DNA from: Nanobdellota archaeon | Lineage (GTDB): Archaea > Nanobdellota > Nanobdellia > Woesearchaeales > JACPBV01 | Length of the DNA: 36,984 bases | Reading direction: 5' to 3' | Assembly: GCA_027623355.1 (NCBI GenBank) | Contig: JAQBWB010000001.1 | Span: 1-36,984, forward strand | In this document: positions 1-36,984 of the stretch, piece by piece | Numbering within the stretch: the stretch's first letter is position 1 | Layout of the letters: the number at the start of each line of letters is the position of its first letter | Program-made: the position numbers and the translations under genes | Notes under the pieces: model-generated | The model's database searches: none | What the model was told of the DNA's origin: nothing | The model's input: only the letters and a program-made list of their open reading frames with translations

Positions 1-67
1 GACCCCTCGCAACGCACCTGCTTGTGAAAGGTGAAAGAATTTCGACCTTAGGATGCTATGCACATAC
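1..67 (+). mobile_element. MITE-like element, copy A (3' 67 nt only, truncated by window start)
   Basis: Matches the last 67 nt of the full copies at 4159-4327, 18854-19021 and 31862-32029. Ends with the right terminal inverted repeat atgctatgcacatac. Carries the cttgtgaaagg variant shared with copy B. Confidence 0.85.
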
Positions 68-81
68 TTAGAAAGAAAATG

Positions 82-89
82 TTTATAAA
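82..89 (+). promoter_or_regulatory. TATA box (tttataaa) for a predicted leaderless transcript of ORF 113
   Basis: The octamer ends 23 nt before ATG 113 and there is no SD in between. The same 21-24 nt TATA-to-ATG spacing recurs at more than 12 genes in the window. Confidence 0.5.
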
Positions 90-112
90 CTCTTTTTCTC
101 ATTTTTTGTGAT

Positions 113-778
113 ATGGCTAGTTATGCTTATAATCTAGAGAATTTTTTTCGGATTCTGGAGGAATGGGGTTTGAGTGATGTGATGCTCCCATTTCTTTTGG
201 TGTTTGTTGTCTTTTTTGCTATTTTAGAAAAAACAAATATTTTAGGGGAGCGAGCACGGAAATATAATCTTGTTATTGCATTGGTTATTGCATTGATGGT
301 GGTTGTGCCACACGTTACGGGATTGTATCCTGTAAATAAGGATCCTGTAGATATTTTTAATGAGGCTATTCCTAGTATTTCCATTGTTATTGTTGCTGCT
401 ATGGGTGTGTTGATTCTCATCGGTACAATGGGCGGCAAGGTAAGTCAGAATCCCATGTATGCTTCTGGTGGCGTGATATTAACAGGGGTTGTTATTTATG
501 TGCTCTCAGTTGATTTTATTGTAGCTCCATTGATATTGGGCTTGGCGGTGGCGCTCTTGATAGTCAACTTCTTTAGTCAGGAGACTAAGCTTGAGGGGAT
601 TGTGCAGGGAGCTATAGTAGTCTTCAGTTTTGTTGTAGTCTTATTCTTTTTTGGAAGGGCGCGAGGATGGTTTCATGCTTTGCCAGATTGGTTGGTAAAT
701 CCCATATATCATGGCGCAATTATTTTTACGATGATTGTTTTTAGTCTAGTGGTGTATGCGTTTTCTGCAGAAGAATAA
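113..778 (+). CDS. Integral membrane protein of unknown function (about 6 hydrophobic segments)
   Basis: 221-aa ORF with strongly hydrophobic stretches (LPFLLVFVVFFAIL, VIALVIALMVVV, IVIVAAMGVLILIG and others). Promoter geometry is consistent with the start. No recognisable catalytic motif. Confidence 0.65.
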   Translation: MASYAYNLENFFRILEEWGLSDVMLPFLLVFVVFFAILEKTNILGERARKYNLVIALVIALMVVVPHVTGLYPVNKDPVDIFNEAIPSISIVIVAAMGVLILIGTMGGKVSQNPMYASGGVILTGVVIYVLSVDFIVAPLILGLAVALLIVNFFSQETKLEGIVQGAIVVFSFVVVLFFFGRARGWFHALPDWLVNPIYHGAIIFTMIVFSLVVYAFSAEE

Positions 779-904
779 GTTTTTAGAAGTCGATAATCCA
801 ATCCCTTTAAAGAGGAAGTATGGCGTTGAATTATTGATCCTAAAAACTTACTCCTTTAATTGAGAAGGCATCTCCTTGTGACGAGTAAGTTTTTAGAAGT
901 CGAT
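776..904. repeat. 19-bp direct repeat pair (776-794 and 886-904) with an inverted 12-mer (840-851) between convergent gene ends
   Basis: taagtttttagaagtcgat occurs twice. Each copy covers a stop codon: ORF 113-778 on + and apt on -. ctaaaaacttac at 840-851 is the exact reverse complement of gtaagtttttag at 885-896. Confidence 0.7.
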
Positions 905-1405
905 TAATTTGAATACTTTATGGTCGCCTAGTTTTTCTCTTCCTTTTAGTTCGGGAAGTTCAATAACAATTGCACATTCCACTACATTTCCTTTGAGTCG
1001 TTCTACTAGTTTGATTGCGGCCTCTAGGGTCCCACCGGTTGCTAAGAGATCGTCTACAATTAGGATATTTTGATTTTCTTTTAATGCGTCTTCGTGAATT
1101 TCTATGGTGTTTTTGCCATATTCTAGTGCGTATTCTTCGCTGATTGTTTTTGAGGGTAATTTACTCGGCTTTCTTACTGGAATGAAGCTGCATCCTAAGT
1201 TATAGGCAAGAACACTTCCGAAGATGAAACCGCGAGCTTCTATTCCGACTACCGCATCAATCTTTTCGTCTTGATAGCGTTTTGTTAATTCATTACAGAC
1301 AAATCTGAATGCTTCTGGATTTTGGAGAAGTGTGGTAATGTCACGAAACATAATTCCCTCTTTTGGCCAGTCGGGGATTGTTCTGATGTGTTCTTTGATA
1401 TCCAT
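893..1405 (-). CDS. apt: Adenine phosphoribosyltransferase
   Basis: IPDWPKEGIMFRDIT N-terminus and the PRPP-binding motif ILIVDDLLATGGT. At 170 aa the length is typical. The ATG overlaps the mtnP stop (TAATG). Confidence 0.9.
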   Translation of the reverse strand: MDIKEHIRTIPDWPKEGIMFRDITTLLQNPEAFRFVCNELTKRYQDEKIDAVVGIEARGFIFGSVLAYNLGCSFIPVRKPSKLPSKTISEEYALEYGKNTIEIHEDALKENQNILIVDDLLATGGTLEAAIKLVERLKGNVVECAIVIELPELKGREKLGDHKVFKLIDF

Positions 1406-2190
1406 TAGCTGATCACCGAGGTATTAATGTCTGTTTTGCAGGTGCATTCTTTATCGGTTACTAAGGTTACTGCTTTTCTTAGCACTTCTTTTACTCTTTG
1501 CGCGTTGTCTTTGAAGACTTTCATAATGTCAGTTACGTTTGCTTCCTGTCCGTCAATAAATGCATCGTAGTCGGTTGCCATACAAATGACACTGTAGCAA
1601 ATGCCTTTTTCTCTTGCTAGAACACATTCGGGAACGGTTGACATGTTGATTACGTCGGCCTTCCATTGTCTCCACAAATGTGATTCAGCTTTTGTTGAGA
1701 GTCTTGGTCCTTCGATTGTGATTACGGTGCCTTTAGATTCTGCTTTGTAGTTTAATGATTCACAAGCTTGTTTGAAGTTTGCTCTTAGATGGTTACAGAA
1801 GGGATTTGCCATGGGAAGATGGCAGACATGATCTTTTTCATAAAATGTAGATGGTCGTTTGGTTGTTCTATCGATGAATTGGTCTACGATAACGAAGTCT
1901 CCTGGTGCTACGTCTTGTCTTAATGAACCACATGCACTGGTTGCTAGAATGTGTGTAACTTGTTGTTCTTTTAATGCATGAATATTTGCTTGATTAGGAA
2001 CGTTTGTGGGCATGATTTGGTGTTTGGTCCCATGTCTTGAGATAATTACAACTTCTACATCATTTATCTTTCCTGTTGTTAATGGCGATGAGGGTTTTCC
2101 GTAGGGCGTGTCTACATCTAGCTGTTGTGCGTCTTTTAGCAGTTGTGGATCTTCTAGACCTGATCCTCCGATAATGCCTATTTTTACCAT
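1405..2190 (-). CDS. mtnP: S-methyl-5'-thioadenosine phosphorylase (MTAP/PNP family)
   Basis: IGIIGGSGL N-terminus plus ISRHG..H, ILATSACGSL and NMSTVPE motifs characteristic of the MTAP family. 261 aa. Confidence 0.85.
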   Translation of the reverse strand: MVKIGIIGGSGLEDPQLLKDAQQLDVDTPYGKPSSPLTTGKINDVEVVIISRHGTKHQIMPTNVPNQANIHALKEQQVTHILATSACGSLRQDVAPGDFVIVDQFIDRTTKRPSTFYEKDHVCHLPMANPFCNHLRANFKQACESLNYKAESKGTVITIEGPRLSTKAESHLWRQWKADVINMSTVPECVLAREKGICYSVICMATDYDAFIDGQEANVTDIMKVFKDNAQRVKEVLRKAVTLVTDKECTCKTDINTSVIS

Positions 2191-2211
2191 AGGTTTGGTA
2201 GAGACTCTTGA

Positions 2212-2219
2212 TTTAAATA
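2212..2219 (-). promoter_or_regulatory. TATA box (tatttaaa on the - strand) for a leaderless mtnP-apt transcript
   Basis: Lies 21 nt upstream of ATG 2190 on the minus strand, with no SD. Confidence 0.45.
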
Positions 2220-2239
2220 AGTTTGGTTGGACTGAGAAA

Positions 2240-2779
2240 TTATTTTTTCATCTTGGTGATTTCTGCTTTCTCTGAAATGATTGCAGAATTACCTGAGGGG
2301 TCTTCGATGATTAATTTTTGTTCCTGACGTCCCCACATGATGTTGGTTATCTTTTTGAGCATGTTCTTTGCTTTCTTTCTTTCTATCGAGTCTTCGGCTG
2401 AGTCTCTTGCGAATTCAACTTGATCTTTAACTCGTTGGAATACGCCTTCAATGTTTGTTATGAATCCGTTTGATGCTGGACCCGGTGTTATGGTGGTAAT
2501 GTGAGGTATTTTTACGGTTGCTTCCGAAGATCTGATAACTCGTACTTTCATGTCCTCTTCTGATGTTATGTTGAAGGTGAACTTTGTGGGTTCTTTGGGT
2601 TCAAGTGCTTCGACATCTGCCTTGTGGTATTTACAAGCTGCGCAGGTCATTGAGAATATTGCTAGCTTTCCAAAGTAGGGAACTTCCTTTTCTGTTTCCA
2701 TGAGTGTTAATTCTTTCTCTGCACAAATGGGGCATTGTTCTCCGCTAAGGGTGTTGACCTTGTCTTCTTTTTCATCCAT
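2240..2779 (-). CDS. ZPR1-type zinc-finger protein
   Basis: CPIC...(28 aa)...CAAC zinc knuckle followed by a beta-rich domain. Size and layout match archaeal ZPR1-family proteins. Confidence 0.7.
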   Translation of the reverse strand: MDEKEDKVNTLSGEQCPICAEKELTLMETEKEVPYFGKLAIFSMTCAACKYHKADVEALEPKEPTKFTFNITSEEDMKVRVIRSSEATVKIPHITTITPGPASNGFITNIEGVFQRVKDQVEFARDSAEDSIERKKAKNMLKKITNIMWGRQEQKLIIEDPSGNSAIISEKAEITKMKK

Positions 2780-2800
2780 AAATGAGAAAGTGCATTGGTA

Positions 2801-2808
2801 ATTTTTAA
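2801..2808 (-). promoter_or_regulatory. TATA-like box (ttaaaaat on the - strand) for the ZPR1-type gene
   Basis: Lies 21 nt upstream of ATG 2779. Confidence 0.4.
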
Positions 2809-2840
2809 GGTTTTCGATTTGGGATTACTATTAAGAAATC

Positions 2841-2848
2841 TTTAATAA
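2841..2848 (+). promoter_or_regulatory. TATA box (tttaataa) for ORF 2870
   Basis: Lies 21 nt upstream of ATG 2870 with no SD. It shares the intergenic region with the divergent promoter at 2801-2808. Confidence 0.4.
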
Positions 2849-2869
2849 GGGGTAAGTGTATCATTTTAT

Positions 2870-4015
2870 ATGGTTGCCACCTCGATGCACTATATATTTG
2901 GTGTGATGATTGCTTATTTGCTTGGCTATCGAGGAAATAAGAAATTCTGGGTTGGTTTGCTTGCGGTTATTCCTGATATTGATGCGATTTTCTTTATTTT
3001 TTTGGCTGCTGGAAGGAACATATTTAATTATAGCTTGGGTTTTTATGAGACTTCACAGACCGCAGTGATGTTACTTGGTCATCGAGGCATTAGTCATTCG
3101 TTATTCTTATTTGGTTTGGCGGTTTTGATGGCATATCTCTTTACTCGAAAGCGTAGTGTTGCTTTAGCTGTGTTTTCTATTTGGGGTTCGCATTTGGTAT
3201 TAGACGCTATGACTTCGTGGAAGATGTTCCTGTTACTGCCGTTCTCTTATATGCCCTTTTATCTTGGAATTGTGGAGGTTTTCGATTCGTGGTTGATGTT
3301 TTTTACCTCTTTGATGCTTGGATTTTTGATTTGTTCGTCTTTAATTGAAAATGAATCTAAGAAAGGTCCTGTATTCGGATACCTGTTTTTCCTTGTTCTT
3401 GGTGTGTATCCGGCTATTCGAATGAATGAGTTCAATATTCAGACGATTGTTTTGTCGCAGCTGGTTATTTTTGGATCAATTATCTATTGTGTTGCTGCTT
3501 TGAAGAATCGTCGTAAGAAAAGGCTTGTTAACTTTGTTGGTCGCGGTATTAAGTACAGCTCGTTACTTGCCGTTAGTTATTTGGTGTTGTTGATTATAGG
3601 AAAATTGTTTTATTCCTTTTCTTATTCGATTCCCTTTATTGATTTAGAACCGCTCGAGGAATTTGCTTATAATGGTAATTTGCATACCTATGAACTTGAT
3701 GAGGGGGCTGCTTATAGGGTAGGGATGGTTAATTTGAAAGGTCAGATGCAGGAGCAGGTTATTCCTAAGGTGATTAATGATATTGGGGTGGAAAGTTCCT
3801 TAATTATTGCCTATCAGGAGGCTTACGGCTATGCATTACATACTAATTGGATCAATCATCCGGTTTGGACATTTATGTCTGAGGATGGTGAGGTGTATGT
3901 TAACATTCGCTATGCTAAGAGTTTCTTGCCCACAAAATTTAATCCGGGTCCTTCGCGTGGGGTGAATGTACAGTTACAGGACGGGTTGTTGGTTAGGTAT
4001 GATAGAGTTGTATGA
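2870..4015 (+). CDS. Membrane-bound metal-dependent hydrolase-like protein (DUF457/YdjM-like) with a soluble C-terminal domain
   Basis: IPDIDAIF and GHRGISHS motifs lie in a polytopic membrane N-terminal half. The hydrophilic C-terminal domain of about 110 aa has no recognisable motif. Confidence 0.55.
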   Translation: MVATSMHYIFGVMIAYLLGYRGNKKFWVGLLAVIPDIDAIFFIFLAAGRNIFNYSLGFYETSQTAVMLLGHRGISHSLFLFGLAVLMAYLFTRKRSVALAVFSIWGSHLVLDAMTSWKMFLLLPFSYMPFYLGIVEVFDSWLMFFTSLMLGFLICSSLIENESKKGPVFGYLFFLVLGVYPAIRMNEFNIQTIVLSQLVIFGSIIYCVAALKNRRKKRLVNFVGRGIKYSSLLAVSYLVLLIIGKLFYSFSYSIPFIDLEPLEEFAYNGNLHTYELDEGAAYRVGMVNLKGQMQEQVIPKVINDIGVESSLIIAYQEAYGYALHTNWINHPVWTFMSEDGEVYVNIRYAKSFLPTKFNPGPSRGVNVQLQDGLLVRYDRVV

Positions 4016-4158
4016 TAGAGTTCCAGAGAATACTTATATTTTTTGTGACACTGAACCACCTGGGTGCGGTACAGGTTGCACCGATGAGTGTATGTCAGGT
4101 GGCAGTCAAGCTTGTTGTACGAAAATAAAACAATAGTTCTTAATTACTTTGTATTTTT

Positions 4159-4327
4159 GTATGTGTATAGCATAGTCACTAGCGTTCGTAGGCTGCTAAA
4201 GCAACCATCTTCGAAATTCCTGAGATTATTCCTTGAAGGTGCTGCGTCCCCGGGGGGGTCGACCCCTCGCAACGCACCTGCTTGTGAAAGGTGAAAGAAT
4301 TTCTACCTTAGGATGCTATGCACATAC
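4159..4327 (+). mobile_element. MITE-like element, copy B (full length, 169 nt)
   Basis: TIRs gtatgtgtatagcat / atgctatgcacatac, with one G-T position. Flanked by a perfect 8-bp direct duplication gtattttt (4151-4158 and 4328-4335). Lies between the convergent 3' ends of ORF 2870 and proS. Confidence 0.9.
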
Positions 4328-4359
4328 GTATTTTTTTGCTTTTTTATTTGGGGTGTTAT

Positions 4360-5796
4360 TCAATACCCTTTACCGAACAGAATGTTAGCAACTGCTTCTT
4401 TATTGCATTGAACGCACTTACCATTTACTAATTTCTTTGAGAATGGGATGTTTAATGACTTGGCGCCACCTGTTTTTTCTTTTATGGATTCTTCGCAGGC
4501 TTTTTCGCCACAGGATAGGGCTAGAGCTAGTTTTTTGTCATCGATTGCTTTCTTTAGTCCTTTGAAGTCTTTTACCTCTACCGTATTGTCTTCTAAGGTC
4601 TTCTTAGACTGTTTAAGGAGGTTCTTTTGGATTGCTTCTAGGGTTTTGTTTACATATTCTTTGAGGTCTTTGATTTTGACGGTTTCTTTGTTTCTTGTAT
4701 CTCTTCTGGATACTACTACCTCATCATTATCTAGGTCACGTGGACCTAATTCTATCCTTATAGGAACGCCTTTTAGTTCATACTCATTGAACTTCCAGCC
4801 GGGAGAGTATTCTTCTCGATCGTCTAGTTTTGCATCTCCTAGAGACTTTTGAATTTCTTTTGCTTTCTTTAGGACTTTTGCTTTTGAATCTTTGAAGATG
4901 ATTGGGATGATTACTGTTTGAATAGGTGCTAGTGAGGGAGGTAATACTAGGCCATAGTCATCGCCGTGGACCATGATTAAGACACCAATCATACGAGTGG
5001 TGATAGCCCATGTGTTCTGCCAGGCGTATTCGATCTTTTCTTCTTTACTTAGGAACTTGATATCGAAGGCTTTCGCGAAGTTTTGTCCGTCGTGATGTGC
5101 ATCGGGGCCTTGAATCGCTTTTCCATTAGGTAGGAAATATTCAATTGATAAGGTGTAGAGTGCGCCTGCAAACTTTTCGTGGTCTGTCTTTCTGCCGGGA
5201 ACTCCTTGTAAGGCAAAGAGTTCTTTTGAGACTTCCTCCCACATTTGAAGCCGTTCGTTACATTCTTTCTCGGCTTCTTCTTGTGTTGCGAATGCGGTGT
5301 GGCCTTCACACCAGAGGAATTCTCTTGTTCTTAGGAAGGGTACGGGATGTTTAAACTCCCATCTGACTACGTTGTTCCACTGATTGTAGAGGATAGGTAG
5401 ATCGCGATGAGATCTTACCCATTTTGAATAGGATTCATACATGATGGTTTCTGAGGTGGGTCTAATTGCTAATCTTTCATCTAGTTTGGAATCTCCTGCG
5501 TGTGTTACCCAGGCTACCTCAGGAGAGAATCCTTCTACGTGTGCTGCTTCCTTTTGCAGAAGTTTTTCTGGTATCAATAGGGGGAAGTAGACGTTTTGAA
5601 TTCCGTCTGCTTTGAGTCTTTTATCTACCTCTGATTGAATTTTTTCCCAGATAGCATAGGAATAGGGTTTGAAGATGATACAGCCAGAAACATCTGAATA
5701 GTCTGCTAAATCAGCTTTTTGGATTACTTCAGTATACCAGACGGACATGTCTTCGTGTTTCTTTACTGATAGTCCTGCTGATTGTTTCTTTCCCAT
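4360..5796 (-). CDS. proS: Prolyl-tRNA synthetase (archaeal/eukaryote type)
   Basis: Class II aaRS motifs (RPTSET, FLRTREFLWCEGHTA, GLVLPP) and a C-terminal domain ending in ...FGKGY. 478 aa. Confidence 0.95.
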   Translation of the reverse strand: MGKKQSAGLSVKKHEDMSVWYTEVIQKADLADYSDVSGCIIFKPYSYAIWEKIQSEVDKRLKADGIQNVYFPLLIPEKLLQKEAAHVEGFSPEVAWVTHAGDSKLDERLAIRPTSETIMYESYSKWVRSHRDLPILYNQWNNVVRWEFKHPVPFLRTREFLWCEGHTAFATQEEAEKECNERLQMWEEVSKELFALQGVPGRKTDHEKFAGALYTLSIEYFLPNGKAIQGPDAHHDGQNFAKAFDIKFLSKEEKIEYAWQNTWAITTRMIGVLIMVHGDDYGLVLPPSLAPIQTVIIPIIFKDSKAKVLKKAKEIQKSLGDAKLDDREEYSPGWKFNEYELKGVPIRIELGPRDLDNDEVVVSRRDTRNKETVKIKDLKEYVNKTLEAIQKNLLKQSKKTLEDNTVEVKDFKGLKKAIDDKKLALALSCGEKACEESIKEKTGGAKSLNIPFSKKLVNGKCVQCNKEAVANILFGKGY

Positions 5797-5814
5797 ACTG
5801 GATGTAGAAATTGT

Positions 5815-6090
5815 TTAGTATAAAAAGGTTATTGGTCTTAGAGTATCTCCGATGAGCGTTAGGAGCAGTTGCATCTTCAGGGCAAAATTTGCAGATCCTA
5901 TGTAGTCGATCTTTTTTTCAAGTCCATGAGAATGGTGATGTTCTGAGGCGGAGACACTATCTTCACCTGTTGCAAGATTATAGGCGATTCTTCCGAGAGG
6001 TGTTAGTAAATAGGCACCTCCTGCTATTCCTGCAGCTCGTTCTCCAACAAGTCTAAAAAACGCTCTCCTAGAATGGTTATCTTTTTCCAT
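5815..6090 (-). CDS. Small protein with a twin-arginine-like signal (start moved to internal ATG 6090)
   Basis: MEKDNHSRRAFFRLVG followed by a hydrophobic h-region (AAGIAGGAYLL) and a His-rich patch (EHHHSH). The longer 139-aa version would overlap the divergent gene and its promoter. Confidence 0.35.
   Translation of the reverse strand: MEKDNHSRRAFFRLVGERAAGIAGGAYLLTPLGRIAYNLATGEDSVSASEHHHSHGLEKKIDYIGSANFALKMQLLLTLIGDTLRPITFLY
5819..5826 (-). promoter_or_regulatory. TATA box (tttttata on the - strand) for leaderless proS
   Basis: Lies 22 nt upstream of ATG 5796. Confidence 0.5.
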
Positions 6091-6199
6091 TTTTCTCTTG
6101 TTTTGAGGTGAATTTAGTCTCGTTTTTAAGGTTATGGTTTCTACAGAAAGCTTTATATATAGACTATATACTACCAAATATATTCGAGATAAAAAGGAT

Positions 6200-7078
6200 A
6201 TGAATATACGAAACGTACAGAAAACAGGGAACATGCATTATGTGTACCTGCCGACTAGTTGGTGCAAGCAATATAACATTAGTTCTTCATCGAAGGTAAG
6301 TGTTACTGCTAATAACGACGGTAGTTTAACGGTTTCTCCTGATACGCGTGAGGCTGAACAGCACCATTTGACCTTAGATGTTCCTGAGGCATCGTCTTCT
6401 ATGTTGATTAAATTGATTATGGCGTGTTACGTTAATCCTACGCAGTCTTTTACATTAAAACTTGCGAAGCAGACTAATCTTGCTGCGTTATTGGATAAAA
6501 GAAGATCTATCTCTGCTCTTGAATTTGTTGAATTAGAGGGGGACACTATTACTCACGAATCTAGCATCTCTATTAAGGACCCTAAAACTATTTTGAAGAT
6601 GATGGTGAAGAAGATTCACAGTTTGTCACATGTTATGCTTGAAAATTATGATCGCAATCTTATTAACCGTTATGAGGAGGAGATTGACAAAAGTAAATTG
6701 TTGATTACGAAATCGGTTGTTAGTTCGCTTGCTGATAACGCAGTTATGGTGATAAAGCCACTCGATTTACATTATATCGCTTTACTTGCTAGTCATCTGG
6801 AGCGGATGGTTGATTCGTTGATAATGGTTGACAGCAAGGAGACTGCATTCTTGAAGCAGGTCTCTGCACTATTAGGTTCACTTAAGGAATTAACCGATCG
6901 GCTTTCTAGTCTTGATTTAACTCGTGTTATTGATTTTGAGGCTGAGGTTAGTGCATTGAAGACTCCTGACGTTAATAACATCAAGACTTATGGAATGCGA
7001 CGTATAAGAATTAATCTCAATAAGGTCACTGAGGTGCTCTTTGATTGGGTCATTAGCAACAAAATTATTAAGAAGTAA
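6200..7078 (+). CDS. AbrB/SpoVT-domain plus PhoU-like repeat regulator (paralog 1)
   Basis: The N-terminus VQKTGNMHYVYLPTSW aligns with GFGKNSLAITLPKSW of the paralog at 29996-31033, and a helical PhoU-like region follows. ATG 6200 was chosen over 6134 by alignment with the paralog. Confidence 0.65.
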   Translation: MNIRNVQKTGNMHYVYLPTSWCKQYNISSSSKVSVTANNDGSLTVSPDTREAEQHHLTLDVPEASSSMLIKLIMACYVNPTQSFTLKLAKQTNLAALLDKRRSISALEFVELEGDTITHESSISIKDPKTILKMMVKKIHSLSHVMLENYDRNLINRYEEEIDKSKLLITKSVVSSLADNAVMVIKPLDLHYIALLASHLERMVDSLIMVDSKETAFLKQVSALLGSLKELTDRLSSLDLTRVIDFEAEVSALKTPDVNNIKTYGMRRIRINLNKVTEVLFDWVISNKIIKK

Positions 7079-7146
7079 ATAGAATAGGGAAAGTATAGAG
7101 TATAGTGATATAAAAGCATACAAAATATCAATCGTGGAGGGGTAAC

Positions 7147-7455
7147 ATGTTGGGAATCATACAAGAATTAAAGGAAACTGAGAAGAAAGCAGCTTTAAAT
7201 ATCGAGAGTGCTGGTAAAAAAGCAGTCGAGGATTTGGCTAAAGCTGAACAGGCTGGAAAGGATGCAGGTGATGCTTTGCAGGTCAAGATGGACAAGGAGA
7301 AACTTGATAAGTTAGCAATAGCTCAAAAAGAGGTTGATGCTGAGGTTGTAAAGATAGAGTCCCAGGGTAAAAAGGAGCTTGAGTCTTTGAAAAAGGCAGC
7401 AACTAGTAAGAAGACGAAAATTGTTGAGGCTGTTACGAAAGCACTATTAGAATGA
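7147..7455 (+). CDS. atpH: A-type ATP synthase subunit H
   Basis: 102-aa Lys/Glu/Ala-rich coiled-coil protein at the first position of an HIKECFABD operon. GGAGG lies 8 nt upstream. Confidence 0.75.
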   Translation: MLGIIQELKETEKKAALNIESAGKKAVEDLAKAEQAGKDAGDALQVKMDKEKLDKLAIAQKEVDAEVVKIESQGKKELESLKKAATSKKTKIVEAVTKALLE

Positions 7456-9398
7456 GTAAACCACTTGAGATGAGCAAGGTTACGCTTTTTGCTCTGCAGA
7501 AAGAGAGGAGTTCTTTATTAAGCGAGATTCAGTCCTTAGGAGTATTGCAACCGGTTGAGATTAAGCGCGATGCAGTCGAGGAATTAGAGAAACCTAAACA
7601 GATTACCTCGATAAAGGAGGTTGCCGATACATTGATTGGTGTCTCTCGAATGGTTCGTATTTTGAAGTTGGCTCCTAGAAAAACTGACATGGTTCAAAAT
7701 GTTTTGGGCTTAGAATTATTAGACAAAAGAAAGGTTGAGAGGAAAAATGATGCTGAAGTTATCAAAGGTGCTCAAACATTTTTAGAGGCCCATGAAACTT
7801 CATTAATTACGCTTGAGATCGAATATACTACTCTTGTTGAGGAGGAAGATGAGTTGAATACTCATAAACAAGTTATTGAACAGCTTTCTGCTTTAGGCGT
7901 TCCGTTATCTGAACTTGCGGATACGGACAAACTGGGCATTCTTATTGCTCGAGTTCCCGTTGAACAGGCTGCAGTTCTTAGGACTGCCTTGGAATCGAAA
8001 AAGACGGTTGCATTTGAGATGAATGCACTTTCTAAAAAGGAATATATAGTTACCCTTATTTCTTTACAGCGATTATTACTTGATTCCACTACTTTATTGA
8101 AACAGCAGGGGGCTTCAATTCTTAGCTTACCTACATGGGCTTTAAAGGAGCATCCCGGTAGGTACATTAAGTCTCAATTGACCGAGGTTAGCGATAAGAA
8201 AAAGGCAGTTATTGAAAGAATCGCTAAACATGCTAAGTCGCTATTCGAGGATGCCGTTATTTTTAGAGAGGAGTTGGAGATTGTTAAGAATAGATTGGAA
8301 ACGGTGCATAAGATGCTTGATTCTTCTAGCTTTTTTGTGATGCAGGGATGGATTGCTACTAAAGACGCAAATCATTTTGAGGAGAAGATAACGAAAAAGA
8401 TTGATGCGGTTAGTGTGCTTGTGGAGGAACCTTCTAAGGATGATGTTGTGCCAGTAGCATTACAAAACAGGAAATCTTTGAAACCGTTTGAGATGCTTAC
8501 AGAACTTTATGCATTGCCAAAATATGGTGATTTAGATCCTACTTTTATTGTTGGTCCTTTATTCTTGATTTTTGCAGCATTCATGTTGACGGATGCAGTG
8601 TATGGATTAGGACTCGTATTACTTGGAGCCATTATTCTAAAGAAATTTGCAAAATATGATGAAGGATTGAAGCAGATTGGTATTATTATTGCTGGAATGG
8701 GTAGTTTGACTGTTTTATTCGGGGTATTAACCGGATCGTACTTTGGTGATTTACCTAAGTATTTCTTTGGTGTATCGTCTGAACAGCTTGCATTTTGGAA
8801 AGATCCTCTTGCTGATCCGTTGTATTTTCTGATTTTATCTATTTCGGTTGCGATCCTTTACTTGAACATTGGTTTCGTTCTTGGTATGATGGAGGATTTG
8901 CGCAAGAAGGATTACAAAACGATGGTTAAGGACAGAATATTATGGTTTTTGTTGCAAATTGGTATTGCTTTGCTTGTTTTGAAGTTTAATCCTCCTCTTT
9001 TATTTGGTGTGGGTTTAGCTACCTTGATTATTGCTGCTGCGGTGATTGGAATAGTTGTGATGCATGGTCCGCTTGGTTTACTAGGAATCTCTGGATTAAT
9101 GGGCGATATGATATCGTTTTCTAGATTATTTGCGTTGTCGTTATCAACAGCAGGCATTGCACTTGCGGTTAACTTGCTTGCTAACTTAGTAAGTGAGGTT
9201 CCTTATGTGGGTTTATTACTAGCCGTACTTATCTTTTTGATTGGTCACGCATTTGGTTTTGTTATGAACTCTATTGGAAGTTTTGTACACGCGTTACGAT
9301 TGCAATTTGTTGAATTTTTCGGTAGATTTTATGAGGGTGGCGGAGATAAATTTTCGCCACTAAAAGAGGAACGCTTCTATTCGGAGGTCGAGGAATGA
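7452..9398 (+). CDS. atpI: A-type ATP synthase subunit I (stator a-subunit homolog)
   Basis: 648 aa with a soluble N-terminal half and a polytopic C-terminal half that includes the conserved Arg region (FSRLFALSLS). ATGA overlap with atpH. Confidence 0.9.
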   Translation: MSKPLEMSKVTLFALQKERSSLLSEIQSLGVLQPVEIKRDAVEELEKPKQITSIKEVADTLIGVSRMVRILKLAPRKTDMVQNVLGLELLDKRKVERKNDAEVIKGAQTFLEAHETSLITLEIEYTTLVEEEDELNTHKQVIEQLSALGVPLSELADTDKLGILIARVPVEQAAVLRTALESKKTVAFEMNALSKKEYIVTLISLQRLLLDSTTLLKQQGASILSLPTWALKEHPGRYIKSQLTEVSDKKKAVIERIAKHAKSLFEDAVIFREELEIVKNRLETVHKMLDSSSFFVMQGWIATKDANHFEEKITKKIDAVSVLVEEPSKDDVVPVALQNRKSLKPFEMLTELYALPKYGDLDPTFIVGPLFLIFAAFMLTDAVYGLGLVLLGAIILKKFAKYDEGLKQIGIIIAGMGSLTVLFGVLTGSYFGDLPKYFFGVSSEQLAFWKDPLADPLYFLILSISVAILYLNIGFVLGMMEDLRKKDYKTMVKDRILWFLLQIGIALLVLKFNPPLLFGVGLATLIIAAAVIGIVVMHGPLGLLGISGLMGDMISFSRLFALSLSTAGIALAVNLLANLVSEVPYVGLLLAVLIFLIGHAFGFVMNSIGSFVHALRLQFVEFFGRFYEGGGDKFSPLKEERFYSEVEE

Positions 9399-12300
9399 TT
9401 TTCGGTAGTGGACTTGTTGTTAGTGAAAGTATCGTTCAATCGATCTTAAGTCCGGTTTTGGATATTTCTACTACTGTTTCTACTGGAGGGGTTGCTAATG
9501 CAACTGCTACTGTACTTACTAATGCTTCGGCAGTACTTGTTGAACATAGCTCTACGTTTTTGGGTCTTGATTTTTCTGGTATTGATGGAAAATCACTTGC
9601 GATTATTGGTGCTGCTATTGCTGTTAGTGCCGCTGGTATTGCATCTGCGGTTGGAGCTGGGATTGTGGGTGCTACTGGAGCTAAGGAGGCCGCTGAGGAT
9701 CCTAAGCGCTTTTCTACTGCTTTATTGTTTCAGGCATTGCCTCAGACACAAGGTATTTATGGATTTTTGATTGCTATTCTTATTTTATTGGGTGCTGGAT
9801 TGATTGGTGCTGCTAAGGAGATTACGATTGCACAGGGACTTGGTTCGGTTGGAGCTGGATTGGCTGTTGGAATCGCTTCTGTTTCTGCTATTGGGCAGGG
9901 TCTCGCTGCATCAGCTGGTATCGGTGCTACCTCTCGTGATAAAAAGATGTTTGGTAAATCTATTCTGTTTTCAGTCTTGCCGGAGACACAGGCATTGTAT
10001 GGATTTTTGATTGCTATTTTGATACTCGTTGGCTTTGGTATGTTTGGTTCGGCTCCCGTTGACATTTCTATTGGTGCTGGTTGGGCTGCTATAGGTGCAG
10101 GTCTTGCTATTGGGATTGCAGGTATTTCTGCTATTGGGCAGGGTACTGCTGCTGCATCTGCTATTGGTGCTGTTTTAGAAAAATCAAAATCTTTTGGAAA
10201 GGCTATTATTTTTGCAGTATTACCTGAGACACAGGCATTGTATGGATTCATTATCGCTATTCTTATTTTAATTGGATTTGGTATTCTTGGTGCTGGAACA
10301 ACAACTGTTTCGTTTGGAGTTGCCTTATTTGCTATTGGTGCAGGTTTATCGGTTGGACTAGGTGCTGTTTCTGCTATTGGGCAGGGTATTGCTGCTAGTG
10401 CTGGTATTGAAGCTGTTGCTAAGAGTGATAAGTCGTTTGGAAAGGCTATTTTGTTTTCAGTCTTACCGGAAACACAGGCATTGTATGGTTTTTTGATTGC
10501 TATTTTGTTGTTAGTTGGCGCTGGCGTATTAGGTGCCGCTAAGGCAGGTATTACTACAGCTATGGGGGTTGTTGCTATTGGTGCTGGCCTTGCTGCAGGA
10601 GTTGCTGGTATTTCTGCTATTGGGCAGGGAATTGCTGCTGCATCTGGAATTTCTGTTGTTACTGCGAAACCTAAATTGTTTGGAAAAGCTATACTTTTTT
10701 CAGTCTTGCCGGAGACACAGGCATTGTATGGATTTTTGATTGCTATTCTTTTACTTGTTGGAGGCGGTATTTTGGGTGCTGCAAAAGCAGGATTATCTAT
10801 TCACGTTGGTTTAATTGCTATTGGTGCTGGTTTGGCAACTGGACTTGCTGCTGTATCTGCATTAGGTCAGGGGATTGCTGCTAGCGCGGGTATCGAAGCT
10901 GTTGGTCGAGATGAGAAGTCTTTTGGTAAGTCGATTTTATTTTCGGTTCTTCCTGAGACACAGGCATTGTATGGATTTTTGATTGCTATTTTATTATTAG
11001 TTGGAGGCGGTTTATTAGGGGCTGTTAAGACAGGATTGAACATGTCTGTTGGCTTGATTGCTATTGGTTCTGGATTGGCAACTGGACTTGCTGCTGTATC
11101 TGCATTAGGTCAGGGGATTGCTGCTGCATCTGGATTGCGTGAAACTGCTAAGGATCCTAAGGCTTTTGGTAAGTCGATTTTGTTTTCAGTCTTGCCGGAG
11201 ACACAGGCATTGTATGGATTTTTGATTGCTATTTTATTATTAGTTGGTGGAGGTATCCTTGGAGGTAACTCTTCAAGTGGTTTAACCTCTGGAGTTGGTC
11301 TTGTTGGAATTGGAGCAGGTATTGCTGTTGGTTTAGCTGCAGTTTCAGCTATCGGACAGGGTATTGCTGCTGCAAGTGGTGTTAGTGCTACTGCTAAAGA
11401 TGGTAAGATGTTTGGAAAATCTATTTTGTTTTCAGTCTTGCCTGAAACTCAGGCATTGTATGGATTTTTGATTGCTGTTTTATTTATGATTGGAGGAGGA
11501 TTATTTGGTGCTGTAGAGGTTGGCATTACCACTCCGGTTGGACTTATTGTTATTGGAGCTAGCTTAGCTGTTGGGATTGCAGGTATTTCTGCTATTGGAC
11601 AGGGTATTGCTGCGGCTTCTGGAATTGATGCTGTTGCTAAAAATGAGAAGTCGTTTGGAAAGGCTATTTTGTTTTCAGTCTTGCCGGAAACACAGGCATT
11701 GTATGGATTCTTAGTTGCTATTCTTTTATTAGTTGGAGGAGGATTATTAGGAGCAGTTAAACAGGGCATTAGCTTATCTGTTGGATTGGTTGCGATTGGG
11801 GCTGGTTTATCGGCTGGACTTGCTGCTGTATCTGCATTAGGACAGGGTTTCGCTGCTTCGGCTGGATTAGCAGCTACTGCACGTAATCCTAAATCTTTTG
11901 GTAAGTCGATACTCTTTTCAGTTCTTCCTGAAACTCAGGCTTTGTATGGATTTTTGATTGCTATTTTATTATTAGTTGGTGGCGGTATCTTAGGTGCAAC
12001 AAGCACTGGATTGTCTGTAGGTATTGGTTTAGTTGCGGTTGGAGCTGGATTAGCAGTTGGATTGAGTGCGTTCTCTGCTGTTGGGCAGGGGATTGTTGCT
12101 AGTACTGCTGCGGATGTTGTTAGTAACAACGAGAAGTCTTTTGGTAAGTCGATTCTATTTTCAGTACTGCCTGAAACACAGGCATTGTATGGATTTTTGA
12201 TTGCTATTTTGTTGATTGCATCAGGTGGATTGATTGGTGCTGCAGCTGGCGAGATTCCGATGTCTATTGGTTTAGTTGCGGTTGGAGCAGGACTTTCTGT

Positions 12301-12724
12301 TGGAATTGCCGGCTTATCGGCTGTTGGACAGGGAATTGCTGCTGCTTCTGGTGTCGGATCGATTGCTGAAAAAGAGAATGTCTTTGGTAAATCTATTTTG
12401 TTTTCAGTCTTGCCGGAGACACAGGCATTGTATGGAATTATTATTGCGGTGTTATTATTAACTGGAGTCGGTTTACTAGGTACTTTGAAGACCGGCATTA
12501 CACTAGTACAGGGATTAGGGGGAGTTGGTGTAGGACTTACCATGGGACTTGCAGCAGTTAGTGCTGTGGGTCAGGGAATAGTGTCTGCTTCATCGATTGG
12601 TGGGGTGGTTAGAGACAATAAGAGTACGGGGAAGAGCTTGGTATTAAGCGTTATTCCCGAGACGTATGCAATATTTGGATTATTGATAGCAATACTTTTG
12701 CTTATTGGATTACAACTGATATAG
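9395..12724 (+). CDS. atpK: A-type ATP synthase proteolipid subunit K, 13 fused hairpins (26 predicted TM helices)
   Basis: The motif GQG...FGK(S/A)ILFSVLPETQALYGF repeats at an 81-aa period. Helix-2 carboxylates are E197, 278, 359, 440, 521, 602, 684, 765, 846, 927, 1008 and 1089. Hairpin 1 has Q117 instead. ATGA overlap with atpI. Confidence 0.9.
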   Translation: MIFGSGLVVSESIVQSILSPVLDISTTVSTGGVANATATVLTNASAVLVEHSSTFLGLDFSGIDGKSLAIIGAAIAVSAAGIASAVGAGIVGATGAKEAAEDPKRFSTALLFQALPQTQGIYGFLIAILILLGAGLIGAAKEITIAQGLGSVGAGLAVGIASVSAIGQGLAASAGIGATSRDKKMFGKSILFSVLPETQALYGFLIAILILVGFGMFGSAPVDISIGAGWAAIGAGLAIGIAGISAIGQGTAAASAIGAVLEKSKSFGKAIIFAVLPETQALYGFIIAILILIGFGILGAGTTTVSFGVALFAIGAGLSVGLGAVSAIGQGIAASAGIEAVAKSDKSFGKAILFSVLPETQALYGFLIAILLLVGAGVLGAAKAGITTAMGVVAIGAGLAAGVAGISAIGQGIAAASGISVVTAKPKLFGKAILFSVLPETQALYGFLIAILLLVGGGILGAAKAGLSIHVGLIAIGAGLATGLAAVSALGQGIAASAGIEAVGRDEKSFGKSILFSVLPETQALYGFLIAILLLVGGGLLGAVKTGLNMSVGLIAIGSGLATGLAAVSALGQGIAAASGLRETAKDPKAFGKSILFSVLPETQALYGFLIAILLLVGGGILGGNSSSGLTSGVGLVGIGAGIAVGLAAVSAIGQGIAAASGVSATAKDGKMFGKSILFSVLPETQALYGFLIAVLFMIGGGLFGAVEVGITTPVGLIVIGASLAVGIAGISAIGQGIAAASGIDAVAKNEKSFGKAILFSVLPETQALYGFLVAILLLVGGGLLGAVKQGISLSVGLVAIGAGLSAGLAAVSALGQGFAASAGLAATARNPKSFGKSILFSVLPETQALYGFLIAILLLVGGGILGATSTGLSVGIGLVAVGAGLAVGLSAFSAVGQGIVASTAADVVSNNEKSFGKSILFSVLPETQALYGFLIAILLIASGGLIGAAAGEIPMSIGLVAVGAGLSVGIAGLSAVGQGIAAASGVGSIAEKENVFGKSILFSVLPETQALYGIIIAVLLLTGVGLLGTLKTGITLVQGLGGVGVGLTMGLAAVSAVGQGIVSASSIGGVVRDNKSTGKSLVLSVIPETYAIFGLLIAILLLIGLQLI
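9587..12721 (+). repeat. 13 in-frame tandem units of about 243 nt, one proteolipid hairpin each
   Basis: Regular 80-82 codon spacing of the PET motif. Several units share identical stretches of 40 nt or more, such as ttttcagtcttgccggagacacaggcattgtatggatttttgattgctatt. Confidence 0.9.
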
Positions 12725-13288
12725 GTGATGACAATGAACGGCGCTGAAAACATAAAAAAAGAAATGCTTGAAGAAGCACAACAGGAAGTTGAAAAGATAC
12801 AAAAAGAGGTAGCCGAGAAAATCGATGTCTTGAAGAAAGAACATGGATCTATTAGAGATGCCTATGAAACGCAACGCAAGCATGAGATTGCTCGAGCTGC
12901 TGCATTATTAACCGATAAAACCTTGGCTCGAACTAGGTTACAGGTTAAGAGAAATTACCTGATTGAACGAGAAAAGGTTGTTGAAAGCATTGTTAAGAGT
13001 GCTAGTAAGGTAAGCCATAGCGATAAGGTGTATCAGAACTACCTCAAGGCGCTTGTTAATGAACATGTTGGAAGTTTGAAGGGTAAGATTACTATTCATT
13101 GTAATAGTAAGGATGTTTCATATGTTAGTGGTCTTGTTGACGGGATTGCGGTTGAAGAAGCGGACATTGATGGAGGTATCATTGTTGAAAATGATGCTGG
13201 TAAAAAGATTAATGAATCTTTCTTGGAGTCAATTGAGAGAAGAATGGATATGGTTCGAGAGGTTGTTGTTAAGCACTTAGGAAAATGA
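12725..13288 (+). CDS. atpE: A-type ATP synthase subunit E
   Basis: Charged coiled-coil N-terminus and globular C-terminus, about 185 aa, in the operon position after K. The start is ambiguous: GTG 12725, ATG 12728 or ATG 12734. Confidence 0.85.
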   Translation: MMTMNGAENIKKEMLEEAQQEVEKIQKEVAEKIDVLKKEHGSIRDAYETQRKHEIARAAALLTDKTLARTRLQVKRNYLIEREKVVESIVKSASKVSHSDKVYQNYLKALVNEHVGSLKGKITIHCNSKDVSYVSGLVDGIAVEEADIDGGIIVENDAGKKINESFLESIERRMDMVREVVVKHLGK

Positions 13289-14319
13289 TTGATGTTACCG
13301 TACCTTTAGTTGTTGGCGGCGCTGCGGTAGCTGGGCTTGTAGTCATCGCGCCGATAACGAAGTATGCATTGGATATGTATCCTTACTTGTATGCTAACAC
13401 GCGTTGTGCTAGTCGTGCTGGGTTGTTGTTAACGAAGAAGCACTACGATGATTTATTGGGTGCTGGTTCGATTGAGGAAGTCTATGGTGGACTGGAAGAT
13501 AGTTCATATGCATCAATAGTCGAACATCATAAAGACTTTTTTTCATTTTCACGTGGCTTGGAGCAGGATTATGTTGAAACCTTATCCTGGATTCAGGAGA
13601 TTAGTCCTAACACGGTTAAGGGTGTTGTATCGGCATTGCAGAAACGCTCTGAAATTAATACGTTAAAGGAAATTATGGGTAATTTGAAGAATAAGAAGGA
13701 GTTGCCTTCTTTGGTTGGTATTGCTGATGCTACACTTCGGGTAAGGATTGAGGGAATCAAGGATATGCAGGGCTTTCAGGTAGCTTTAGAAGGAAGTGTG
13801 TATGGTGAGTTGCTTGCGAGTATTGATTTAGAGAGAATGGCCGAGATTAATACGTCATTAGATCGTTTCTATCTAGAGCAGTTGCAGGATGCTATCTCTA
13901 GTGTAAAAGATAGTGATGTCAAAAGTGCGTTTCTTACCTATGTTACCGTTCTTATTGATTTATTTAATGTTCGCCTTGCGTTAAGGAGTAGTGGGCAGGT
14001 GAGCTATTTGGAAGGTGGGGTGCTCGATTCTGAGGCTTTGGCTTCTGCCGCAGATAATACTCAACTTGAATCGGTGTTTAGTGCTAGTGTGTATGGTGAA
14101 GGGATGAGTGGGTTTTCTCTTACAAAGCTAGAGCAGGCTTTTATTTCTTACCTTCAAAAACAGGCGGAGATTATTGGAGTTAAATATAATCTGAAGGCTG
14201 GGATGTTGTTACGTTATTTAATTCACAAAGAAATTGAGATTAGAAATGTGAATGCGTTGGTTAAATTAAAATCTGAGGGATTTGATGCTGAAGAAATCAG
14301 ATCGTATGTGGTGGTTTAG
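13285..14319 (+). CDS. atpC: A-type ATP synthase subunit C (V-type d homolog)
   Basis: 344-aa helical protein in the operon position between E and F. ATGA overlap with atpE. Confidence 0.85.
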   Translation: MIDVTVPLVVGGAAVAGLVVIAPITKYALDMYPYLYANTRCASRAGLLLTKKHYDDLLGAGSIEEVYGGLEDSSYASIVEHHKDFFSFSRGLEQDYVETLSWIQEISPNTVKGVVSALQKRSEINTLKEIMGNLKNKKELPSLVGIADATLRVRIEGIKDMQGFQVALEGSVYGELLASIDLERMAEINTSLDRFYLEQLQDAISSVKDSDVKSAFLTYVTVLIDLFNVRLALRSSGQVSYLEGGVLDSEALASAADNTQLESVFSASVYGEGMSGFSLTKLEQAFISYLQKQAEIIGVKYNLKAGMLLRYLIHKEIEIRNVNALVKLKSEGFDAEEIRSYVVV

Positions 14320-14450
14320 ATGGAAATATCACTCAATGGGCATCTTCGAAATCCAGATTGTCTATTTGAAGGCTCTGTGGCCCGGATGGCACAACCCCTA
14401 CGACGAGCTGGCAGTCATTCATTGAAGGATTTCGACTTTAGGATGCTTGA
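14320..14450 (+). repeat. MITE-related structured intercistronic element, copy F (no TIRs)
   Basis: Shares catcttcgaaat..., cccgga.gg....acccc and atttcgac.ttaggatgct blocks with the MITE core. Helices 14346-14354/14427-14435, 14371-14375/14405-14409 and 14376-14379/14399-14402 are maintained. It also forms a 51-codon ORF, 14320-14475. Confidence 0.7.
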
Positions 14451-14465
14451 TTGGGAGATGATATC

Positions 14466-14759
14466 ATGGAAATAGGAATACTCGCGGATCAGGATACCTT
14501 GATGGGCTTTAGGGTAGCGGGAGTTACGCGAAGTGTGTTGTTTGATCTTGAAACGTTGAAGGAGGATTTGAAACAGCTGGATGATGTTGCTATTTTATTG
14601 GTTACTGAAAAAATAGGAATAGAAATTAGAAAATTAGATGTTACGATTTCACCTGTATTAGTTGGTGTACCTGATAAAGGTGGAAGTACAGGGAATGCGT
14701 TATTAGAGATTGCTAAACTTTACGAAGAGGCAATCGGTGTAAAACTCAAGGAAAAATAG
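14466..14759 (+). CDS. atpF: A-type ATP synthase subunit F
   Basis: MEIGILADQDTLMGFRVAGV is a typical F-subunit N-terminus. ATG 14466 is preferred over TTG 14451. Confidence 0.85.
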   Translation: MEIGILADQDTLMGFRVAGVTRSVLFDLETLKEDLKQLDDVAILLVTEKIGIEIRKLDVTISPVLVGVPDKGGSTGNALLEIAKLYEEAIGVKLKEK

Positions 14760-14771
14760 GAGGGATATGAT

Positions 14772-16532
14772 ATGGTAGAAGGAATAATTATTAAAATTTC
14801 AGGACCGGTTGTAGTCGCTAAAGACATGGCAGGTGTAAAGATGTATGAGGTGGTTAGAGTCGGTAACGAAGGCCTTATTGGCGAAGTTATTGAGCTCTTT
14901 AAAGATAGGGCTACGATCCAGGTCTATGAGGAGACTTCAGGTATGCAGCCAGGCGAGAAAGTTGTTTCGCAGGGTCAGTCGTTGTCTGTTGAATTAGGAC
15001 CGGGTATCATGGGTAATATCTATGATGGTATTATGAGACCGTTGAAACAGATTCAGAAAAAATCTGGTGCGTTCATGGCTCGTGGAATTGATGCTGATGC
15101 AATTGACCACAAGAAGAAGTGGAAGTTTGTGCCTTCGGCTAAAAAGGGTGACCAAGTTATAGGCGGACAGATTATTGGTGAGGTTGCAGAGACTTCAGCT
15201 GTTGTTCAGAAAATTATGATTCCCCCTCGAGTTTCGGGTGAAATTAAAAAAATTGTTAAGACTGGCGAGTATACAGTTACTGAGAGTATAGCTACTGTCG
15301 CTACACAGGATGGAGATGTTGAGGTACAGCTGTCACAGAAGTGGCCTGTTCGAAACCCACGTCCCGTTAAAAGTAAGGAAGAACCTACGATTCCTTTGAT
15401 TTCTGGTTTGCGTATCTTGGATACGTTTAATCCAGTTGCAAAGGGAGGTACTGCTGCTACGCCTGGTGCTTTTGGTACCGGTAAAACAGTAACTCAGCAG
15501 AGTCTTGCTAAATGGTGTAATGCAGATATTATTGTCTACATTGGCTGTGGTGAAAGAGGAAATGAGATGACGGATGTTCTTAAGACCTTTCCTGAATTGG
15601 TAGATCCACGATCTGGAAAGCCGTTACTTGAAAGAACGGTTATTATTGCTAATACCTCGAACATGCCCGTTGCCGCTAGAGAGGCTTCGGTCTACACCGG
15701 TATTACGATTGCTGAATATTTTCGAGATATGGGCTATGATGTTGCATTGATGGCTGATTCGACTTCACGATGGGCTGAAGCTATGCGTGAAATTTCATCT
15801 CGTCTAGAAGAGATGCCAGGTGAGGAGGGATACCCTGCTTATCTGTCAACTCGATTAAGTCAGTTCTATGAACGAGCTGGTCGTGTAACGCCGTTAGCTG
15901 GTGGTAATGGTTCAGTTACTATTATTGGGGCTATTAGTCCTCCCGGTGGAGACTTTTCGGAACCGGTGACACAGAATACGTTGCGTGTTAACAAAACGTT
16001 CTGGGCTTTGGATAAGAGTCTTGCTAGTAAAAGACACTTTCCAGCTATTAATTGGTTGACCTCGTATTCGTTGTATTTAGATACGGTAACGGACTGGTTT
16101 AATGAACATTCTGGTAGCGATTGGAGAGATCTTCGAGACAAGGCAATGGGATTATTGCAGAAAGAGGACCAGTTGCAGGAGATTGTGCAGTTGGTTGGTC
16201 CGGATGCACTTCCTGATAACGAGCGTGTTATTCTTGAGGTTACTAAAATGTTGCGAGAGGATTTCTTGCAGCAGAATGCGTTTCTCGAAGAAGATGCATA
16301 CTGTCCAATTGAGAAGCAGTACTTAATGCTGAAATTCATTCTTGAGTTTTATGATAGGGCTCAGGAAGCTTTGAAAAAGGGTGTTAAGACTGAGGCGATT
16401 GCTGGACTTGCTATTAAAGAAAGGATTGCTCGAATGAAAGAGGCTAAGAATGAGACATTCGGCGATCATTACAAGGAGTTGCAAGCTGAAATGAGCTCGC
16501 AGTTTTCAAAAGTTGGAGGGGATGCACAATGA
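14772..16532 (+). CDS. atpA: A-type ATP synthase catalytic subunit A
   Basis: P-loop [10 protein letters not shown], the non-homologous insertion region typical of A/V-type A subunits, and LAEYFRDMG. 586 aa, contiguous, no intein. Confidence 0.97.
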
Positions 16533-17911
16533 GTAAAGGCGTAGAGTATACTAGCATTCGTGAAATTGCAGGACCTCTTTTAATTGTAGAAGATGTAGAC
16601 GGTATTGCGTTTGGTGAACTTGTTGAAATCAAGTTAGATAATGGTGACAAACGAACTGGCCAGGTTTTAGAGGCTCGAGATGATTTAGCTGTTATTCAGG
16701 TGTTTGAAGGAACTCGTGATTTGGCAACTAAGGGTATCTCGGTGCGATTTACTGGTGAAACTATGAAGGTTGGCTTATCGAAGGATATCATTGGACGTAT
16801 CTTCAATGGAGTTGGAAAACCTATCGATGGTGGACCGGCAATTATTCCTGAGAAGCGAGTAGATGTTAATGGACTTCCCATTAATCCAACGGCGCGAGAA
16901 TTTCCGGACGAATTTATTCAAACAGGTATTTCAACAATTGATGTGATGAATACTTTGGTTAGAGGACAGAAACTGCCTATCTTTTCTGAAGCAGGATTGC
17001 CGCACAACGAGCTAGCCGCTCAGATTGCGCGTCAGGCTAAGGTGAAGGGAGATGGTGGAAACTTTGCTGTTGTATTTGCAGCTATGGGAATTACGTTCGA
17101 GGAAAGTCAGTTTTTCATGAAGGACTTTGAAAGAACTGGAGCCATTGAAAATATGGTTGCTTTCATTAACTTAGCAGATGATCCAGCAATTGAGCGTATC
17201 ATTACGCCTAGAATTGCTTTATCGGCTGCTGAGTATCTTGCGTTTGAACACGATATGCATATTCTGGTTATCTTAACGGATATGACCAATTATTGTGAAG
17301 CATTGCGAGAGATTGCAGCAGCTCGAAACGAGATTCCTGGAAGACGAGGATATCCGGGATACATGTATACAGATCTTGCTATGAATTACGAACGTGCAGG
17401 TAAAATCAAGGGTAAAAAAGGATCTGTAACTCAGATTCCTATCTTGACGATGCCGCAGGGAGATATTTCTCACCCGATTCCGGACTTGACGGGATATATT
17501 ACTGAAGGGCAGATTGTTCTCTCCAAGGAACTTCATACCAAAGGTATCTATCCTCCGATTAATCCGTTGCCCTCTTTATCACGTTTGATGAATGAGGGTA
17601 TTGGTAAAGGTAAGACACGAGATGACCACGCAGGTGTATCGAACCAGCTGTATACGGTGTATGCAGAGGGAAGCGAACTGCGTGATTTGGTTGCTGTTGT
17701 TGGTGAGGAAGCGTTATCGGTTCGAGATAAGCAGTTCTTGGATGGTGCTGAGGCGTTTGAGAGGACGTTTATTACGCAGTCTAAGGACGATAATAGGGAC
17801 ATTGCTGCTTCGCTTACAATTGGTTGGGATATCTTTAAGTTAATCCCGAAAACCGAGCTTAAGAAGCTCAAGCAGGAGCATATCGATAAACATTTGGGAA
17901 AAACTGAATGA
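16529..17911 (+). CDS. atpB: A-type ATP synthase subunit B
   Basis: 460 aa with motifs such as [15 protein letters not shown] and ITEGQI that are conserved in A/V-type B subunits. ATGA overlap with atpA. Confidence 0.97.
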
Positions 17912-18030
17912 ATATGAACGAGCGTCTTCGAAATCTGGAGGGTTTTCTTCAAAGCCCTGTGACCCGGATGGTGCAACCCCCACGACGGGCTAGCATACAT
18001 TCTTTGCAGGATTTCGAACTCAGGACGCTT
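17912..18030 (+). repeat. MITE-related structured intercistronic element, copy G (no TIRs)
   Basis: cgtcttcgaaatc...agccc tgtg acccggatggtgcaacccc cacg ac gggct...ggatttcgaactcaggacgct. The helix layout matches copy F and the MITE core. It also forms a 45-codon ORF, 17908-18045, whose ATG overlaps the atpB stop. Confidence 0.7.
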
Positions 18031-18051
18031 GAGGTGAAGAGGTAAATAATA

Positions 18052-18675
18052 ATGGCATCAAAAATACATGCAGCAACTCGAATGGAGTTGCTTCGATTAA
18101 AGAAGAAGGCTAAGCTAGCTGCGAAAGGATTTAAATTGCTTAAGCAGAAGCGAGATGCACTTATTTCTGAGTTCTTTTCTTATATCGATAAGTTGAAGGT
18201 TATTCGTACTGAGATGGAGGATAAGTTGGCGGTTGCCTACAAATCTTTGATCTTGGCTCAGGCATTGTCTGGTGGTCCTGAAATTGAACGTGCTGCATCT
18301 GCTTCTAGTGCTGCGTACTCAATTGAATCTTCAACTAACAATATTATGGGTGTTGAGGTGCCTGCTTTCAGGGCAACTGAACTAACAACTGAGGCAGGAT
18401 ACAGTAAATTGTCGCCTTCTTTGGAATTAGATAGTGCTCGCACTAATTTTAAGGAGTCTCTTGCTATTATTATTAAGTTGGCTGGAGCTGAGGCTACGGT
18501 TCGCAAATTAGCAGCTGAGATTAAGAAAACTAAAAGAAAGGTCAATGCTTTGGAGCGTATTCTTATTCCTCGGATTAATAATGATATCACTTACATCAAG
18601 GTTCGTCTTGAGGAGTTGGAGCGAGAGAACTTTGCCAGATTGAAGGTCGTTAAAAAACGTATTGAAGTGCAATGA
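18052..18675 (+). CDS. atpD: A-type ATP synthase subunit D (central stalk)
   Basis: 207-aa coiled-coil protein with TRMELLRLKKK at the N-terminus and LEELERENFARLK at the C-terminus, both typical of the D subunit. GAGGTGAAGAGG lies upstream. Confidence 0.9.
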   Translation: MASKIHAATRMELLRLKKKAKLAAKGFKLLKQKRDALISEFFSYIDKLKVIRTEMEDKLAVAYKSLILAQALSGGPEIERAASASSAAYSIESSTNNIMGVEVPAFRATELTTEAGYSKLSPSLELDSARTNFKESLAIIIKLAGAEATVRKLAAEIKKTKRKVNALERILIPRINNDITYIKVRLEELERENFARLKVVKKRIEVQ

Positions 18676-18830
18676 TGGCAAAACCTATCCCCATTTGGCT
18701 ACGCTTTCAGAAAGATCCTGTTAAACGAGAGAGGATGTTTAAGGTTCTGTTTTTCTTGATGGTTGGAGTTAATGCGCTGATTGTTATTGGATTCTTGGTG
18801 TTTGTGTTTTTGTTGGTTAAGAGGATATAA
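18675..18830 (+). CDS. Small single-pass membrane protein (51 aa), start overlapping the atpD stop
   Basis: The ATG overlaps the atpD stop (TGATG). Sequence MAKPIPIWLRFQKDPVKRERMFKVLFFLMVGVNALIVIGFLVFVFLLVKRI has a basic N-terminus and one clear TM segment. It falls below the ORF-track size cutoff. Confidence 0.45.
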   Translation: MAKPIPIWLRFQKDPVKRERMFKVLFFLMVGVNALIVIGFLVFVFLLVKRI

Positions 18831-18853
18831 TTCCTTTTTGACTCAAATTAGGC

Positions 18854-19021
18854 GTATGTGCATAGCATAGTCACTAGCGTTCGTAGGCTGCTAAAGCAAC
18901 CATCTTCGAAATTCTCGAAACTATCCATCGAAGGTGCTGCGTCCCCGGAGGGGGCTACCCCTCGCAACGCACCTGCTTTTGAAGGTGAAAGAATTTCGAC
19001 CTTAGGATGCTATGCACATAC
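18854..19021 (+). mobile_element. MITE-like element, copy C (full length, 168 nt)
   Basis: Perfect 15-bp TIRs gtatgtgcatagcat / atgctatgcacatac. Perfect 8-bp TSD aattaggc at 18846-18853 and 19022-19029. Confidence 0.9.
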
Positions 19022-19035
19022 AATTAGGCGTAAAC

Positions 19036-19043
19036 TATATATA
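19036..19043 (+). promoter_or_regulatory. TATA box (tatatata) 22 nt upstream of micro-ORF ATG 19066
   Basis: Shows the same TATA-to-ATG spacing as the housekeeping genes. It starts 14 nt after the end of MITE copy C. Confidence 0.4.
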
Positions 19044-19065
19044 GGAGTTTAGTTTCAATAGCTTT

Positions 19066-19131
19066 ATGAGTAACATTATTATTAAGATTAAGACACTTTC
19101 TACTAGATGTATGACCATGCATTGCTGGTAA
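19066..19131 (+). CDS. Candidate leaderless micro-ORF (21 aa, MSNIIIKIKTLSTRCMTMHCW)
   Basis: The ATG sits at the predicted leaderless TSS position. The only support is promoter geometry. Confidence 0.25.
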   Translation: MSNIIIKIKTLSTRCMTMHCW

Positions 19132-19182
19132 CGGCACCGCATTATCCATTCTCATATAAAAAATTAACACGAGGTGAGCGCT

Positions 19183-19281
19183 ATGAACATACAATATGAA
19201 AACAAAAAAATACGATCGGTAAATGACGAATTTTTCTTTTTTGACGTCAACGACCGAGCTGAATCATTTAAAGATAAATGA
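19183..19281 (+). CDS. Candidate micro-ORF (32 aa, MNIQYENKKIRSVNDEFFFFDVNDRAESFKDK)
   Basis: GAGGTGA lies exactly 5 nt upstream of the ATG. The C-terminal half weakly resembles the micro-ORF at 31738-31815. Confidence 0.35.
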   Translation: MNIQYENKKIRSVNDEFFFFDVNDRAESFKDK

Positions 19282-19291
19282 GGTGAAGTAA

Positions 19292-19387
19292 ATGAATAAA
19301 CTGAATACGGACAAAATGAAGATGAATATTATGAATGAAATGCATACTTATCATTGTACTAGATGTTTTACTCTTACTTCTTTTTAG
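19292..19387 (+). CDS. Candidate micro-ORF (31 aa, Met-rich, with an HCTRC motif)
   Basis: GAGGTGA lies exactly 5 nt upstream of the ATG, 10 nt after the preceding micro-ORF. Confidence 0.3.
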   Translation: MNKLNTDKMKMNIMNEMHTYHCTRCFTLTSF

Positions 19388-19504
19388 TTCATTTGTTATA
19401 GAGTTATCTCTCATTTCTTTGCATAAAGATTTAAATACTCTCTCTCTGGATTAAGTATTGTGTTTAAAAAGAAAAAAGTTGATAAGAAGTTGGCTTCTGG
19501 TAAA

Positions 19505-19538
19505 AAAATTCCGAATTATCTTTCCCATTCGGAATTTT
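19505..19538. terminator. Bidirectional terminator-like hairpin (12-bp stem) flanked by A7 and T4 runs
   Basis: aaaattccgaat (19505-19516) pairs with attcggaatttt (19527-19538) around a 10-nt loop. A second hairpin follows at 19541-19551/19582-19592 (actcaaaagtc / gacttttgagt). Confidence 0.4.
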
Positions 19539-19613
19539 AGACTCAAAAGTCTCTCTGAAGAGCGGGGCTTTTAACCCAAGCGACTTTTGAGTAAGAAAAA
19601 AACGTTAACTGCA

Positions 19614-19811
19614 ATGCCCGTTATTAGCTGGATCTTAGGCGTTTTTTTGGGATTGATAGGATTTATTTTCTTATTCTCTGAATTTTTTTTGGGGTTCTTT
19701 TTTGTAGTGTGGGCGGGGATGTTATTGCCGCCCATTAAGAGAAGATTTGCAGCCAAATTCAATTTTCAATTATCTAGCGGTTTGCAGGGCTTAAGTACTC
19801 CTTCCTATTGA
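19614..19811 (+). CDS. Possible small two-TM membrane protein (65 aa)
   Basis: Hydrophobic ORF MPVISWILGVFLGLIGFIFLF...FFFVVWAGMLL. No clear TATA or SD. It overlaps the 3' end of the convergent gene by 7 nt. Confidence 0.3.
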   Translation: MPVISWILGVFLGLIGFIFLFSEFFLGFFFVVWAGMLLPPIKRRFAAKFNFQLSSGLQGLSTPSY

Positions 19812-22117
19812 CTCCCTTGAAGAATTTCATAGATGGTGTTGTAGACCGTTGGATAGAGTTCGATATCTAAGATCTTGCTGTGTAGTTCTTTACTGAAGGT
19901 GTCTGTACAGGTACCATTTATGAGGTAGGTTGTTGCGCCTGTAAGCTGAGCGCTGGTTATGGTTGTAACGCCGTCACCGTCTTCTTCATTGGTATCGCAT
20001 CCCGTACCATAGATGACGTGAAGTTTTGTTGATTTTGGTTGGTTGTTAGGATCGTTTAGCTTTTTGAGGAAGATGCTGTCCTCATACATGTCTTGACATT
20101 CCTTTTTGTCTCCAAAAATACGGCAAAATCTTTTCACATCCCCAGATACACCGTGATTGGGAGTTGCAATGAGAACAAGATTGTCAACTGAATCCTCTCC
20201 AAAAATTTGAAGATATCTTCTTATTACGAGTCCTCCCATTGAATGTGCTACAATATTCACTTTTGGCTTTCCGGTCTTCTTTAGGACTTCCTTTATGATG
20301 CTGTTTAGGCGAATGGTGTATGTTTCTATATTTTCTGCACTATTCGTGATATAGAGATAGTCTCCTAGGGCATAGTAGTAATCATAGTAATAGCTTGCTT
20401 TTAGCGCTATAGGAGCATTTGCAAATCCCCATTCATTTATGGTGATGTTGTCTGTATCTAGATTATACTGGATGATTCCAGCATTGAGATACCTGTCTTC
20501 TTGGAGTTTGTAGAGAATTCTGTTAAAATTATCTAGGAGCGGTTCTGGGGAGGTCTGTCTTATGAGAGAATGCCCATGCATCAGAATTACGGGATACAGT
20601 TTTTTGTCGTTTTTGCATTTTTCATCCGTACAGCAGGGACTGCATTCGGCGTGTGTACAGCAGAGAGGAGGATTTTTACTTAGCTCGTTTTCAATAAGGG
20701 GAGTTCTATTCGTATCTTCTCTAATGATTTTGGGCAGATATGCTAATGTTATTGTGAAGATTGTTTTGTTGTTTTGCTTGCAGTATAGTTCGTAGTGTGC
20801 TCTTGTTTTATTATCTGGAGATATAGATACTCCTTGTGTCGTTTGATTGTAGTATTCTCGATCTGGTACTGAGACATTATTTATTGGGGTGAAGTAAGTT
20901 GTGTCAAATTCTGTTAGGATATCTTCAATAACTTCGCAGGTTGGTTTGCTCGAGGTGTTGCAGTATCCTAACGCACATTTCTTATCTAATTCAGTTTGTG
21001 AGAGGTTTATTGCTCTTTGAACAAGTATTTTTTCTGCTGAGTGTATTGCTTTTTCGAGCTGTGTCACATTGTGCTCAAGTTGCACTAGGTTTACTTGTAG
21101 GTCCTCAATTGTCTTGAACTTTTTACTTAGGATGCTAGTGACTGTTGAATGGGCTTGAGATAGGGTTTGTTGAGATAGATTTTGCAGAATCTCTGGGACG
21201 TTGTTATTGAATTGAGTTGTAGACTTATTCTGTGAATCGAGTATTCTTACTCTTAATTGGTTAAATTTTTCTGTGAGATTGTTTTGTTTTCCCCTTACTT
21301 CCTCAAGATGAGTATCAAGTTTTTTTGTTGATTTTTTGAAGTTGATGGTTCGATTAAAGAAGGCTGAATGATCTTGCTTTATTTCGTTATATCGCTCGGT
21401 TTTCCAAAGTGAAAGGATTTTGTTTGCTTGTAGTGTGATACTTGGGAGTAGGGAGGTTAACTCGTTTGTTTTGTTCTGTAGGCTCTCCTTTGAAATTAAA
21501 TCGGCTTTCAGCGTTGTGTTTACGTTCTGGAGTAGTGCTGCTGCCTCATTCGAATCGATGAATGCTTTTGTTACGTGCTCTTTTAGTTCTTCTCGAAGTT
21601 GTTCTTCAGTAGGAGATAACTCATATCTTAGTGTGATGAATGATGTCCGTGTACGAGTGTTGTTTTCGGTAGAGCACAAGATTGCCTGAATATTGTGACA
21701 CTTTACGTCAAAATTGTATATCTTTTGACCTGATCCAAACTGGTTTGCTGGGAGTAGATAGGTTCTATTGAAGGTGAACTCCTTTGGCACGGTAAGGTTG
21801 CCCGTATCTAATACACTATCTGCGCTTTGGTCGATAAACTCATATGAGCATGATACGCTGCAGAGGCGATTACTTCTTACTTTTGTTTGAAAAGTTACCT
21901 CTTGGTTTTGCGTGTTTAGTACTCTGAATGATTTCTCTGCGGGGTGAATATTGATGGATACGTCATCTTGCAATGAAAACTTTATCCTCAGCCCGGTCAC
22001 TAGAAGAATTACAATGATGGTAAGCGTGATTGTGATTGCCCAAGGAAAAGCTTTTTTGGTTTTTTCCTTGATCTCTTTTTTTAGCTTTTGAATATGCTTG
22101 TTTTTTCTTTTGATCAT
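19805..22117 (-). CDS. Membrane-anchored surface protein with a C-terminal alpha/beta-hydrolase (lipase/PGAP1-like) domain
   Basis: N-terminal basic stretch plus TM (AFPWAITITLTIIVILLVTGL), a long coiled region, and a Cys-rich linker (PPLCCTHAECSPCCTDEKC). The hydrolase domain shows YPVILMHGHS and the nucleophile elbow VAHSMGG. There are many N-x-S/T sequons. Confidence 0.7.
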   Translation of the reverse strand: MIKRKNKHIQKLKKEIKEKTKKAFPWAITITLTIIVILLVTGLRIKFSLQDDVSINIHPAEKSFRVLNTQNQEVTFQTKVRSNRLCSVSCSYEFIDQSADSVLDTGNLTVPKEFTFNRTYLLPANQFGSGQKIYNFDVKCHNIQAILCSTENNTRTRTSFITLRYELSPTEEQLREELKEHVTKAFIDSNEAAALLQNVNTTLKADLISKESLQNKTNELTSLLPSITLQANKILSLWKTERYNEIKQDHSAFFNRTINFKKSTKKLDTHLEEVRGKQNNLTEKFNQLRVRILDSQNKSTTQFNNNVPEILQNLSQQTLSQAHSTVTSILSKKFKTIEDLQVNLVQLEHNVTQLEKAIHSAEKILVQRAINLSQTELDKKCALGYCNTSSKPTCEVIEDILTEFDTTYFTPINNVSVPDREYYNQTTQGVSISPDNKTRAHYELYCKQNNKTIFTITLAYLPKIIREDTNRTPLIENELSKNPPLCCTHAECSPCCTDEKCKNDKKLYPVILMHGHSLIRQTSPEPLLDNFNRILYKLQEDRYLNAGIIQYNLDTDNITINEWGFANAPIALKASYYYDYYYALGDYLYITNSAENIETYTIRLNSIIKEVLKKTGKPKVNIVAHSMGGLVIRRYLQIFGEDSVDNLVLIATPNHGVSGDVKRFCRIFGDKKECQDMYEDSIFLKKLNDPNNQPKSTKLHVIYGTGCDTNEEDGDGVTTITSAQLTGATTYLINGTCTDTFSKELHSKILDIELYPTVYNTIYEILQGSQ

Positions 22118-22140
22118 ACTCTCACTTTCGGGGTATGGAG

Positions 22141-22148
22141 TATTTATA
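22141..22148 (-). promoter_or_regulatory. TATA box (tataaata on the - strand) for the leaderless lipase-like gene
   Basis: Lies 23 nt upstream of ATG 22117. Confidence 0.45.
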
Positions 22149-22166
22149 TCTATTGAAGAAAAAAAG

Positions 22167-22239
22167 TAGCCCCACCCGGATTTGAACCGAGGTCCTTCGG
22201 CCCAGAACCGAAGATGATTGGCCGCTACACTATGGGGCT
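22167..22239 (-). tRNA. tRNA-Gln (anticodon CUG), 73 nt, no intron, CCA not encoded
   Basis: Hand-folded cloverleaf. Acceptor stem AGCCCCA/TGGGGCT, anticodon stem TTCGG/CCGAA with loop TTCTGGG, T arm CTCGG-TTCAAAT-CCGGG, discriminator A. Confidence 0.9.
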
Positions 22240-22263
22240 ATGTATATTAAGATATTGGATTGA

Positions 22264-22271
22264 TTTAAAAA
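22264..22271 (-). promoter_or_regulatory. TATA box (tttttaaa on the - strand) for tRNA-Gln
   Basis: Ends 24 nt upstream of the mature tRNA 5' end at 22239. Confidence 0.45.
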
Positions 22272-22281
22272 AGTTTACTTA

Positions 22282-22998
22282 TTAGAATTGTGCTTCTACT
22301 AATTCTGCTGTCTCTTCGCCGAAGCTTTCTGAATCGTCAGGGTGTGCTTCTGGTGCTGGTGCTTCTTTAACGATTTCTTTTTCCTTAGGCTCAACTTTTC
22401 GAGCTTTTGCAAGTTTCTTTCCTTTTGTTTTCTGTTCTGATTCAAGGTATACTGCTCCTAGCTCACAGATTTTGATTGGATAAATTTTATGTACTCCCTT
22501 TTTGATGTCTTTTTGGAAGCTGGTGTTGATGATTGATTGTACTAGTTGCTCGAAGGTTTTGCTTGCAACCATTTCGGAGACAATGCCTTCTGTTTGTCTG
22601 ATGATTGCTGCTCTCGTTGATCCCTTAATCTTGGTAATGGGAACTACGATAGGTTTGATTCTTACGACTTTATCGTCCTTGGTCTTACAGAGAATTGAAA
22701 GTGATACACGTTCTTTACCGCGCCTTACAAATCGTCTAATCTGGTTAGCTAGAATTTTGTATCCGTGGAGAGTGGTTGTTGCTTTGTTTTCAGCTACTTT
22801 GTCAATGGTAAAGGTGATATCCATGTTTTGCTTTCGCATATCGTTAAGTAAAGTCATACCACTACAGGATATTTTCTTTCCAACAAGTAATTGAGGATCT
22901 TCAACGGGTACCTCTCCAATAATGCCTCCATTGAAGGCTTTTGGAGCTGAAACTTGTACCCAGACTTTCCTTTTTACCTTTGATTTTGATTCAACCAT
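22282..22998 (-). CDS. rps3ae: 30S ribosomal protein S3Ae (eS1) with an acidic C-terminal extension
   Basis: KVKRKVWVQVSAPKAF...GEVPVEDPQLLVGKK N-terminus is typical of S3Ae. The C-terminal tail PEAHPDDSESFGEETAELVEAQF is acidic. Confidence 0.9.
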   Translation of the reverse strand: MVESKSKVKRKVWVQVSAPKAFNGGIIGEVPVEDPQLLVGKKISCSGMTLLNDMRKQNMDITFTIDKVAENKATTTLHGYKILANQIRRFVRRGKERVSLSILCKTKDDKVVRIKPIVVPITKIKGSTRAAIIRQTEGIVSEMVASKTFEQLVQSIINTSFQKDIKKGVHKIYPIKICELGAVYLESEQKTKGKKLAKARKVEPKEKEIVKEAPAPEAHPDDSESFGEETAELVEAQF

Positions 22999-23024
22999 AC
23001 TTACTCTCCAGAGATTCTAGGGTG

Positions 23025-23032
23025 TTTATAAA
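23025..23032 (-). promoter_or_regulatory. TATA box (tttataaa) for rps3ae
   Basis: Lies 26 nt upstream of ATG 22998. Confidence 0.45.
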
Positions 23033-23040
23033 TGTTAGTG

Positions 23041-26100
<3,060 letters not shown>

Positions 26101-26267
26101 TTAAATTTTAATGTTTAAGGGCTTTAGGAGATAGAATTTGATTTTTTCGGGTCGTCGATAGATGGCTATTTATGGCTACTCGGAGGGAATTCTGGATTAT
26201 TGGGATCGTTCTCAGAAGGGATCACTATAGAATCGAGTATGTTCTCTTCTTTTTTTGTTAGTGGTAT

Positions 26268-27311
26268 TTAGAGTAGAACTAGGTTCTCGCTTTTAATGAT
26301 TACTTTTTTTTTCTTTCCTTTTAGTTTTTGTACTTGGTCTGAATCATAATCTACAATTCCTTTTGCAAAGTTATTGATGATTACGACATCGTTTTTCTTG
26401 AAGTTTCCTTCTACTTTTTCAATGCCGATTGCTAGCAGACTGACGCGTCCTGATTTGAGGATGTCATCGGCACATTCATTTACTTTTAGTTTGCCTTTTT
26501 CTTTTGCGAACTTGATGAAGCGTTGTTTTGCTGAGAGTTTTTGCAAGGAGATGAAATGGGTTCCTGCTTTTTCGGTTAGTGACTTTCTTATGATATCCTT
26601 TTTCTTTCCGTTTGCGATGATCATGTGAAATCCGGATTCCATTGCTATCTTTGCTGCTTTTATTTTTGTGAGCATTCCACCCACTGCAAATGCTGAACCT
26701 GACTTTCCAGCTGCTTGTTCTATTTCTTTTGTGATTTTGGTTACAATCTTGATTAGTTTTGCATCTTTATTGGTTTTAGGGTTTTTATCGTATAGTCCGT
26801 CTATGTCTGAAAGCATTAAGAGAGTGTCTGCGTTTATTTTTGATGCTACTAGTGCAGACATTTTGTCATTGTCACCGAAACTGGTTCCGATTTCTTTAGT
26901 TGAGATAGGATCGTTTTCGTTGATGATTGGAATTACCTTTAACTCTAGAAGTTTGTTGATTGTGTTTCTCAAATTAAGATATTTATTTCGGTCTGAGAAG
27001 TCTTCATAGGTTACTAGGATTTGTGCTACGTTGATTTTTTTTTGTCCGAATGCGTCGTGGTAATGGCGCATAACAATACTTTGTCCGATTGCAGCAAGTG
27101 CTTGTTGGGTTTTCAACTCTCTTGTTTTTTTTGTTTTGAGTTGTAGTGCGCCTGCACCTATTGCGCCGGAGGTTATTATGATTATTTCGTGTCCTTTTTT
27201 GTGTAATTCTGCTATTTGAGATGTTAGTTGTGTGATGATTGCCGTGTTAAGTCCTACAAGCTTTTCTGTAAGAACATTCGTCCCTATCTTGATAACTATT
27301 CTTTTTGGCAT
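26268..27311 (-). CDS. proB: Glutamate 5-kinase with a C-terminal PUA domain
   Basis: IVIKIGTNVLT amino-acid-kinase N-terminus, GDNDKMSALVA, and a C-terminal PUA-like region. 347 aa. Confidence 0.92.
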   Translation of the reverse strand: MPKRIVIKIGTNVLTEKLVGLNTAIITQLTSQIAELHKKGHEIIIITSGAIGAGALQLKTKKTRELKTQQALAAIGQSIVMRHYHDAFGQKKINVAQILVTYEDFSDRNKYLNLRNTINKLLELKVIPIINENDPISTKEIGTSFGDNDKMSALVASKINADTLLMLSDIDGLYDKNPKTNKDAKLIKIVTKITKEIEQAAGKSGSAFAVGGMLTKIKAAKIAMESGFHMIIANGKKKDIIRKSLTEKAGTHFISLQKLSAKQRFIKFAKEKGKLKVNECADDILKSGRVSLLAIGIEKVEGNFKKNDVVIINNFAKGIVDYDSDQVQKLKGKKKKVIIKSENLVLL

Positions 27312-27332
27312 GGGTTGAAAATAGGTTTAGCG

Positions 27333-27340
27333 TATATAAA
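27333..27340 (-). promoter_or_regulatory. TATA box (tttatata on the - strand) for leaderless proB
   Basis: Lies 21 nt upstream of ATG 27311. Confidence 0.5.
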
Positions 27341-27362
27341 AGTAATGGAAAAAAGAAAATAA

Positions 27363-28676
27363 TTATTTCTTCTTATGCGTAAAGGTTTTCTTGCCTTTTG
27401 CATAATCATCTACGATGTGGTCGATTCCGCGTAATATAAATTTAGTAATTACTAGGCCTTCAAGTCCTACTGGACCTCTAGCGTGGACTTTGTTTGTCGA
27501 TATCCCTACTTCTGCGCCTAGGCCGTATCTAAAGCCGTCTGCAAATCTTGTTGAGGCGTTATGGACTACAGAACTGGAGTCAACGAAATTGATGAAGAGT
27601 TGAGCTTCTAATTTATCTTCTGTTATAATTGCATCGGTATGTCCGGAACCATAGGTATTGATGAAGTCTACTGCTTCGTTTATGGTATCTACTACTTTTA
27701 TGGAGATGATTTCTTCGTTGTATTCAGTTTTCCAGTCTTTCTCGGTTGCTTTTTGTACGTTTCGTAGCGGAATTTTTTTATTCTTCTTGATGATGTTGAA
27801 GGATTTACTGTCGGCGCGAACTTCTACACCCATTTTTAGGAAGGCTTCTGTGATTCTGGGGACAAACTCTTGTGCGACGTCTTTATGCACAACTAGATTC
27901 TCCATTGCGTTGCAGACTGCTGCGTATTGAGTCTTTGAATCCATTGCAATTTTCATTGCCTTATTGAGATCTGCGTGTTTATCCACATAGACATTGCAGA
28001 TTCCTTCGGCGTGGCCTAGTACTGGGATTTTGGTATTATCTTGAATGAATTTTACCATCCCGTTTGAGCCGCGAGGTATTAACAGATCGATAAAGTCGTC
28101 CATCTTGAGGACTTGTTTTACCTCTTCTCTGGTTTCAAGTAGTTGTACCGTATCAGCAGGCATGCATTGATTGTCTTCGATGGAGGTTCTGATGATTTGT
28201 GTTAGTGCTAGATTTGAATGGAGTGCTTCTTTGCCCCCTTTTAGTAGCACGGCATTTCCTGATTTGATTGCTAGAGCTGCAATTTGGACTACTACTTCTG
28301 GTCGTGATTCGAAGATACAGCCGATGACTCCAATGGGCACGGTAATTTTTTCTAGTGTTAAATCGTCGTCTAGCTCCATCTCGGAAATCATTTTTCCGGT
28401 GGGATCTTCTTGTTTTGCAACTGACCTCACCATATCGCACATTTCTTGTATTTTTCTGTCATCGATAACTAAGCGTTTGAGCATGGCAGAAGGTAGTTTC
28501 TTGTTTGCTTGGAGATCTTTCTTGTTGGCAGCTAGGATTTCTTTGCTGTTCTTTTTTAGATCATCTGCTAATTCGTCTAGAACGATGTTTTTTACGTCGC
28601 TGTTTGTGACTGCGATCTTTAGGGCTGCTTCTTTTGCACGCTCACATTGATTGAGAACGGTTTCTTTGAGTGACAT
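27363..28676 (-). CDS. proA: Gamma-glutamyl phosphate reductase
   Basis: ALDH-like fold with IFESRPEV, LIPRGS and the catalytic-Cys motif AVCNAMENLVVH. 437 aa. Confidence 0.93.
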   Translation of the reverse strand: MSLKETVLNQCERAKEAALKIAVTNSDVKNIVLDELADDLKKNSKEILAANKKDLQANKKLPSAMLKRLVIDDRKIQEMCDMVRSVAKQEDPTGKMISEMELDDDLTLEKITVPIGVIGCIFESRPEVVVQIAALAIKSGNAVLLKGGKEALHSNLALTQIIRTSIEDNQCMPADTVQLLETREEVKQVLKMDDFIDLLIPRGSNGMVKFIQDNTKIPVLGHAEGICNVYVDKHADLNKAMKIAMDSKTQYAAVCNAMENLVVHKDVAQEFVPRITEAFLKMGVEVRADSKSFNIIKKNKKIPLRNVQKATEKDWKTEYNEEIISIKVVDTINEAVDFINTYGSGHTDAIITEDKLEAQLFINFVDSSSVVHNASTRFADGFRYGLGAEVGISTNKVHARGPVGLEGLVITKFILRGIDHIVDDYAKGKKTFTHKKK

Positions 28677-28698
28677 GATGTTTTTAGTGAGATGTAGG

Positions 28699-28706
28699 TA
28701 TATAAA
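28699..28706 (-). promoter_or_regulatory. TATA box (tttatata on the - strand) for leaderless proA
   Basis: Lies 22 nt upstream of ATG 28676. Confidence 0.5.
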
Positions 28707-28718
28707 TGTTGTGTGCTC

Positions 28719-29975
28719 CTAGATTAGGTTCACTTTTTTATTGCCTTCCACTACCTTTCCAATCTCGATGCTGTTTTTTAGAAGTGATTTTGCTTTATTT
28801 ACATCTTTTTTCTCTATGATTACTACGAAGCCGATTCCCATGTTGAAGACGCGGAACATTTCTTGTTCTTCTATCTTGCCTTGTTCTTGAATTAATTGAA
28901 AGATTCCTGGTGTTTTCCAGCTGTTCTTGTTGATTTCTACTGAGGCATTATTTGGAAGTATTCTTGGAATATTTTCGATTACTCCTCCTCCTGTGATATG
29001 GGCCATTCCTTTAACGGTAATTGCTTTTTGGAGTTGAGTTATTGATTTGAGATAGCTGCGATGTACTTTTAGAAGTTCTTCACCTAGAGTGCAGTTGAGT
29101 TGAGAGGGTTTGCTGGATAATTTTAATCCGGCATGATCTAATAGGACTTTGAGAGCTAAGGAATAGCCATTGGTGTGTAGGCCGTTACTTGGAAGTCCTA
29201 GAACGATATCTCCGGGTTTAATTGATTCTCCGGTGATGATGTTTGCTTTCTTTACCTTGCCTACAATACAAGAGGCAAGATCGTACTCGCCCTCTTTGTA
29301 GACTCCTGGCATCTCGGCAGTTTCTCCGCCTATTAATGCTGCTCCATTTTCCTTGCAGGCTTTTGCTATACCTTTTACAATTTCTACAATGGTATTTGGT
29401 TCTAATTTTCCGGTTCCAATGTAATCTAGAAAGAAGAGTGGTTTTGCTCCCATGACAAGGATATCATTTACACAATGATTTACTAAATCTTGACCGATGG
29501 TGTCATGCTTTTTGGTTGCAAAGGCTACCTTTAATTTCGTTCCTACACCATCGGTGCTTGCTACTAATGCGTTGTCTCGATCTATTGAATAGAGGCCTCC
29601 GAAGCTACCTACATTTGAGAGTACATTGTTGTTGAACGTTTCTTGGACATATTTTTTCATCTTTTGCACCGCTAGATTTGCAGCATCGATATCTACGCCG
29701 GCTGCTTTGTAGGAAAGTGGTACTACTAGCTTTTTTAGCGCAGGTACTAGGGGGTGATTTTGTATGAGTGTGTAGTAGAGTGCATTCGCTCTTTTTTCTG
29801 AGGATAGCAGCCCCATACCTTCAAGCTCTTTTAGTGCGTCGCAGACTATTTTTGGTGATAGTGAGGTATGATCAATGAGTTCGTTGACATAATAGGGTTT
29901 TGTATCTGCTATAAAGACTGCTAGAATCTCGGTGTATTTACGTTTGAGTAACGTTTCACTTTTTGACATAATCAT
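28719..29975 (-). CDS. purM: Phosphoribosylformylglycinamidine cyclo-ligase (AIR synthetase) fused to an N-terminal winged-helix domain
   Basis: The PurM core starts at SYKAAGVDIDAAN and includes DGVGTKLK, FFLDY and GGETAEMPG. The preceding ~86 aa (YYVNELIDHTSLSPKIVCDALKELEGMGLL...) look like a wHTH. Promoter spacing favours ATG 29969 over 29975. Confidence 0.9.
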   Translation of the reverse strand: MIMSKSETLLKRKYTEILAVFIADTKPYYVNELIDHTSLSPKIVCDALKELEGMGLLSSEKRANALYYTLIQNHPLVPALKKLVVPLSYKAAGVDIDAANLAVQKMKKYVQETFNNNVLSNVGSFGGLYSIDRDNALVASTDGVGTKLKVAFATKKHDTIGQDLVNHCVNDILVMGAKPLFFLDYIGTGKLEPNTIVEIVKGIAKACKENGAALIGGETAEMPGVYKEGEYDLASCIVGKVKKANIITGESIKPGDIVLGLPSNGLHTNGYSLALKVLLDHAGLKLSSKPSQLNCTLGEELLKVHRSYLKSITQLQKAITVKGMAHITGGGVIENIPRILPNNASVEINKNSWKTPGIFQLIQEQGKIEEQEMFRVFNMGIGFVVIIEKKDVNKAKSLLKNSIEIGKVVEGNKKVNLI

Positions 29976-29992
29976 GTAGAAAACAGTAATGC

Positions 29993-30000
29993 TATTTAAA
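29993..30000 (-). promoter_or_regulatory. TATA box (tttaaata on the - strand) for purM
   Basis: Lies 23 nt upstream of ATG 29969. It overlaps the stop region of the upstream PhoU-like gene. Confidence 0.45.
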
Positions 30001-31033
30001 GCTTTTGTTCGGTGTCAGTTCCGAGTACAATTCTTGCTATATTTCTCGTTTCGCGCGTCATTATCTTCATTGATTCGACGATTCTACTTTCAATGATGAA
30101 TGATTTGGGTTTAATCTCTTTGGTTTCTCCCTTTAGATATTGATCTATGTAGGTTTCGAATCCGTTGTCAAGTTCTATTAGTAGTTTTTTTGTCGTTACC
30201 TCGATCTCCAGTGCGATTTCTTTATTCGTGTTGTAATATGATTTCATGGCATCGAGATAGCGCTGCTGGATGACCTGGAAAAGTTCACCCAGAATTCTTT
30301 TGGGTTTTCCTACAAGAAGGATGTTGAGTAAGTCGTTAGCTATTCTTTTTGCTTGATCTGCAATGCGTTCGATTCTGATGGTGAGGCTTCGATGATCTTG
30401 GAGATCTACAGGGCTCATTTGTATCTTGGTTTGATAGGCTGGATTTTGCATAGCGCCACGAACTACGCGATATGCAAGGAAATGGAGTCTGTTCACATCG
30501 GTATCTCTGGTGTGGATATTGGTAACTAATTCTTTTTGTTCTGACTCCTTATTTTCTCCCTCTAGCGATAGGCAGGTGAGCGTATCCTCGATCATGGAGC
30601 GGGTGATGATGTCTATTCTTCTTACGATTTTTTTGATTGAGACTTCATTGATATCCATTAGATCTTTTGCAATGATTTTTTTTGCGGTTTGTTCTAGGAT
30701 CTCCATTCCCGATAGGCTGAGTATTTCGGTGATGATCGCTCTTGCGTCGGTAATGACGCTTTTGCTTACTATTCTGATGGTGGAATAGTTTTGAAGATAC
30801 GCTGTAAATATTTGAGATTTAACCTTCTCAGGATTTTTTTTGTCGATAGTGATGGTGATGGATTTTGCTTTCTTGGGTGCTGAGGTGTGCTGAGGTGCTA
30901 TGGTGAGTGTATGATTGTCTTCATCAACCTCTACGGTGTCTCCTTTTTGGACGCTGTGTTTTGTTGACCAGCTTTTGGGTAGCGTGATTGCTAGAGAATT
31001 CTTACCAAACCCTATCACTTTTCTTGATTCCAT
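29996..31033 (-). CDS. AbrB/SpoVT-domain plus PhoU-like repeat regulator (paralog 2)
   Basis: GFGKNSLAITLPKSWSTKHSVQKGDTVEV forms a swapped-hairpin AbrB-like N-terminus, followed by two helical PhoU-like repeats. 345 aa. Confidence 0.75.
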   Translation of the reverse strand: MESRKVIGFGKNSLAITLPKSWSTKHSVQKGDTVEVDEDNHTLTIAPQHTSAPKKAKSITITIDKKNPEKVKSQIFTAYLQNYSTIRIVSKSVITDARAIITEILSLSGMEILEQTAKKIIAKDLMDINEVSIKKIVRRIDIITRSMIEDTLTCLSLEGENKESEQKELVTNIHTRDTDVNRLHFLAYRVVRGAMQNPAYQTKIQMSPVDLQDHRSLTIRIERIADQAKRIANDLLNILLVGKPKRILGELFQVIQQRYLDAMKSYYNTNKEIALEIEVTTKKLLIELDNGFETYIDQYLKGETKEIKPKSFIIESRIVESMKIMTRETRNIARIVLGTDTEQKL

Positions 31034-31353
31034 TATAATTATTCCATATCTATATAATATTTAATGTTATTATAAAGTTGAATATATCTCACACCCGTAT
31101 ATATATGATATATATGGTATATGGCATGGTATTATATAAATATTTGCCTTATGTTATCTTATGTCTCGTTGGACATTGGGGGATGGGAAAACGAAAGTAC
31201 GGCCATTTCATTGAAATTTGTTTGAACATCTCCTCAACGAGACAGTTTTATTGAAAATCTTGTAAGAGATTTTCAATCTCTCAGACTCGAGGCGAGTACC
31301 TTTACTCCACGTCGGGAATGCCATCGTTCTGAGATATTTAGGAGGTGAAGGAA

Positions 31354-31527
31354 ATGGAAATGGGAAAACCACTAATGGATCATCTTCCGGGAGGGGATGC
31401 ACTTTATTTGGATGTGCCGGAGGTTGCTATTTATTGTGGAGGATGCATGGCTGAAATGAAAGTACACCATGATTTGAATTTCGGCTGCCCGATTTGTGGG
31501 AGGATCTATGATTCGCTTTTGGTATAG
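31354..31527 (+). CDS. Small zinc-ribbon protein (57 aa)
   Basis: AGGAGGTGA lies 5 nt upstream of ATG 31354. Two CxxC pairs are present (CGGC...CPIC). Confidence 0.55.
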   Translation: MEMGKPLMDHLPGGDALYLDVPEVAIYCGGCMAEMKVHHDLNFGCPICGRIYDSLLV

Positions 31528-31623
31528 TATATATACTGGACTTTTGAACTTGCGCAGAAGTTTTGGGGGTTGTGAGTTACAACTTAATAGTTGGTTGTCG
31601 GATGTAGAGATGAGGTGATTTAC

Positions 31624-31716
31624 ATGATTGTTTGTAGAGGTATGATGTGTGTGGACTTGGAGAAGATGGGCATTATGGACGATGAGTTTGTTGATAACGG
31701 CGAAATGGGTGCTTAA
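31624..31716 (+). CDS. Candidate micro-ORF (30 aa, Met/Cys-containing)
   Basis: GAGGTGA lies exactly 5 nt upstream of the ATG. Sequence MIVCRGMMCVDLEKMGIMDDEFVDNGEMGA. Confidence 0.3.
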   Translation: MIVCRGMMCVDLEKMGIMDDEFVDNGEMGA

Positions 31717-31737
31717 ATGAAAAATGAGGTGGATGAA

Positions 31738-31815
31738 ATGGAACCTAAATATTGGAGAGAGATGTTTTTTAATTTTACGCTCAATACTGCTTGCGAGGAC
31801 TTGCAGGATAAGTGA
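31738..31815 (+). CDS. Candidate micro-ORF (25 aa, or 32 aa from ATG 31717)
   Basis: GAGGTGG lies exactly 5 nt upstream of ATG 31738. MEPKYWREMFFNFTLNTACEDLQDK weakly resembles the C-terminal half of the micro-ORF at 19183-19281. Confidence 0.3.
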   Translation: MEPKYWREMFFNFTLNTACEDLQDK

Positions 31816-31861
31816 GCTGGTGGAATAGAGTAGGGGGATGATGCTATGTACAACATAAAAA

Positions 31862-32029
31862 GTATGTGCATAGCATAGTCACTAGCGTTCGTAGGCTGCT
31901 AAAGCAACCATCTTCGAAATTCTCGAAACTATCCATCGAAGGTGCTGTGTCTCCGGAGGGGGCGACCCCTCGCAACGCACCTGCTTCGGAAGGTGAAAGA
32001 ATTTCGACCTTAGGATGCTATGCACATAC
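31862..32029 (+). mobile_element. MITE-like element, copy D (full length, 168 nt)
   Basis: Perfect 15-bp TIRs. The flanking 8-mers cataaaaa (31854-31861) and tataaaaa (32030-32037) match at 7 of 8 positions. It belongs to the same subfamily as copy C. Confidence 0.9.
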
Positions 32030-32045
32030 TATAAAAACAAACATA

Positions 32046-32053
32046 TTTAAATA
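32046..32053 (+). promoter_or_regulatory. TATA box (tttaaata) for leaderless pyrB
   Basis: Lies 23 nt upstream of ATG 32077 and starts 16 nt after the end of MITE copy D. Confidence 0.5.
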
Positions 32054-32076
32054 TCAGTCAGATAACATTATTTTTG

Positions 32077-33003
32077 ATGGTTAAAGGATCCTTCAAAGGG
32101 CGTGATGTTCTCTCAATTAGTGATTTTTCTCGTGAAGATTTGTTACACATTTTATCTGTAGCTGGGCAACTTGAGAAAAAGCCAAGACCTGATTTGTTGA
32201 AAGGTAAAATTATGGCTTCCTTGTTCTTTGAACCTAGCACTCGTACTAAACTTAGCTTTGCAGCATCTATGATTAAGCTCGGTGGCCAGGTTATTGGTTT
32301 CGCTGATGTGAGAACTACTTCGGTTAAGAAGGGTGAAACGTTATGGGACACTACAAAAATGGTGGAGGCGTATAGTGATGTCATTGTTACGCGTAATGAT
32401 GTAGAGGGGGCTCCTCGTCTGATGTCGGAGGCTTCTAGCATCCCTGTGGTGAATGCAGGTGACGGGGCTAATCAGCATCCTACGCAGACGTTACTTGATT
32501 TGTATACGATTCAAAAGGAACATGGGTCGTTTGACGGCATGACCATTGGTTTTGTTGGAGATCTTAAATATGGGCGGACGGTGCATAGTTTGGCTGTCGC
32601 ACTGAGTCATTTTAAATGTAGTATGCACTTTGTTGCTCCTGCTGCGTTGAAGATGCCTGATTCTTACATTACGATGCTTAAGGAGAAGGGCATAACGGTT
32701 GAAGAAACTGATGATTTGGATGCAGCGTGCAAGCATTTTGATGTGCTGTATATGACTCGTATCCAGGAGGAGCGTTTTCCCGACCCAATAGAGTATCAAA
32801 AGTATAAGTCGGTGTATAAGATTGATAAGCGAGTACTTGAGTTGTGCAAGGAATCGGTAAAAATCATGCATCCGTTGCCACGAGTAGGCGAGATTGATCC
32901 GAAGATTGATGAAACTCCTAATGCAATCTACTTTAAGCAGGCTGCTAACGGCATACCTGTTCGTCAGGCGATCTTAGCGTTGGTGTTGGGTGAGTTGGAA
33001 TGA
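32077..33003 (+). CDS. pyrB: Aspartate carbamoyltransferase catalytic chain
   Basis: FFEPSTRTKLSF, HPTQTLLD and MHPLPRV motifs. ATG 32077 is preferred over TTG 32074 on promoter spacing. Confidence 0.95.
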   Translation: MVKGSFKGRDVLSISDFSREDLLHILSVAGQLEKKPRPDLLKGKIMASLFFEPSTRTKLSFAASMIKLGGQVIGFADVRTTSVKKGETLWDTTKMVEAYSDVIVTRNDVEGAPRLMSEASSIPVVNAGDGANQHPTQTLLDLYTIQKEHGSFDGMTIGFVGDLKYGRTVHSLAVALSHFKCSMHFVAPAALKMPDSYITMLKEKGITVEETDDLDAACKHFDVLYMTRIQEERFPDPIEYQKYKSVYKIDKRVLELCKESVKIMHPLPRVGEIDPKIDETPNAIYFKQAANGIPVRQAILALVLGELE

Positions 33004-33461
33004 CCTCTAAGGAAAAGACATTACGGATAGCTGCGATTAAGGAGGGTACGGTTATTGATCATATTCCTGCTGACAAGATATTTACCATAATTCGTGTTTT
33101 GAGATTGGATAAGGCATCGGGTTCGGTTTCTGTTGCCACTAACTTGCCAAGTAAGTTATTGGGTAAAAAGGGCGTTGTAAAGATTGCTGGGCGCGAGTTA
33201 ACTTCTTTGGAGGCTGAGGAGATTGCATTGCTTGCTCCTGAAGCTACTTTAAACATTATTAAGGACTATGAAGTCTCAGAAAAAAGGAAGGTGAATCTTC
33301 CGGAGCAGATTTCGGGTTTCGTTGACTGTATGAATCCTAATTGTATTACTAATAAACAGCCAGTTGCTACTCGTTTTTCGGTTAAGGCGGGAGAGAAAGT
33401 ACGGTTGAAGTGCGATTATTGTGAGCGAGAGATGGGACAGAAGCAAATTAGAATTCTATGA
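33000..33461 (+). CDS. pyrI: Aspartate carbamoyltransferase regulatory chain
   Basis: IKEGTVIDHIP N-terminal domain and a C-terminal zinc site (CMNPNC...CDYC). ATGA overlap with pyrB. Confidence 0.93.
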   Translation: MTSKEKTLRIAAIKEGTVIDHIPADKIFTIIRVLRLDKASGSVSVATNLPSKLLGKKGVVKIAGRELTSLEAEEIALLAPEATLNIIKDYEVSEKRKVNLPEQISGFVDCMNPNCITNKQPVATRFSVKAGEKVRLKCDYCEREMGQKQIRIL

Positions 33462-33498
33462 TTTTTTCTTCCGTTGTGGGCATTAAGGGCTCGATAGG

Positions 33499-33506
33499 TA
33501 TATAAA
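33499..33506 (+). promoter_or_regulatory. TATA box (tatataaa) for leaderless pyrC
   Basis: Lies 22 nt upstream of ATG 33529, which favours that start over ATG 33523. Confidence 0.5.
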
Positions 33507-33528
33507 TGAAGTGTCCTTTTGAATGTAT

Positions 33529-34905
33529 ATGAAATCTACTTTGCTTAAAAATTGCCAGATACTTGTTGAAGGTAAGCTTGAAAAACGTCACTTGTTCTTA
33601 GAGGACCATAAGATTGCCCATATTTCTGAAGAAATTATTGCTGCGGACAAAGTTGTAGATATCAAGGGGAAAATTGTGATTCCTGGATTAATTGATTCCC
33701 ATGTTCATTTTAGAGAGCCTGGTTTGACACAGAAAGAGGATTTGGAATCAGGTAGTCGGGCTGCTGTTAAGGGTGGCATTACAACTGTTATGGACATGCC
33801 GAATACTATTCCTGCCATGATTACGGTTGAGCGCCTTGAGGAGAAGCGAAAGCTAGCAAAAGGTATGTTATGCAACTATGGGTTTCATTTTGGAAGTTCA
33901 TTAGGTAATATTGAGGAGATTAAACGGGTTAAGAACGTTCCTTCGGTAAAAATTTACATGGATAATACTACTGGGGATTTACGGATGACTGACATGGATG
34001 CGATTGGTCATGTTGTCGAACAGGCTGCTTTTTGTACGTTTCACGCCGAGAGGGATAATTTGGAGAAGGCTATCGAGATTGTTACTGACCTTAAGAAGAA
34101 GATGTATGCCTGTCATGTATCGCTTGCTTCTGAGGTTGCGTTGATTAAGAAAAATAAAAATCGAGTGTTTATGGAGGTCTGTCCCCATCATTTGTTTTTA
34201 ACTGAGGCTGATAATGAGCGATTAGAGATGTTACAACATGTGAAGCCTAGCCTCAAGAAGCAGTCTGATCAGGATGCGCTTTGGTCTGCAATTGGAAGTG
34301 GATTGGTAGATACTATTTGTAGCGATCATGCTCCTCATCTGCGTGAAGAGAAGATGGAGAAGGTGATGTTTGGATATCCTGGTGTGGAGACGATGTTACC
34401 GTTATTACTTGATGCTGTTAATAATGGGAGGTTATCTTTAACTAAAGTTGTTGAATTGACCTCTACGAATGCTGCTAAGATTTTTGGTTTGAAAACCAAG
34501 GGTAAAATTGAGGATGGATATGATGCTGATTTGACCGTTATTTCAATGGAACTTACTAGAGTTGTTAAGGCCGAGAATTTAGTTTCGAAATCAGGATGGA
34601 GTCCATTTGAAGGAAAAGCATTAAAAGGTTGGCCGATTGCCACTTATGTAGGTGGAACGCTTGTTTATGATGGCGAATTCCATGAACATCCTGGAAAGGA
34701 AATTACTATTGAACGTCCGAAAGAGCGGGTTAAGGAAGCTGTTGTTGAAGAGGAAGTTGATGAAAAGGTTCCTGAAGAGGAATCTTCTGATGTGCAGGAA
34801 GATGCTGAAGAGCAAGTAGAGGAAACTGAGGAAGAAAAGGCTCCTGAAGGAGAGAAGAATGTAGGTGAATTAAATGAGCAAGAAAATAGCACAGGCACTC
34901 AATGA
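33529..34905 (+). CDS. pyrC: Dihydroorotase with an acidic low-complexity C-terminal tail
   Basis: Amidohydrolase motifs DSHVHFREPG and SDHAPH. The last ~65 aa are Glu-rich (VVEEEVDEKVPEEESSDVQEDAEEQVEETEEEK). The tail overlaps the pyrE start by 32 nt. Confidence 0.9.
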   Translation: MKSTLLKNCQILVEGKLEKRHLFLEDHKIAHISEEIIAADKVVDIKGKIVIPGLIDSHVHFREPGLTQKEDLESGSRAAVKGGITTVMDMPNTIPAMITVERLEEKRKLAKGMLCNYGFHFGSSLGNIEEIKRVKNVPSVKIYMDNTTGDLRMTDMDAIGHVVEQAAFCTFHAERDNLEKAIEIVTDLKKKMYACHVSLASEVALIKKNKNRVFMEVCPHHLFLTEADNERLEMLQHVKPSLKKQSDQDALWSAIGSGLVDTICSDHAPHLREEKMEKVMFGYPGVETMLPLLLDAVNNGRLSLTKVVELTSTNAAKIFGLKTKGKIEDGYDADLTVISMELTRVVKAENLVSKSGWSPFEGKALKGWPIATYVGGTLVYDGEFHEHPGKEITIERPKERVKEAVVEEEVDEKVPEEESSDVQEDAEEQVEETEEEKAPEGEKNVGELNEQENSTGTQ

Positions 34906-35479
34906 CGCTTCAGTAATGAAGTTTGGATTTTTTACATTAGCATCAAATAGAACTTCTCCCGTTTATATTGATATTAGAATTTTACCTTCATCTCCAAAGC
35001 CGTTTGATACGGTTGTGGATGCACTTGTTAAGAAAGTCAAGTCACTAGGAGTTGATGTTGTTGCTGGTTGTGAAACTGCTGGAATTGCAATTGCGGCTGC
35101 GATTGCAATAAAGGCTAAGATGCCAATGATTTATGTTCGTAAGCGTGCTAAAGGGTATGGGACGAACAGTATGATTGAGGGTGTCTTAGAGAAGGGCCAG
35201 AAAGTGGTGCTGATTGATGATATGATTACTAATGGTAAGTCTAAAATCGGCTTTGTTGAGGGTGTACGCAAGGAAGGTGCTATCGTAACAGATTGTTTAG
35301 TTATTCTTGATAGAGAGCAGGGCGGAACTGAAACGTTAGCTGAGGTTGACTTGAAGCTGCATTCACTTATTACACTTAATGAGGTTCTAGAGTTTATGAA
35401 AGAGTCTGGTGGTGTGGATGAGGACAATTACAACATCACTAAGAAGTATTTATCGAACCCTGAACAGTGGAGTAATTAG
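34874..35479 (+). CDS. pyrE: Orotate phosphoribosyltransferase
   Basis: PRPP-binding motif VVLIDDMITNGKS and YVRKRAKGYG. 201 aa. Confidence 0.9.
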   Translation: MSKKIAQALNDASVMKFGFFTLASNRTSPVYIDIRILPSSPKPFDTVVDALVKKVKSLGVDVVAGCETAGIAIAAAIAIKAKMPMIYVRKRAKGYGTNSMIEGVLEKGQKVVLIDDMITNGKSKIGFVEGVRKEGAIVTDCLVILDREQGGTETLAEVDLKLHSLITLNEVLEFMKESGGVDEDNYNITKKYLSNPEQWSN

Positions 35480-35553
35480 TATGGTAAGGGAAGATAATTG
35501 AGACAGAGAGAATGGGGTTCTCCTTCTTTAGTTTCAGGGGTTCTTAATGCTGT

Positions 35554-35575
35554 GAGAATTCCAATTGGAATTCTC
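35554..35575. repeat. Perfect 22-bp palindrome gagaattccaattggaattctc
   Basis: The sequence is its own exact reverse complement (11+11, no spacer). It lies in the 330-nt gap between the convergent pyrE and MscS genes. Confidence 0.9.
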
Positions 35576-35809
35576 TTTGATTCTAGCCTACTGTTGAGCA
35601 TATTGCCCTGAAGGTTTGGATCGTCTCCCTTCTCTTCTAAGAATTTTGTCAGATTAGTATCCTCCATCGCAATAAGGACATACTTTCCGCTCTGATACTG
35701 CTCTACTATACTATCTGCTAATTGTTCCAGAGTTCCCTTTTTAGGAAACAGGGGGAGTGGTTCGGATTGCTTCTTCCATTTAATTTTGAATACAGAACCA
35801 GTTAAAAGT

Positions 35810-36871
35810 TTACTTCTTTTTCACAGGATCTAGATGTACGTCTACCTGCGGGAAGGGGATTTTTATTTTGTTTTTATTCAATGTATCGTAAATTTTGCAA
35901 TTGAGATCTTCTTTTGTTGAGAATCTGTCCTTATAGGATGTTATCCATACGTAGGCTTTGAAATTTAGGGATGACTCTGCCATTTCTAGGAACATGACTT
36001 TGGGTTCGTTTTCTTTGTCTAGGTTTTTTAGTTTGCTTATTTTTTCTAGTACTATCTTCTTTATTTTATTGATGTTGTTTCCGTAGGCAACTGAAAACGG
36101 GATGATGATTCTTGCTTTTGGGTTTGGTAGAACATAATTAAGGATGACTTCGTTTGCTAGCTCTCCATTGGGGATGATTTTTACTTCGTTGTCCCATGTT
36201 CTTATTCTTGTGGCTCGTAAGCCTATGTCTATTACTTCTCCGTAGGTATCGGTTCCAATTTTGATTACGTCTCCTACACGCACGCTTCGATCTGCAATGA
36301 TGGAGATTCCTCCGAAGATGTTTCCAAGTGTTTTTTGTAGTCCGAAGGCGATTGCTACTCCTAGGACTCCTATGGATGCTAATAATGGACCTACTTCGAC
36401 GCCCCAGATTTGTAGGATGAACATGCCTGCTACAATAATTGTGATGAAGCGACTTGCTTTGTGGCCTAGACTGAGGATTTGATCGTCTGCTTTAGAATCG
36501 GTTGCTGCCGTTAATCTTTTGCCCCAGTGTTCGATAACAAGGTCTAGAAAAATTACGATGATGAAGGAGGTGATGATTACGGTAATTGAGGAGAATGTTT
36601 TTTGTAGCCCGGAGGTTATTGCTGGAGCAAGTTTTAGTGGTAGAATTGCTAGTTTTGTTCCGAAGAAAAGGATGAGAAGTGCTACTGGGACTTCTGACTG
36701 CTTGATTAACTTATCATCAAACGTGGTTTTTGTTTTTGCTGCTAATTTTGAAAGATACTTTGTGAAGATTTTGTATGCAATTTTTGCTATAACGAAAAAG
36801 ATGACTAATGTGGCTAGAGCTACAAGATATTTATTTGAAAGAATACTTTGTGCTACTGCGTTTAGAGGCAT
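35810..36871 (-). CDS. Small-conductance mechanosensitive channel (MscS family)
   Basis: The N-terminal region is hydrophobic. The pore helix plus beta domain follow (GVAIAFGLQKTLGNIFGGISIIADRSVRVGDVIKIG...GEVIDIGLRATRIRTWDN). 353 aa. Confidence 0.9.
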   Translation of the reverse strand: MPLNAVAQSILSNKYLVALATLVIFFVIAKIAYKIFTKYLSKLAAKTKTTFDDKLIKQSEVPVALLILFFGTKLAILPLKLAPAITSGLQKTFSSITVIITSFIIVIFLDLVIEHWGKRLTAATDSKADDQILSLGHKASRFITIIVAGMFILQIWGVEVGPLLASIGVLGVAIAFGLQKTLGNIFGGISIIADRSVRVGDVIKIGTDTYGEVIDIGLRATRIRTWDNEVKIIPNGELANEVILNYVLPNPKARIIIPFSVAYGNNINKIKKIVLEKISKLKNLDKENEPKVMFLEMAESSLNFKAYVWITSYKDRFSTKEDLNCKIYDTLNKNKIKIPFPQVDVHLDPVKKK

Positions 36872-36893
36872 ACCTTCTTTGGATGACTGTTTG

Positions 36894-36901
36894 TTTAAAA
36901 A
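36894..36901 (-). promoter_or_regulatory. TATA box (tttttaaa on the - strand) for the leaderless MscS gene
   Basis: Lies 22 nt upstream of ATG 36871. It ends 14 nt from the left end of MITE copy E. Confidence 0.5.
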
Positions 36902-36915
36902 TGTTCCTAAGAAGT

Positions 36916-36984
36916 GTATGTGAATAGCATAGTCACTAGCGTTCGTAGGCTGCTAAAGCAACCATCTTCGAAATTCCTGAGATT
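36916..36984 (+). mobile_element. MITE-like element, copy E (5' 69 nt only, truncated by window end)
   Basis: gtatgtgaatagcatagtcactagcgttcgtaggctgctaaagcaaccatcttcgaaattcctgagatt matches the left part of copy B, including the cctgagatt subfamily signature. Confidence 0.85.

Follow-up and report, generated by a model that had tools for sequence, protein, structure and literature searches.

The window, as the whole stretch of 36,984 nucleotides analysed here is called, belongs to a tiny uncultured archaeon of the DPANN assemblage (Woesearchaeota-like) and contains a complete A1AO operon with the gene order H-I-K-E-C-F-A-B-D, in which the only K gene of the window sits between the genes of subunits I and E:

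7147..7455, plus strand: probable subunit H, 102 aa, no Pfam match
7452..9398, plus strand: subunit I (stator a-subunit), 648 aa, PF01496
9395..12724, plus strand: subunit K (proteolipid), 1109 aa, 106.6 kDa, 13 fused helical hairpins, identified from the ORF and PF00137
12725..13288, plus strand: subunit E, PF01991
13285..14319, plus strand: subunit C (d-type rotor socket), PF01992
14451..14759, plus strand: subunit F, PF01990
14772..16532, plus strand: catalytic subunit A, PF00006, PF16886, PF22919 and PF02874
16529..17911, plus strand: subunit B, PF00006, PF22919 and PF02874
18052..18675, plus strand: subunit D (central stalk), PF01813

The reading frame of subunit K starts with an ATG that overlaps the stop codon of subunit I (ATGA) and runs for 1109 residues without an internal stop; a profile search of its product against Pfam returned 13 PF00137 (ATP-synt_C) stretches (686.7 bits, E = 5.7e-212), in agreement with the original prediction of an intact 1109-residue frame at 9395-12724 encoding 13 hairpins. 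The low GC content ascribed to the genome was likewise recovered (0.40 in the window, 0.43 in the K gene). The NCBI record of the protein (MDA1196343.1, identical to P0001 in the numbering used here) carries the label 'hypothetical protein', as do those of several of its relatives. Its profile, the helix-2 carboxylate present in 12 of its 13 hairpins and its position beside subunit I place it among the A/V-type ATPase proteolipid subunits K/c. An ORF of 102-112 residues occupies the position of subunit H in all related operons, and subunit I, which aligns with NtpI from Enterococcus hirae (8wci_P; E = 5.6e-48), retains both conserved arginine motifs (SFSR558LFAL and HALR616LQFVEFF).

The helix-2 motifs of K begin at residues 116, 196, 277, 358, 439, 520, 601, 683, 764, 845, 926, 1007 and 1088, with consecutive spacings of 80, 81 (five times), 82 and 81 (five times), which bears out the 80-82-residue period claimed at the outset; at the nucleotide level, TRF detected periods of 243 and 486 nt. 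The chain is divided as follows:

9395..9577, plus strand: N-terminal tail, residues 1-61, Ser/Thr-rich, with two N-X-S/T sequons (N35 and N43)
9578..9817, plus strand: hairpin 1, residues 62-141, without a carboxylate; A88 replaces Gln (nt 9656-9658) and Q117 replaces Glu (nt 9743-9745)
9818..12493, plus strand: hairpins 2-12, residues 142-1033, each with SA(I/L/V)GQG and PETQALYG, the full ligand set
12494..12721, plus strand: hairpin 13, residues 1034-1109; Y1091 replaces Gln (nt 12665-12667) and F1094 replaces Tyr (nt 12674-12676)

The claim that each hairpin carries SA(I/L/V)GQG in helix 1 and (F/L)SV(L/I)PETQALYGF in helix 2 was too broad, given the deviations in hairpins 1, 3, 12 and 13. 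Hairpin 3 has the variant FAVLPETQALYGF and the motif of hairpin 12 ends in YGI. Hairpin 1 (SAVGAG ... FQALPQTQGIYGF) lacks both the helix-1 Gln and the Glu, and retains T118, Q119 and Y122, the ligands for the site that it has in common with hairpin 2. Hairpin 13 (SAVGQG ... LSVIPETYAIFGL) retains Q1060 and E1089, the ligands for the site in common with hairpin 12, and its half-site toward hairpin 1 is abolished by the replacement of Gln by Tyr (Y1091) and of Tyr by Phe (F1094). The 61-residue tail ahead of hairpin 1, of which the original prediction made no mention, is predicted to be disordered (pLDDT below 50 for residues 1-61 in the AF2 model), and the tails of homologues comprise 37-92 residues with 2-7 sequons each.

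The ligands were mapped by aligning K to E. hirae NtpK, the Na+ site of which is described as consisting of L61, T64, Q65 and Y68 together with Q110 and E139 (PMC2359735), and the multi-hairpin Na+ rule of ProAD (motif of Mulkidjanian 2008) was applied, which combines [Q/E]...E in hairpin i+1 with [S/T]-[S/T/Q]-x-x-Y in hairpin i. By the strict form of this rule, 12 of the 13 interfaces of K are of the Na+ type and that between hairpins 13 and 1 (13>1) is dead; not every hairpin has retained a full ion-binding set. The 12 carboxylates of the protein reside in hairpins 2-13, the corresponding residue of hairpin 1 being Gln. Deviations affect only four of the 65 ligand positions, all of them in the 13>1 interface, which has lost the helix-1 Gln and the Glu on one side and Gln and Tyr on the other; the chance of such a concentration in any single interface is 9.6e-5. 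Since the four residue changes in hairpins 1 and 13 fall in one and the same interface, the count is 12 sites, not 13, which translates into 12/3 = 4.0 ions per ATP rather than 4.33. At the level of the sequence, the K ring is thus made of 12 complete Na+-type sites and one dead seam between the chain ends. The Q...ET pattern originally taken as a sign of Na+ binding is upheld at these 12 interfaces, and fails in hairpin 1, which has neither the Gln nor the Glu.

The pairing of ligands between neighbouring hairpins was followed in 31 full-length fused K proteins. Tyr(i) was absent at all 22 internal interfaces without Glu(i+1), and the Glu was kept in 327/327 hairpins that follow a Tyr-bearing one (p = 3e-28), while the control pairs Tyr(i)/Glu(i) and Tyr(i)/Glu(i-1) displayed no link in the same 31 proteins. 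The Tyr/Glu pairing also extended from the last to the first hairpin (25/25 and 6/6 proteins), a wrap-around pattern that stems essentially from two clades, the seam-dead types and the Methanopyri, and hence from few independent events, and that would equally fit two chains packed head-to-tail. Applied across the chain ends, the Tyr(i)/Glu(i+1) rule suggests that the first and last hairpins are packed together. The AF2 model of the single chain reached a pTM of 0.82 and a mean pLDDT of 80.6, with terminal hairpins nearly as confident as the internal ones, and its two-hairpin stretches superpose on NtpK (2bl2_A) with an rmsd of 1.3 Å over 149 columns. Covariation and, less directly, the scores of the model suggest that the K chain may be self-closing, with hairpin 13 touching hairpin 1.

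In the proposed arrangement, the 13 hairpins (26 transmembrane helices) would stand side by side in a closed ring, hairpin 13 against hairpin 1, with the chain ends and the sequon-rich N-terminal tail outside the cell and the 13 Lys/Arg-rich helix-1/helix-2 loops facing the cytoplasm and contacting subunit C. This topology, including the probable extracellular location of the tail, is proposed on the basis of the Lys and Arg residues, 27 of which are found in the helix-1/helix-2 loops versus 6 in the inter-hairpin linkers, and of the sequon-rich N-terminal tails. As in E. hirae NtpK, each site would lie between neighbours: hairpin i would provide a backbone carbonyl, Thr, Gln and a stabilizing Tyr, and hairpin i+1 the Glu together with the Gln of helix 1. 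In a full turn, 12 ions (4.0 per ATP) would move past the conserved arginine pair of subunit I, and the 13>1 seam would result in one double-length silent step per turn.

The K subunit of Methanopyrus kandleri is described as a 13-hairpin 'monomeric rotor' (Lolkema and Boekema 2003, cited in PMC2359735), every hairpin of which has, according to the latter source, a complete ion-binding set. The protein of the window resembles Methanopyrus K in being encoded by one ORF of ~1000-1100 residues with 13 PF00137 hairpins between I and E of an A1AO operon, in its Na+-type Q...ETQ..Y motifs and in an overall identity of ~50%. Methanopyri K differs from it in having Glu in 13/13 hairpins, unaltered first and last hairpins, no N-terminal tail and a signature QETRY at hairpins 6, 9 and 12; the M. 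kandleri genome is, moreover, of high GC content, in contrast to the 0.40 of the window. The Methanocaldococcus-type three-hairpin K (L009; AQTQY / QETQY / QETFF) obeys the same site grammar as the window protein, but with one complete internal hairpin instead of eleven, so that its ring takes several chains and loses one site per chain; the M. jannaschii protein reportedly has two sites in its three hairpins. A triplication of K is cited in PMC2359735. The closest solved relative is E. hirae NtpK (PDB 2BL2; two hairpins, one site; E = 7e-19), whose first hairpin (SAKGVG...LPGTQGLYGF) resembles hairpin 1 of the window protein (score 148 versus at most 119), whose last helix (ETYAILG) resembles that of hairpin 13 (ETYAIFG), and whose five ligands recur in K. 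The NtpK ring is built from ten chains (50 chains across 5 entries) and has 20 hairpins but 10 sites, half of its interfaces being silent, whereas the window ring would consist of one chain of 13 hairpins with a single silent interface. The F/V-hybrid c-ring of Acetobacterium woodii is a working Na+ rotor that includes a hairpin lacking the carboxylate, a precedent for rotation past a silent position. This ring (PDB 4BEM) is among the fold matches of the K model; unlike K, it is of the F-type and built from separate c1 and c2/3 subunits. Six- and 2x6-hairpin K proteins, for which no description was found, are present in Thermoplasmata-labelled and related MAGs (P0042-P0072; P0028, P0031 and P0034) and share with the window protein the grammar of the first and last hairpins (VQTQY ... 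QETFF) and the operon position, but have an N-terminal signal peptide and PKD domain. Six hairpins alone cannot close a ring, and in the forms with 12 hairpins a second seam, at 6>7, is also silent.

Public data hold dozens of K proteins with 12-13 hairpins, from Woesearchaeota- or Nanoarchaeota-labelled MAGs, unclassified 'Euryarchaeota' MAGs and Methanopyri, as well as K proteins of ~15 hairpins from Promethearchaeota; a description of these proteins was not found in the searchable literature. The pattern AQTQY / QETQY / QET(Y/F)F recurs in K proteins with 3, 6, 12 and 13 hairpins, those with two hairpins have VGTQY / QETYL, and the window protein reads AQTQY / (QETQY)x11 / QETYF. These proteins may be arranged in a series in which one site-less first hairpin is followed by n complete hairpins (n = 0, 1, 4, 10 or 11) and one Tyr-less last hairpin, and K of the window would represent the fully fused extreme of this 'site-less seam' series of 2, 3, 6, 12 and 13 hairpins. 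The number of sites shifts in single steps among the relatives, from 9 to 12; in the window clade, sites are removed cleanly by paired replacements of Tyr(i) by Met and Glu(i+1) by Gln. The 12-13-hairpin rings of this clade would therefore have 9, 10, 11 or 12 sites, corresponding to 3.0 to 4.0 ions per ATP.

It is extremely unlikely that the protein has fewer true hairpins and that short-read assembly expanded a tandem repeat. Relatives that are otherwise 100% identical do differ by one 81-residue unit (P0013/P0003, P0013/P0092 and P0002/P0005; 243 bp between the P0003 and P0013 contigs), from which the unit number in the K family may be mis-assembled or polymorphic. The repeat units of the window gene, however, are only 42-81% identical in DNA (mean 66%), with a longest exact repeat of 55 bp, and an ortholog at 19% nucleotide divergence (P0081; 91% amino-acid and 81% nucleotide identity) has exactly the same length, 1109 residues without indels, and the same 13 motifs; it was found on seven contigs, from ENA and two JGI samples (at least three independent samples), in a syntenic operon. 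P0082 (1109 residues) is of the same length, and P0084 (1106 residues) is consistent with it, its 3-residue gap being confined to the tail. Substitutions have accumulated separately in each unit: the dN/dS between K and P0081 is 0.085 overall and 0.027-0.127 per hairpin, hairpin 1 being the most constrained (0.027), and hairpins correspond strictly by position, with no detectable conversion over a pS of ~0.5. In the tail, the dN/dS against the ortholog is 0.27, the first 13 residues and both sequons being kept. Every hairpin is under purifying selection, and this, together with a diverged ortholog of equal length and hairpin number in independent samples, shows that the predicted count of 13 is not an assembly artefact. 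A somewhat less remote, though still very improbable, alternative is that the ring does not close on itself, the chain being cleaved into smaller proteolipids or at least two chains being packed head-to-tail (for example, 26 hairpins). The last-to-first covariation would also fit contacts between chains, as required in the 6-hairpin relatives, and confidence in the model is lowest in the linkers between hairpins (pLDDT 54-67). Yet these linkers are short (~12 residues) and rich in Gly, Ser and Thr, and no conserved cleavage motif was found in them. Thirteen hairpins are, in addition, inside the known range of c/K rings, 9-17 in the table of a review (PMC7594442), and not far from the number of single-hairpin V/A-ATPase K chains in PDB 5gar and 6qum, 12 in each entry, while a ring of 26 hairpins would be larger than that of E. 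hirae with its 20; the pTM of the monomer model also favours a single chain. No proteolipid chain with more than two hairpins was found in the PDB. Lengths of 12 and 13 hairpins recur in several lineages, those of 7-11 being confined to truncated contigs, and this recurrence fits selection for 'one chain = one ring'. The unbroken ORF of 13 hairpins, which recurs in diverged orthologs, the canonical operon, the seam covariation and the AF2 model point to a genuine 13-hairpin subunit K, one chain of which would be expected to form the rotor ring, in line with the original prediction. The K gene is thus likely to encode, in a lineage other than Methanopyrus, the whole membrane rotor of an A1AO ATP synthase/ATPase as a single polypeptide.

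The coupling ion of this rotor is most likely to be Na+. Coupling to H+, or to both ions, is an unlikely but serious alternative: motif-based prediction is imperfect and a Na+ motif is no proof of Na+ use, some archaeal enzymes with such a motif use both ions, and the JGI labels of close homologues vary between 'H+-transporting' and 'H+/Na+-transporting'. The M. kandleri ring is, furthermore, given as H+ in a review table (PMC7594442). Against this, the 12 interfaces that conform to the strict ProAD rule each have the full set of five side-chain ligands known from the Na+ site of NtpK, the nearest solved relatives of K and I are subunits of the E. hirae Na+-ATPase, Tyr and Glu vanish together at the lost sites of relatives, as if the whole Na+ cage were removed, and the ocean, a Na+-rich habitat, yielded an 81%-identical fragment in a TARA sample. 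As to the origin of K, hairpin-by-hairpin comparison revealed a clear positional correspondence with P0002 and P0023 and none with Methanopyrus K. In the A-subunit tree, obtained by NJ only and weak at its deep nodes, the window and Methanopyrus were joined in 0/200 bootstraps and all fused-K operons formed one clade in 0/200; the neighbours of the window clade were 2-hairpin operons of Methanobacteriota, and those of Methanopyrus were Thermococci, Methanocaldococcus and L085. Trees of single hairpins are weakly resolved (78 columns, bootstraps of 5-81%). The missing positional match, the different signature and A subunits that are not sisters speak against orthology through the same fusion event. 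One ancient fusion common to both, spread afterwards by descent or transfer of the operon, with gene conversion having wiped out the positional signal and with secondary loss of the seam site, appears improbable, despite the 13 hairpins and ~50% identity of the two proteins, the single broad NJ cluster of 22 that holds the A subunits of all multi-hairpin-K archaeal operons, and the internal hairpins of the window protein, which are 67-82% alike, more than to any Methanopyrus hairpin, as concerted evolution could yield. Terminal hairpins usually escape conversion, yet those of the window protein are 47% and 41% identical to the terminal hairpins of Methanopyrus, not the best values in their rows, and match instead the first hairpins of 3-, 6- and 12-hairpin 'seam-dead' K proteins and NtpK; nor, as noted, was conversion detected relative to P0081. 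K of the window apparently arose separately from the all-sites-intact Methanopyrus rotor, its hairpin signatures and A subunit setting it apart as originally supposed; rather than the 'second lineage' then envisaged, it is one of several, since dozens of 12-13-hairpin proteins were already in public databases. The data tentatively point to single-chain rotors as a recurrent archaeal invention, a possibility to which we would give somewhat less than even chances, with the ion-to-ATP ratio set site by site at constant ring size. The origins would number at least three: the Methanopyri (13/13 carboxylates), the site-less seam series leading to Woesearchaeota-like DPANN and other MAGs with 12-13-hairpin rings, and a ~15-hairpin H+-type ring in Promethearchaeota.

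How many ions an ATP costs is set by ring stoichiometry, which the sequence of an ordinary homo-oligomeric ring does not reveal. In the window K it would be readable from the genome, 13 hairpins with 12 sites giving 4.0 ions per ATP, the maximum of the range of its clade, and since each hairpin is encoded on its own, evolution could tune the ion-to-ATP ratio one site per step. If functional, such a scheme would amount to a genetically programmed 'gearbox' of natural origin, its broken symmetry built in. The unique hairpin sequences and the silent interface of K could allow cryo-EM to assign absolute rotor positions and to follow the silent step past subunit I, neither of which is permitted by symmetric rings. 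The series of site-less seams in proteins with 2, 3, 6, 12 and 13 hairpins offers a concrete route to multi-hairpin proteolipids, including the V-type with one site per two hairpins. Until now, the only described design of this kind was that of Methanopyrus, to which the window K would add another, site-less at the seam, in a Woesearchaeota-like archaeon. Many DPANN lineages are reported to be without rotary ATPases (PMC11738941). By its sequence, the enzyme of the window may work as an ATP synthase or as an ion pump. A complete and strongly conserved operon with a high-ratio Na+-type rotor bears on how the membrane is energised in DPANN archaea with small genomes.

The K protein is a genuine, selected subunit of a DPANN-type archaeon, predicted to form the rotor as a single chain and encoded by an ORF that is open throughout (9395..12724, + strand, 1109 aa). 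The coordinates, length, number of units and period of the original prediction proved correct: Pfam recognizes 13 ATP-synt_C (PF00137) stretches (E = 5.7e-212), the helix-2 motif P[EQ]T[QY] occurs 13 times at spacings of 80, 81 (five times), 82 and 81 (five times) residues, and TRF detects periods of 243 and 486 nt, matching the hairpin unit. Its statement that every unit carries SA(I/L/V)GQG and a PETQALYGF-type motif fails at the chain ends, where hairpin 1 reads SAVGAG ... LPQTQGIYGF and hairpin 13 SAVGQG ... IPETYAIFGL. The protein has a computed mass of 106.6 kDa and a GRAVY of 1.15, with Gly, Ala and Leu making up 47% of its residues. Its NCBI entry (MDA1196343.1, locus tag O2779_00055) is annotated 'hypothetical protein' from a 'Nanoarchaeota archaeon', while sister clusters are labelled 'Candidatus Woesearchaeota archaeon'. 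The gene sits in a complete, canonical archaeal A1AO operon, H-I-K-E-C-F-A-B-D.

Genes of the A1AO operon
7147-7455, subunit H (no Pfam match)
7452-9398, subunit I
9395-12724, + strand, subunit K
12725-13288, subunit E
13285-14319, subunit C
14451-14759, subunit F
14772-16532, subunit A
16529-17911, subunit B
18052-18675, subunit D

The stop codon of I is overlapped by the start codon of K (ATGA), and no second K gene was found within the window. Both conserved arginine motifs (R558 and R616) are intact in subunit I, whose nearest solved relative is subunit I of the E. hirae Na+-ATPase (8wci_P, E = 5.6e-48). The remaining window is ordinary archaeal chromosome, with genes for ribosomal protein S3Ae, ZPR1, ProRS, GyrB, pyrB/pyrI, a mechanosensitive channel and one tRNA-Gln. 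An intein (PF14890, residues 491-794, E = 2e-19) interrupts the DNA gyrase B gene (23041-26034, - strand, 997 aa) directly ahead of the Toprim domain. Immediately upstream of the operon, two ORFs without Pfam match (6134-7078, + strand, 314 aa; 5815-6234, - strand, 139 aa) overlap by about 100 nt on opposite strands; at the equivalent position, the ortholog loci L081 and L082 carry Pfam-less ORFs of 217 and 261-293 aa.

The original prediction had raised the concern that the repeats might have been expanded during assembly. The 13 units share a mean DNA identity of 66% (maximum 81%), and no exact repeat among them is longer than 55 bp. The ortholog P0081 occurs in a syntenic operon on seven contigs, which come from one ENA sample and two JGI samples. 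Its protein is 91% and its DNA 81% identical to the window gene; it too is exactly 1109 aa long, without any indel, and repeats all 13 motifs, among them the PQTQ of hairpin 1 and the PETYAIF of hairpin 13. The repeat count recurs in independent samples; two more versions, of 1109 and 1106 aa, are in agreement. Between the window protein and P0081, dN/dS is 0.085 overall, which rules out a pseudogene or non-coding repeat, and 0.027-0.127 for single hairpins, at a pS of about 0.5, with the strongest constraint on hairpin 1. The divergence of the units, the equal length of P0081 on all seven contigs, the two further versions and the constraint on each hairpin therefore exclude, for practical purposes, both assembly expansion and pseudogene status. 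Among the relatives, three pairs that are otherwise 100% identical (P0013/P0003, P0013/P0092 and P0002/P0005) are separated by exactly one 81-aa unit, at differing positions, the contigs of P0013 and P0003 differing in length by 243 bp. Either a unit has collapsed during assembly or unequal recombination has produced a real copy-number polymorphism, and some '12-hairpin' entries may therefore be collapses or true copy-number variants.

Hairpins 1 and 2 of K align with NtpK, the two-hairpin Na+ rotor subunit of E. hirae (PDB 2BL2), in which the Na+ site was placed between two neighbouring hairpins, the upstream one contributing T64, Q65, the stabilizing Y68 and the backbone carbonyl of L61, and the downstream one Q110 of helix 1 and E139 of helix 2 (PMC2359735). 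The same inter-hairpin ligand rule is applied to multi-hairpin subunits in ProAD. By this rule, interfaces 1>2 to 12>13 are all complete; at interface 13>1, the seam where the chain ends meet, four of the five side-chain positions are altered (Q to Y1091 and Y to F1094 in hairpin 13; Q to A88 and E to Q117 in hairpin 1). T118, Q119 and Y122, which hairpin 1 lends to hairpin 2, are retained, as are Q1060 and E1089, which hairpin 13 uses with hairpin 12. Of the 65 ligand positions, four deviate, and all of them belong to a single interface; the probability of this by chance is 9.6e-5 for any one interface and 7.4e-6 for the seam specifically. From 12 complete interfaces, a dead 13>1 and the standard three ATP per turn, we infer a ring with 12 sites and a ratio of 12/3 = 4.0 ions per ATP, not 13/3. 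Judged from the ligand sequences, Na+ coupling is the best-supported hypothesis.

The maximum of 12 sites is retained in the window protein and in P0002. In the relatives P0003 and P0007-P0015, a Tyr to Met change in hairpin i (SIIPETQALMGF) is paired with a Glu to Gln change in hairpin i+1 (GVLPQTQALYGF) at interfaces 5>6, 8>9 and 9>10, leaving 9-11 sites in rings of 12-13 hairpins.

Pairing of this kind bears on how the ring closes. Across 31 full-length fused K proteins, Tyr(i) is missing at all 22 internal interfaces without Glu(i+1), and Glu is kept in all 327 hairpins that follow a Tyr-bearing one (p = 3e-28); the control pairs Tyr(i)/Glu(i) and Tyr(i)/Glu(i-1) show no comparable pattern in the same proteins. 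Between the last and the first hairpin, both residues are absent in 25/25 and both present in 6/6 proteins, a wrap-around contrast made up of few independent events. Since the rule is valid across the chain ends, the last hairpin is read as packing on the first; in the simplest reading, the C-terminal hairpin would pack on the N-terminal one just as internal neighbours do, two K chains packed head to tail being the formal alternative. The simplest reading agrees with the structure prediction that had been proposed as a check, as judged from confidence scores: an AF2 model of a single chain, calculated from a 17-sequence alignment, has a pTM of 0.82 and a mean pLDDT of 80.6, with disorder confined to residues 1-61 and confidence at the terminal hairpins close to that of the internal ones. 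When pieces of two hairpins are cut from the model, they superpose on NtpK with an rmsd of 1.3 Å. In a Foldseek search of the PDB, matches were limited to two-hairpin pieces, with no solved fused ring.

The 13 helix-1/helix-2 loops contain 27 Lys/Arg residues versus 6 in the linkers, a distribution that points to the topology expected of K subunits. Hairpin 1 is preceded by a 61-residue tail (9395-9577, aa 1-61), which is coding and, with a dN/dS of 0.27, more relaxed than the hairpins; the ortholog with 81% nt identity conserves its two sequons and the initial 13 residues. Homologous tails (37-92 aa) show hardly any sequence conservation and carry 2-7 N-X-S/T sequons, with a conserved FLG(L/M)DF..(D/N)GK junction. 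A classical signal peptide is not evident in the window tail or its homologues. The sequons suggest that the tail may be an external, possibly glycosylated, rotor appendage.

Among 5.8 billion proteins, a word-indexed search gave 80 matches at E <= 1e-20, whose hairpins were counted with an HMM built from the units of the window protein, representatives being confirmed by Pfam.

Fused K proteins by hairpin number
12-13 hairpins: about 20 clusters, Nanoarchaeota/Nanobdellota/Woesearchaeota-labelled or unlabelled MAGs (P0002-P0023)
13 hairpins: Methanopyrus/Methanopyri (P0018, P0019, P0024, P0026, P0027, P0037)
12 hairpins: 'Euryarchaeota' and unlabelled MAGs (P0028-P0038)
6 hairpins and a PKD domain: Thermoplasmata-labelled MAGs (P0042-P0072)
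About 15 hairpins: Promethearchaeota-labelled MAGs (P0073-P0077)

When 1.84 billion 50%-identity representatives were scanned exhaustively, no more than 28 proteins reached E <= 1e-30, and the giant forms reduced to a handful of clusters at that identity. A genome scan with subunit A retrieved 57-66% identical operons from many phyla, and 71 diverse A/V-type operons have 1-3 hairpins per K, a 'Nanoarchaeia' MAG and a Micrarchaeota MAG having one each. The fused design is rare but recurrent, and every fused form checked directly follows subunit I. PF22619/PF22648 'domains' reported on some homologues are spurious sub-threshold matches within the hairpin repeats.

In P0042-P0072 (L088, 9001-10863), a signal peptide and an extracellular PKD domain precede six hairpins with five sites, and the operon is canonical. 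The rotating ring would carry a folded domain on its outer face, and two chains would make a ring of 12 hairpins. P0028/P0031/P0034 (L086, 7001-10357) have 12 hairpins with the site pattern of two tandem six-hairpin units and silent seams at 6>7 and 12>1, which looks like a duplication-fusion from half ring to whole ring caught in the act; subunit A of this locus contains an intein. P0073-P0077 (L084, 7001-10441; Promethearchaeota/Asgard-labelled), of about 1110-1150 aa and 15 hairpins, have Glu in all hairpins and lack the Na+ ligands (I/E/A/L/Y, H+-type), and apparently form a separate single-chain rotor family, the third; the gene lies directly after subunit I, its upstream neighbours are Mrp/Nuo-type antiporter genes, and the remaining ATPase genes are dispersed. 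A Methanomicrobiales MAG (L019, 908-1657, - strand) encodes an extra three-hairpin K (VQTQY QETQY QETFF), on the opposite strand and about 6 kb from an operon with its own one-hairpin K.

Written as five letters per hairpin (the helix-1 Gln, Glu, Thr, Gln and Tyr positions), site signatures split fused and multi-hairpin K proteins into two grammars.

Site signatures of K proteins
All sites intact, Methanobacterium-type 2-hairpin K: QETQY QETQY
All sites intact, Methanopyri: 13/13 Glu, QETRY at hairpins 6, 9 and 12
Site-less seam, NtpK-like 2-hairpin K: VGTQY QETYL
Site-less seam, Methanocaldococcus-type 3-hairpin K: AQTQY QETQY QETFF
Site-less seam, 6-hairpin K: VQTQY (QETQY)x4 QETFF
Site-less seam, 12-hairpin K: 6-hairpin pattern doubled, or with 10 internal units
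Site-less seam, window protein: AQTQY (QETQY)x11 QETYF

The hairpins of the window protein pair one-to-one with those of close relatives, and with those of P0023 at the terminal hairpins; no positional match to Methanopyrus K was found. Hairpin 1 lies nearest the first hairpins of other seam-type proteins in a hairpin tree and gives the highest score against NtpK's first hairpin. Bootstraps in this tree are 5-81%, with too few columns for deep relations, and reliance was therefore placed on site signatures and terminal hairpins. An equivalence between the second hairpin of NtpK and hairpin 13 was rejected, as this is not the best pair (score 99 versus up to 122) and the likeness is confined to ETYAI(L/F)G. 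Period-3 amplification in Methanopyrus K was likewise discarded, lag-3 mean identity (66% versus 60-64% at other lags) being a weak signal; the window protein gives no clear lag signal in hairpin identity, although TRF scores the 486-nt period.

In a neighbour-joining (NJ) tree of subunit A, the window clade (100%) joins two-hairpin Methanobacteriota operons, and operons with 6- and 2x6-hairpin K form sister groups (98%). Neither a grouping of window and Methanopyrus nor one clade of all fused K proteins occurs in any of 200 bootstraps, deep nodes of these trees, all of them NJ, being weak. The lack of positional match, the affinities of hairpin 1 and the subunit A tree indicate that the fusion most likely occurred independently of that in Methanopyrus. 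In a comparison with loci L001-L005 and L028, the distance of the window subunit A to Methanobacteriota operons with two-hairpin K is 0.46-0.50, versus 0.57 to a 'Nanoarchaeia' operon with one-hairpin K, which hints that the window operon may have been acquired by transfer, or that DPANN ATPases may have more than one origin.

The K subunit of M. kandleri, with 1021 aa, 26 TM segments and a full Na+ set in all 13 hairpins (PMC2359735), is the same kind of object. The window protein differs from it in having one silent seam, with 12 sites in 13 hairpins, a sequon-rich, predicted external tail, a different evolutionary route, and relatives that have lost additional sites through paired changes, down to 9-11. 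A range of '1, 2, 3, or even 13 hairpins' was quoted in 2022 (PMC9171764), and in ProAD (2025) K subunits are sorted according to how many hairpins they have, with only 1 and 2 illustrated. The searchable literature, subscription-only papers aside, names no 13-hairpin case besides M. kandleri, nor do papers that cite the 2003 report describe further fused examples. The idea of a single-chain rotor dates from 2003, and the sequences are already in public databases; how widespread the phenomenon is, the seam rule and the site-by-site tuning appear to be undescribed so far, and make ring stoichiometry and rotor asymmetry directly testable.

Follow-up and report, generated by a model that had tools for sequence, protein, structure and literature searches.

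A 13-hairpin proteolipid with 12 ion sites in a Nanobdellota archaeon: a silent seam probably inherited from V-type subunits

How does a rotary ATPase subunit built from 13 hairpins come to carry ligands for only 12 ion sites? The question is raised by a proteolipid gene on contig JAQBWB010000001.1 of a Nanobdellota archaeon (GenBank assembly GCA_027623355.1), of which positions 1 to 36,984 of the forward strand were analyzed; we call this whole stretch of 36,984 nucleotides the window. A preliminary description of the window had noted that hairpin 1 lacks both ion-site residues and had proposed that the position is deliberately silent, giving an integer number of ions per ATP. Our results bear out the observation but not the reason given for it. 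We argue that the blank is probably the seam of the rotor, inherited from the interface between V-type subunits.

Results

The gene lies in an operon on the + strand (7147..18675), as do all features below. Pfam matches to subunits I, K, E, C, F, A, B, and D place the operon among the A/V-type rotary ATPases, the families following one another in the order PF01496, PF00137, PF01991, PF01992, PF01990, PF00006 (twice), and PF01813. Combined with the ORF list, the matches give subunit I (7452-9398), subunit K, the proteolipid or c subunit (9395-12724), and subunits E (12725-13288), C (13285-14319), F (14451-14759), A (14772-16532), B (16529-17911), and D (18052-18675). A small ORF at the start of the operon (7147-7455) has no Pfam match and by its position could encode subunit H.

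Gene K begins with an ATG that overlaps the stop codon of gene I (ATGA) and encodes 1109 amino acids. Thirteen stretches of the protein match PF00137 (E 5.7e-212; score 686.7 bits, cutoff 24), and hairpin parsing resolves them into 13 fused helical hairpins. The protein is 100% identical to P0001, a protein of a Nanoarchaeota MAG. Tandem Repeats Finder reports a period of 243 nt (81 aa) in the gene. Identity among the repeats is only about 70% at the DNA level, which makes it unlikely that repeats were collapsed in the assembly. The hairpins are preceded by an S/T/N-rich tail of 64 amino acids (9395..9586) with two N-X-S/T sequons (N35 and N43). In the AlphaFold2 (AF2) model residues 1-61 have a pLDDT below 50 and are predicted to be disordered. 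The tail is probably extracellular and, going by its sequons, possibly N-glycosylated. The tails of orthologues vary from 0 to 96 amino acids and from 0 to 7 sequons, with 2-7 sequons wherever a tail exists.

We assigned ligands by aligning K to NtpK of Enterococcus hirae (2BL2), in which L61 (through its carbonyl), T64, Q65, Q110, and E139 bind the ion, all inside one four-helix bundle (PMC2359735). Hairpins 1-2 of K align with NtpK end to end (E 1e-19). Hairpins 2-12 (9797..12502) each carry the full set of residues, with helix 1 reading GQG and helix 2 L-P-E-T-Q-A-L-Y. Hairpin 1 is different (aa 65-134, 9587..9796; with the loop to hairpin 2 it extends over aa 65-145, 9587-9830). Its helix 1 reads SAVGAGIV (S84-V91), where A88 (codon GCT, 9656..9658), the equivalent of NtpK Q110, replaces the Gln of the GQG found in the other 12 hairpins. 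Its helix 2 reads LPQTQGIYGF (L115-F124), where Q117 (codon CAG, 9743..9745), the equivalent of NtpK E139, replaces the Glu (GAG) found in the other 12. Hence, the absence of both ion ligands from hairpin 1 can be read directly. What hairpin 1 does retain is L115, T118, Q119, and Y122, the residues that complete the site of hairpin 2.

At the other end of the chain, hairpin 13 (about aa 1037-1109, 12503..12721) reads IPETYAIFG. The preliminary description had called this hairpin divergent while noting that it keeps Q, E, and T. This is correct as far as it goes: the Thr is there, and Q1060 and E1089 are retained and form the site between hairpins 12 and 13. What it left out is that Y1091 (TAT, 12665-12667) stands in the place of the lent Gln and F1094 (12674-12676) in the place of the lent Tyr, so that the residues a hairpin normally lends to its neighbor, here to the seam site, are lost. 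Therefore the blank is one interface site and not one hairpin; junction covariation likewise marks these two positions (12665..12676) as the hairpin-13 half of the lost site. Judged from the sequence, A88, Q117, Y1091, and F1094 would be a single lost site at the 13|1 seam, and the changes in hairpin 13 would not be independent drift. Given the seam model, the chance that four randomly placed ligand-position changes share one of 13 sites is about (1/13)^3 = 4.6e-4. The Na+-type ligand motif (helix-1 Gln, helix-2 Glu-Thr(-Gln), and supporting Tyr) is complete at the remaining 12 of the 13 junctions, as the preliminary count of 12 sites on a 13-hairpin subunit had it.

The same arrangement is found in NtpK. 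The GVG of its first helix and the LLPGTQGLYGF of its second match the GAG and LPQTQGIYGF of hairpin 1, and the VETYAILGF of its fourth helix matches the PETYAIFG of hairpin 13. K thus has the ligand pattern of an NtpK-like proteolipid, with a first hairpin that lacks Gln and carboxylate and keeps T/Q/Y, and a last hairpin that has Gln/Glu and lacks Q/Y. It does not have the size of one, consisting of 13 hairpins and 1109 amino acids instead of two hairpins (four helices, about 16 kDa).

Is the silent first hairpin a fixed feature? The alignment of orthologues suggested in the preliminary description shows that it is: the substitutions in hairpin 1 are conserved in related genomes. We find the silent-seam pattern in each of the 14 related genome loci and also in 58 complete homologue clusters, and wherever a related locus extends to the N-terminus, hairpin 1 bears the same signature. 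In these loci, which come from Woesearchaeota and Nanoarchaeota MAGs and one SAG, the first hairpin reads AQTQY and the last QETYF. More widely, hairpin 1 reads (A/V/T)-Q-T-Q-Y in all homologues outside Methanopyrus and Asgard, and the last hairpin reads QET(Y/F)(F/L) wherever the first hairpin of a relative is silent. Neither drift nor a sequencing error fits this recurrence. A sequencing or assembly error is ruled out by the recurrence of the pattern in independent MAGs and a SAG, and also by A88, which is more than one base away from a Gln codon. Across 11 orthologues hairpin 1 has the highest mean identity of all hairpins (80%, with hairpins 2-13 at 65-80% and hairpins 2 and 3 at 79-80%), and hairpin 1 has L115, T118, Q119, and Y122 as residues invariant among orthologues. 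Inside K it is the hairpin least like its sisters (48% mean identity).

The junctions between hairpins point in the same direction. Writing each junction as the lent Gln and Tyr positions followed by the helix-1 Gln and helix-2 Glu positions, we count 539 complete QY->QE junctions across the homologues. The seams of complete proteins are FF->VQ (38), YF->AQ (17), FF->TQ (2), or FL->AQ (1); only in seven complete proteins, the Methanopyrus group, is the seam QY->QE. Blank junctions also occur inside the chains (22 QM->QQ, 3 FF->VQ, 2 HS->QQ, and 1 HA->QQ), and an internal hairpin with a Glu to Gln change is always preceded by a hairpin whose Tyr is replaced, with zero counter-examples.

The AF2 model of the whole K chain has a pLDDT of 80.6, and its pTM of 0.82 indicates a confident global arrangement of the predicted chain. 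Hairpin 1 is modeled with the same confidence as the rest. The best fold match of the model is again NtpK (2BL2_A, TM 0.88, 1.3 A), and the Foldseek search against the PDB returned two-hairpin chains only and no single-chain ring. Subunit I is closest to NtpI of the Na+ V-ATPase of E. hirae (8WCI, E 5.6e-48) and has both of its Arg motifs. Arg558 (SFSRLFAL, 9123..9125) aligns with the NtpI motif YTRLMAL, and Arg616 (HALRLQFVEFF, 9297..9299) with the second motif GARLQYVEFF.

Our results also show that the seam follows a rule. V/A-type c subunits with 2, 3, 4, 6, 12, and 13 hairpins begin with a silent hairpin, continue with n-2 complete ones, and end in a hairpin without Q/Y, which gives n-1 sites; the exception is Methanopyrus with 13 of 13. 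Gene K is the n=13 extreme of this series. Is its first hairpin also related by descent to the silent first hairpins of the shorter proteins? When the ligand columns are masked, the silent first hairpins of proteins with two to six hairpins match K hairpin 1 best in 12 of 16 cases, whereas active hairpins place it 10th to 13th of 13. K hairpin 1 in turn best matches hairpin 1 in all 11 non-Methanopyrus representatives. No cross-clade orthology signal was found for the last hairpin in the masked comparison with NtpK and with the 2-6-hairpin and 12-hairpin relatives. In the masked comparison to E. hirae NtpK itself hairpin 1 is only tied, and therefore the argument for descent rests on the closer relatives with two to six hairpins. 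The tie had first been read as convergence, a reading that was revised once these relatives gave a clear hairpin-1 signal.

The number of sites is less constant than the seam. Among the relatives that share the silent hairpin 1, 13-hairpin proteins carry 12, 11, 10, or 9 sites and 12-hairpin proteins 11, 10, or 9; exactly 12 of 13 sites are also found in three other proteins or loci (P0002/L001 and L006). Non-integer ion/ATP ratios outnumber integer ones among the relatives. The additional blanks are found repeatedly at hairpins 6 and 10.

Discussion

The reading that we consider probable is that K is a single-chain, Na+-type rotor of 13 hairpins with 12 sites, whose blank seam was inherited from the interface between V-type subunits. 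Each ion site would sit between neighboring hairpins. The outer helix of hairpin i-1 would supply the backbone carbonyl of L, the Thr, and the Gln, together with the Tyr that supports the Glu, and hairpin i would supply the helix-1 Gln and the helix-2 Glu. Junctions 1->2 through 12->13 would then hold complete sets and form 12 consecutive sites. The thirteenth junction would be the seam, where the C-terminal hairpin packs on the N-terminal hairpin and four nonligands (Y1091 and F1094 from hairpin 13, A88 and Q117 from hairpin 1) would make one blank tooth. Twelve sites would mean 12 ions per three ATP, a ratio for which the blank would not have been selected, being the inherited inter-subunit interface of NtpK-like proteolipids.

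We infer that one K chain closes into a ring, as was also deduced for Methanopyrus kandleri. The rotor is predicted from its ligand motif to be specific for Na+; motifs are an unreliable guide to Na+ versus H+ preference, and in one case prediction and experiment disagree (PMC3017947). A Gln at the carboxylate position would be as neutral as an occupied site, and so the blank could face the lipid and Gln117 could pass R558 and R616 without an ion. The preliminary description had pointed to such an ion-less step past the stator Arg as a consequence of a silent hairpin. The step is nothing new: V-type two-hairpin subunits normally have it, and so does the hybrid ring of Acetobacterium woodii.

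Could the site instead have been silenced by selection, to obtain exactly four ions per catalytic step? The arithmetic is correct (12/3 = 4.0), the blank is conserved, and P0002/L001 and L006 share the count of 12. Yet the relatives with 11, 10, or 9 sites would work at 3.67, 3.33, or 3.0 ions per ATP, and the silent first hairpin is also present in subunits with 2, 3, 4, and 6 hairpins, where such a purpose is impossible. It is also established that non-integer ratios are normal in rotary ATPases, where elastic coupling absorbs them. We therefore regard integer gearing as a very improbable reason for the blank. Somewhat less improbable, but still not what we expect, is that the site was lost independently from a 13-complete, Methanopyrus-like ancestor in which free chain ends and a tail made the seam unsuitable as a site, with the likeness to V-type subunits being convergent. 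The Methanopyrus group, at about 50% identity to K, does have all 13 hairpins complete (PMC2359735), the similarity to NtpK outside the ligand columns is unspecific, and in many relatives hairpin 1 bears an N-terminal tail or a PKD domain. The masked comparison speaks against independent loss: hairpin 1 groups with the silent first hairpins of the proteins with two to six hairpins, as it does with the first hairpin of every 12- or 6-hairpin relative. Nor is the silent seam strictly tied to a tail, since the tail-less P0014, P0015, P0017, and P0023 are silent there as well.

One could also argue that hairpin 1 does not stand in the ring wall at all and serves as a pore plug or assembly anchor, leaving a ring of 12 hairpins. 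In the eukaryotic Vo, extra helices sit in the central pore. Hairpin 1 does lack a carboxylate, no other hairpin inside K is as divergent, and rings of 12 hairpins are known (Thermus thermophilus chains are among the sequence matches). We rejected this model on the logic of the ligands, and it is hardly credible: the invariant L115, T118, Q119, and Y122 are exactly what the site of hairpin 2 needs, and hairpin 13 lacks the Q and Y that it would owe hairpin 2 once hairpin 1 is removed. Moreover, the homologous silent hairpin of NtpK stands in the ring wall, and the same pattern in proteins with 12, 6, 4, 3, and 2 hairpins would imply implausible numbers of plugs. An inherited seam accounts for K better than any of these alternatives.

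If the seam was not made for the gear ratio, could other blanks be? To our knowledge, rings of identical subunits can alter their ion/ATP ratio only through ring size. It is conceivable, if rather doubtful, that this lineage, in whose single-chain rotor each ion site would have its own codons, sets the ratio by point substitutions on a fixed ring, with 12 to 9 sites (4.0 to 3.0) on a 13-hairpin scaffold, each extra blank made by a paired change of Glu to Gln and of the preceding hairpin's Tyr to Met, blanks 1, 6, and 10 lying about 120 degrees apart and possibly phase-locked to the three catalytic sites, and K as the one-blank base state. The three-fold spacing in particular is speculation, because other patterns also occur (1, 7, and 10 of 12; 1 and 9 of 12; 1, 6, 9, and 10 of 13).

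A single-chain ring that occurs in nature with one defined blank, together with close relatives that have two to four at defined positions, is a ready-made series for study. It could show how a motor steps over a missing tooth, how much is taken up by elastic coupling, and how the gear ratio relates to lifestyle (whether small symbiotic archaea synthesize ATP or pump ions). The n-1 rule, which holds from 2 to 13 hairpins, joins V-type two-hairpin subunits and giant fused rotors in one series.

Comparison with known systems

Within the literature that we searched, the 13-hairpin form was previously known only from Methanopyrus, and no multi-hairpin c subunits were found for DPANN or Nanoarchaeota. 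Subunit K of M. kandleri is one polypeptide of about 1020 amino acids with 13 fused hairpins, deduced to be a monomeric rotor (Lolkema and Boekema 2003, as far as it is related in PMC2359735 and PMC3639240). It resembles gene K in having 13 hairpins in one chain and the motif Q...ETQ..Y, and gene K is about 50% identical to the Methanopyrus proteins P0024 and P0026. The difference is that all 13 hairpins are complete in Methanopyrus (PMC2359735), whereas gene K has 12 sites, a blank seam, and a 64-aa tail.

NtpK of E. hirae (2BL2) is the best match of gene K in the PDB by both sequence and fold. In both proteins, as in other two-hairpin V-type proteolipids, the first hairpin lacks Gln/Glu but supplies L/T/Q/Y, the last hairpin supplies Gln and Glu and reads ETYAI(L/F)G, and the site is absent across the polypeptide boundary. 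However, an NtpK chain has two hairpins with one site, and ten chains make up the ring, whereas the one chain of K has 13 hairpins and 12 sites. The silent carboxylate position is a Gly in NtpK and a Gln in hairpin 1 of K.

Intermediate forms are known as well. The triplicated proteolipid of Methanocaldococcus jannaschii, according to Ruppert and colleagues in 1999, reportedly has three hairpins and two carboxylates; nothing usable on the two carboxylates was found in the literature searched. The triplication itself is documented (PMC2359735), and a three-hairpin homologue in our set (P0094) reads VQTQY QETQY QETFF, matching the n-1 rule. With three hairpins per chain, M. jannaschii needs several chains per ring, whereas K has 13 in one.

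A blank made by exchanging Glu for Gln also occurs in the F/V-hybrid c-ring of A. woodii (4BEM). There, as in Clostridium aceticum, the silent hairpin of c1 has undergone a Glu to Gln change and has the motif Q....QT (PMC7911925). The A. woodii ring consists of nine c subunits of one hairpin each plus a V-type c that has a single site (PMC9171764). It is a Na+ ring and, like the predicted rotor of K, has exactly one blank hairpin per turn, on 11 hairpins with 10 sites. Unlike K it is of the F type and put together from the products of separate genes, c2/3 and c1, and the silent hairpin of c1 is the second (PMC7911925). The K locus is not such a hybrid, which would have mixed c genes in an F-type operon; it has a single K gene in an A/V-type operon.

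Finally, the engineered single-chain c10 ring of Bacillus PS3 still works with one cE56D site (PMC8809890). It shares with K a single-chain rotor whose sites can be altered individually. In contrast to K, this is an artificial H+ ring of the F type, whose mutations slow proton transfer and do not remove a site.

A probable single blank site at the seam of subunit K

Subunit K (9395-12724, +; 1109 aa) is the proteolipid of the A/V-type ATPase and carries 13 fused hairpins (13 PF00137 matches, E = 5.7e-212). The preliminary description held that hairpin 1 has lost both ion-site residues, and this is what we find in 9587-9830 (aa 65-145; hairpin 1 plus the loop to hairpin 2). Helix 1 reads SAVGAGIV: A88 (GCT) stands at the position of the GQG Gln of the other 12 hairpins. 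Helix 2 reads LPQTQGIYGF, and Q117 (CAG) replaces the Glu (GAG) found in the other 12.

E. hirae NtpK (2BL2) aligns end to end with hairpins 1–2 (E = 1e-19); when the whole of K is the query, the best NtpK alignment likewise falls at aa 65-212. The Na+ site of NtpK lies within one four-helix bundle and consists of the L61 carbonyl, T64 and Q65 (helix 2), Q110 (helix 3) and E139 (helix 4) (PMC2359735), a numbering that agrees with our alignment. Each site i of K would then be shared by neighbours: L, T, Q and Tyr would come from the outer helix of hairpin i-1, and the Gln of helix 1 and the Glu of helix 2 from hairpin i. Tabulated in this way, K has 12 complete sites, at junctions 1->2 to 12->13, and the earlier count of 12 sites on 13 hairpins stands. 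At the seam (13->1), where the C-terminal hairpin meets the N-terminal one, four ligand positions have changed: hairpin 13 has Y1091 and F1094 in place of Gln and Tyr, and hairpin 1 has A88 and Q117 in place of Gln and Glu.

Hairpin 1 retains L115, T118, Q119 and Y122, which the site of hairpin 2 requires; hairpin 13 likewise retains Q1060 and E1089 for site 12->13. Hairpin 13 (IPETYAIFG) had been called divergent too, which is correct as far as its sequence and retained Q1060 and E1089 go, but its role was missed. It keeps the residues for site 12->13 but lacks the Gln and Tyr for the seam, and would therefore form one half of this blank, hairpin 1 being the other. The blank is most likely a single site, located at the seam interface between the two chain ends.

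Hairpin 1 is the least similar to its sister hairpins in K (48% mean identity vs. 60–70% for hairpins 2–12) and the best conserved among 11 thirteen-hairpin orthologues (80% vs. 65–80% for hairpins 2–13; hairpins 2 and 3 reach 79–80%). These identities point to a specialised element under constraint, with no decay.

Conservation and covariation in relatives

We scanned 80 homologues with a hairpin HMM built from K hairpins 2–12. Outside Methanopyrus and Asgard, hairpin 1 reads (A/V/T)-Q-T-Q-Y in every homologue with an intact N-terminus, and the last hairpin reads Q-E-T-(Y/F)-(F/L) in every homologue with an intact C-terminus. A genome scan, with each GTDB species represented by one genome, yielded 14 loci, all but one from Woesearchaeota/Nanoarchaeota/Nanobdellota MAGs and the other from a single-cell genome (a few records are labelled 'Methanosarcinales'); wherever the respective end is present, the first hairpin is AQTQY and the last is QETYF in every locus. 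Written as the Gln and Tyr positions of hairpin i-1 followed by the Gln and Glu positions of hairpin i, the seam pairs in complete proteins are FF->VQ (38), YF->AQ (17), FF->TQ (2) and FL->AQ (1), and only the Methanopyrus group has a complete seam (7). The blank is real and conserved, and the earlier view that it is not random drift is borne out.

Internal junctions covary as the shared-site model predicts. A total of 539 are complete (QY->QE), and internal Glu->Gln hairpins are always preceded by a hairpin with its Tyr replaced (22 QM->QQ, 3 FF->VQ, 2 HS->QQ, 1 HA->QQ), and none among the homologue junctions follows a hairpin that keeps Tyr.

An integer ratio is not supported as the reason for the blank

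An integer 4.0 ions per ATP was suggested earlier as the reason for the silent hairpin. The arithmetic (12/3) is right, but site counts in 12- and 13-hairpin proteins give 4.0, 3.67, 3.33 and 3.0, so the relatives appear to have no preference for integer ratios. A silent first hairpin also occurs in 2–6-hairpin subunits, to which the argument cannot apply. In 13-hairpin proteins with a silent hairpin 1 the blanks are {1} (2 clusters and the SAG locus), {1,6} (3), {1,10} (2), {1,6,10} (3) and {1,6,9,10} (1); in 12-hairpin proteins they are {1} (8) and {1,7} (3), and also {1,9}, {1,6,9} and {1,7,10}.

Extra silent sites combine two substitutions, Tyr->Met in hairpin i-1 with Glu->Gln in the next hairpin, i (loci L002, L003, L005, L007 and L010; proteins P0003-P0015), and are seen repeatedly at positions 6 and 10 in 13-hairpin relatives. 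Blanks 1, 6 and 10 lie 5, 4 and 4 hairpins apart, roughly 120 degrees. Some sites of relatives lose the helix-1 Gln alone (QN->IE, HF->LE, QF->LE), which may reflect a different ion chemistry. Conceivably, single-chain rotors allow the gear ratio to be adjusted during evolution one site at a time.

Origin of the silent first hairpin

An exhaustive HMMER search covered 1.84 billion representatives, and its hits went through the hairpin scan described above. The V/A-type proteolipids, whether of 2, 3, 4, 6, 12 or 13 hairpins, all follow the pattern [x-(Q/G/M/A/S)-T-Q-Y] + (n-2) x [Q-E-T-Q-Y] + [Q-E-T-(F/Y)-(F/L)], that is, n-1 sites per n hairpins and none across a polypeptide boundary. NtpK ('VGTQY QETYL') represents n=2.

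One could also argue that the silent hairpin is a convergent, secondary loss from a Methanopyrus-like ancestor with 13 sites on 13 hairpins. With ligand columns masked, comparison with E. hirae NtpK itself gives only a tie, which we first read as convergence; we revised this after finding a hairpin-1 signal in the 2–6-hairpin relatives. In the same masked comparison, window hairpin 1 is the best match of the silent first hairpin in 12 of 16 tested 2–6-hairpin proteins (the first hairpin of one homologue, P0110, gives 170 against window hairpin 1 vs. 126 against the next hairpin), and it ranks near last, 10th–13th of 13, for active hairpins. In each of the 11 non-Methanopyrus representatives compared, the best match of window hairpin 1 is again their hairpin 1; orthology of the last hairpin is confined to close relatives. 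Convergent loss is a minority alternative. From these sequence comparisons we conclude that the silent first hairpin most probably belongs to an old lineage common to V-type two-hairpin subunits, and that K would be an expanded member of the n-hairpin series, its seam a former inter-subunit interface.

Other architectures occur among the relatives. The 4- or 6-hairpin c subunits of Thermoplasmata/Euryarchaeota (P0042-P0072, P0081, P0084-P0088) have N-terminal extensions of 110–310 aa; the 6-hairpin Thermoplasmata ones have what looks like a signal peptide, together with PKD domains (PF00801, PF18911, PF22352), in effect a rotor subunit joined to folded domains outside the cell. P0028, P0031 and P0034 resemble tandem duplications of a 6-hairpin unit. 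The fused proteolipids of Promethearchaeota/Asgard (P0073-P0080, P0097, P0155; up to 15 hairpins, ~1140 aa) form a separate family and have Glu in every hairpin and Na+ ligands in none ('IEALY'), an H+-type motif.

Genomic context

The ATPase operon (7147-18675, +) has the order I, K, E, C, F, A, B, D, in a window of 40% G+C. A small ORF 5' of subunit I (7147-7455, +), without a Pfam match, is probably subunit H. Subunit I (7452-9398, +) is closest to NtpI of the Na+ V-ATPase (8WCI, E = 6e-48) and keeps both Arg motifs (R558, R616); its stop codon overlaps the ATG of K (ATGA). K is 100% identical to P0001, from a Nanoarchaeota archaeon MAG, and its 243-nt repeat copies are ~70% identical to each other. 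Several ORFs of 60–200 aa in other frames of K or antisense to it (within 9492-12753; e.g., 9757-10251, 11935-12543) recur with the hairpin period; we rejected them as genes and consider them by-products of the repeat.

The N-terminal tail of K (aa 1-64; 9395-9586) is S/T/N-rich with 2 N-X-S/T sequons, and aa 1-61 are disordered in the AlphaFold2 model. Orthologues have tails of 0–96 aa with 0–7 sequons (2–7 if a tail is present). The tail is probably an extracellular appendage on the rotating ring and is possibly glycosylated.

Two paralogous ORFs of ~315–345 aa, 6134-7078 (+) and 29996-31033 (-), share an N-terminal AbrB/MazE-type domain; the latter also has a PhoU domain, and the former, directly upstream of the operon, might regulate it. 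The DNA gyrase B gene (23041-26034, -) is split by an intein (PF14890, aa 491-794) between its GyrB and Toprim domains. A single tRNA-Gln (CTG; 22166-22239, -) adjoins ribosomal protein S3Ae, and the remaining genes are archaeal housekeeping genes (ProRS, ZPR1, PyrB/PyrI, a dihydroorotase-like amidohydrolase, MscS).

The proposed ring and known systems

By analogy with M. kandleri, whose rotor was likewise deduced to be a one-chain 13-hairpin ring (PMC2359735, PMC3639240), a single K chain would close into a 13-hairpin ring. The AlphaFold2 model of K (17-sequence alignment; pLDDT 80.6, pTM 0.82) is as confident for hairpin 1 as for the others. Its best fold match is 2BL2_A (TM 0.88, 1.3 Å), and no solved single-chain ring is among the fold matches. 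Gln at the carboxylate position would be uncharged, like an ion-loaded site, so that the blank could turn towards lipid and move past the stator empty; one step per turn would then be uncoupled. Ring closure, ion specificity and stepping are predictions from sequence, homology and one structural model.

Two- and three-hairpin subunits with lost sites were already known, as was the one-blank A. woodii hybrid ring. Our search of the literature outside subscription journals found no description of DPANN rotors with 12 or 13 fused hairpins, of a blank seam, or of an n-1 rule over 2–13 hairpins. The c1 subunits of A. woodii and C. aceticum have a silent hairpin with the same E->Q 'Q....QT' as K hairpin 1 (PMC7911925). 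The A. woodii ring, which combines nine c subunits of one hairpin each with one V-type c that has just one site, makes ATP (PMC9171764), and engineered single-chain c10 rings stay active with one altered site (PMC8809890). The known Methanopyrus rotor has 13 sites on its 13 hairpins, whereas K has 12 and a blank seam.

Follow-up and report, generated by a model that had tools for sequence, protein, structure and literature searches.

A MITE insertion between atpC and atpF in an archaeal ATP synthase operon and the reading frame that spans it

The segment that separates atpC from atpF in the archaeal ATP synthase operon described here is almost certainly a MITE insertion. The inserted element is complete and belongs to a divergent MITE subfamily, and a reading frame of 51 codons (ORF51) crosses it from the stop codon of one gene to the start of the next. 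The window – the whole stretch of DNA that was analysed – is a 36,984-nt contig of a MAG listed by NCBI as 'Nanoarchaeota archaeon', and the A-type ATP synthase operon that it carries was confirmed with Pfam. The host of the operon is a marine DPANN archaeon. The genes of the operon are:

7147-7455, atpH
7452-9398, atpI
9395-12724, atpK
12725-13288, atpE
13285..14319, + strand, atpC, A/V-type ATPase subunit C/d, 344 aa (from the ORF and PF01992; 100% match to a protein named V-type ATPase subunit)
14317-14319, + strand, TAG stop codon of atpC
14466..14759, + strand, atpF, 97 aa (PF01990)
14772-16532, atpA
16529-17911, atpB
18052-18675, atpD, with its ATG at 18052
18672-18830, small ORF 3' of atpD

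The insert at atpC/atpF and its empty site

Neighbouring genes in the operon overlap or are separated by gaps of 12 nt or less, except at atpC/atpF (146 nt) and atpB/atpD (140 nt). An earlier account made from the sequence alone, here called the sequence-only reading, gave atpC/atpF as the only exception and overlooked the 140-nt gap at atpB/atpD, which contains a second copy of the element and a bridging ORF of its own. It was right to place an insert after the atpC TAG, and one base late in putting the atpF ATG at 14467; the codon begins at 14466. The atpC/atpF segment has the following parts:

14310..14314, + strand, GGTGG, formerly the Shine-Dalgarno region of atpF (relatives have GGTGAT), recognized by comparison with the empty sites
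14320..14328, + strand, left copy of the direct repeat ATGGAAATA, a target-site duplication that gives ORF51 its ATG (ATGGA(A/G)ATA occurs once at the empty site of the relatives)
14320..14475, + strand, ORF51, 51 codons, annotated as hypothetical protein MDA1196346.1, beginning right after the atpC TAG
14329..14465, + strand, MITE body of subfamily B, 137 nt, a long hairpin, with ends uncertain by a few nt
14337-44 / 14442-49, helix P1
14346-54 / 14427-35, helix P2
14371-75 / 14405-09, helix P3
14376-79 / 14399-14402, helix P4
14380-82 / 14388-90, helix P5
14391-98, unpaired ACAACCCC
14403-04, AC bulge
14453..14462, + strand, GGGAGATGAT, a Shine-Dalgarno-like sequence that now serves atpF and is predicted to be largely paired in naked mRNA
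14466..14474, + strand, right copy of the direct repeat ATGGAAATA, forming codons 1-3 of atpF

The GGTGG at 14310..14314 is now 5 nt 5' of the ORF51 ATG. The atpF ATG is preceded by GGGAGATGATATC, with the Shine-Dalgarno-like GGAGATGAT 3 nt upstream of it.

Relatives were found through homologues of AtpC and AtpF, and their contigs were then compared at the junctions. Eleven relative contigs of two lineages (L063, L071-L078, L080 and L081) were available from Tara Oceans, JGI, ENA and Logan assemblies. All 11 have CGTATGTGGTGATATAATGGA(A/G)ATAGG at atpC/atpF, with no insert and an intact operon. At this empty site the atpC TAA overlaps the atpF ATG, and ATGGA(A/G)ATA is present once, as ATGGAAATA or, in the eight contigs L071-L078, as ATGGAGATA. 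Relatives lacking the insert with no effect on operon structure were what the sequence-only reading had itself named as evidence against its proposal. Identity to the window across the operon is 79-83% in L072. In a more distant Woesearchaeota relative (L064, L066; AtpC identity 45%) the gene order is unchanged and atpC and atpF are 1 nt apart.

The target-site duplication, together with the documented empty site, identifies the atpC/atpF segment as a lineage-specific insertion, which postdates the split from the relatives that are ~80% identical. In a separate ENA assembly record (L079), 7 kb match the window at 100% identity and both inserts are present, which makes an assembly artefact unlikely.

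The perfect 9-bp direct repeat ATGGAAATA stands on either side of the insert, whose ends form an imperfect terminal inverted repeat (TIR), CTCAATGGGCATC / GATGCTTGATTGGG, extended by ATATCA/TGATAT and divergent from the TIR of subfamily A. The element had earlier been described as lacking TIRs, with an outer GCATC/GATGC helix in place of the TIR stem. That helix does exist; it is the inner part of the TIR of the canonical ~130-nt element and replaces nothing. A domesticated core without TIRs was thus rejected as a description of the insert, which is complete, with its own TIRs and 9-bp direct repeat. Small size, absence of a transposase gene, target-site duplication with an empty site, TIRs and dispersed copies were all found for it. 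No autonomous transposase partner was found in the window or in the fetched loci (with 8-kb flanks), where every TIR match is a short element.

The length of the duplication is ambiguous; judged from the flanks it would be 8-9 nt, perhaps as much as 16 nt. Of 16 positions in the right flank TGATATCATGGAAATA, 15 agree with the ancestral TGATATAATGGAAATA, and for this reason the duplication may be longer than the 8 bp usual in the family and extend to 16 nt. Between the canonical right end and the repeat are the 8 nt ATGATATC, which look like the ancestral Shine-Dalgarno/spacer sequence, yet also pair with the ATATCA of the left end.

The MITE family and its hairpin

The window has seven copies of the element, all on the + strand, five of them complete and two cut by the contig ends. 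Apart from the two at the operon junctions, they are:

1..67, + strand, right part only of a full copy, cut by the contig start
4159..4327, + strand, full-length copy with the 8-bp target-site duplication GTATTTTT
18854..19021, + strand, full-length copy just 3' of the operon, with TIRs GTATGTGCATAGCAT / ATGCTATGCACATAC and the 8-bp target-site duplication AATTAGGC (18846-53, 19022-29)
31862..32029, + strand, full-length copy with a ~8-bp target-site duplication, (C/T)ATAAAAA
36916..36984, + strand, left part only of a full copy, cut by the contig end

The full copies in the window are ~169 nt long, with GTATGTGCATAGCAT / ATGCTATGCACATAC as TIRs. A pattern for the element matched five times in the window and not at all in shuffled sequence. 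The covariance model gave one weak additional match (2787-2893), probably by chance, and found no further intact copies in the operon loci of the relatives.

Scanning of GTDB representative genomes with the pattern returned 62 loci. About 35 of these are in MAGs labelled as Woesearchaeota, Nanoarchaeota or 'Methanosarcinales'; the remainder are bacterial and match the ~23 chance matches estimated. The canonical element is ~130 nt, with TIRs of 15-16 bp (GTATKTGYWTAGCAC...) and perfect 8-bp target-site duplications in 10 of 13 tested copies. Relative to it, the full copies in the window contain a further segment of 33 nt that follows the left TIR. Recent activity of the family is suggested by one MAG in which at least 12 cores are identical.

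Both copies in the operon are of a less common subfamily, B, whose apex is GCCCGGATGGCAC.ACCCC. Elsewhere subfamily B is known from only three loci, which a single other MAG carries outside any atp operon; two of them are antisense to neighbouring genes. A scan of metagenomes for the subfamily returned only the same three. The three subfamily-B target sites that could be read all contain ATGRAA – AAATGAAA in L024, AATGAATA at atpB/atpD and ATGGAAATA at atpC/atpF – which, in three cases only, would help to explain insertion at start codons.

The family did not turn up in the other collections searched. Viral contigs gave 0 matches. Rfam at the gathering score recognized only one tRNA in the window. 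In E-value mode with a cutoff of 10, the atpC/atpF copy and a full window copy had weak sub-threshold matches (E 2.5-9.9), none corresponding to the element, and a canonical copy from another MAG had no match. No description of the MITE family was found in the literature searched.

Homology between the insert and the full copies at 4159-4327, 18854-19021 and 31862-32029 had been proposed from the sequence and is borne out by the family covariance model, with which the insert scores 99.3 bits. The helices earlier quoted as P2, P3 and P4, the AC bulge and the apex are likewise all present, and their differences from the full copies are compensatory. In the sense strand of the mRNA, 29 of 29 pairs form in the insert, six of them as G-U, with no mismatch. 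The fold energy of the insert is at z = −1.3 relative to shuffles.

The same helices are kept throughout the family. In an alignment of 31 distinct copies over 29 pairs, 95.7% of cells are paired and 16 of the 29 pairs have changed on both sides, values reached in 0 of 500 shuffles; slid controls of the alignment are 31-45% paired. The atpC/atpF and atpB/atpD copies differ at 11 paired positions and no pair is broken; three of the changes are double compensatory and five pass through G-U. A simulation of random substitution gave an expectation of 7.8 broken pairs, and none broken in 0 of 20,000 trials. The asymmetric apex (CCCC-loop-GGGG, then RCAACCCC) is unusually conserved across MAGs of 32 to 60% GC, and CCC(C)-loop-GGG(G) with the unpaired RCAACCCC is conserved even in the copies found by the covariance model.

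The helices are kept by compensatory change since the whole MITE family is selected for the hairpin. G-U pairs outnumber A-C oppositions across the family (39 vs 7), and by this measure folding is better in the strand as oriented. Between co-directional genes, nine copies are sense and 12 antisense; no bias towards the sense strand, tested as a sign of function at the mRNA level, was found among them. Because copies lie in either orientation, the structural constraint is a property of the mobile family. The compensatory changes predate the insertion and are therefore not evidence of a new role specific to the atp operon.

Structure prediction for naked mRNA has the foot of the hairpin pairing the ORF51 AUG with the region of the atpF AUG and covering most of the Shine-Dalgarno sequence. 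In the atpF AUG, the A and the U have predicted probabilities of 0.05-0.07 of being unpaired; over the atpF Shine-Dalgarno sequence the mean is 0.28. For atpD, the predicted accessibilities of the Shine-Dalgarno sequence and the AUG are 0.67 and 0.86.

Bridging reading frames at the two junctions

The ORF at 14320-14475, with its ATG directly 3' of the atpC TAG, had been described in the sequence-only reading as exactly slotted into the junction. The ORF exists and the fit is true; what had been missed is its mechanical cause, the duplicated atpF start. The ORF51 ATG is a duplicate of the atpF start codon, with the old atpF Shine-Dalgarno sequence still upstream, and this subfamily has no stops in the frame concerned (frame A), so the duplicated start opens 51 codons across the hairpin. 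The exact slotting thus follows from the target-site duplication of the atpF start and the open frame of the subfamily. At its 3' end ORF51 overlaps atpF by 10 nt, its TAG (14473-75) lying out of frame inside that gene.

Frame A is stop-free in five of the 31 distinct family copies and has stops in 26. It is open in three of the five known copies of subfamily B, one of which is antisense to its neighbouring genes. With only 5 of 31 copies stop-free, an open frame as a property of the whole family, as in the Rickettsia palindromic elements (RPE), was rejected.

By codon comparison the peptide is under no selection. ORF51 and its homologue at atpB/atpD, ORF45, can be compared over 40 aligned codons, of which 16 are identical, two differ synonymously and 22 non-synonymously; by codon position the differences number 13/8/10 and are not concentrated at the third. 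Neither ORF has a Pfam match, and among 15 billion proteins ORF51 clusters with no other. A conserved peptide was rejected on these grounds. Read-through of the atpC TAG, in frame, into ORF51 was rejected as well: TAG ends 6 of 30 genes in the window, the relatives have TAA, and ORF45 does not share the frame of atpB. The two 'hypothetical proteins', of 51 aa and 45 aa, are artefacts of annotating a repeat.

The second junction holds an older insertion of the same subfamily:

17912..18051, + strand, atpB/atpD spacer with the second copy of subfamily B (core 17919-18031; 96.1 bits)
17908..18045, + strand, ORF45, 45 codons, a bridging ORF whose ATG overlaps the atpB TGA (ATGA) and whose TAA is 6 nt before the atpD ATG

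In the relatives the atpB/atpD spacers are 46 nt (L071 group) and 41 nt (L080), and both are deletion remnants of the element. They keep its left arm (GAGCGTCTTCGAA...) and part of its right end, and in L080 18 of 18 nt match through TCTTCGAAATCTGGAGGG. Because the relatives keep remnants, the atpB/atpD insertion predates their split from the window. In the distant L064 the gap at atpB/atpD is 4 nt, with no copy. In the relatives the structured core of this copy was lost twice, by independent deletions, and the two deletions argue against a required RNA structure.

The remnants are also bridged. The L071 spacer has an ATG 2 nt past the atpB TGA and ends in TAATG, while the L080 spacer begins with ATGA and ends with a TAG followed at once by the ATG (TAG|ATG). 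An ORF therefore spans each of the four spacers (146, 140, 46 and 41 nt), reaching from the stop codon of the gene before it to the start codon of the gene after it. Shuffled controls were bridged in 10% and 16% of cases for the two long spacers and in ~65% for the short ones. The two long bridging ORFs are of the same subfamily and are not independent, which could raise the chance expectation to as much as ~1/9. In other genomes, most MITE copies that separate co-directional genes have no bridging ORF. The evidence for selection on bridging is suggestive, not strong.

A possible relay, the rival readings and known systems

The bridging ORFs could act as a relay for translation. Ribosomes ending atpC would reinitiate at the duplicated ATG, and their passage across the MITE hairpin would melt the pairing predicted to mask the Shine-Dalgarno sequence and AUG of atpF. 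Termination atop the atpF start could then be followed by reinitiation, aided by GGAGATGAT 3 nt upstream. One broken junction of 146 nt would in this way become two short ones, of 0 nt and −10 nt, and the older atpB/atpD copy and the deletion remnants in the relatives would be bridged in the same way. The probability of this role for the bridging ORFs is put a little short of even. The explanation as a whole – MITE insertion, origin of the ORF, and relay – is the best available, and is evenly balanced between right and wrong.

The geometry at these junctions is that of coupled gene pairs: 0 nt between atpC and ORF51, −10 nt between ORF51 and atpF, −4 nt (ATGA) between atpB and ORF45, and 6 nt from the ORF45 TAA to atpD. 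[quoted passage not shown] The 10-nt overlap exceeds the −1 and −4 overlaps that have been tested experimentally, which counts against a relay. So does the good Shine-Dalgarno sequence of atpF itself, which may make coupling needless.

A bolder form of the relay is speculative and on the whole unlikely. In it the spacer ORFs would be selected, sequence-indifferent 'translational relays'. Seeded at atpC/atpF by the duplicated start codon, such an ORF would persist after a MITE has broken up a stop/start overlap in an operon for a heteromeric complex, since it would restore two short junctions and unwind the hairpin, and its frame would be kept through later deletions, as in the three atpB/atpD spacer versions. 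Separately, the conserved apex of this DPANN-wide family would be a functional RNA or protein-binding module that travels with the element.

The rival that survives best is a neutral, tolerated MITE insertion, with the ORF a by-product and atpF translated from its own Shine-Dalgarno sequence. It is a real possibility, held tentatively. The relatives manage without the insert, the family inserts in either orientation, and no selection on the peptide was detected. An open bridge arises by chance at the rates given above for the long and short spacers, and frame A is open in three of the five subfamily-B copies, including the antisense one. The GGAGATGAT ahead of atpF is a strong Shine-Dalgarno sequence. 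However, all four versions of the spacer are bridged from stop to start despite two different internal deletions, and by prediction the Shine-Dalgarno sequence and AUG of atpF stay sequestered as long as the foot of the hairpin is closed. Since coupling in operons for heteromeric complexes collapses at gaps of 20 nt or more (PMC10666635), an unbridged 146 nt should also carry a cost.

It is improbable that the insert is a domesticated structured RNA that gates atpF translation, or a processing or stability site setting subunit stoichiometry. The sequence-only reading had proposed that folding gates atpF or marks a processing site, and the part of this that stands is the prediction, with the Shine-Dalgarno sequence and AUG mostly paired; comparison gives no support to the proposed role. 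The intact sense-strand structure with its six G-U pairs and no mismatch, and the family-wide ratio of 39 G-U to 7 A-C in favour of folding of the mRNA strand, fit such a role, as does the precedent of the bacterial MITEs Correia and ERIC, which are RNase III/E targets in mRNAs (review PMC10969869). The positional conservation expected of a cis-regulatory RNA of the atp operon was, however, not found: the atpC/atpF site is empty in 11 of 11 relative contigs, and at atpB/atpD the relatives have only remnants of the sister core, which was lost twice, and L064 has no copy. The compensatory changes belong to the whole family and predate the insertion, there is no orientation bias (9 sense vs 12 antisense), Rfam has no match, and the fold energy is at z = −1.3 only.

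That ORF51 encodes a functional micro-protein, such as a small accessory subunit of the ATP synthase, is hardly credible: it has a start codon, an inherited Shine-Dalgarno sequence, a tight fit and an NCBI annotation as a hypothetical protein, but the two synonymous against 22 non-synonymous differences, their 13/8/10 distribution, the lack of a Pfam match, its singleton status among 15 billion proteins, its absence from all relatives and the stops in 26 of 31 family copies stand against it.

The main value of the atpC/atpF insertion is as a natural test case for coupled archaeal operons that absorb transposon insertions. It is a clean and dated case, with a MITE in the most sensitive spot of such an operon – the point where two ATP synthase genes overlap in TAATG. 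The later fate of a copy, internal deletion with the frame kept open, can be read from the older sister insertion at atpB/atpD. If the relay is real, it explains how essential operons absorb MITE hits and offers a natural template for the distance rules of archaeal termination-reinitiation. In DPANN assemblies, contigs are also broken at copies of this MITE family.

Known archaeal MITEs include SM1-SM4 of Sulfolobus and Duanwu, Qixi and Chongyang of Haloquadratum, and a census lists a Woesearchaea genome with 105 MITEs/Mb (PMC11602168). They are of the same element class as the one described here, mostly intergenic and multicopy; the census that names the MITE-rich Woesearchaea genome (PMC11602168) has no description of the atpC/atpF MITE family.

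Several bacterial elements resemble the atpC/atpF MITE more closely in setting. Chunjie of Geobacter uraniireducens Rf4, as summarized in the articles that cite its description (Chen et al. 2008, Genetics 179:2291; PMC3184786, PMC10969869), was recently active; it has TIRs, its direct repeats are 9 bp long, and its RNA-level hairpin is very stable. On those summaries it shares with the atpC/atpF MITE the TIRs, a 9-bp direct repeat and the RNA-level hairpin, but it is bacterial, 178-235 bp long and A+T-rich, and it has no sequence relation to the archaeal element. ERIC/IRU (enterobacteria, Yersinia) and Correia (Neisseria) are, like the atpC/atpF MITE, imperfect palindromes of ~100-150 nt co-transcribed in operon mRNAs; they form long hairpins and can alter the expression of flanking genes (review PMC10969869). 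Unlike it, they are found in bacterial hosts, and the effects documented for them involve RNase III/E cleavage, promoters and IHF sites; in sequence they do not resemble it.

The RPE are mobile, palindromic, ~150 bp long and translated within an ORF, as is the atpC/atpF MITE. They differ in lying in frame inside genes and giving a conserved peptide (PMC10969869), whereas the atpC/atpF MITE has a separate intergenic ORF, a peptide that is not conserved, and stops in most copies.

Pairs of genes coupled by termination-reinitiation have a geometry like that at atpC/ORF51, ORF51/atpF and atpB/ORF45, and the operon encodes a heteromeric complex, as in the known cases (PMC6728339, PMC10666635). In known pairs both partners are real genes, while here the putative middle partner would be a transposon-derived spacer ORF indifferent to sequence. 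In its working, the atpC/atpF element is most like the bacterial MITEs embedded in operons, and in being translated it is partly like the RPE (PMC10969869, PMC3184786).

Sequence features of the MITE family

The apex of the MITE – CCC(C), a loop and GGG(G), followed by an unpaired RCAACCCC – is common to metagenome-assembled genomes (MAGs) of 32–60% GC, and its conservation holds also for the copies that were found independently of the search pattern. Insertions of 30–40 nt are accommodated within it (L018 6911–7053 and L052 1277–1426, two fetched loci with copies of the family).

Examples of the MITE apex
Window 14380–14398: apex of the atpC/atpF insert
L005 6221–6333, minus strand: copy in a fetched locus
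L068 828–944, minus strand: copy in a fetched locus
L047 5044–5156: copy in a fetched locus

The full MITE copies of the window (4159–4327, 18854–19021 and 31862–32029) carry an additional 33-nt segment, AGTCACTAGCGTTCGTAGGCTGCTAAAGCAAC, directly inside the left TIR; the canonical MITE of other MAGs, ca. 130 nt long, is without it. The AT-rich sequence between genes at 2787–2893 gives a weak covariance-model match to the MITE (18.9 bits, E 0.019), which is probably either chance or a heavily decayed copy.

In one MAG, binchicken_co48_399, a TATATAAA box lies ca. 16 nt upstream of several MITE copies and in the same orientation (in L019, L021, L031, L046 and L053, at ca. 24 to 17 nt before the left end). 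None was seen upstream of the copies from other MAGs. The box may reflect a promoter-proximal target preference.

The MITE repeat interrupts the assemblies of these genomes. Both ends of the window contig (1–67 and 36916–36984) fall within full MITE copies, and L079, a separate assembly record, also terminates (6947–7001) within a copy, the one at window 18854. The window has a tandem repeat as well, with ca. 6–7 units of the 15-nt TTGGTTCTTTAGATG at 25845–25964, inside a long minus-strand ORF (23041–26034).

Insert boundaries and remnants in the atp operon

At the atpC/atpF insert, 8 nt, ATGATATC (window 14457–14465), separate the canonical right end from the direct repeat. These resemble TGATATA, the ancestral SD/spacer as judged from the junction in relatives, and are also complementary to ATATCA at the left end of the insert, with which they pair. 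The duplication could thus be up to 16 nt long, or the element may have extra terminal bases.

The atpB/atpD spacer holds a second subfamily-B copy, of which only internally deleted remnants are left in two relatives. An ORF still bridges the atpB stop and the atpD start in all three versions.

Versions of the atpB/atpD spacer
Window 17908–18051: second subfamily-B MITE copy
L071 9447–9492: remnant of 46 nt
L080 8447–8487: remnant of 41 nt

The atpK rotor ring

The atpK gene (window 9395–12724) is built of 243-nt repeats, and its product of 1109 aa contains 13 ATP-synt_C domains (Pfam) – a complete 13-hairpin rotor ring within a single polypeptide. This architecture is kept in relatives, with 1109 aa in L071, 1106 aa in L080 and 1123 aa in the distant L064. 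PMC2359735, citing Lolkema & Boekema 2003, describes 13 hairpins in one polypeptide of 1021 aa in Methanopyrus kandleri. The lineage of the window would be a second archaeal lineage with a single-chain 13-hairpin ring.

Follow-up and report, generated by a model that had tools for sequence, protein, structure and literature searches.

Chunjie, a MITE of Geobacter uraniireducens, sits inside operons without breaking them, as summarised in a review (PMC10969869). The insert examined here, located between atpB and atpD of an archaeal ATPase operon, resembles Chunjie-type bacterial MITEs in being small and non-coding, with inverted ends, target duplications, multiple copies, recent activity, and a position between the cistrons of an intact operon. 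However, the host here is a DPANN archaeon, and what distant genomes have in common is a conserved core, which shows covariation, and not the termini. Moreover, two copies, F and G, lie exactly on stop/start overlaps and are bridged by relay ORFs that survive later deletions. ERIC, Correia, and REP-type bacterial repeats (PMC10969869, PMC3184786) are likewise imperfect palindromes in transcribed intergenic DNA that fold in the mRNA, and they share a conservation between species that exceeds the needs of transposase binding. These repeats have no sequence or Rfam relationship to the present family, and their duplication is TA or none, compared with 8–9 bp here. The inner domain is also richer here (helices P3–P5, an AC bulge, and an invariant ACCCC), and no RNase or IHF role is known for the present family.

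Rickettsia palindromic elements are palindromic mobile repeats as well, with an open frame that is translated without destroying the host gene (PMC10969869). They are fused in frame into proteins, whereas F and G form separate intergenic mini-cistrons whose peptide is not conserved. The MJRE repeats of M. jannaschii are likewise palindromic mobile repeats within reading frames, translated without loss of the host gene. Termination-reinitiation coupling has been described at ATGA/TAATG overlaps (PMC6728339, PMC10666635), and in experiments it is almost lost at about 20 nt (PMC10666635). The same junction signals are found at both ends of the relay ORFs and at other junctions of the operon, which also encodes subunits of a heteromeric complex. 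In contrast to known coupling, the process would here pass via a meaningless cistron spanning a structured mobile element. To our knowledge, coupling through an intervening cistron of this kind has not been described for archaea.

The window, by which we mean the whole stretch of DNA analysed (36,984 nucleotides), is a 37-kb contig of a Nanoarchaeota (DPANN) MAG. The features of the operon that concern the inserts are as follows.

14320..14475, + strand: element F with a 51-codon bridging ORF at the atpC–atpF junction (core 14339–14446; covariance model 91.6 bits)
16529..17911, + strand: atpB, A-type ATPase subunit B, the upstream cistron (Pfam ATP-synt_ab, E 8.6e-78)
17908..18045, + strand: relay (bridging) ORF of G, 45 codons, read from the sequence
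17917..18045, + strand: element G, approximate full extent, with boundaries inferred by alignment with F
17919..17936, + strand: 5' strands of the G helices, closing helix P1 CGAGCGTC and P2 TCGAAATCT
17921..18028, + strand: conserved structured core of G, P1–P5 (covariance-model match 87.7 bits, E 4.8e-21)
17953..17991, + strand: inner domain of G, comprising P3, P4, the P5 hairpin, and the unpaired ACCCC
18009..18031, + strand: 3' strands of the G helices, P2 GGATTTCGA and P1 GACGCTTG
18031..18043, + strand: SD-like purine-rich tail of G, GAGGTGAAGAGGT, outside the fold and 9–21 nt 5' of the atpD ATG
18052..18675, + strand: atpD, subunit D, the downstream cistron (Pfam ATP-synt_D, E 2.3e-56)

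The two genes are kept apart by the 137-nt structured insert G (17908–18045), while the remaining operon junctions are 4-nt overlaps or abutting, with the sole exception of a 12-nt gap at atpF–atpA. The product of atpB is named V-type ATP synthase subunit B by NCBI (Nanoarchaeota MAG). The relay ORF of G begins with an ATG (17908–17910) that overlaps the atpB stop TGA (17909–17911) as ATGA, and it ends at TAA 18043–18045, followed by ATAATA and the atpD ATG at 18052, leaving a 6-nt gap; the relay ORF and atpD share one reading frame. Around G, a possible degenerate target-site duplication (ATGAATATG at 17908–17916 and ATAATAATG at 18046–18054) matches at 6 of 9 positions and is uncertain because the insertion is old. 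The operon also contains a genuine small ORF (18672–18830) that is conserved in relatives.

Within G, the outer helix agcgtc/gacgct can extend to 8 bp (17919–17926 with 18024–18031), and P2 pairs 17928–17936 with 18009–18017; the 5-nt bulge typical of the family, ACTCA (18018–18022), lies between the 3' strands of P2 and P1. P3 joins AGCCC (17953–17957) to GGGCT (17987–17991), and P4 joins TGTG (17958–17961) to CACG (17981–17984), followed by the AC bulge (17985–17986). The P5 hairpin is ACC-CGGAT-GGT, and the unpaired conserved ACCCC occupies 17976–17980. Every position that the initial annotation had given for the ATGA overlap, the TAA, and the 6-nt gap was verified, and the outer helix, P2, P3, and P4 with its AC bulge, all named there, were found. 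A GAGGTGA motif, such as precedes the ATG of other genes in the window (repeat family D17), gives context to the tail, in which AGAGGT has a predicted probability of 0.72 of being unpaired; the corresponding value for the atpD ATG is 0.80.

G represents an old insertion of a small, non-autonomous, MITE-like mobile element whose strand-specific fold is conserved. Both G and F are regarded as MITE-like because of the closing inverted repeat, the 8–9-bp target-site duplications, and the many copies of the family. Five full and two truncated copies occur in the 37-kb window, and those beyond F and G are listed here.

1..70, + strand: 3' part of a long-form copy at the contig end (D11, 97% identical to 4261–4330; 39 bits, 5'-truncated)
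4158..4330, + strand: long-form copy I (97.2 bits; duplication GTATTTTT)
18853..19024, + strand: long-form copy H, just 3' of the operon (covariance model 111.5 bits)
31861..32032, + strand: long-form copy J (104.8 bits; 96% identical to H; duplication (C/T)ATAAAAA)
36915..36984, + strand: 5' part of a long-form copy at the contig end (D7, 99% identical to 4158–4227)

The elements measure 137–173 nt and hold neither a transposase gene nor an ORF conserved in the family. The long-form copies H, I, and J carry inverted repeats of 15 bp, which are perfect in H and J, whereas the terminal repeats of F and G are imperfect, with G·U-type mismatches. Copy H is bounded by GTATGTGCATAGCAT/ATGCTATGCACATAC and an 8-bp duplication, AATTAGGC, and is missing at the corresponding place in the relative L027. 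Duplications of 8 bp accompany H, I, J, and several DPANN copies, and that of F matches at 9 of 9 positions opposite empty sites. Outside the window, the core is present in at least 23 other archaeal contigs (GTDB), mostly from Woesearchaeota/Nanoarchaeota MAGs and many with 8-bp duplications; several MAGs carry family copies on 4–5 contigs, and assemblies break at the repeat. The DPANN copies have terminal repeats GTATTTGTTTAGCATC/GATGCTAAACAAATAC. A conserved core combined with terminal repeats that differ between genomes is the opposite of what a classical DDE-type MITE shows. Neither a transposase nor an autonomous partner was detected in the window (Pfam) or in the fetched 8-kb loci, and no matching distant termini were found; a search of viral contigs with the core pattern returned no copies. 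The orientation of copies relative to the upstream gene (19 same, 13 opposite) shows no useful bias, and none of the other copies between co-directional genes is tightly flanked by both neighbours.

The fold is a property of the whole family. In the family alignment, 96% of cells are paired in the conserved fold, and double changes affect 13 of 28 pairs among 28 sequences and 20 of 28 pairs among 35 sequences, a level of covariation reached by none of 500 shuffles; slid controls were 29–52% paired. Strand specificity is indicated by a G·U:A·C ratio of 51:6. Compensatory changes within the family are richest in the inner domain, P3–P5 (7–8 of 9 pairs), and core lengths span 104–109 nt. G matches the family covariance model too well for a chance resemblance (E about 5e-21). 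Measured against the consensus structure, it has 27 of its 28 pairs in standard form, and the exception comes from a register shift in P5. Rfam 15 at gathering thresholds recognised only a tRNA in the whole window, the element being absent from it; with E up to 10 over G and H, the best match scored 20.8 bits against a cutoff of 43, and four DPANN loci gave no match. By inspection, the consensus, with a single 5-nt bulge at P1/P2 on the 3' strand only, does not conform to an archaeal bulge-helix-bulge intron, in which two 3-nt bulges on opposite strands flank a 4-bp helix at the element boundaries. Nor did a by-eye check bring up a convincing K-turn, BHB, hammerhead-like, or HDV-like motif.

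F is related to G. It is flanked by a perfect 9-bp target-site duplication, ATGGAAATA, at 14320–14328 and 14466–14474, and the corresponding empty sites of relatives hold a single copy of the target (TAATGGAGATAGG in L027, TAATGGAAATAGGAATA in L042). Its relay ORF begins at a TAG|ATG junction at the end of atpC and terminates at TAG 14473–14475, 7 nt beyond the atpF ATG (14466); in the predicted fold, the atpF SD and ATG are partly buried in the stem of F. An ATG placed at the upstream stop had been considered hard to obtain by chance, but the start codon of the F relay ORF was supplied by the duplicated target site. The suggestion that G is a mobile-element copy paralogous to F is borne out: the two align without gaps over 116 nt at 77% identity (repeat family D14; 76% over 117 nt on recount) and belong to a common family. 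A count of 16 identical, 2 synonymous, and 18 non-synonymous codons over 36 became 16, 3, and 20 over 39 upon recount. Differences fall on codon positions 1, 2, and 3 in the numbers 10, 7, and 11, with no third-position excess, and they affect 8 of 56 paired positions as compared with 18 of 52 unpaired positions. The description of many paired stem changes between F and G was overstated: when the differences are mapped to the consensus structure of the family, just 2 pairs have changed on both sides, a third lies in the shifted P5 hairpin, and 3 more stem changes are one-sided and wobble-compatible.

The initial annotation had placed the constraint on nucleic-acid structure rather than on a protein, and the family covariation and the lack of third-position bias agree with this. 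It had also taken the F–G covariation as support for a function in the operon; this does not follow, as the covariation is family-wide and most copies occupy ordinary intergenic DNA, in one orientation or the other. The structural constraint seen between F and G thus belongs to the element family. It probably serves the propagation of the element itself, or its RNA, and need not benefit the ATPase. A bolder extension, which we offer tentatively and think unlikely, is that the core of about 108 nt belongs to a so far undescribed class of functional RNA, strand-specific in nature, and that this RNA is what defines a mobile lineage in DPANN and some other archaea. Mobility or persistence would then depend on the RNA fold (e.g., as a ribozyme or as RNA bound by a mobilising enzyme) and not on transposase-binding termini. 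Upon landing on an essential stop/start overlap, such an element would give rise to a relay cistron that the host may shorten but never cleanly remove, and dependence would ratchet.

Relatives of the window record the history of the atpB–atpD junction. In the sister clade (AtpB 82–84% identical) the two genes are spaced by −1 to +4 nt and the site is empty. L044 has a 177-nt spacer that holds a full element (50 bits), L025 and L042 have a 45-nt remnant, and L026 and L027 have a 50-nt remnant. As such, the element is intact in two of the four lineages of the clade and largely deleted in the other two, where about two thirds of it is gone, including one strand of every helix. These arrangements show that the element entered a tight atpB/atpD stop/start overlap in the common ancestor of a small marine clade of Nanoarchaeota. 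Insertion of F, which the nearest relatives lack, came later and independently, when a member of the same short subfamily entered the atpC/atpF overlap. The inner helices of the L044 element are of a different family subtype, which leaves it uncertain whether the entire element, and not just its flanks, is orthologous. Across the lineages that retain the element or a remnant at the junction, identity at third codon positions is only about 61%. A 23-nt block in the 5' part of G, AGCGTCTTCGAAATCTGGAGGG, is nevertheless identical at 22 of 23 positions between the window and the L025/L042 remnant, and the 9 nt upstream of it are scrambled. This block and the persistence of intact folds in two deep lineages accord with host-level constraint more than with mere tolerance, and such a constraint may act on the element at this junction.

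The bridging ORF has no conserved protein product. The G peptide matched only itself among 5.8 billion proteins, and there is no synonymous excess. Only 7 of 28 family copies (25%) are open in the F/G frame, and family indels are not multiples of three. The relay peptide of L044 shows likeness only in the stretches encoded by P1 and P2, and the remnant relay ORFs encode just 14–16 residues. Despite this, all five junction variants, from four lineages, hold an ORF that opens at the upstream stop and closes no more than 10 nt from the downstream start, and coupling-type ends (an overlap or a few nt at both ends) are found in F, G, L025, L027, and L044. Shuffled G spacers yield such a relay ORF in 2% of trials, and the shuffle probabilities for the five variants are 0.02, 0.013, 0.13, 0.18, and 0.08, which are post hoc values for variants that share ancestry where derived from G. 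The presence of the relay frame in all five variants supports the idea that the frame was kept open for the passage of ribosomes, as had been proposed, and the frame probably carries ribosomes over the insert.

It is possible to outline how this would operate. Both F and G are in sense orientation within the operon, no oligo-T terminator is present within either, each appears from its sequence to end in an exposed purine-rich SD-like tail, and an ORF bridges each of them from the stop of the upstream gene to the start of the downstream gene. With these properties, ribosomes could be relayed from atpB to atpD. Ribosomes leaving atpB would reinitiate at the ATGA, melt the hairpin while making a meaningless peptide, and then, having terminated beside the start codon of atpD, initiate anew on that gene. 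Selection would maintain an open relay frame with its two ends in place, whatever the amino acids encoded, and once the ancestral overlap had been destroyed, the only surviving deletions would be those that rebuild a relay. We consider it likely that the account as a whole, that is, an old mobile copy G, a fold conserved at the family level, and tolerance by the operon through a relay ORF, is correct.

Domestication inside the operon, as initially proposed, is not supported, since F is missing in the nearest relatives and G is mostly deleted in two of four lineages. In its explicit form, a host-recruited cis-regulatory RNA under purifying selection would set the AtpB:AtpD (or AtpC:AtpF) translation ratio, process or stabilise the polycistronic mRNA, or bind a protein. 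An element or remnant does persist at the junction in all four lineages, the fold is intact in two deep ones at about 61% third-position identity, the AGCGTCTTCGAAATCTGGAGGG block stands out beside scrambled sequence, and G has essentially no broken pairs. However, the two deleted lineages lost a strand of every helix and kept the relay ORF alone, the fold is equally conserved in unrelated intergenic copies of both orientations, and concerted evolution with other copies could keep G fresh-looking. We therefore hold this explanation to be unlikely. The near absence of broken pairs also bears on the opposite view, in which G is a decaying selfish insert free of host constraint and the open frames are a coincidence combined with an inherited, duplicated start codon, because 137 neutral nt at such divergence should show many. 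This neutral reading agrees with the 25% of family copies that are stop-free in any case, with the origin of the F ATG, with short remnants that are open by chance in 13–18% of shuffles, and with the relatedness, hence non-independence, of F and G. It is very unlikely nonetheless, as the relay occurs in five of five variants, with the two long ones at about 1–2% each, and a 137-nt hairpin amid otherwise overlapping cistrons should abolish coupling (PMC10666635).

A role for the basic peptides of 45 and 51 residues as new ATPase-associated subunits, or as factors in assembly, is highly improbable and already close to refuted. The coupling-type starts and stops, the pattern V.RM.QP.RRA..HSL.DF..R.L common to the F and G peptides, and the true small ORF conserved elsewhere in the operon (18672–18830) could suggest a protein. 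However, the residues common to F and G fall on conserved RNA positions, the L044 peptide is unrelated save where RNA helices are conserved, and the 3 synonymous against 20 non-synonymous codons, the lack of homologues, the 14–16-residue remnants, and the frame-breaking indels all oppose it.

The junction provides a natural evolutionary series that leads from an empty site through a full insert to two different deletion remnants, and it illustrates how a gene-dense, reduced archaeal genome tolerates selfish DNA in an essential, translationally coupled operon. If the relay is real, selection can keep an ORF open and its ends in place without regard to its sequence, a point that matters for how small ORFs in metagenomes are annotated. 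The natural variants also make the distance rule for archaeal termination-reinitiation testable. The core, as a covarying RNA motif that is absent from Rfam and spread over many DPANN genomes, is a candidate for experiments on mobilisation and constraint.

What looked like a larger conserved RNA surrounding the core in L009, L013, L015, and L023 proved to be two family copies placed head to head within a further inverted repeat; this double element, considered as RNase P, SRP, or another known RNA, matched no known RNA. A 704-aa protein, the best match to AtpB (P0002), raised the possibility of a fusion spanning the insert; it proved to be an AtpB with an internal duplication, encoded on an unrelated short contig, and is probably an assembly artefact.

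Element G, the structured insert at the atpB-atpD junction, belongs to a hitherto uncatalogued family of MITE-like elements whose RNA core shows covariation, and sequence comparison suggests that it was most likely made harmless at this site by a relay ORF, a frame bridging the upstream stop and the downstream start. The junction is organized as follows:

16529-17911, + strand: atpB (Pfam ATP-synt_ab), stop TGA at 17909-17911
17908-18045, + strand: 45-codon small ORF of G, from an ATG at 17908 (ATGA overlap with the atpB stop) to TAA at 18043-18045
18052-18675, + strand: atpD (Pfam ATP-synt_D), its ATG preceded by ATAATA after the TAA of the G ORF

The small ORF and atpD share the same reading phase. 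Every helix listed for G in the initial annotation, as well as the overlapping ATG and the TAA ahead of atpD, was found in the sequence; the observation as a whole was confirmed and its interpretation was supported in part. The + strand of G folds at -43.1 kcal/mol (z = -2.6), and the reverse strand more weakly (z = -0.9). G aligns without gaps to F, the paralogous insert at the atpC-atpF junction of the same A-type ATPase operon, with 76-77% identity. The proposed covariation between the two holds for two to three fully compensatory pair changes, although this pair by itself is weak evidence.

The core common to G and F (~108 nt, helices P1-P5, closed by P1) also occurs in three further full copies in the window (H, I, and J), each with a 35-nt 5' extension. 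The family copies are as follows:

1-70, + strand: truncated copy at one window end
4158-4330, + strand: copy I, full, long form
14329-14465, + strand: F
17917-18045, + strand: G
18853-19024, + strand: copy H, full, long form, directly 3' of the ATPase operon
31861-32032, + strand: copy J, full, long form
36915-36984, + strand: truncated copy at the other window end

Truncated copies occupy both window ends, evidently because assembly of the contig stopped at the repeat, and another assembly of this operon likewise terminates at H. Copies H, I, and J carry 15-bp terminal inverted repeats (GTATGTGCATAGCAT...ATGCTATGCACATAC), which are perfect in H and J, and are flanked by 8-bp direct repeats (AATTAGGC, GTATTTTT, and (C/T)ATAAAAA), while a perfect 9-bp repeat (ATGGAAATA, 14320-14328 and 14466-14474) flanks F. 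These direct repeats are target-site duplications. A covariance model trained on 28 copies picked out exactly the full copies of the window, all five on the + strand and with scores of 88-112 bits. All seven window copies lie on this strand, whereas the genes are divided about equally between the two (two-sided P ~0.016); at other loci, copy orientation relative to genes is unbiased, and it is possible that a replication-strand effect lies behind the uniform orientation in the window.

A loose pattern search of GTDB species representatives yielded 23 contigs with the core, mainly Woesearchaeota or Nanoarchaeota MAGs with a few labelled Methanosarcinales, and the covariance model added six copies outside the reach of the pattern. 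The typical layout is GTATTTGTTTAGCATC-core-GATGCTAAACAAATAC plus an 8-bp duplication. No Rfam family resembles the core, and the viral contigs searched contained no copies. In a published census, a Woesearchaeal genome ranks with the archaeal genomes of highest MITE density (PMC11602168). Four MAGs (L009:4300-4700, L013:1709-2046, L015:786-1027, and L023:1254-1520) contain a composite of ~310-330 nt around the core, with two head-to-head family copies enclosed by another inverted repeat (GTAATACTTCAGC...GCTGAAGTATTAC) and a multi-armed fold; one insertion may be nested in another, or the composite may form a separate subfamily of larger size. Each P2 arm of the family consensus contains the palindrome TTCGAA (e.g., window 17928-17933 and 18012-18017), which might be a nuclease or methylase recognition site.

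Standard pairs fill 96.1% of cells in the 28-sequence alignment, for which P1 and P2 were fixed by the search pattern, and 13 of the 28 pairs show changes on both sides (69 cells). None of 500 shuffles attained any of these pairing or covariation measures, and sliding the partners lowered pairing to 29-52%. When the model-only copies were added, compensatory changes appeared in P1 and P2 also (20 of 28 pairs in total), in an alignment that is fitted to the model and leans towards the structure. The excess of G·U pairs over A·C mismatches (51 vs 6) indicates that the selected molecule is one strand of the core, either as RNA or as single-stranded DNA. Between genomes the core is conserved and the closing inverted repeat differs, and such a pattern would not be expected from a transposase reading the termini alone.

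The initial annotation had argued from F-G codon differences against protein constraint. A recount over 39 codons altered the tally (16 identical, 3 synonymous, and 20 non-synonymous) and bore out this pattern, and the differences fall at codon positions 1, 2, and 3 in the numbers 10, 7, and 11, with no third-position bias. Core length varies from 104 to 109 nt across family copies, so the reading frame shifts within the family, and the F/G frame is free of stops in only 7 of 28 copies. The G peptide had no homologue besides itself among 5.8 billion proteins, and the peptide of the related locus L044 resembles it solely at the stretches encoding P1 and P2. On these comparisons, the bridging ORF is not a protein gene. 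The ATG at the upstream stop, previously regarded as puzzling, has a simple origin at F: target duplication copied the atpF start, and the upstream copy serves as the start codon of the F ORF.

Relatives were located via AtpD and AtpB. Within a sister clade (82-84% identity to the window AtpB and 62-69% to AtpD), most atpB-atpD junctions are empty and tight, with a spacing of -1 to +4 nt (e.g., caaTAATGGCATC and gcaTAAgaacATG), and atpC-atpF junctions are tight too; at the most distant locus (L031, AtpD 62%) the atpB-atpD spacer is longer and lacks the element, and the family was not found in 46 kb of sister-clade loci. The window clade comprises three deep lineages (AtpB 93-94% identical, third codon positions 0.60-0.62 identical), and every member has an occupied atpB-atpD junction:

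Window: G
L044, 1519-1696: 177-nt spacer with a full element at 50 bits
L025/L042: 45 nt retained, the first 22 nt of G and then new sequence
L026/L027: 50 nt retained, consistent with loss of the stretch from the TTCGAA of one P2 arm to that of the other

In the L044 element the P5 loop is expanded by 36 nt, and P3/P4 belong to the other family subtype (GACAT...TGTC); gene conversion could have replaced the element, or compensatory evolution could have acted on it in place. The flanks are common: GAATGA stands on the left, and on the right both the window and L044 have AGGTAA, 6 nt, and ATG. A single ancestral insertion in the window clade is thus the simplest reading. F is missing from L027 and L042, where the target is uninterrupted (TAATGGAGATAGG and TAATGGAAATAGGAATA); F therefore inserted afterwards and in the window lineage alone.

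G landed on a stop/start overlap, an arrangement enriched among subunits of heteromeric complexes (PMC6728339). The remaining operon junctions are 4-nt overlaps or abutting, except for a 12-nt atpF-atpA gap. Termination-reinitiation coupling is nearly lost at ~20 nt in Haloferax and E. coli (PMC10666635), so a hairpin of 137 nt would uncouple the genes if ribosomes were not carried across it. All five junction variants have an ORF running from at or on the upstream stop to no more than 10 nt from the downstream start. Shuffling the spacers with their ends kept, a post hoc test on variants that are not fully independent, gave such frames at the following frequencies:

G: 45 codons, 0.020
L044: 56 codons, 0.013
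L025/L042: 14 codons, 0.13
L026/L027: 16 codons, 0.18
F: 51 codons, 0.08

Despite this non-independence, each deletion would have had to recreate the relay frame. Ribosomes carried over the structured insert via the relay ORF would keep coupling to the downstream gene and neutralize the harm; that the open frames are kept for ribosome passage is the best-supported part of the earlier interpretation, as judged from sequence. Neither F nor G contains T-runs longer than 4, and a purine-rich SD-like tail forms the 3' end of each. Structure prediction leaves the tail of G and the atpD ATG exposed; the SD and ATG of F are predicted to be partly buried in a stem, so a melting ribosome would be more useful there.

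To the initial annotation, the insert looked domesticated. Adaptive recruitment by the host seems unlikely to us, as the fold is a property of the whole family, F is young, and the bulk of G was discarded in two lineages. However, the junction has never reverted to the empty state, the folds are intact in two lineages so diverged that a neutral 137-nt sequence should hold many broken pairs, and of the 23 nt in one block (AGCGTCTTCGAAATCTGGAGGG), 22 are shared by the window and L025/L042 with the preceding 9 nt scrambled; these points favor recruitment or are at least unexplained. Concerted evolution with other copies, recent deletions, or host constraint could account for them. We favor a ratchet reading of the junction history, in which only relay-keeping variants would have survived once the overlap was destroyed. 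Bacteria and a few archaea are known to have mobile repeats within operons and palindromic repeats that are translated (PMC10969869); new variations here are the DPANN host, the conservation of the core and not of the termini, and, at the G junction, a series from insertion to remnants in which a relay is preserved.

Several other features of the operon and window were observed. The top AtpB match, P0002 (704 aa, 2.5-kb contig), has a ~240-residue internal AtpB duplication that is most likely an assembly artefact unrelated to the insert. The proteolipid (K/c) subunit gene (9395-12724, + strand) encodes one 1109-aa polypeptide with 13 Pfam ATP-synt_C matches and consists of tandem 243-nt units sharing 62-76% identity; it is similarly giant in relatives (1106 and 1064 aa), with a 237-aa version in L047. 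To our knowledge, a whole c-ring as a single polypeptide is otherwise known from Methanopyrus. A 52-aa hydrophobic ORF (18672-18830, + strand) with an ATGA overlap with the atpD stop is conserved at 51 aa in both L027 and L042, and Pfam gave no match to it. Probably it is a genuine component of the operon that has escaped annotation, either a small membrane subunit or an assembly factor. An intein (Pfam Intein_splicing, residues 491-794) is present in gyrB (23041-26034, - strand), and the 1110-aa atpA product of relative L045 also has one, which includes a LAGLIDADG domain. A 15-nt tandem repeat (TTGGTTCTTTAGATG, ~6-7 units) spans 25845-25964, close to the 5' end of the opposite-strand gyrB frame.

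Follow-up and report, generated by a model that had tools for sequence, protein, structure and literature searches.

Type Ia elements of the window

The window, by which we mean the whole stretch of DNA analysed, is one entire contig of 36,984 bp. Among its genes are a YdjM-like gene, ProRS, an ATPase operon, pyrB and an MscS gene, and dispersed between them are five copies, all on the forward strand, of a short repeat with the anatomy of a MITE, which we refer to as type Ia. Three of these are full: copy B (169 nt, coordinates 4159–4327) lies between the convergent YdjM-like and ProRS genes, copy C (168 nt, 18854–19021) is the interval to which an earlier reading of this DNA from its letters alone (the sequence-only reading) was attached and has an empty site in relatives, and copy D (168 nt, 31862–32029) is 97% identical to copy C. 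The other two are truncated by the contig ends. Copy A (1–67) is the 3’ 67 nt of the element, cut by the contig start and recognized by nhmmer (model positions 103-168, E=3e-20) and by alignment; copy E (36916–36984) is the 5’ 69 nt, cut by the contig end. These coordinates and sequences are as the sequence-only reading gave them, and its division of the copies into two subfamilies is real, with ~91% identity between subfamily 1 (copies A, B and E) and subfamily 2 (copies C and D) and 97-99% identity within them.

The 15 bp terminal inverted repeats (TIRs), GTATGTGCATAGCAT and ATGCTATGCACATAC, are exact in copies C and D; the earlier description of the ends as exact reverse complements holds for these two, but copy B (GTATGTGTATAGCAT) and copy E (GTATGTGAATAGCAT) each have one mismatch in the 5’ TIR. 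With up to three mismatches allowed, there are 10 matches to the TIR in the window versus 0.72 expected. The type Ia element has a G+C content of 49-51%, versus 40% for the contig. The full copies are flanked by 8 bp target-site duplications (TSDs), and the matches reported previously are confirmed: copy B has GTATTTTT on both sides (4151–4158 and 4328–4335, forward strand; 8/8), copy C has AATTAGGC on both sides (the 5’ repeat at 18846–18853, forward strand; 8/8), and copy D has CATAAAAA to its 5’ side (31854–31861, forward strand) and TATAAAAA to its 3’ side (7/8). Copy E is complete in another assembly (L040), where it is flanked by TAAGAAGT and TAAGAAGT (8/8).

The open reading frames within the elements are short, their frames differ among subfamilies, and they are without a Pfam domain; because the open frames vary by type, we regard them as incidental. 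A Pfam scan of 29 larger ORFs (all non-overlapping ORFs of the window of at least 100 aa) found no transposase domain, in agreement with the earlier statement that the window has no transposase gene.

The fragments A and E at the ends of the window are assembly breaks in a repeat, and the same is seen in two other assemblies of the organism. One scaffold of this organism in ENA covers exactly the interval between copies B and C, terminating within both, and a Logan contig of the same organism ends in copy B; these other assemblies come from a Caspian Sea metagenome. We considered whether the contig could be circular via copies A and E, and this was rejected: such a circle would lack ~33 nt of the element, chromosomal housekeeping genes are present, and copy E runs into other genes in another assembly. 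The host is archaeal, judging from the ProRS and atpD proteins of the window, which are on record as ‘MAG: ... [Nanoarchaeota archaeon]’, and from one further locus (L002), which encodes an archaeal TBP.

A wider family of related elements

A profile built from the three full copies recognizes, in addition, the segments 14341-14447 (E=1.8e-8) and 17921-18029 (E=1.3e-5), which belong to two further elements that share 77% identity with each other, match the inner two-thirds of the MITE alone, and are without the type I TIRs. Element F (14329–14465, forward strand) is a 137-nt type II member between atpC and atpF, defined by the nhmmer match, junction alignment and gene tables; element G (17912–18045, forward strand; boundaries approximate) is a type II member between atpB and atpD. 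The count of five copies in 37 kb in the sequence-only reading is thus right for type I and leaves out these two relatives, and all seven family members in the window lie on one strand.

Element F is bounded by a direct repeat, ATGGAAATA, of which the downstream copy (14466–14474, forward strand) is the functional atpF start codon and the upstream copy (14320–14328, forward strand) is a duplicated atpF start that opens a 51-aa ORF (14320-14475). Element F is missing from five marine relatives (L012, L015, L036, L038 and L039), where atpC and atpF abut or overlap (GTGATATAATGGAAATAGG). Insertion of F therefore duplicated the atpF start codon, which accounts for the 51-aa ‘gene’ in another annotation. 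We rejected the small ORFs over F and G as real genes of the ATPase operon, as relatives are without them, the ORF in F begins at the duplicated atpF ATG, and in the MITE the homologous DNA is open in another frame. The atpB-atpD spacer of relatives is just 41-46 nt and retains the 5’ ~20 nt of G (GAGCGTCTTCGAAATCTGG), so that G either predates the split, with most of it since deleted from the relatives, or arose on a spacer already present in the ancestor.

A degenerate pattern of family-conserved positions, scanned over JGI metagenomes, identified 18 loci. Most of these contain a 134-nt element with termini identical to those of type Ia (GTATGTGCATAGCA...TGCTATGCACATAC), which we call type Ib; its 14-15-bp TIR is exact in every copy. 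The eight full type Ib copies examined, including one with mixed flanks (L018), are 100% identical over 134 nt, and seven are at distinct loci; this identity points to a recent burst, and repeat collapse in assembly could overstate it. The family thus has three forms: type Ia of 168 nt (Caspian), type Ib of 134 nt (marine, with the same TIR), and type II of ~120-137 nt with diverged termini. In a by-eye reading of the alignment, the termini are homologous across the subfamilies (GWATKNG(G)CAT).

The seven type Ib copies at unrelated loci all have perfect 8/8 TSDs: TCAGAATA, AAGATATA, CCTCCCTC, TCTGCTAT, CCTAGTAT, TATTTTTG and GGCGATTT. Other metagenomes supplied further type II members, one of which (L033) has TIRs of its own (GAATTAGGCAT/ATGCTTAATTC) and an 8/8 TSD (AAATGAAA). 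Altogether, 12 full copies have 8-bp TSDs that directly abut the TIRs (7/8 in copy D). There are two exceptions: L025v is without a TSD, and the flanks of L018 are mixed from two sites, the JGI contig being chimeric or recombinant across its MITE copy.

Empty sites and mobility

Marine relatives have an ATPase operon with 78-83% nucleotide identity to that of the window and an atpD protein that is 86-87% identical. Comparison of related loci for empty sites, as the sequence-only reading had recommended, shows that the copy C site is empty in three relatives (L012, L013 and L015). In L012 and L015 the empty site has a single 8-mer region with homologous DNA to both sides, and it reads ...TTTTTCGACTCA (ending in CGACTCA) followed by AATTCTCC, GTAACC, TATAAATA and TGAG..., and the window reads ...GACTCA, AATTAGGC, the 168 nt of the element, AATTAGGC, GTAAAC, TATATATA and GGAG.... 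Site B is not a clean empty site; in a relative with 88% identity, YdjM and ProRS overlap and there is no insert. ProRS relatives at 71-73% identity were also examined for empty sites, and at these synteny is not kept.

No fetched locus of the relatives has a syntenic element. The copies thus do not behave as a conserved RNA gene in strict synteny, and no Rfam family corresponds to them; further copies lacking an 8-bp TSD would have spoken against the earlier reading, and copy E and the seven type Ib copies all have one at 8/8. The elements are mobile, as the empty sites, the TSD of copy E elsewhere, the type Ib TSDs and the absence of syntenic placement demonstrate. All of the testable defining features of a MITE – size, TIRs, a constant TSD, multiple copies and presence/absence polymorphism – are found here, and the proposal of a non-autonomous MITE with 8-bp staggered insertion is supported by the empty site of copy C, the copy E duplication and the seven type Ib duplications. 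Because the elements are missing at orthologous sites of close relatives, no site needs them.

Placement at promoter edges

Most flanks share one layout. Outward from the element there is the 8-bp TSD, ~6 nt that are purine-rich (GAAAGC, GAAACA, AAAAAG or GGAACA, for example), a TATA-like 8-mer (such as TTTATATA, TTTAAATA or TTTTTAAA), ~22 nt, and an ATG. Downstream of copy A (68–89, forward strand) are the 8-mer TTAGAAAG at the position of the 3’ TSD, a BRE-like AAAATG and a predicted TATA TTTATAAA, with 23 nt to the ATG at 113; downstream of copy C (19022–19043, forward strand) are the TSD AATTAGGC, a BRE-like GTAAAC and a predicted TATA TATATATA, with 22 nt to the ATG at 19066; and downstream of copy D (32030–32051, forward strand) are the TSD TATAAAAA, a BRE-like CAAACA and a predicted TATA TATTTAAA, with 25 nt to the pyrB ATG at 32077. 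The arrangement is on the reverse strand at copy E (36894–36915), with the TSD ACTTCTTA, a BRE-like GGAACA, a predicted TATA TTTTTAAA, and 22 nt to the MscS ATG at 36871.

We scored a flank as having a TATA if an 8-mer matching at 7/8 or more positions starts 13-16 nt from the element end, both promoters and start codons being predicted from sequence. This holds for 15 of the 17 independent sites (16 flanks), with L033 in addition by eye, and at 12 of the 17 the predicted TATA is at exactly 14 nt. The background at 17,688 intergenic positions of the same loci is 5.8% for 13-16 nt and 1.6% for exactly 14 nt (binomial P ~3e-19 and ~2e-18, respectively). For 179 ORFs of these loci, TATA and ATG are most often 21-23 nt apart, and the consensus of the 6 nt to the 5’ side of the TATA is RNAANN, which is BRE-like, so that the geometry of the MITE flanks is the norm for these organisms’ own predicted promoters. 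In the BRE/TATA architecture, such spacing fits leaderless archaeal promoters.

The predicted promoter is next to the 5’ end in ten cases and next to the 3’ end in seven, and the orientation is therefore free. The empty site of copy C indicates that the promoter was there before the insertion. The copies that are not at promoters are copy B, between convergent genes, and elements F and G, inside an operon. The strict placement at the upstream edge of BRE/TATA was missed by the sequence-only reading, as were the type II relatives and the conserved structured core.

A conserved hairpin core

An alignment of 12 diverse family members defines a core with the invariant blocks TTCGAAAT...CTGYG..CCCGGATGG..CAACCCC..ACG-AC-...ATTTCGA, and the consensus fold of this core is an imperfect hairpin. 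Pairing is found in 94.2% of cells, versus 31-45% when the partners are slid, and both sides change in 11 of the 26 core pairs. Examples are columns 48/84 (U-A in six members and C-G in six), columns 49/83 (G-C in seven, U-A in three and C-G in two) and columns 56/66 (C-G in seven, G-C in four and A-U in one). The covariation score is 0.41 versus 0.20 for shuffled alignments, and none of 500 shuffles reaches 0.41. Conserved unpaired motifs include a CGGAU loop, CAACCCC and a 2-nt AC bulge. The core exceeds the palindromy expected from two fused IS ends; the covariation could stem from a required matching of the two arms instead of from base pairing.

Folding energy compared between the strands has no consistent asymmetry, and we therefore do not claim an RNA function. 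At the Rfam 15 gathering threshold the whole window yields only a tRNA-Gln, and a search of copy C and element F at E<=10 returned only noise. The AC bulge led us to consider a group II intron domain 5 and a BHB splice motif, and both were rejected as the rest of the anatomy does not fit.

Searches for a parent transposase

An autonomous partner was sought in several ways. In 394 kb of fetched loci no two TIRs are paired at IS distance, and 12 loci contain no IS-like inverted repeats, two leads there being coding sequence. For the additional 33 nt of type Ia, no other match was found. The 24-26-nt 5’ end, searched exactly, has no matches in JGI metagenomes or in IMG/VR, two core patterns have none in IMG/VR, and a search with peptides from the element’s open frames for ENA and Logan copies returned no match. 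Among 185,579 species-representative genomes (GTDB), the 26-nt 5’ end has one match, which is to another MITE at a contig end. The MAG that contains this copy is mislabelled ‘bacterium’, and the gene next to the copy encodes an archaeal TBP.

TIRs together with a fixed-length TSD have an established link to DDE-type transposases. As no autonomous partner was found, the transposase family and its chemistry are assumed from these two features, from which we infer a DDE-type mechanism. Insertion sequences with 8-bp TSDs include IS6, IS256, ISL3, IS1595, IS66/ISBst12, ISAs1, ISH6 and the ISH1 group of IS5. The present family is like these in its 8-bp TSD and short TIRs, and its TIR, GTATGTGCATAGCA, was matched to none of them. 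TSD length alone does not identify the parent, as was pointed out previously, since many families make 8 bp duplications.

Targeting, survivorship and other explanations

We conclude that the family is most probably a MITE, or non-autonomous DNA transposon, whose host is an uncultivated DPANN archaeon, and that it is mobilised in trans and inserts at promoter edges. An assembly or sequencing artefact, such as an adapter or chimeric sequence at contig ends, might be suspected from the copies that terminate the window on either side, from those that terminate other contigs, and from the one JGI contig that is chimeric or recombinant across its copy; this is extremely improbable, given that contigs of independent projects and assemblers (NCBI MAG, ENA, Logan and JGI) contain full internal copies that have TSDs and unique flanks, and that a multi-copy element would itself produce contig breaks at repeats. 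The long stable hairpin (-62 to -70 kcal/mol) and its repetition in intergenic regions also recall a conserved small RNA gene, or a REP/PATE-type palindrome moved by a Y1 (IS200/IS605-like) enzyme. REP, PATE and IS200/IS605 elements, however, are without TIR-defined ends and make no target duplication, and here TSDs abut TIRs at 12 full copies, there is no syntenic conservation, and no Rfam family matches; the TSDs and empty sites are already incompatible with this explanation, and we consider it very improbable. A more substantial alternative is that the conserved core is itself the functional unit, as a structured RNA or a protein-binding DNA hairpin, which TIR/TSD mobility merely spreads. 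The core is more conserved across subfamilies than the termini, invariant unpaired motifs are set between covarying stems, F and G are predicted to be co-transcribed in the sense direction within the ATPase operon, and seven of seven copies in the window share a strand. Its lack of an Rfam match even at E<=10, the lack of a consistent strand asymmetry in folding energy, the copies facing both ways relative to the adjoining promoter (10 versus 7) and their absence from orthologous sites of close relatives all speak against this, and a transposase that binds both ends could equally demand matching arms; we consider it unlikely.

The placement at promoter edges raises the question of whether the element inserts there or is merely retained there. 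An ordinary MITE with random, or simply AT-biased, insertion could be confined to promoter edges through survivorship in streamlined DPANN genomes, where the sole neutral positions would be the few bases between the preceding gene and the next BRE, and where intergenic regions are so short that purifying selection would force many insertions against the BRE. The TSD of copy E abuts the stop codon of the upstream L10e gene, L021 has ~3 free nt, and L034 has a promoter on either side, the two being back to back, at TATA offsets of 14 and 15; that the element can also land elsewhere is indicated by copy B, which lies between convergent genes, and by the operon elements F and G. Six sites with 27 to ~150 nt of free space (L031, L032, L026, L035 and copies C and D of the window) are nevertheless still exactly at the BRE edge, and one exact offset is common to 12 of the 17 sites. 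Under a selection-only null of uniform use of the free space the joint P is ~4e-9, with free-space distances that are approximate, being taken from simple ORF calls. The strength of the targeting claim rests on this handful of sites. On balance we find survivorship by itself an unlikely account. Free orientation combined with a one-sided landmark is the pattern expected from a symmetric complex tethered to an asymmetric landmark, and active targeting of the predicted BRE/TATA region is therefore favoured as the likely account. We suggest, as a tentative and still doubtful proposal, that the transposase tethers to a pre-initiation landmark (TBP/TFB-bound or bent BRE/TATA) and inserts 6 bp, or one BRE-width, upstream of the TATA in either orientation. 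The main caveat is that all of this rests on metagenome assemblies and on promoters predicted from sequence.

In our preferred reading, the following sequence of events can be proposed. A transposase encoded elsewhere would move the MITE in trans and make an 8-bp staggered cut in the target, giving rise to the 8-bp duplications. The placement is not random: the 8-bp target lies immediately to the 5’ side of the BRE of a predicted leaderless promoter, so that the TATA starts 14 nt from the element end. We infer that the transposition complex may be tethered to, or may read, the BRE/TATA region, whether as bent DNA or in its complex with TBP/TFB. Selection in these very compact genomes would then purge insertions elsewhere, and the hairpin core could be part of the machinery, perhaps as a module for synapsis or protein recruitment.

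Relationship to known elements and significance

Because DPANN densities have already been reported, the high density of MITEs is not new here: a 2024 census found the highest archaeal MITE densities in DPANN, with 105 MITEs/Mb in one ‘Woesearchaea’ genome and 146/Mb in one Altiarchaeum genome (PMC11602168), and the density implied in the window (~135/Mb, from five copies in 37 kb) is similar to these values. A 2024 review gives archaeal MITEs only in Sulfolobus, Halobacterium, Haloquadratum and a few others (PMC10969869). Neither of these two papers describes the present family, a shared structured core or a fixed BRE/TATA position, and in the literature that was searched, with incomplete coverage, there is no description of the family, of its shared core, or of a fixed insertion distance from BRE/TATA. 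The known archaeal MITEs (Sulfolobus SM1-SM4 and those of Halobacterium and Haloquadratum) are likewise short, non-coding, bounded by TIRs, flanked by TSDs, present in multiple copies and mobilised in trans; for the Sulfolobus MITEs the parent IS has been identified, whereas a parent was not found for the present family.

The Correia elements of Neisseria are bacterial, make a TA duplication, and carry their own sigma-70 promoters and an IHF site. The present family differs in having 8-bp TSDs, no TATA-like promoter, and a fixed distance from a pre-existing host promoter. Elements of the Correia (CREE), ERIC/IRU and RUP types are small TIR-bounded hairpins that commonly lie immediately upstream of genes or within operons, are co-transcribed, and can alter expression (PMC10969869). 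It is in behaviour that the family resembles Correia, with elements upstream of genes and co-transcribed hairpins, and it is not a member of that group.

A parallel in positional logic may be found among eukaryotic retroelements. In yeast, Ty3 uses TFIIIB to integrate at the start sites of Pol III, and in Dictyostelium the element TRE5-A integrates ~48 bp upstream of tRNA genes. The likeness would lie only in the position: a fixed distance from a TBP-containing complex, on its upstream side, with the gene spared. Ty3 and TRE5-A use an integrase or target-primed reverse transcription, whereas the present family is of the prokaryotic cut-and-paste type, with a putative part for TBP or TFB, and does not belong with them.

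For those who assemble DPANN MAGs there is a practical consequence, in that the repeat breaks up the assemblies and can give rise to contigs that are chimeric and to small ORFs that are spurious, the 51-aa ‘gene’ at the start of atpF being one. A bare MITE would be of modest interest, and it is the placement at promoter edges together with the conserved core that makes this family worth following up. DPANN archaea have cellular genomes that are among the smallest and densest. The upstream boundary of the core promoter is the one place in which 130-170 bp can be accommodated without breaking a gene or a promoter, and this would explain the high DPANN density. If the tethering proposal is true, the family would be the first archaeal counterpart of Ty3- and TRE5-A-style integration, and a density above 100 copies per Mb in a genome with hardly any spare DNA would be accounted for. 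If targeting is active, as we favour, these elements would show, for an archaeon, the transcription initiation apparatus guiding where a transposon integrates; they would also mark promoter positions naturally in uncultivated archaea, and they may offer a route by which MITEs rewire regulation upstream of genes.

Genomic surroundings of the MITE copies

All seven family copies in the window, comprising the five type I elements and both of the related type II elements, lie on the + strand, an arrangement expected by chance with a probability of 1/64 (two-sided); the marine copies are of mixed orientation relative to the neighbouring promoter. In the ENA annotation for the same organism, a small ORF is called over each of the type II elements, one of 51 aa over F (window 14320-14475) and one of 45 aa over G (window 17908-18045). 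The 51-aa ORF starts at the duplicated atpF ATG, and we set both aside as by-products of insertion.

The segment to the right of copy C (18854-19021), at window 19029-19292, is 82-88% conserved in relatives and sits downstream of a canonical predicted BRE/TATA, and the only ORFs within it are tiny (21 aa from position 19066). It may encode a small protein or represent a non-coding RNA gene. Directly upstream of the copy C target, approximately 290-460 nt present in relatives are missing from the window (window 18830-18853 versus 10774-11070 in L015 and 10779-11235 in L012, both loci from marine relatives), and the additional DNA of L012 includes a 119-aa ORF. This difference could have arisen by a deletion next to where copy C inserted or, alternatively, because the relatives acquired an insertion.

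Neighbouring genes

The A-type ATPase proteolipid (K/c subunit) gene (window 9395-12724, + strand) encodes a 1109-aa protein in which 13 ATP-synt_C hairpins are fused, and the gene has an internal DNA period of 243 nt. Marine relatives retain an equally giant gene (1106-1109 aa), and a 13-hairpin proteolipid fusion is known in Methanopyrus kandleri. The leftwards-transcribed gyrB (window 23041-26034, - strand; 997 aa) has an intein-splicing domain match at residues 491-794, and this putative intein seems to be restricted to the window lineage because the marine orthologues are only 645-677 aa long. At the 5' end of gyrB a 15-nt tandem repeat (window 25845-25964) encodes (T/P)SKEP pentapeptide repeats within an acidic N-terminal extension.

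Implications for metagenome-assembled genomes

The gene adjoining the MITE in L002, a locus from another assembly (L002 2028-2615; GTDB record JAQBTT010000019.1, 'MAG: bacterium isolate casp150-mb.125'), looks from its translation like a putative archaeal TATA-binding protein, and the 'bacterium' label of the casp150-mb.125 MAG therefore looks wrong. In L018 (JGI Ga0187833_10000054, 106 kb), a marine metagenome contig, comparison with L026 and L025, two further loci of the family, shows that a single MITE copy (L018 1957-2090) has on its 5' side the flank that belongs to the AAGATATA site and on its 3' side the one that belongs to the ATCTCATC site. These mixed flanks reflect either recombination between MITE copies or an assembly chimera, and the contig is a caution for MAGs carrying this repeat.

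Follow-up and report, generated by a model that had tools for sequence, protein, structure and literature searches.

Probable promoter-targeted integration of an archaeal MITE at a fixed distance upstream of the TATA box

Introduction

Integration directed to promoters at a fixed distance is known from a few bacterial Mutator-like elements and from eukaryotic retrotransposons. The retrotransposons Ty3 of yeast and TRE5-A of Dictyostelium target Pol III promoters, and for them protein tethering has been established experimentally. The bacterial representatives, the TnGBS ICEs and the ISLre2 family (p-MULT 3) and the ISKra4 group (p-MULT 4), are Mutator-like DDE transposons (Brochet 2009; Guerillot 2014, PMC3942029). 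They insert 15 to 17 bp upstream of the −35 box of sigma-A promoters and generate direct repeats of 8 to 9 bp, and those promoter-targeting elements that have symmetric inverted repeats (IRs) insert in both orientations (PMC3942029). The criteria for p-MULT elements (ISLre2, ISKra4, ISH6, and IS256) are direct repeats of 8 to 9 bp and IRs of 18 to 39 bp with a terminal C (PMC3942029); a further criterion is a transposase with a DDE triad and C/D(2)H signature between the same IRs. By analogy with Ty3, the authors of that study proposed an interaction with the initiation complex; their only remark on archaea is that ISH6 duplicates an A/T-rich target. Our search of the full-text literature for TATA-phased integration in archaea found no report.

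Here, we analyze a MITE in a 36,984-nucleotide stretch of DNA from a Nanobdellota archaeon (GCA_027623355.1 JAQBWB010000001.1:1-36984; referred to below, at its full length, as the window). Its 8-bp TSD, G...C ends, and imperfect IR of ~30 bp fit the p-MULT description, although these features are not specific to one family. An earlier note on the window had remarked that MITE ends lie at a nearly constant distance from TATA boxes and had offered two explanations, targeting by the transposase or selection for a function of the inserted copies. We extended the comparison to copies outside the window.

Materials and methods

The window belongs to a Caspian Sea metagenome (SAMN03444961 / SRR2027830). 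More contigs of the same genome were reached through pyrB, through a spurious ORF of the MITE, one frame of which returned two new contigs as a query, and through an exact 32-mer scan of GTDB genomes, which returned one contig (L001). Proteins adjoining copies A, B, and C were also looked up; they led to same-sample contigs only, all of which end in MITEs, and yielded neither a left flank for copy A nor empty sites. An exact 23-mer scan of JGI metagenomes gave no match. These metagenomes were also searched with the terminus pair as a pattern (two TIRs with 126 to 156 nt between), which gave six loci representing five distinct elements (M7, at L007 and L009; M8, at L008; M10, at L010; M11; and M12). 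All five have the same termini as the window MITE and different interiors. The same pattern had no match in viral contigs. A relative from TARA Oceans (L013; PyrB 87% identical) carries a decayed copy, N, and relatives with 69 to 70% identical PyrB (L014, L015, and L016) carry no member of the MITE family. The material thus comprises 15 independent insertion sites from the window genome, three other metagenomes that have only the TIRs in common with it, and the TARA relative; it is a sample rather than a genome-wide census, and several loci were fetched through their MITEs.

Promoter boxes were scored with a PWM built from 17 MITE-free promoter boxes of the same genome, and a match was called at ≥4.3 bits at exactly 14 nt from the element. 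For comparison, MITE-free upstream regions of the window and of three other contigs of the same genome were aligned.

Results

The window has 40% G+C and contains an A-type ATPase operon and genes for ribosomal protein S3Ae, gyrase B with an intein, PyrB and PyrI, and an MscS channel. The closest relatives of its PyrB are labelled Woesearchaeota, and the host is a DPANN archaeon of the Woesearchaeota/Nanoarchaeota type. Positions 9395-12724 (+) encode a 1109-aa A-type ATPase proteolipid (c/K subunit) with 13 tandem ATP-synt_C hairpin domains in 243-nt repeats, which would be the whole c-ring in one polypeptide, an arrangement otherwise known from Methanopyrus kandleri. The gyrB/intein ORF (23041-26034) includes, at 25845-25964, about 6 to 8 copies of a coding 15-nt tandem repeat (TTGGTTCTTTAGATG); the L002 assembly differs at this repeat, where the alignment is interrupted and the ORF has 928 aa, against 997 aa in the window.

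The repeat under study is ~168 bp long (122 to 183 bp across the family) and occurs five times in the window (copies A to E). Its ends form a 15-bp perfect TIR (GTATGTGCATAGCAT / ATGCTATGCACATAC; 15/15 complementary), from which the inverted repeat runs on imperfectly to ~30 bp (IRL, ...CATCTTCGAAA; IRR, ...CATCCTAAGGTCGAAA). TSDs of 8 bp accompany nine copies (B, C, D, E, H, K, M8, M11, and M12), and their sequences are unrelated to one another (GTATTTTT at B, AATTAGGC at C, c/tATAAAAA at D, TAAGAAGT at E, ATGrAGTA at H, and GGGTATCA at K, for example). Coding capacity is confined to spurious ORFs of ≤72 aa, for which the two database matches were both other MITE copies. The repeat is a true MITE, that is, a non-autonomous DNA transposon. 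Its sequence forms a long hairpin when folded (−64 kcal/mol; z = −5.65), and an Rfam search with it returned no family at the gathering threshold and only noise at E ≤5. The copies are 92 to 99% identical to copy C, indicating recent activity, and the Caspian genome has at least 11 of them in ~75 kb. Since assembly was interrupted at the repeat, both window boundaries fall inside copies; every alternative same-sample contig that we fetched also terminates in a MITE copy.

The interior of the MITE contains a two-part helix with an invariant AC bulge, GGNGC-TGCG ... CGCA-AC-GCNCC (e.g., window 18934-18974), which is also found at L004:6721-6842, in L008, L010, L011, and L012, and at L013:15393-15517. 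Read by eye rather than by RNAalifold, it shows compensatory changes across subfamilies (GTGC:GCAC, GCGC:GCGC, GCCC:GGGC, GAGC:GCTC, and GCTC:GAGC), a pattern that suggests a selected DNA or RNA structure. RNAalifold on a MAFFT alignment gave the TIR stem only, because the interiors align too poorly. Copies of the MITE core without TIRs, ~80% identical to the J-type interior, sit in two spacers of the ATPase operon, one (14336-14452) between the genes at 13285-14319 and 14466-14759 and the other (17921-18033) between atpB and atpD. Both retain the subterminal repeat CATCTTCGAAATC...GGATTTCGA..AGGAtGC as well as the internal helix but lack the outer termini; no TATA box adjoins them, and a Shine-Dalgarno-like motif and an ATG come after. 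These cores may be old domesticated insertions, or they may be the source of the MITE core.

Four of the five window copies are placed alike with respect to a neighboring TATA box. Copy A (1..67, +; right part only, cut by the window start) is followed on the same strand (68..89) by ttagaaag in the TSD position (68-75), BRE-like aaaatg (76-81), and the octamer TTTATAAA (82-89), 23 nt past which lies the ATG (113) of a 221-aa ORF. Copy C, the reference copy (18854..19021, +; TSD AATTAGGC at 18846-18853 and 19022-19029), has aattaggc as the TSD on its right side and, in the flank beyond (19030..19131, +), BRE-like gtaaac (19030-19035), the TATA box TATATATA (19036-19043), and a 21-codon micro-ORF (ATG 19066, 22 nt past the octamer; end 19131). 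Copy D (31862..32029, +; TSD cATAAAAA at 31854-31861 and tATAAAAA at 32030-32037) adjoins the pyrB core promoter (32038..32079, +), which consists of BRE-like caaaca (32038-32043), the TATA box TATTTAAATA (32044-32053), and the ATG at 32077. Two octamers overlap in this box, TATTTAAA at 32044-32051 (14 nt from the element; PWM 5.8) and TTTAAATA at 32046-32053 (16 nt; PWM 9.7). Copy E (36916..36984, +; left part only, cut by the window end) faces the MscS core promoter on the minus strand (36869..36915), where the ATG (36871-36869), a 22-nt spacer, the TATA box TTTTTAAA (36901-36894), BRE-like ggaaca (36907-36902), and the TSD ACTTCTTA (acttctta; 36915-36908), which is TAAGAAGT on the plus strand, follow one another up to the element. 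The complete copy E, with TAAGAAGT on both sides, is at L002:14840-15007. Copy B (4159..4327, +; TSD GTATTTTT at 4151-4158 and 4328-4335) lies between convergent 3' ends, those of a small ORF ending at 4136 and of ProRS, whose stop codon has its low end at 4360.

All coordinates in the earlier note proved correct, as did its gaps of 14 nt at copies A, C, and E and 16 nt at copy D (14 nt as well when the overlapping TATTTAAA is taken) and its start codons at 113, 19066, 32077, and 36871, 22 to 23 nt past the octamers. For copy B it had named ttttattt (4342-4349) as a TATA-like box; the distance of 14 nt holds, but the octamer is a poor TATA (PWM −3.2). The division of the 14 nt into an 8-bp TSD plus 6 nt had gone unseen. 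Beside copies D and C are stretches of ~700 to 800 nt each (31034-31835 and 19132-19804) with small ORFs only. The first includes a small ORF (31717-31815) that is conserved in the TARA relative, and the second a degenerate TIR-like sequence (19179-19192, −); both may be graveyards of older insertions.

The other contigs of the window genome supplied the complete copy E, the new copies F, H, I, J, K, and L, and a truncated fragment, G, that abuts F. Together with the elements from other genomes, these copies repeat the arrangement seen in the window. In order of TSD, 6-nt spacer, and octamer, the sequences are atgaagta, gataga, and TATTTATA at site H, upstream of a 76-aa ORF; taaaaata, gaagca, and TTTAAAAG at site J, beside a cold-shock gene; gggtatca, gatacc, and TTTATAAA at site K, beside a DEAD helicase gene; and taataaca, caagga, and TTTATAAA at site L. 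Outside the window genome they are ttttttac, acaatc, and TTTTTAAA at M7, beside the gene for a RIO-type kinase downstream of S3Ae; acataaac, aagtta, and TTTATATA at M11; gttgttta, gcaaag, and TATATAAA at M12, beside a 70-aa ORF; and atccattc, caaagc, and TTTAAAAA at site N in L013, beside the gene for ribosomal protein L16/L10e. At site L (L001:2660-2731), the MITE end and a leaderless gene are separated by three TTTATAAA-like boxes in tandem, with gaps of 9 and 3 nt; the outermost is 14 nt from the MITE, and the gene has its own box nearer the ATG. Sites B and M10 have a weak all-A/T octamer at 14 nt and M8 has none; like B, M8 lies between convergent 3' ends. Beside M10, L010:1101-1210 carries short tandem repeats of ggtagaataataatata and then of taaactaggataataatata, with no ORF and no clear TATA box. 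The assemblies of copies F and I include just the flank that is not informative. At L002:18430-18488, copy F runs at its right end directly into the interior of a further MITE (a B/E-type copy, from ~position 44) with no matching TSD; the adjoining fragment represents either an older copy that was truncated or a chimeric join made during assembly.

Twelve of the 15 sites share the layout of MITE end, 8-bp TSD, 6-nt purine-rich BRE-like spacer, and TATA octamer, which places the octamer 14 nt from the element. In ten sites (A, C, E, H, J, K, L, M7, M11, and M12), the highest-scoring PWM match within 45 nt of the element end stood exactly 14 nt away, with a tie at site L, where an equal-scoring box stands at 31 nt; the box of site N, also at exactly 14 nt, was read directly from the sequence. 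Base counts over the 15 sites give G-A-A-A at positions 9 to 12 and T-T-T-A/T-T-A-A/T-A at positions 15 to 22, as expected for TATA plus BRE. The opposite flank never had a box at the 14-nt offset. Judging by the asymmetric subterminal sequences, it is the IRR end that points toward the box at A, C, D, H, J, K, and M11 and the IRL end at E, L, M12, and N; hence, both orientations are seen. The distance from the end of the upstream gene to the element varies from 0 to >40 nt while the distance to the TATA box is constant, and for this reason the upstream gene's end was rejected as the landmark. We likewise rejected the idea that the 14 nt belong to the element, since the flanks are unrelated and the boundaries are set by an empty site (see below).

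We compared this spacing with a null of random intergenic position and direction (p = 0.0117 per flank; p = 0.0033 over all positions). In the window genome, 8 of 18 flanks matched (P = 1.4 × 10−11). The replication set, made up of copies absent from the earlier note and scored at the prespecified offset, gave matches in 8 of 21 flanks (P = 6 × 10−11; P = 4 × 10−6 even at a generous p = 0.05). Chance is thus ruled out as the source of the spacing, on new copies as well. The wording of the earlier note, that every MITE end is near a TATA box, was too broad, although constant spacing was borne out: the box is on one side only, B and M10 have weak boxes, and M8 has none.

To judge whether the octamers are promoters, we relied on the norm of the genome. 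MITE-free genes have a TTTATAWA box ending 21 to 22 nt before the ATG, a leaderless promoter architecture. At 7 to 8 of the 14-nt sites (A, C, D, E, H, M7, M12, and N), the ATG is 22 to 25 nt past the octamer; J and K have leaders of ~85 to 110 nt with Shine-Dalgarno-like GGAGG or GGTGA. From this agreement in sequence, the octamers beside the MITEs are predicted to be promoters. In the 40 kb that can be regarded as unbiased (the window plus the L002 extension), 4 to 5 of ~18 recognizable promoters are occupied by a MITE.

The TARA relative preserves the empty site of copy E. Its spacer between MscS and L16 reads cat-22 nt-tataaaaa-ggtttc-TAAGAAGT-ta, in which a single TAAGAAGT lies 6 nt from the MscS TATA box and abuts the L16 stop codon. 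The promoter therefore predates the insertion, which added the element and 8 bp and nothing else. Upstream of pyrB, all that the same relative has of a MITE is a decayed right end (gagatttcgacttgatgatgctttattcatac), followed by tttgaaaa-caaaca-TATTTAAA. In the window, the orthologous remnant is the decayed right end ggatgatgctatgtacaa (31836..31853, +); the young, full copy D sits between this old remnant (31836-31853) and the BRE, and its TSD is the same 8-bp slot. The pyrB promoter has been hit twice at one position. Copy F is 34 nt from the TATA box of the OMP-decarboxylase gene; from the orthologous point in L013, it probably lay 8 + 6 nt from TTTATTAA, the box of a divergent Band_7 gene.

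Discussion

The 14-nt register of these MITEs is very probably explained by targeted integration at the upstream edge of BRE/TATA by a putative DDE transposase, and we infer that it is set at integration rather than by later selection. This is one of the two explanations raised in the earlier note, and it gains support from the recurrence of the register in independent copies and subfamilies, the empty site, the reuse of the pyrB site, and the roomy spacers. According to the proposed mechanism, the MITE would be mobilized in trans by a DDE-type transposase that picks an 8-bp target with its promoter-proximal edge 6 bp upstream of the TATA-like octamer. Such a target would coincide with the upstream limit of the BRE/TATA core promoter, the site occupied by TFB and TBP. 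A staggered cut would duplicate the 8 bp, with strand-transfer points ~6 and 14 bp upstream of the TATA box, so that new copies would end 14 bp from the TATA box and ~44 to 47 bp from a leaderless start codon. The core promoter and the neighboring gene would be left intact, so that in so compact a genome the site would serve as a safe haven. The 14-nt rule is kept by subfamily M7, which has an unrelated, A/T-rich interior, and by the elements of other genomes (L007, L011, L012, and L013). Neither an autonomous element nor a transposase bearing these TIRs turned up, and none of the fetched loci contains a full-length element with them; we therefore infer the class of the enzyme, DDE.

Other explanations must nevertheless account for the same spacing. 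A coincidence, in which loose TATA-like matches in A/T-rich intergenic DNA turn up near any element end, is hardly credible. It is true that octamers with at least 7 of 8 A/T are present at a given offset from 15.8% of intergenic positions and that the earlier note had chosen whichever end had a box. However, with a PWM from MITE-free promoters and one fixed offset, the null falls to 1.2% per flank, against 8/21 in unseen copies, and ten sites have their best match within 45 nt at exactly 14 nt. Random insertion with purifying selection, whose survivors would spare coding sequence and the interval from BRE/TATA to ATG and so pile up upstream of the BRE, deserves more attention, since in C, E, H, K, M7, and M12 the TSD lies only 0 to 15 nt from the upstream stop codon. 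Of the nine sites whose upstream boundary is known, five offer ≤8 viable positions, and B and M8, which are without a good TATA, survive between convergent 3' ends, another harmless location. Selection helps to shape the pattern, because many spacers are tiny and the boxless copies are in such harmless convergent regions. Nevertheless, purifying selection predicts a minimum distance, not one exact distance, and the sites with room to spare keep the exact 14 nt (D, ≥46 nt; J, 38 nt; N, ~300 nt; and L). Moreover, no copy other than F lies 15 to 40 nt upstream of a TATA box, and F itself is placed by synteny 14 nt from the box of the divergent gene; at the pyrB promoter, two insertions took the same 8 bp. 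If every viable position from the upstream stop codon to the BRE were equally open to insertion (C, 16; D, 39; E, 2; H, 8; J, 31; K, 6; M7, 2; M12, 6; and N, ~150), the joint probability that all nine sites use the final slot would be ~3 × 10−10. Selection alone cannot explain the 14-nt precision, and we regard random insertion followed by purifying selection as very unlikely.

We consider it very unlikely that the register arose by selection for function, with the terminus or hairpin kept as a regulator site, insulator, or terminator for the adjacent promoter, which was the second explanation in the earlier note. The same 15-bp terminus is present at both ends, so either orientation puts the same sequence 14 bp from the TATA box; the MITE fold is very stable, and the compensatory changes of the interior helix, together with the TIR-less cores in the ATPase operon, hint at a selected role. 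Yet functional selection would still need insertions at the exact base beside many genes that are unrelated to one another (pyrB, MscS, L16, the helicase gene, the cold-shock gene, and the micro-ORF). The copies are also young (92 to 99% identical), M7 has the same register with an unrelated interior, and B and M8 sit where no promoter is. Given these points and the occurrence of both orientations, selection as insulator or regulator fits poorly and is not needed to account for the spacing, though it is a possible contributor. Targeted integration is the reading that we carry forward.

How the putative transposase would recognize its target is a more tentative matter. We hypothesize that it might dock on the TBP/TFB-promoter complex or its bend, rather than on a DNA sequence, and integrate at the upstream edge; we see this as possible but somewhat doubtful. 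Both direct readout of A/T-rich or bendable DNA and docking on TBP/TFB would accommodate the extra box at L and the weak boxes at B and M10. Were docking true, the MITE would be an archaeal DNA-transposon counterpart of Ty3/TFIIIB targeting, and each insertion in uncultured DPANN archaea would naturally mark a promoter that had been occupied in vivo. With this system, it becomes tractable to test whether the TBP/TFB complex can be read by a transposase. Promoter targeting would also explain how a very compact DPANN genome carries about one copy per 7 kb without its genes being killed, and the MITE explains why such genomes assemble into fragments ending in the repeat. In practical terms, MITE junctions could serve as a free computational promoter marker in uncultured archaea, and the enzyme, once found, as a tool for promoter-proximal insertion.

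Among known transposon families, the IS6 family (DDE_Tnp_IS240) resembles the MITE in its 8-bp TSD. IS6 IRs typically start with GG, and we know of no promoter targeting in this family. An IS6-like transposase is encoded at L008:6546-7474 (−; Pfam DDE_Tnp_IS240, 4.8 × 10−9), with its stop codon 16 nt from M8 and a zinc-ribbon ORF upstream in an overlapping frame. No MITE-type TIRs flank it in L008, and its adjacency to M8 may be due to chance. The ISH6 family (p-MULT 2, mostly archaeal) shares with the MITE its archaeal hosts, an 8-bp TSD, and an A/T-rich preference that may bias it toward promoters (PMC3942029). The two differ when compared by target, the only basis used here: the ISH6 motif AANATNTT is itself the duplicated target, whereas the TSDs of the MITE have no consensus and the A/T box is 6 bp outside the TSD.

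The closest likeness in behavior is to the bacterial TnGBS, ISLre2, and ISKra4 elements. Both they and the MITE are found at a fixed short distance upstream of a promoter that lies on one side only (15 to 17 bp from the −35 box versus 14 bp from the TATA box), and they share repeats of 8 to 9 bp (8 bp in the MITE), IRs ending in C, insertion in both orientations, and a safe-haven logic. They differ in the promoter that is read, which is the sigma-A −35 box in the bacterial group and here, in an archaeal host, BRE/TATA read by TBP/TFB, with a leaderless ATG 22 to 25 nt on. The −35/−10 architecture of sigma-A promoters is absent at the MITE sites. The MITE thus appears to work like the TnGBS/ISLre2 group, a likeness in behavior that is known here from non-autonomous MITEs alone. 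Ty3 and TRE5-A also occupy a fixed position beside a TBP-containing complex (TFIIIB, made up of TBP and Brf1, a homologue of TFB/TFIIB) and likewise find a safe haven in compact genomes. In contrast to the MITE, a DNA element for which tethering is a hypothesis, they are eukaryotic retroelements that use an integrase or target-primed reverse transcription. The comparison points to the MITE as the first archaeal transposon aiming at promoters. If this is true, the safe-haven strategy of the bacterial Mutator-like elements and the eukaryotic retrotransposons arose in all three domains, and here it is keyed to the TATA/BRE of a eukaryote-like transcription system.
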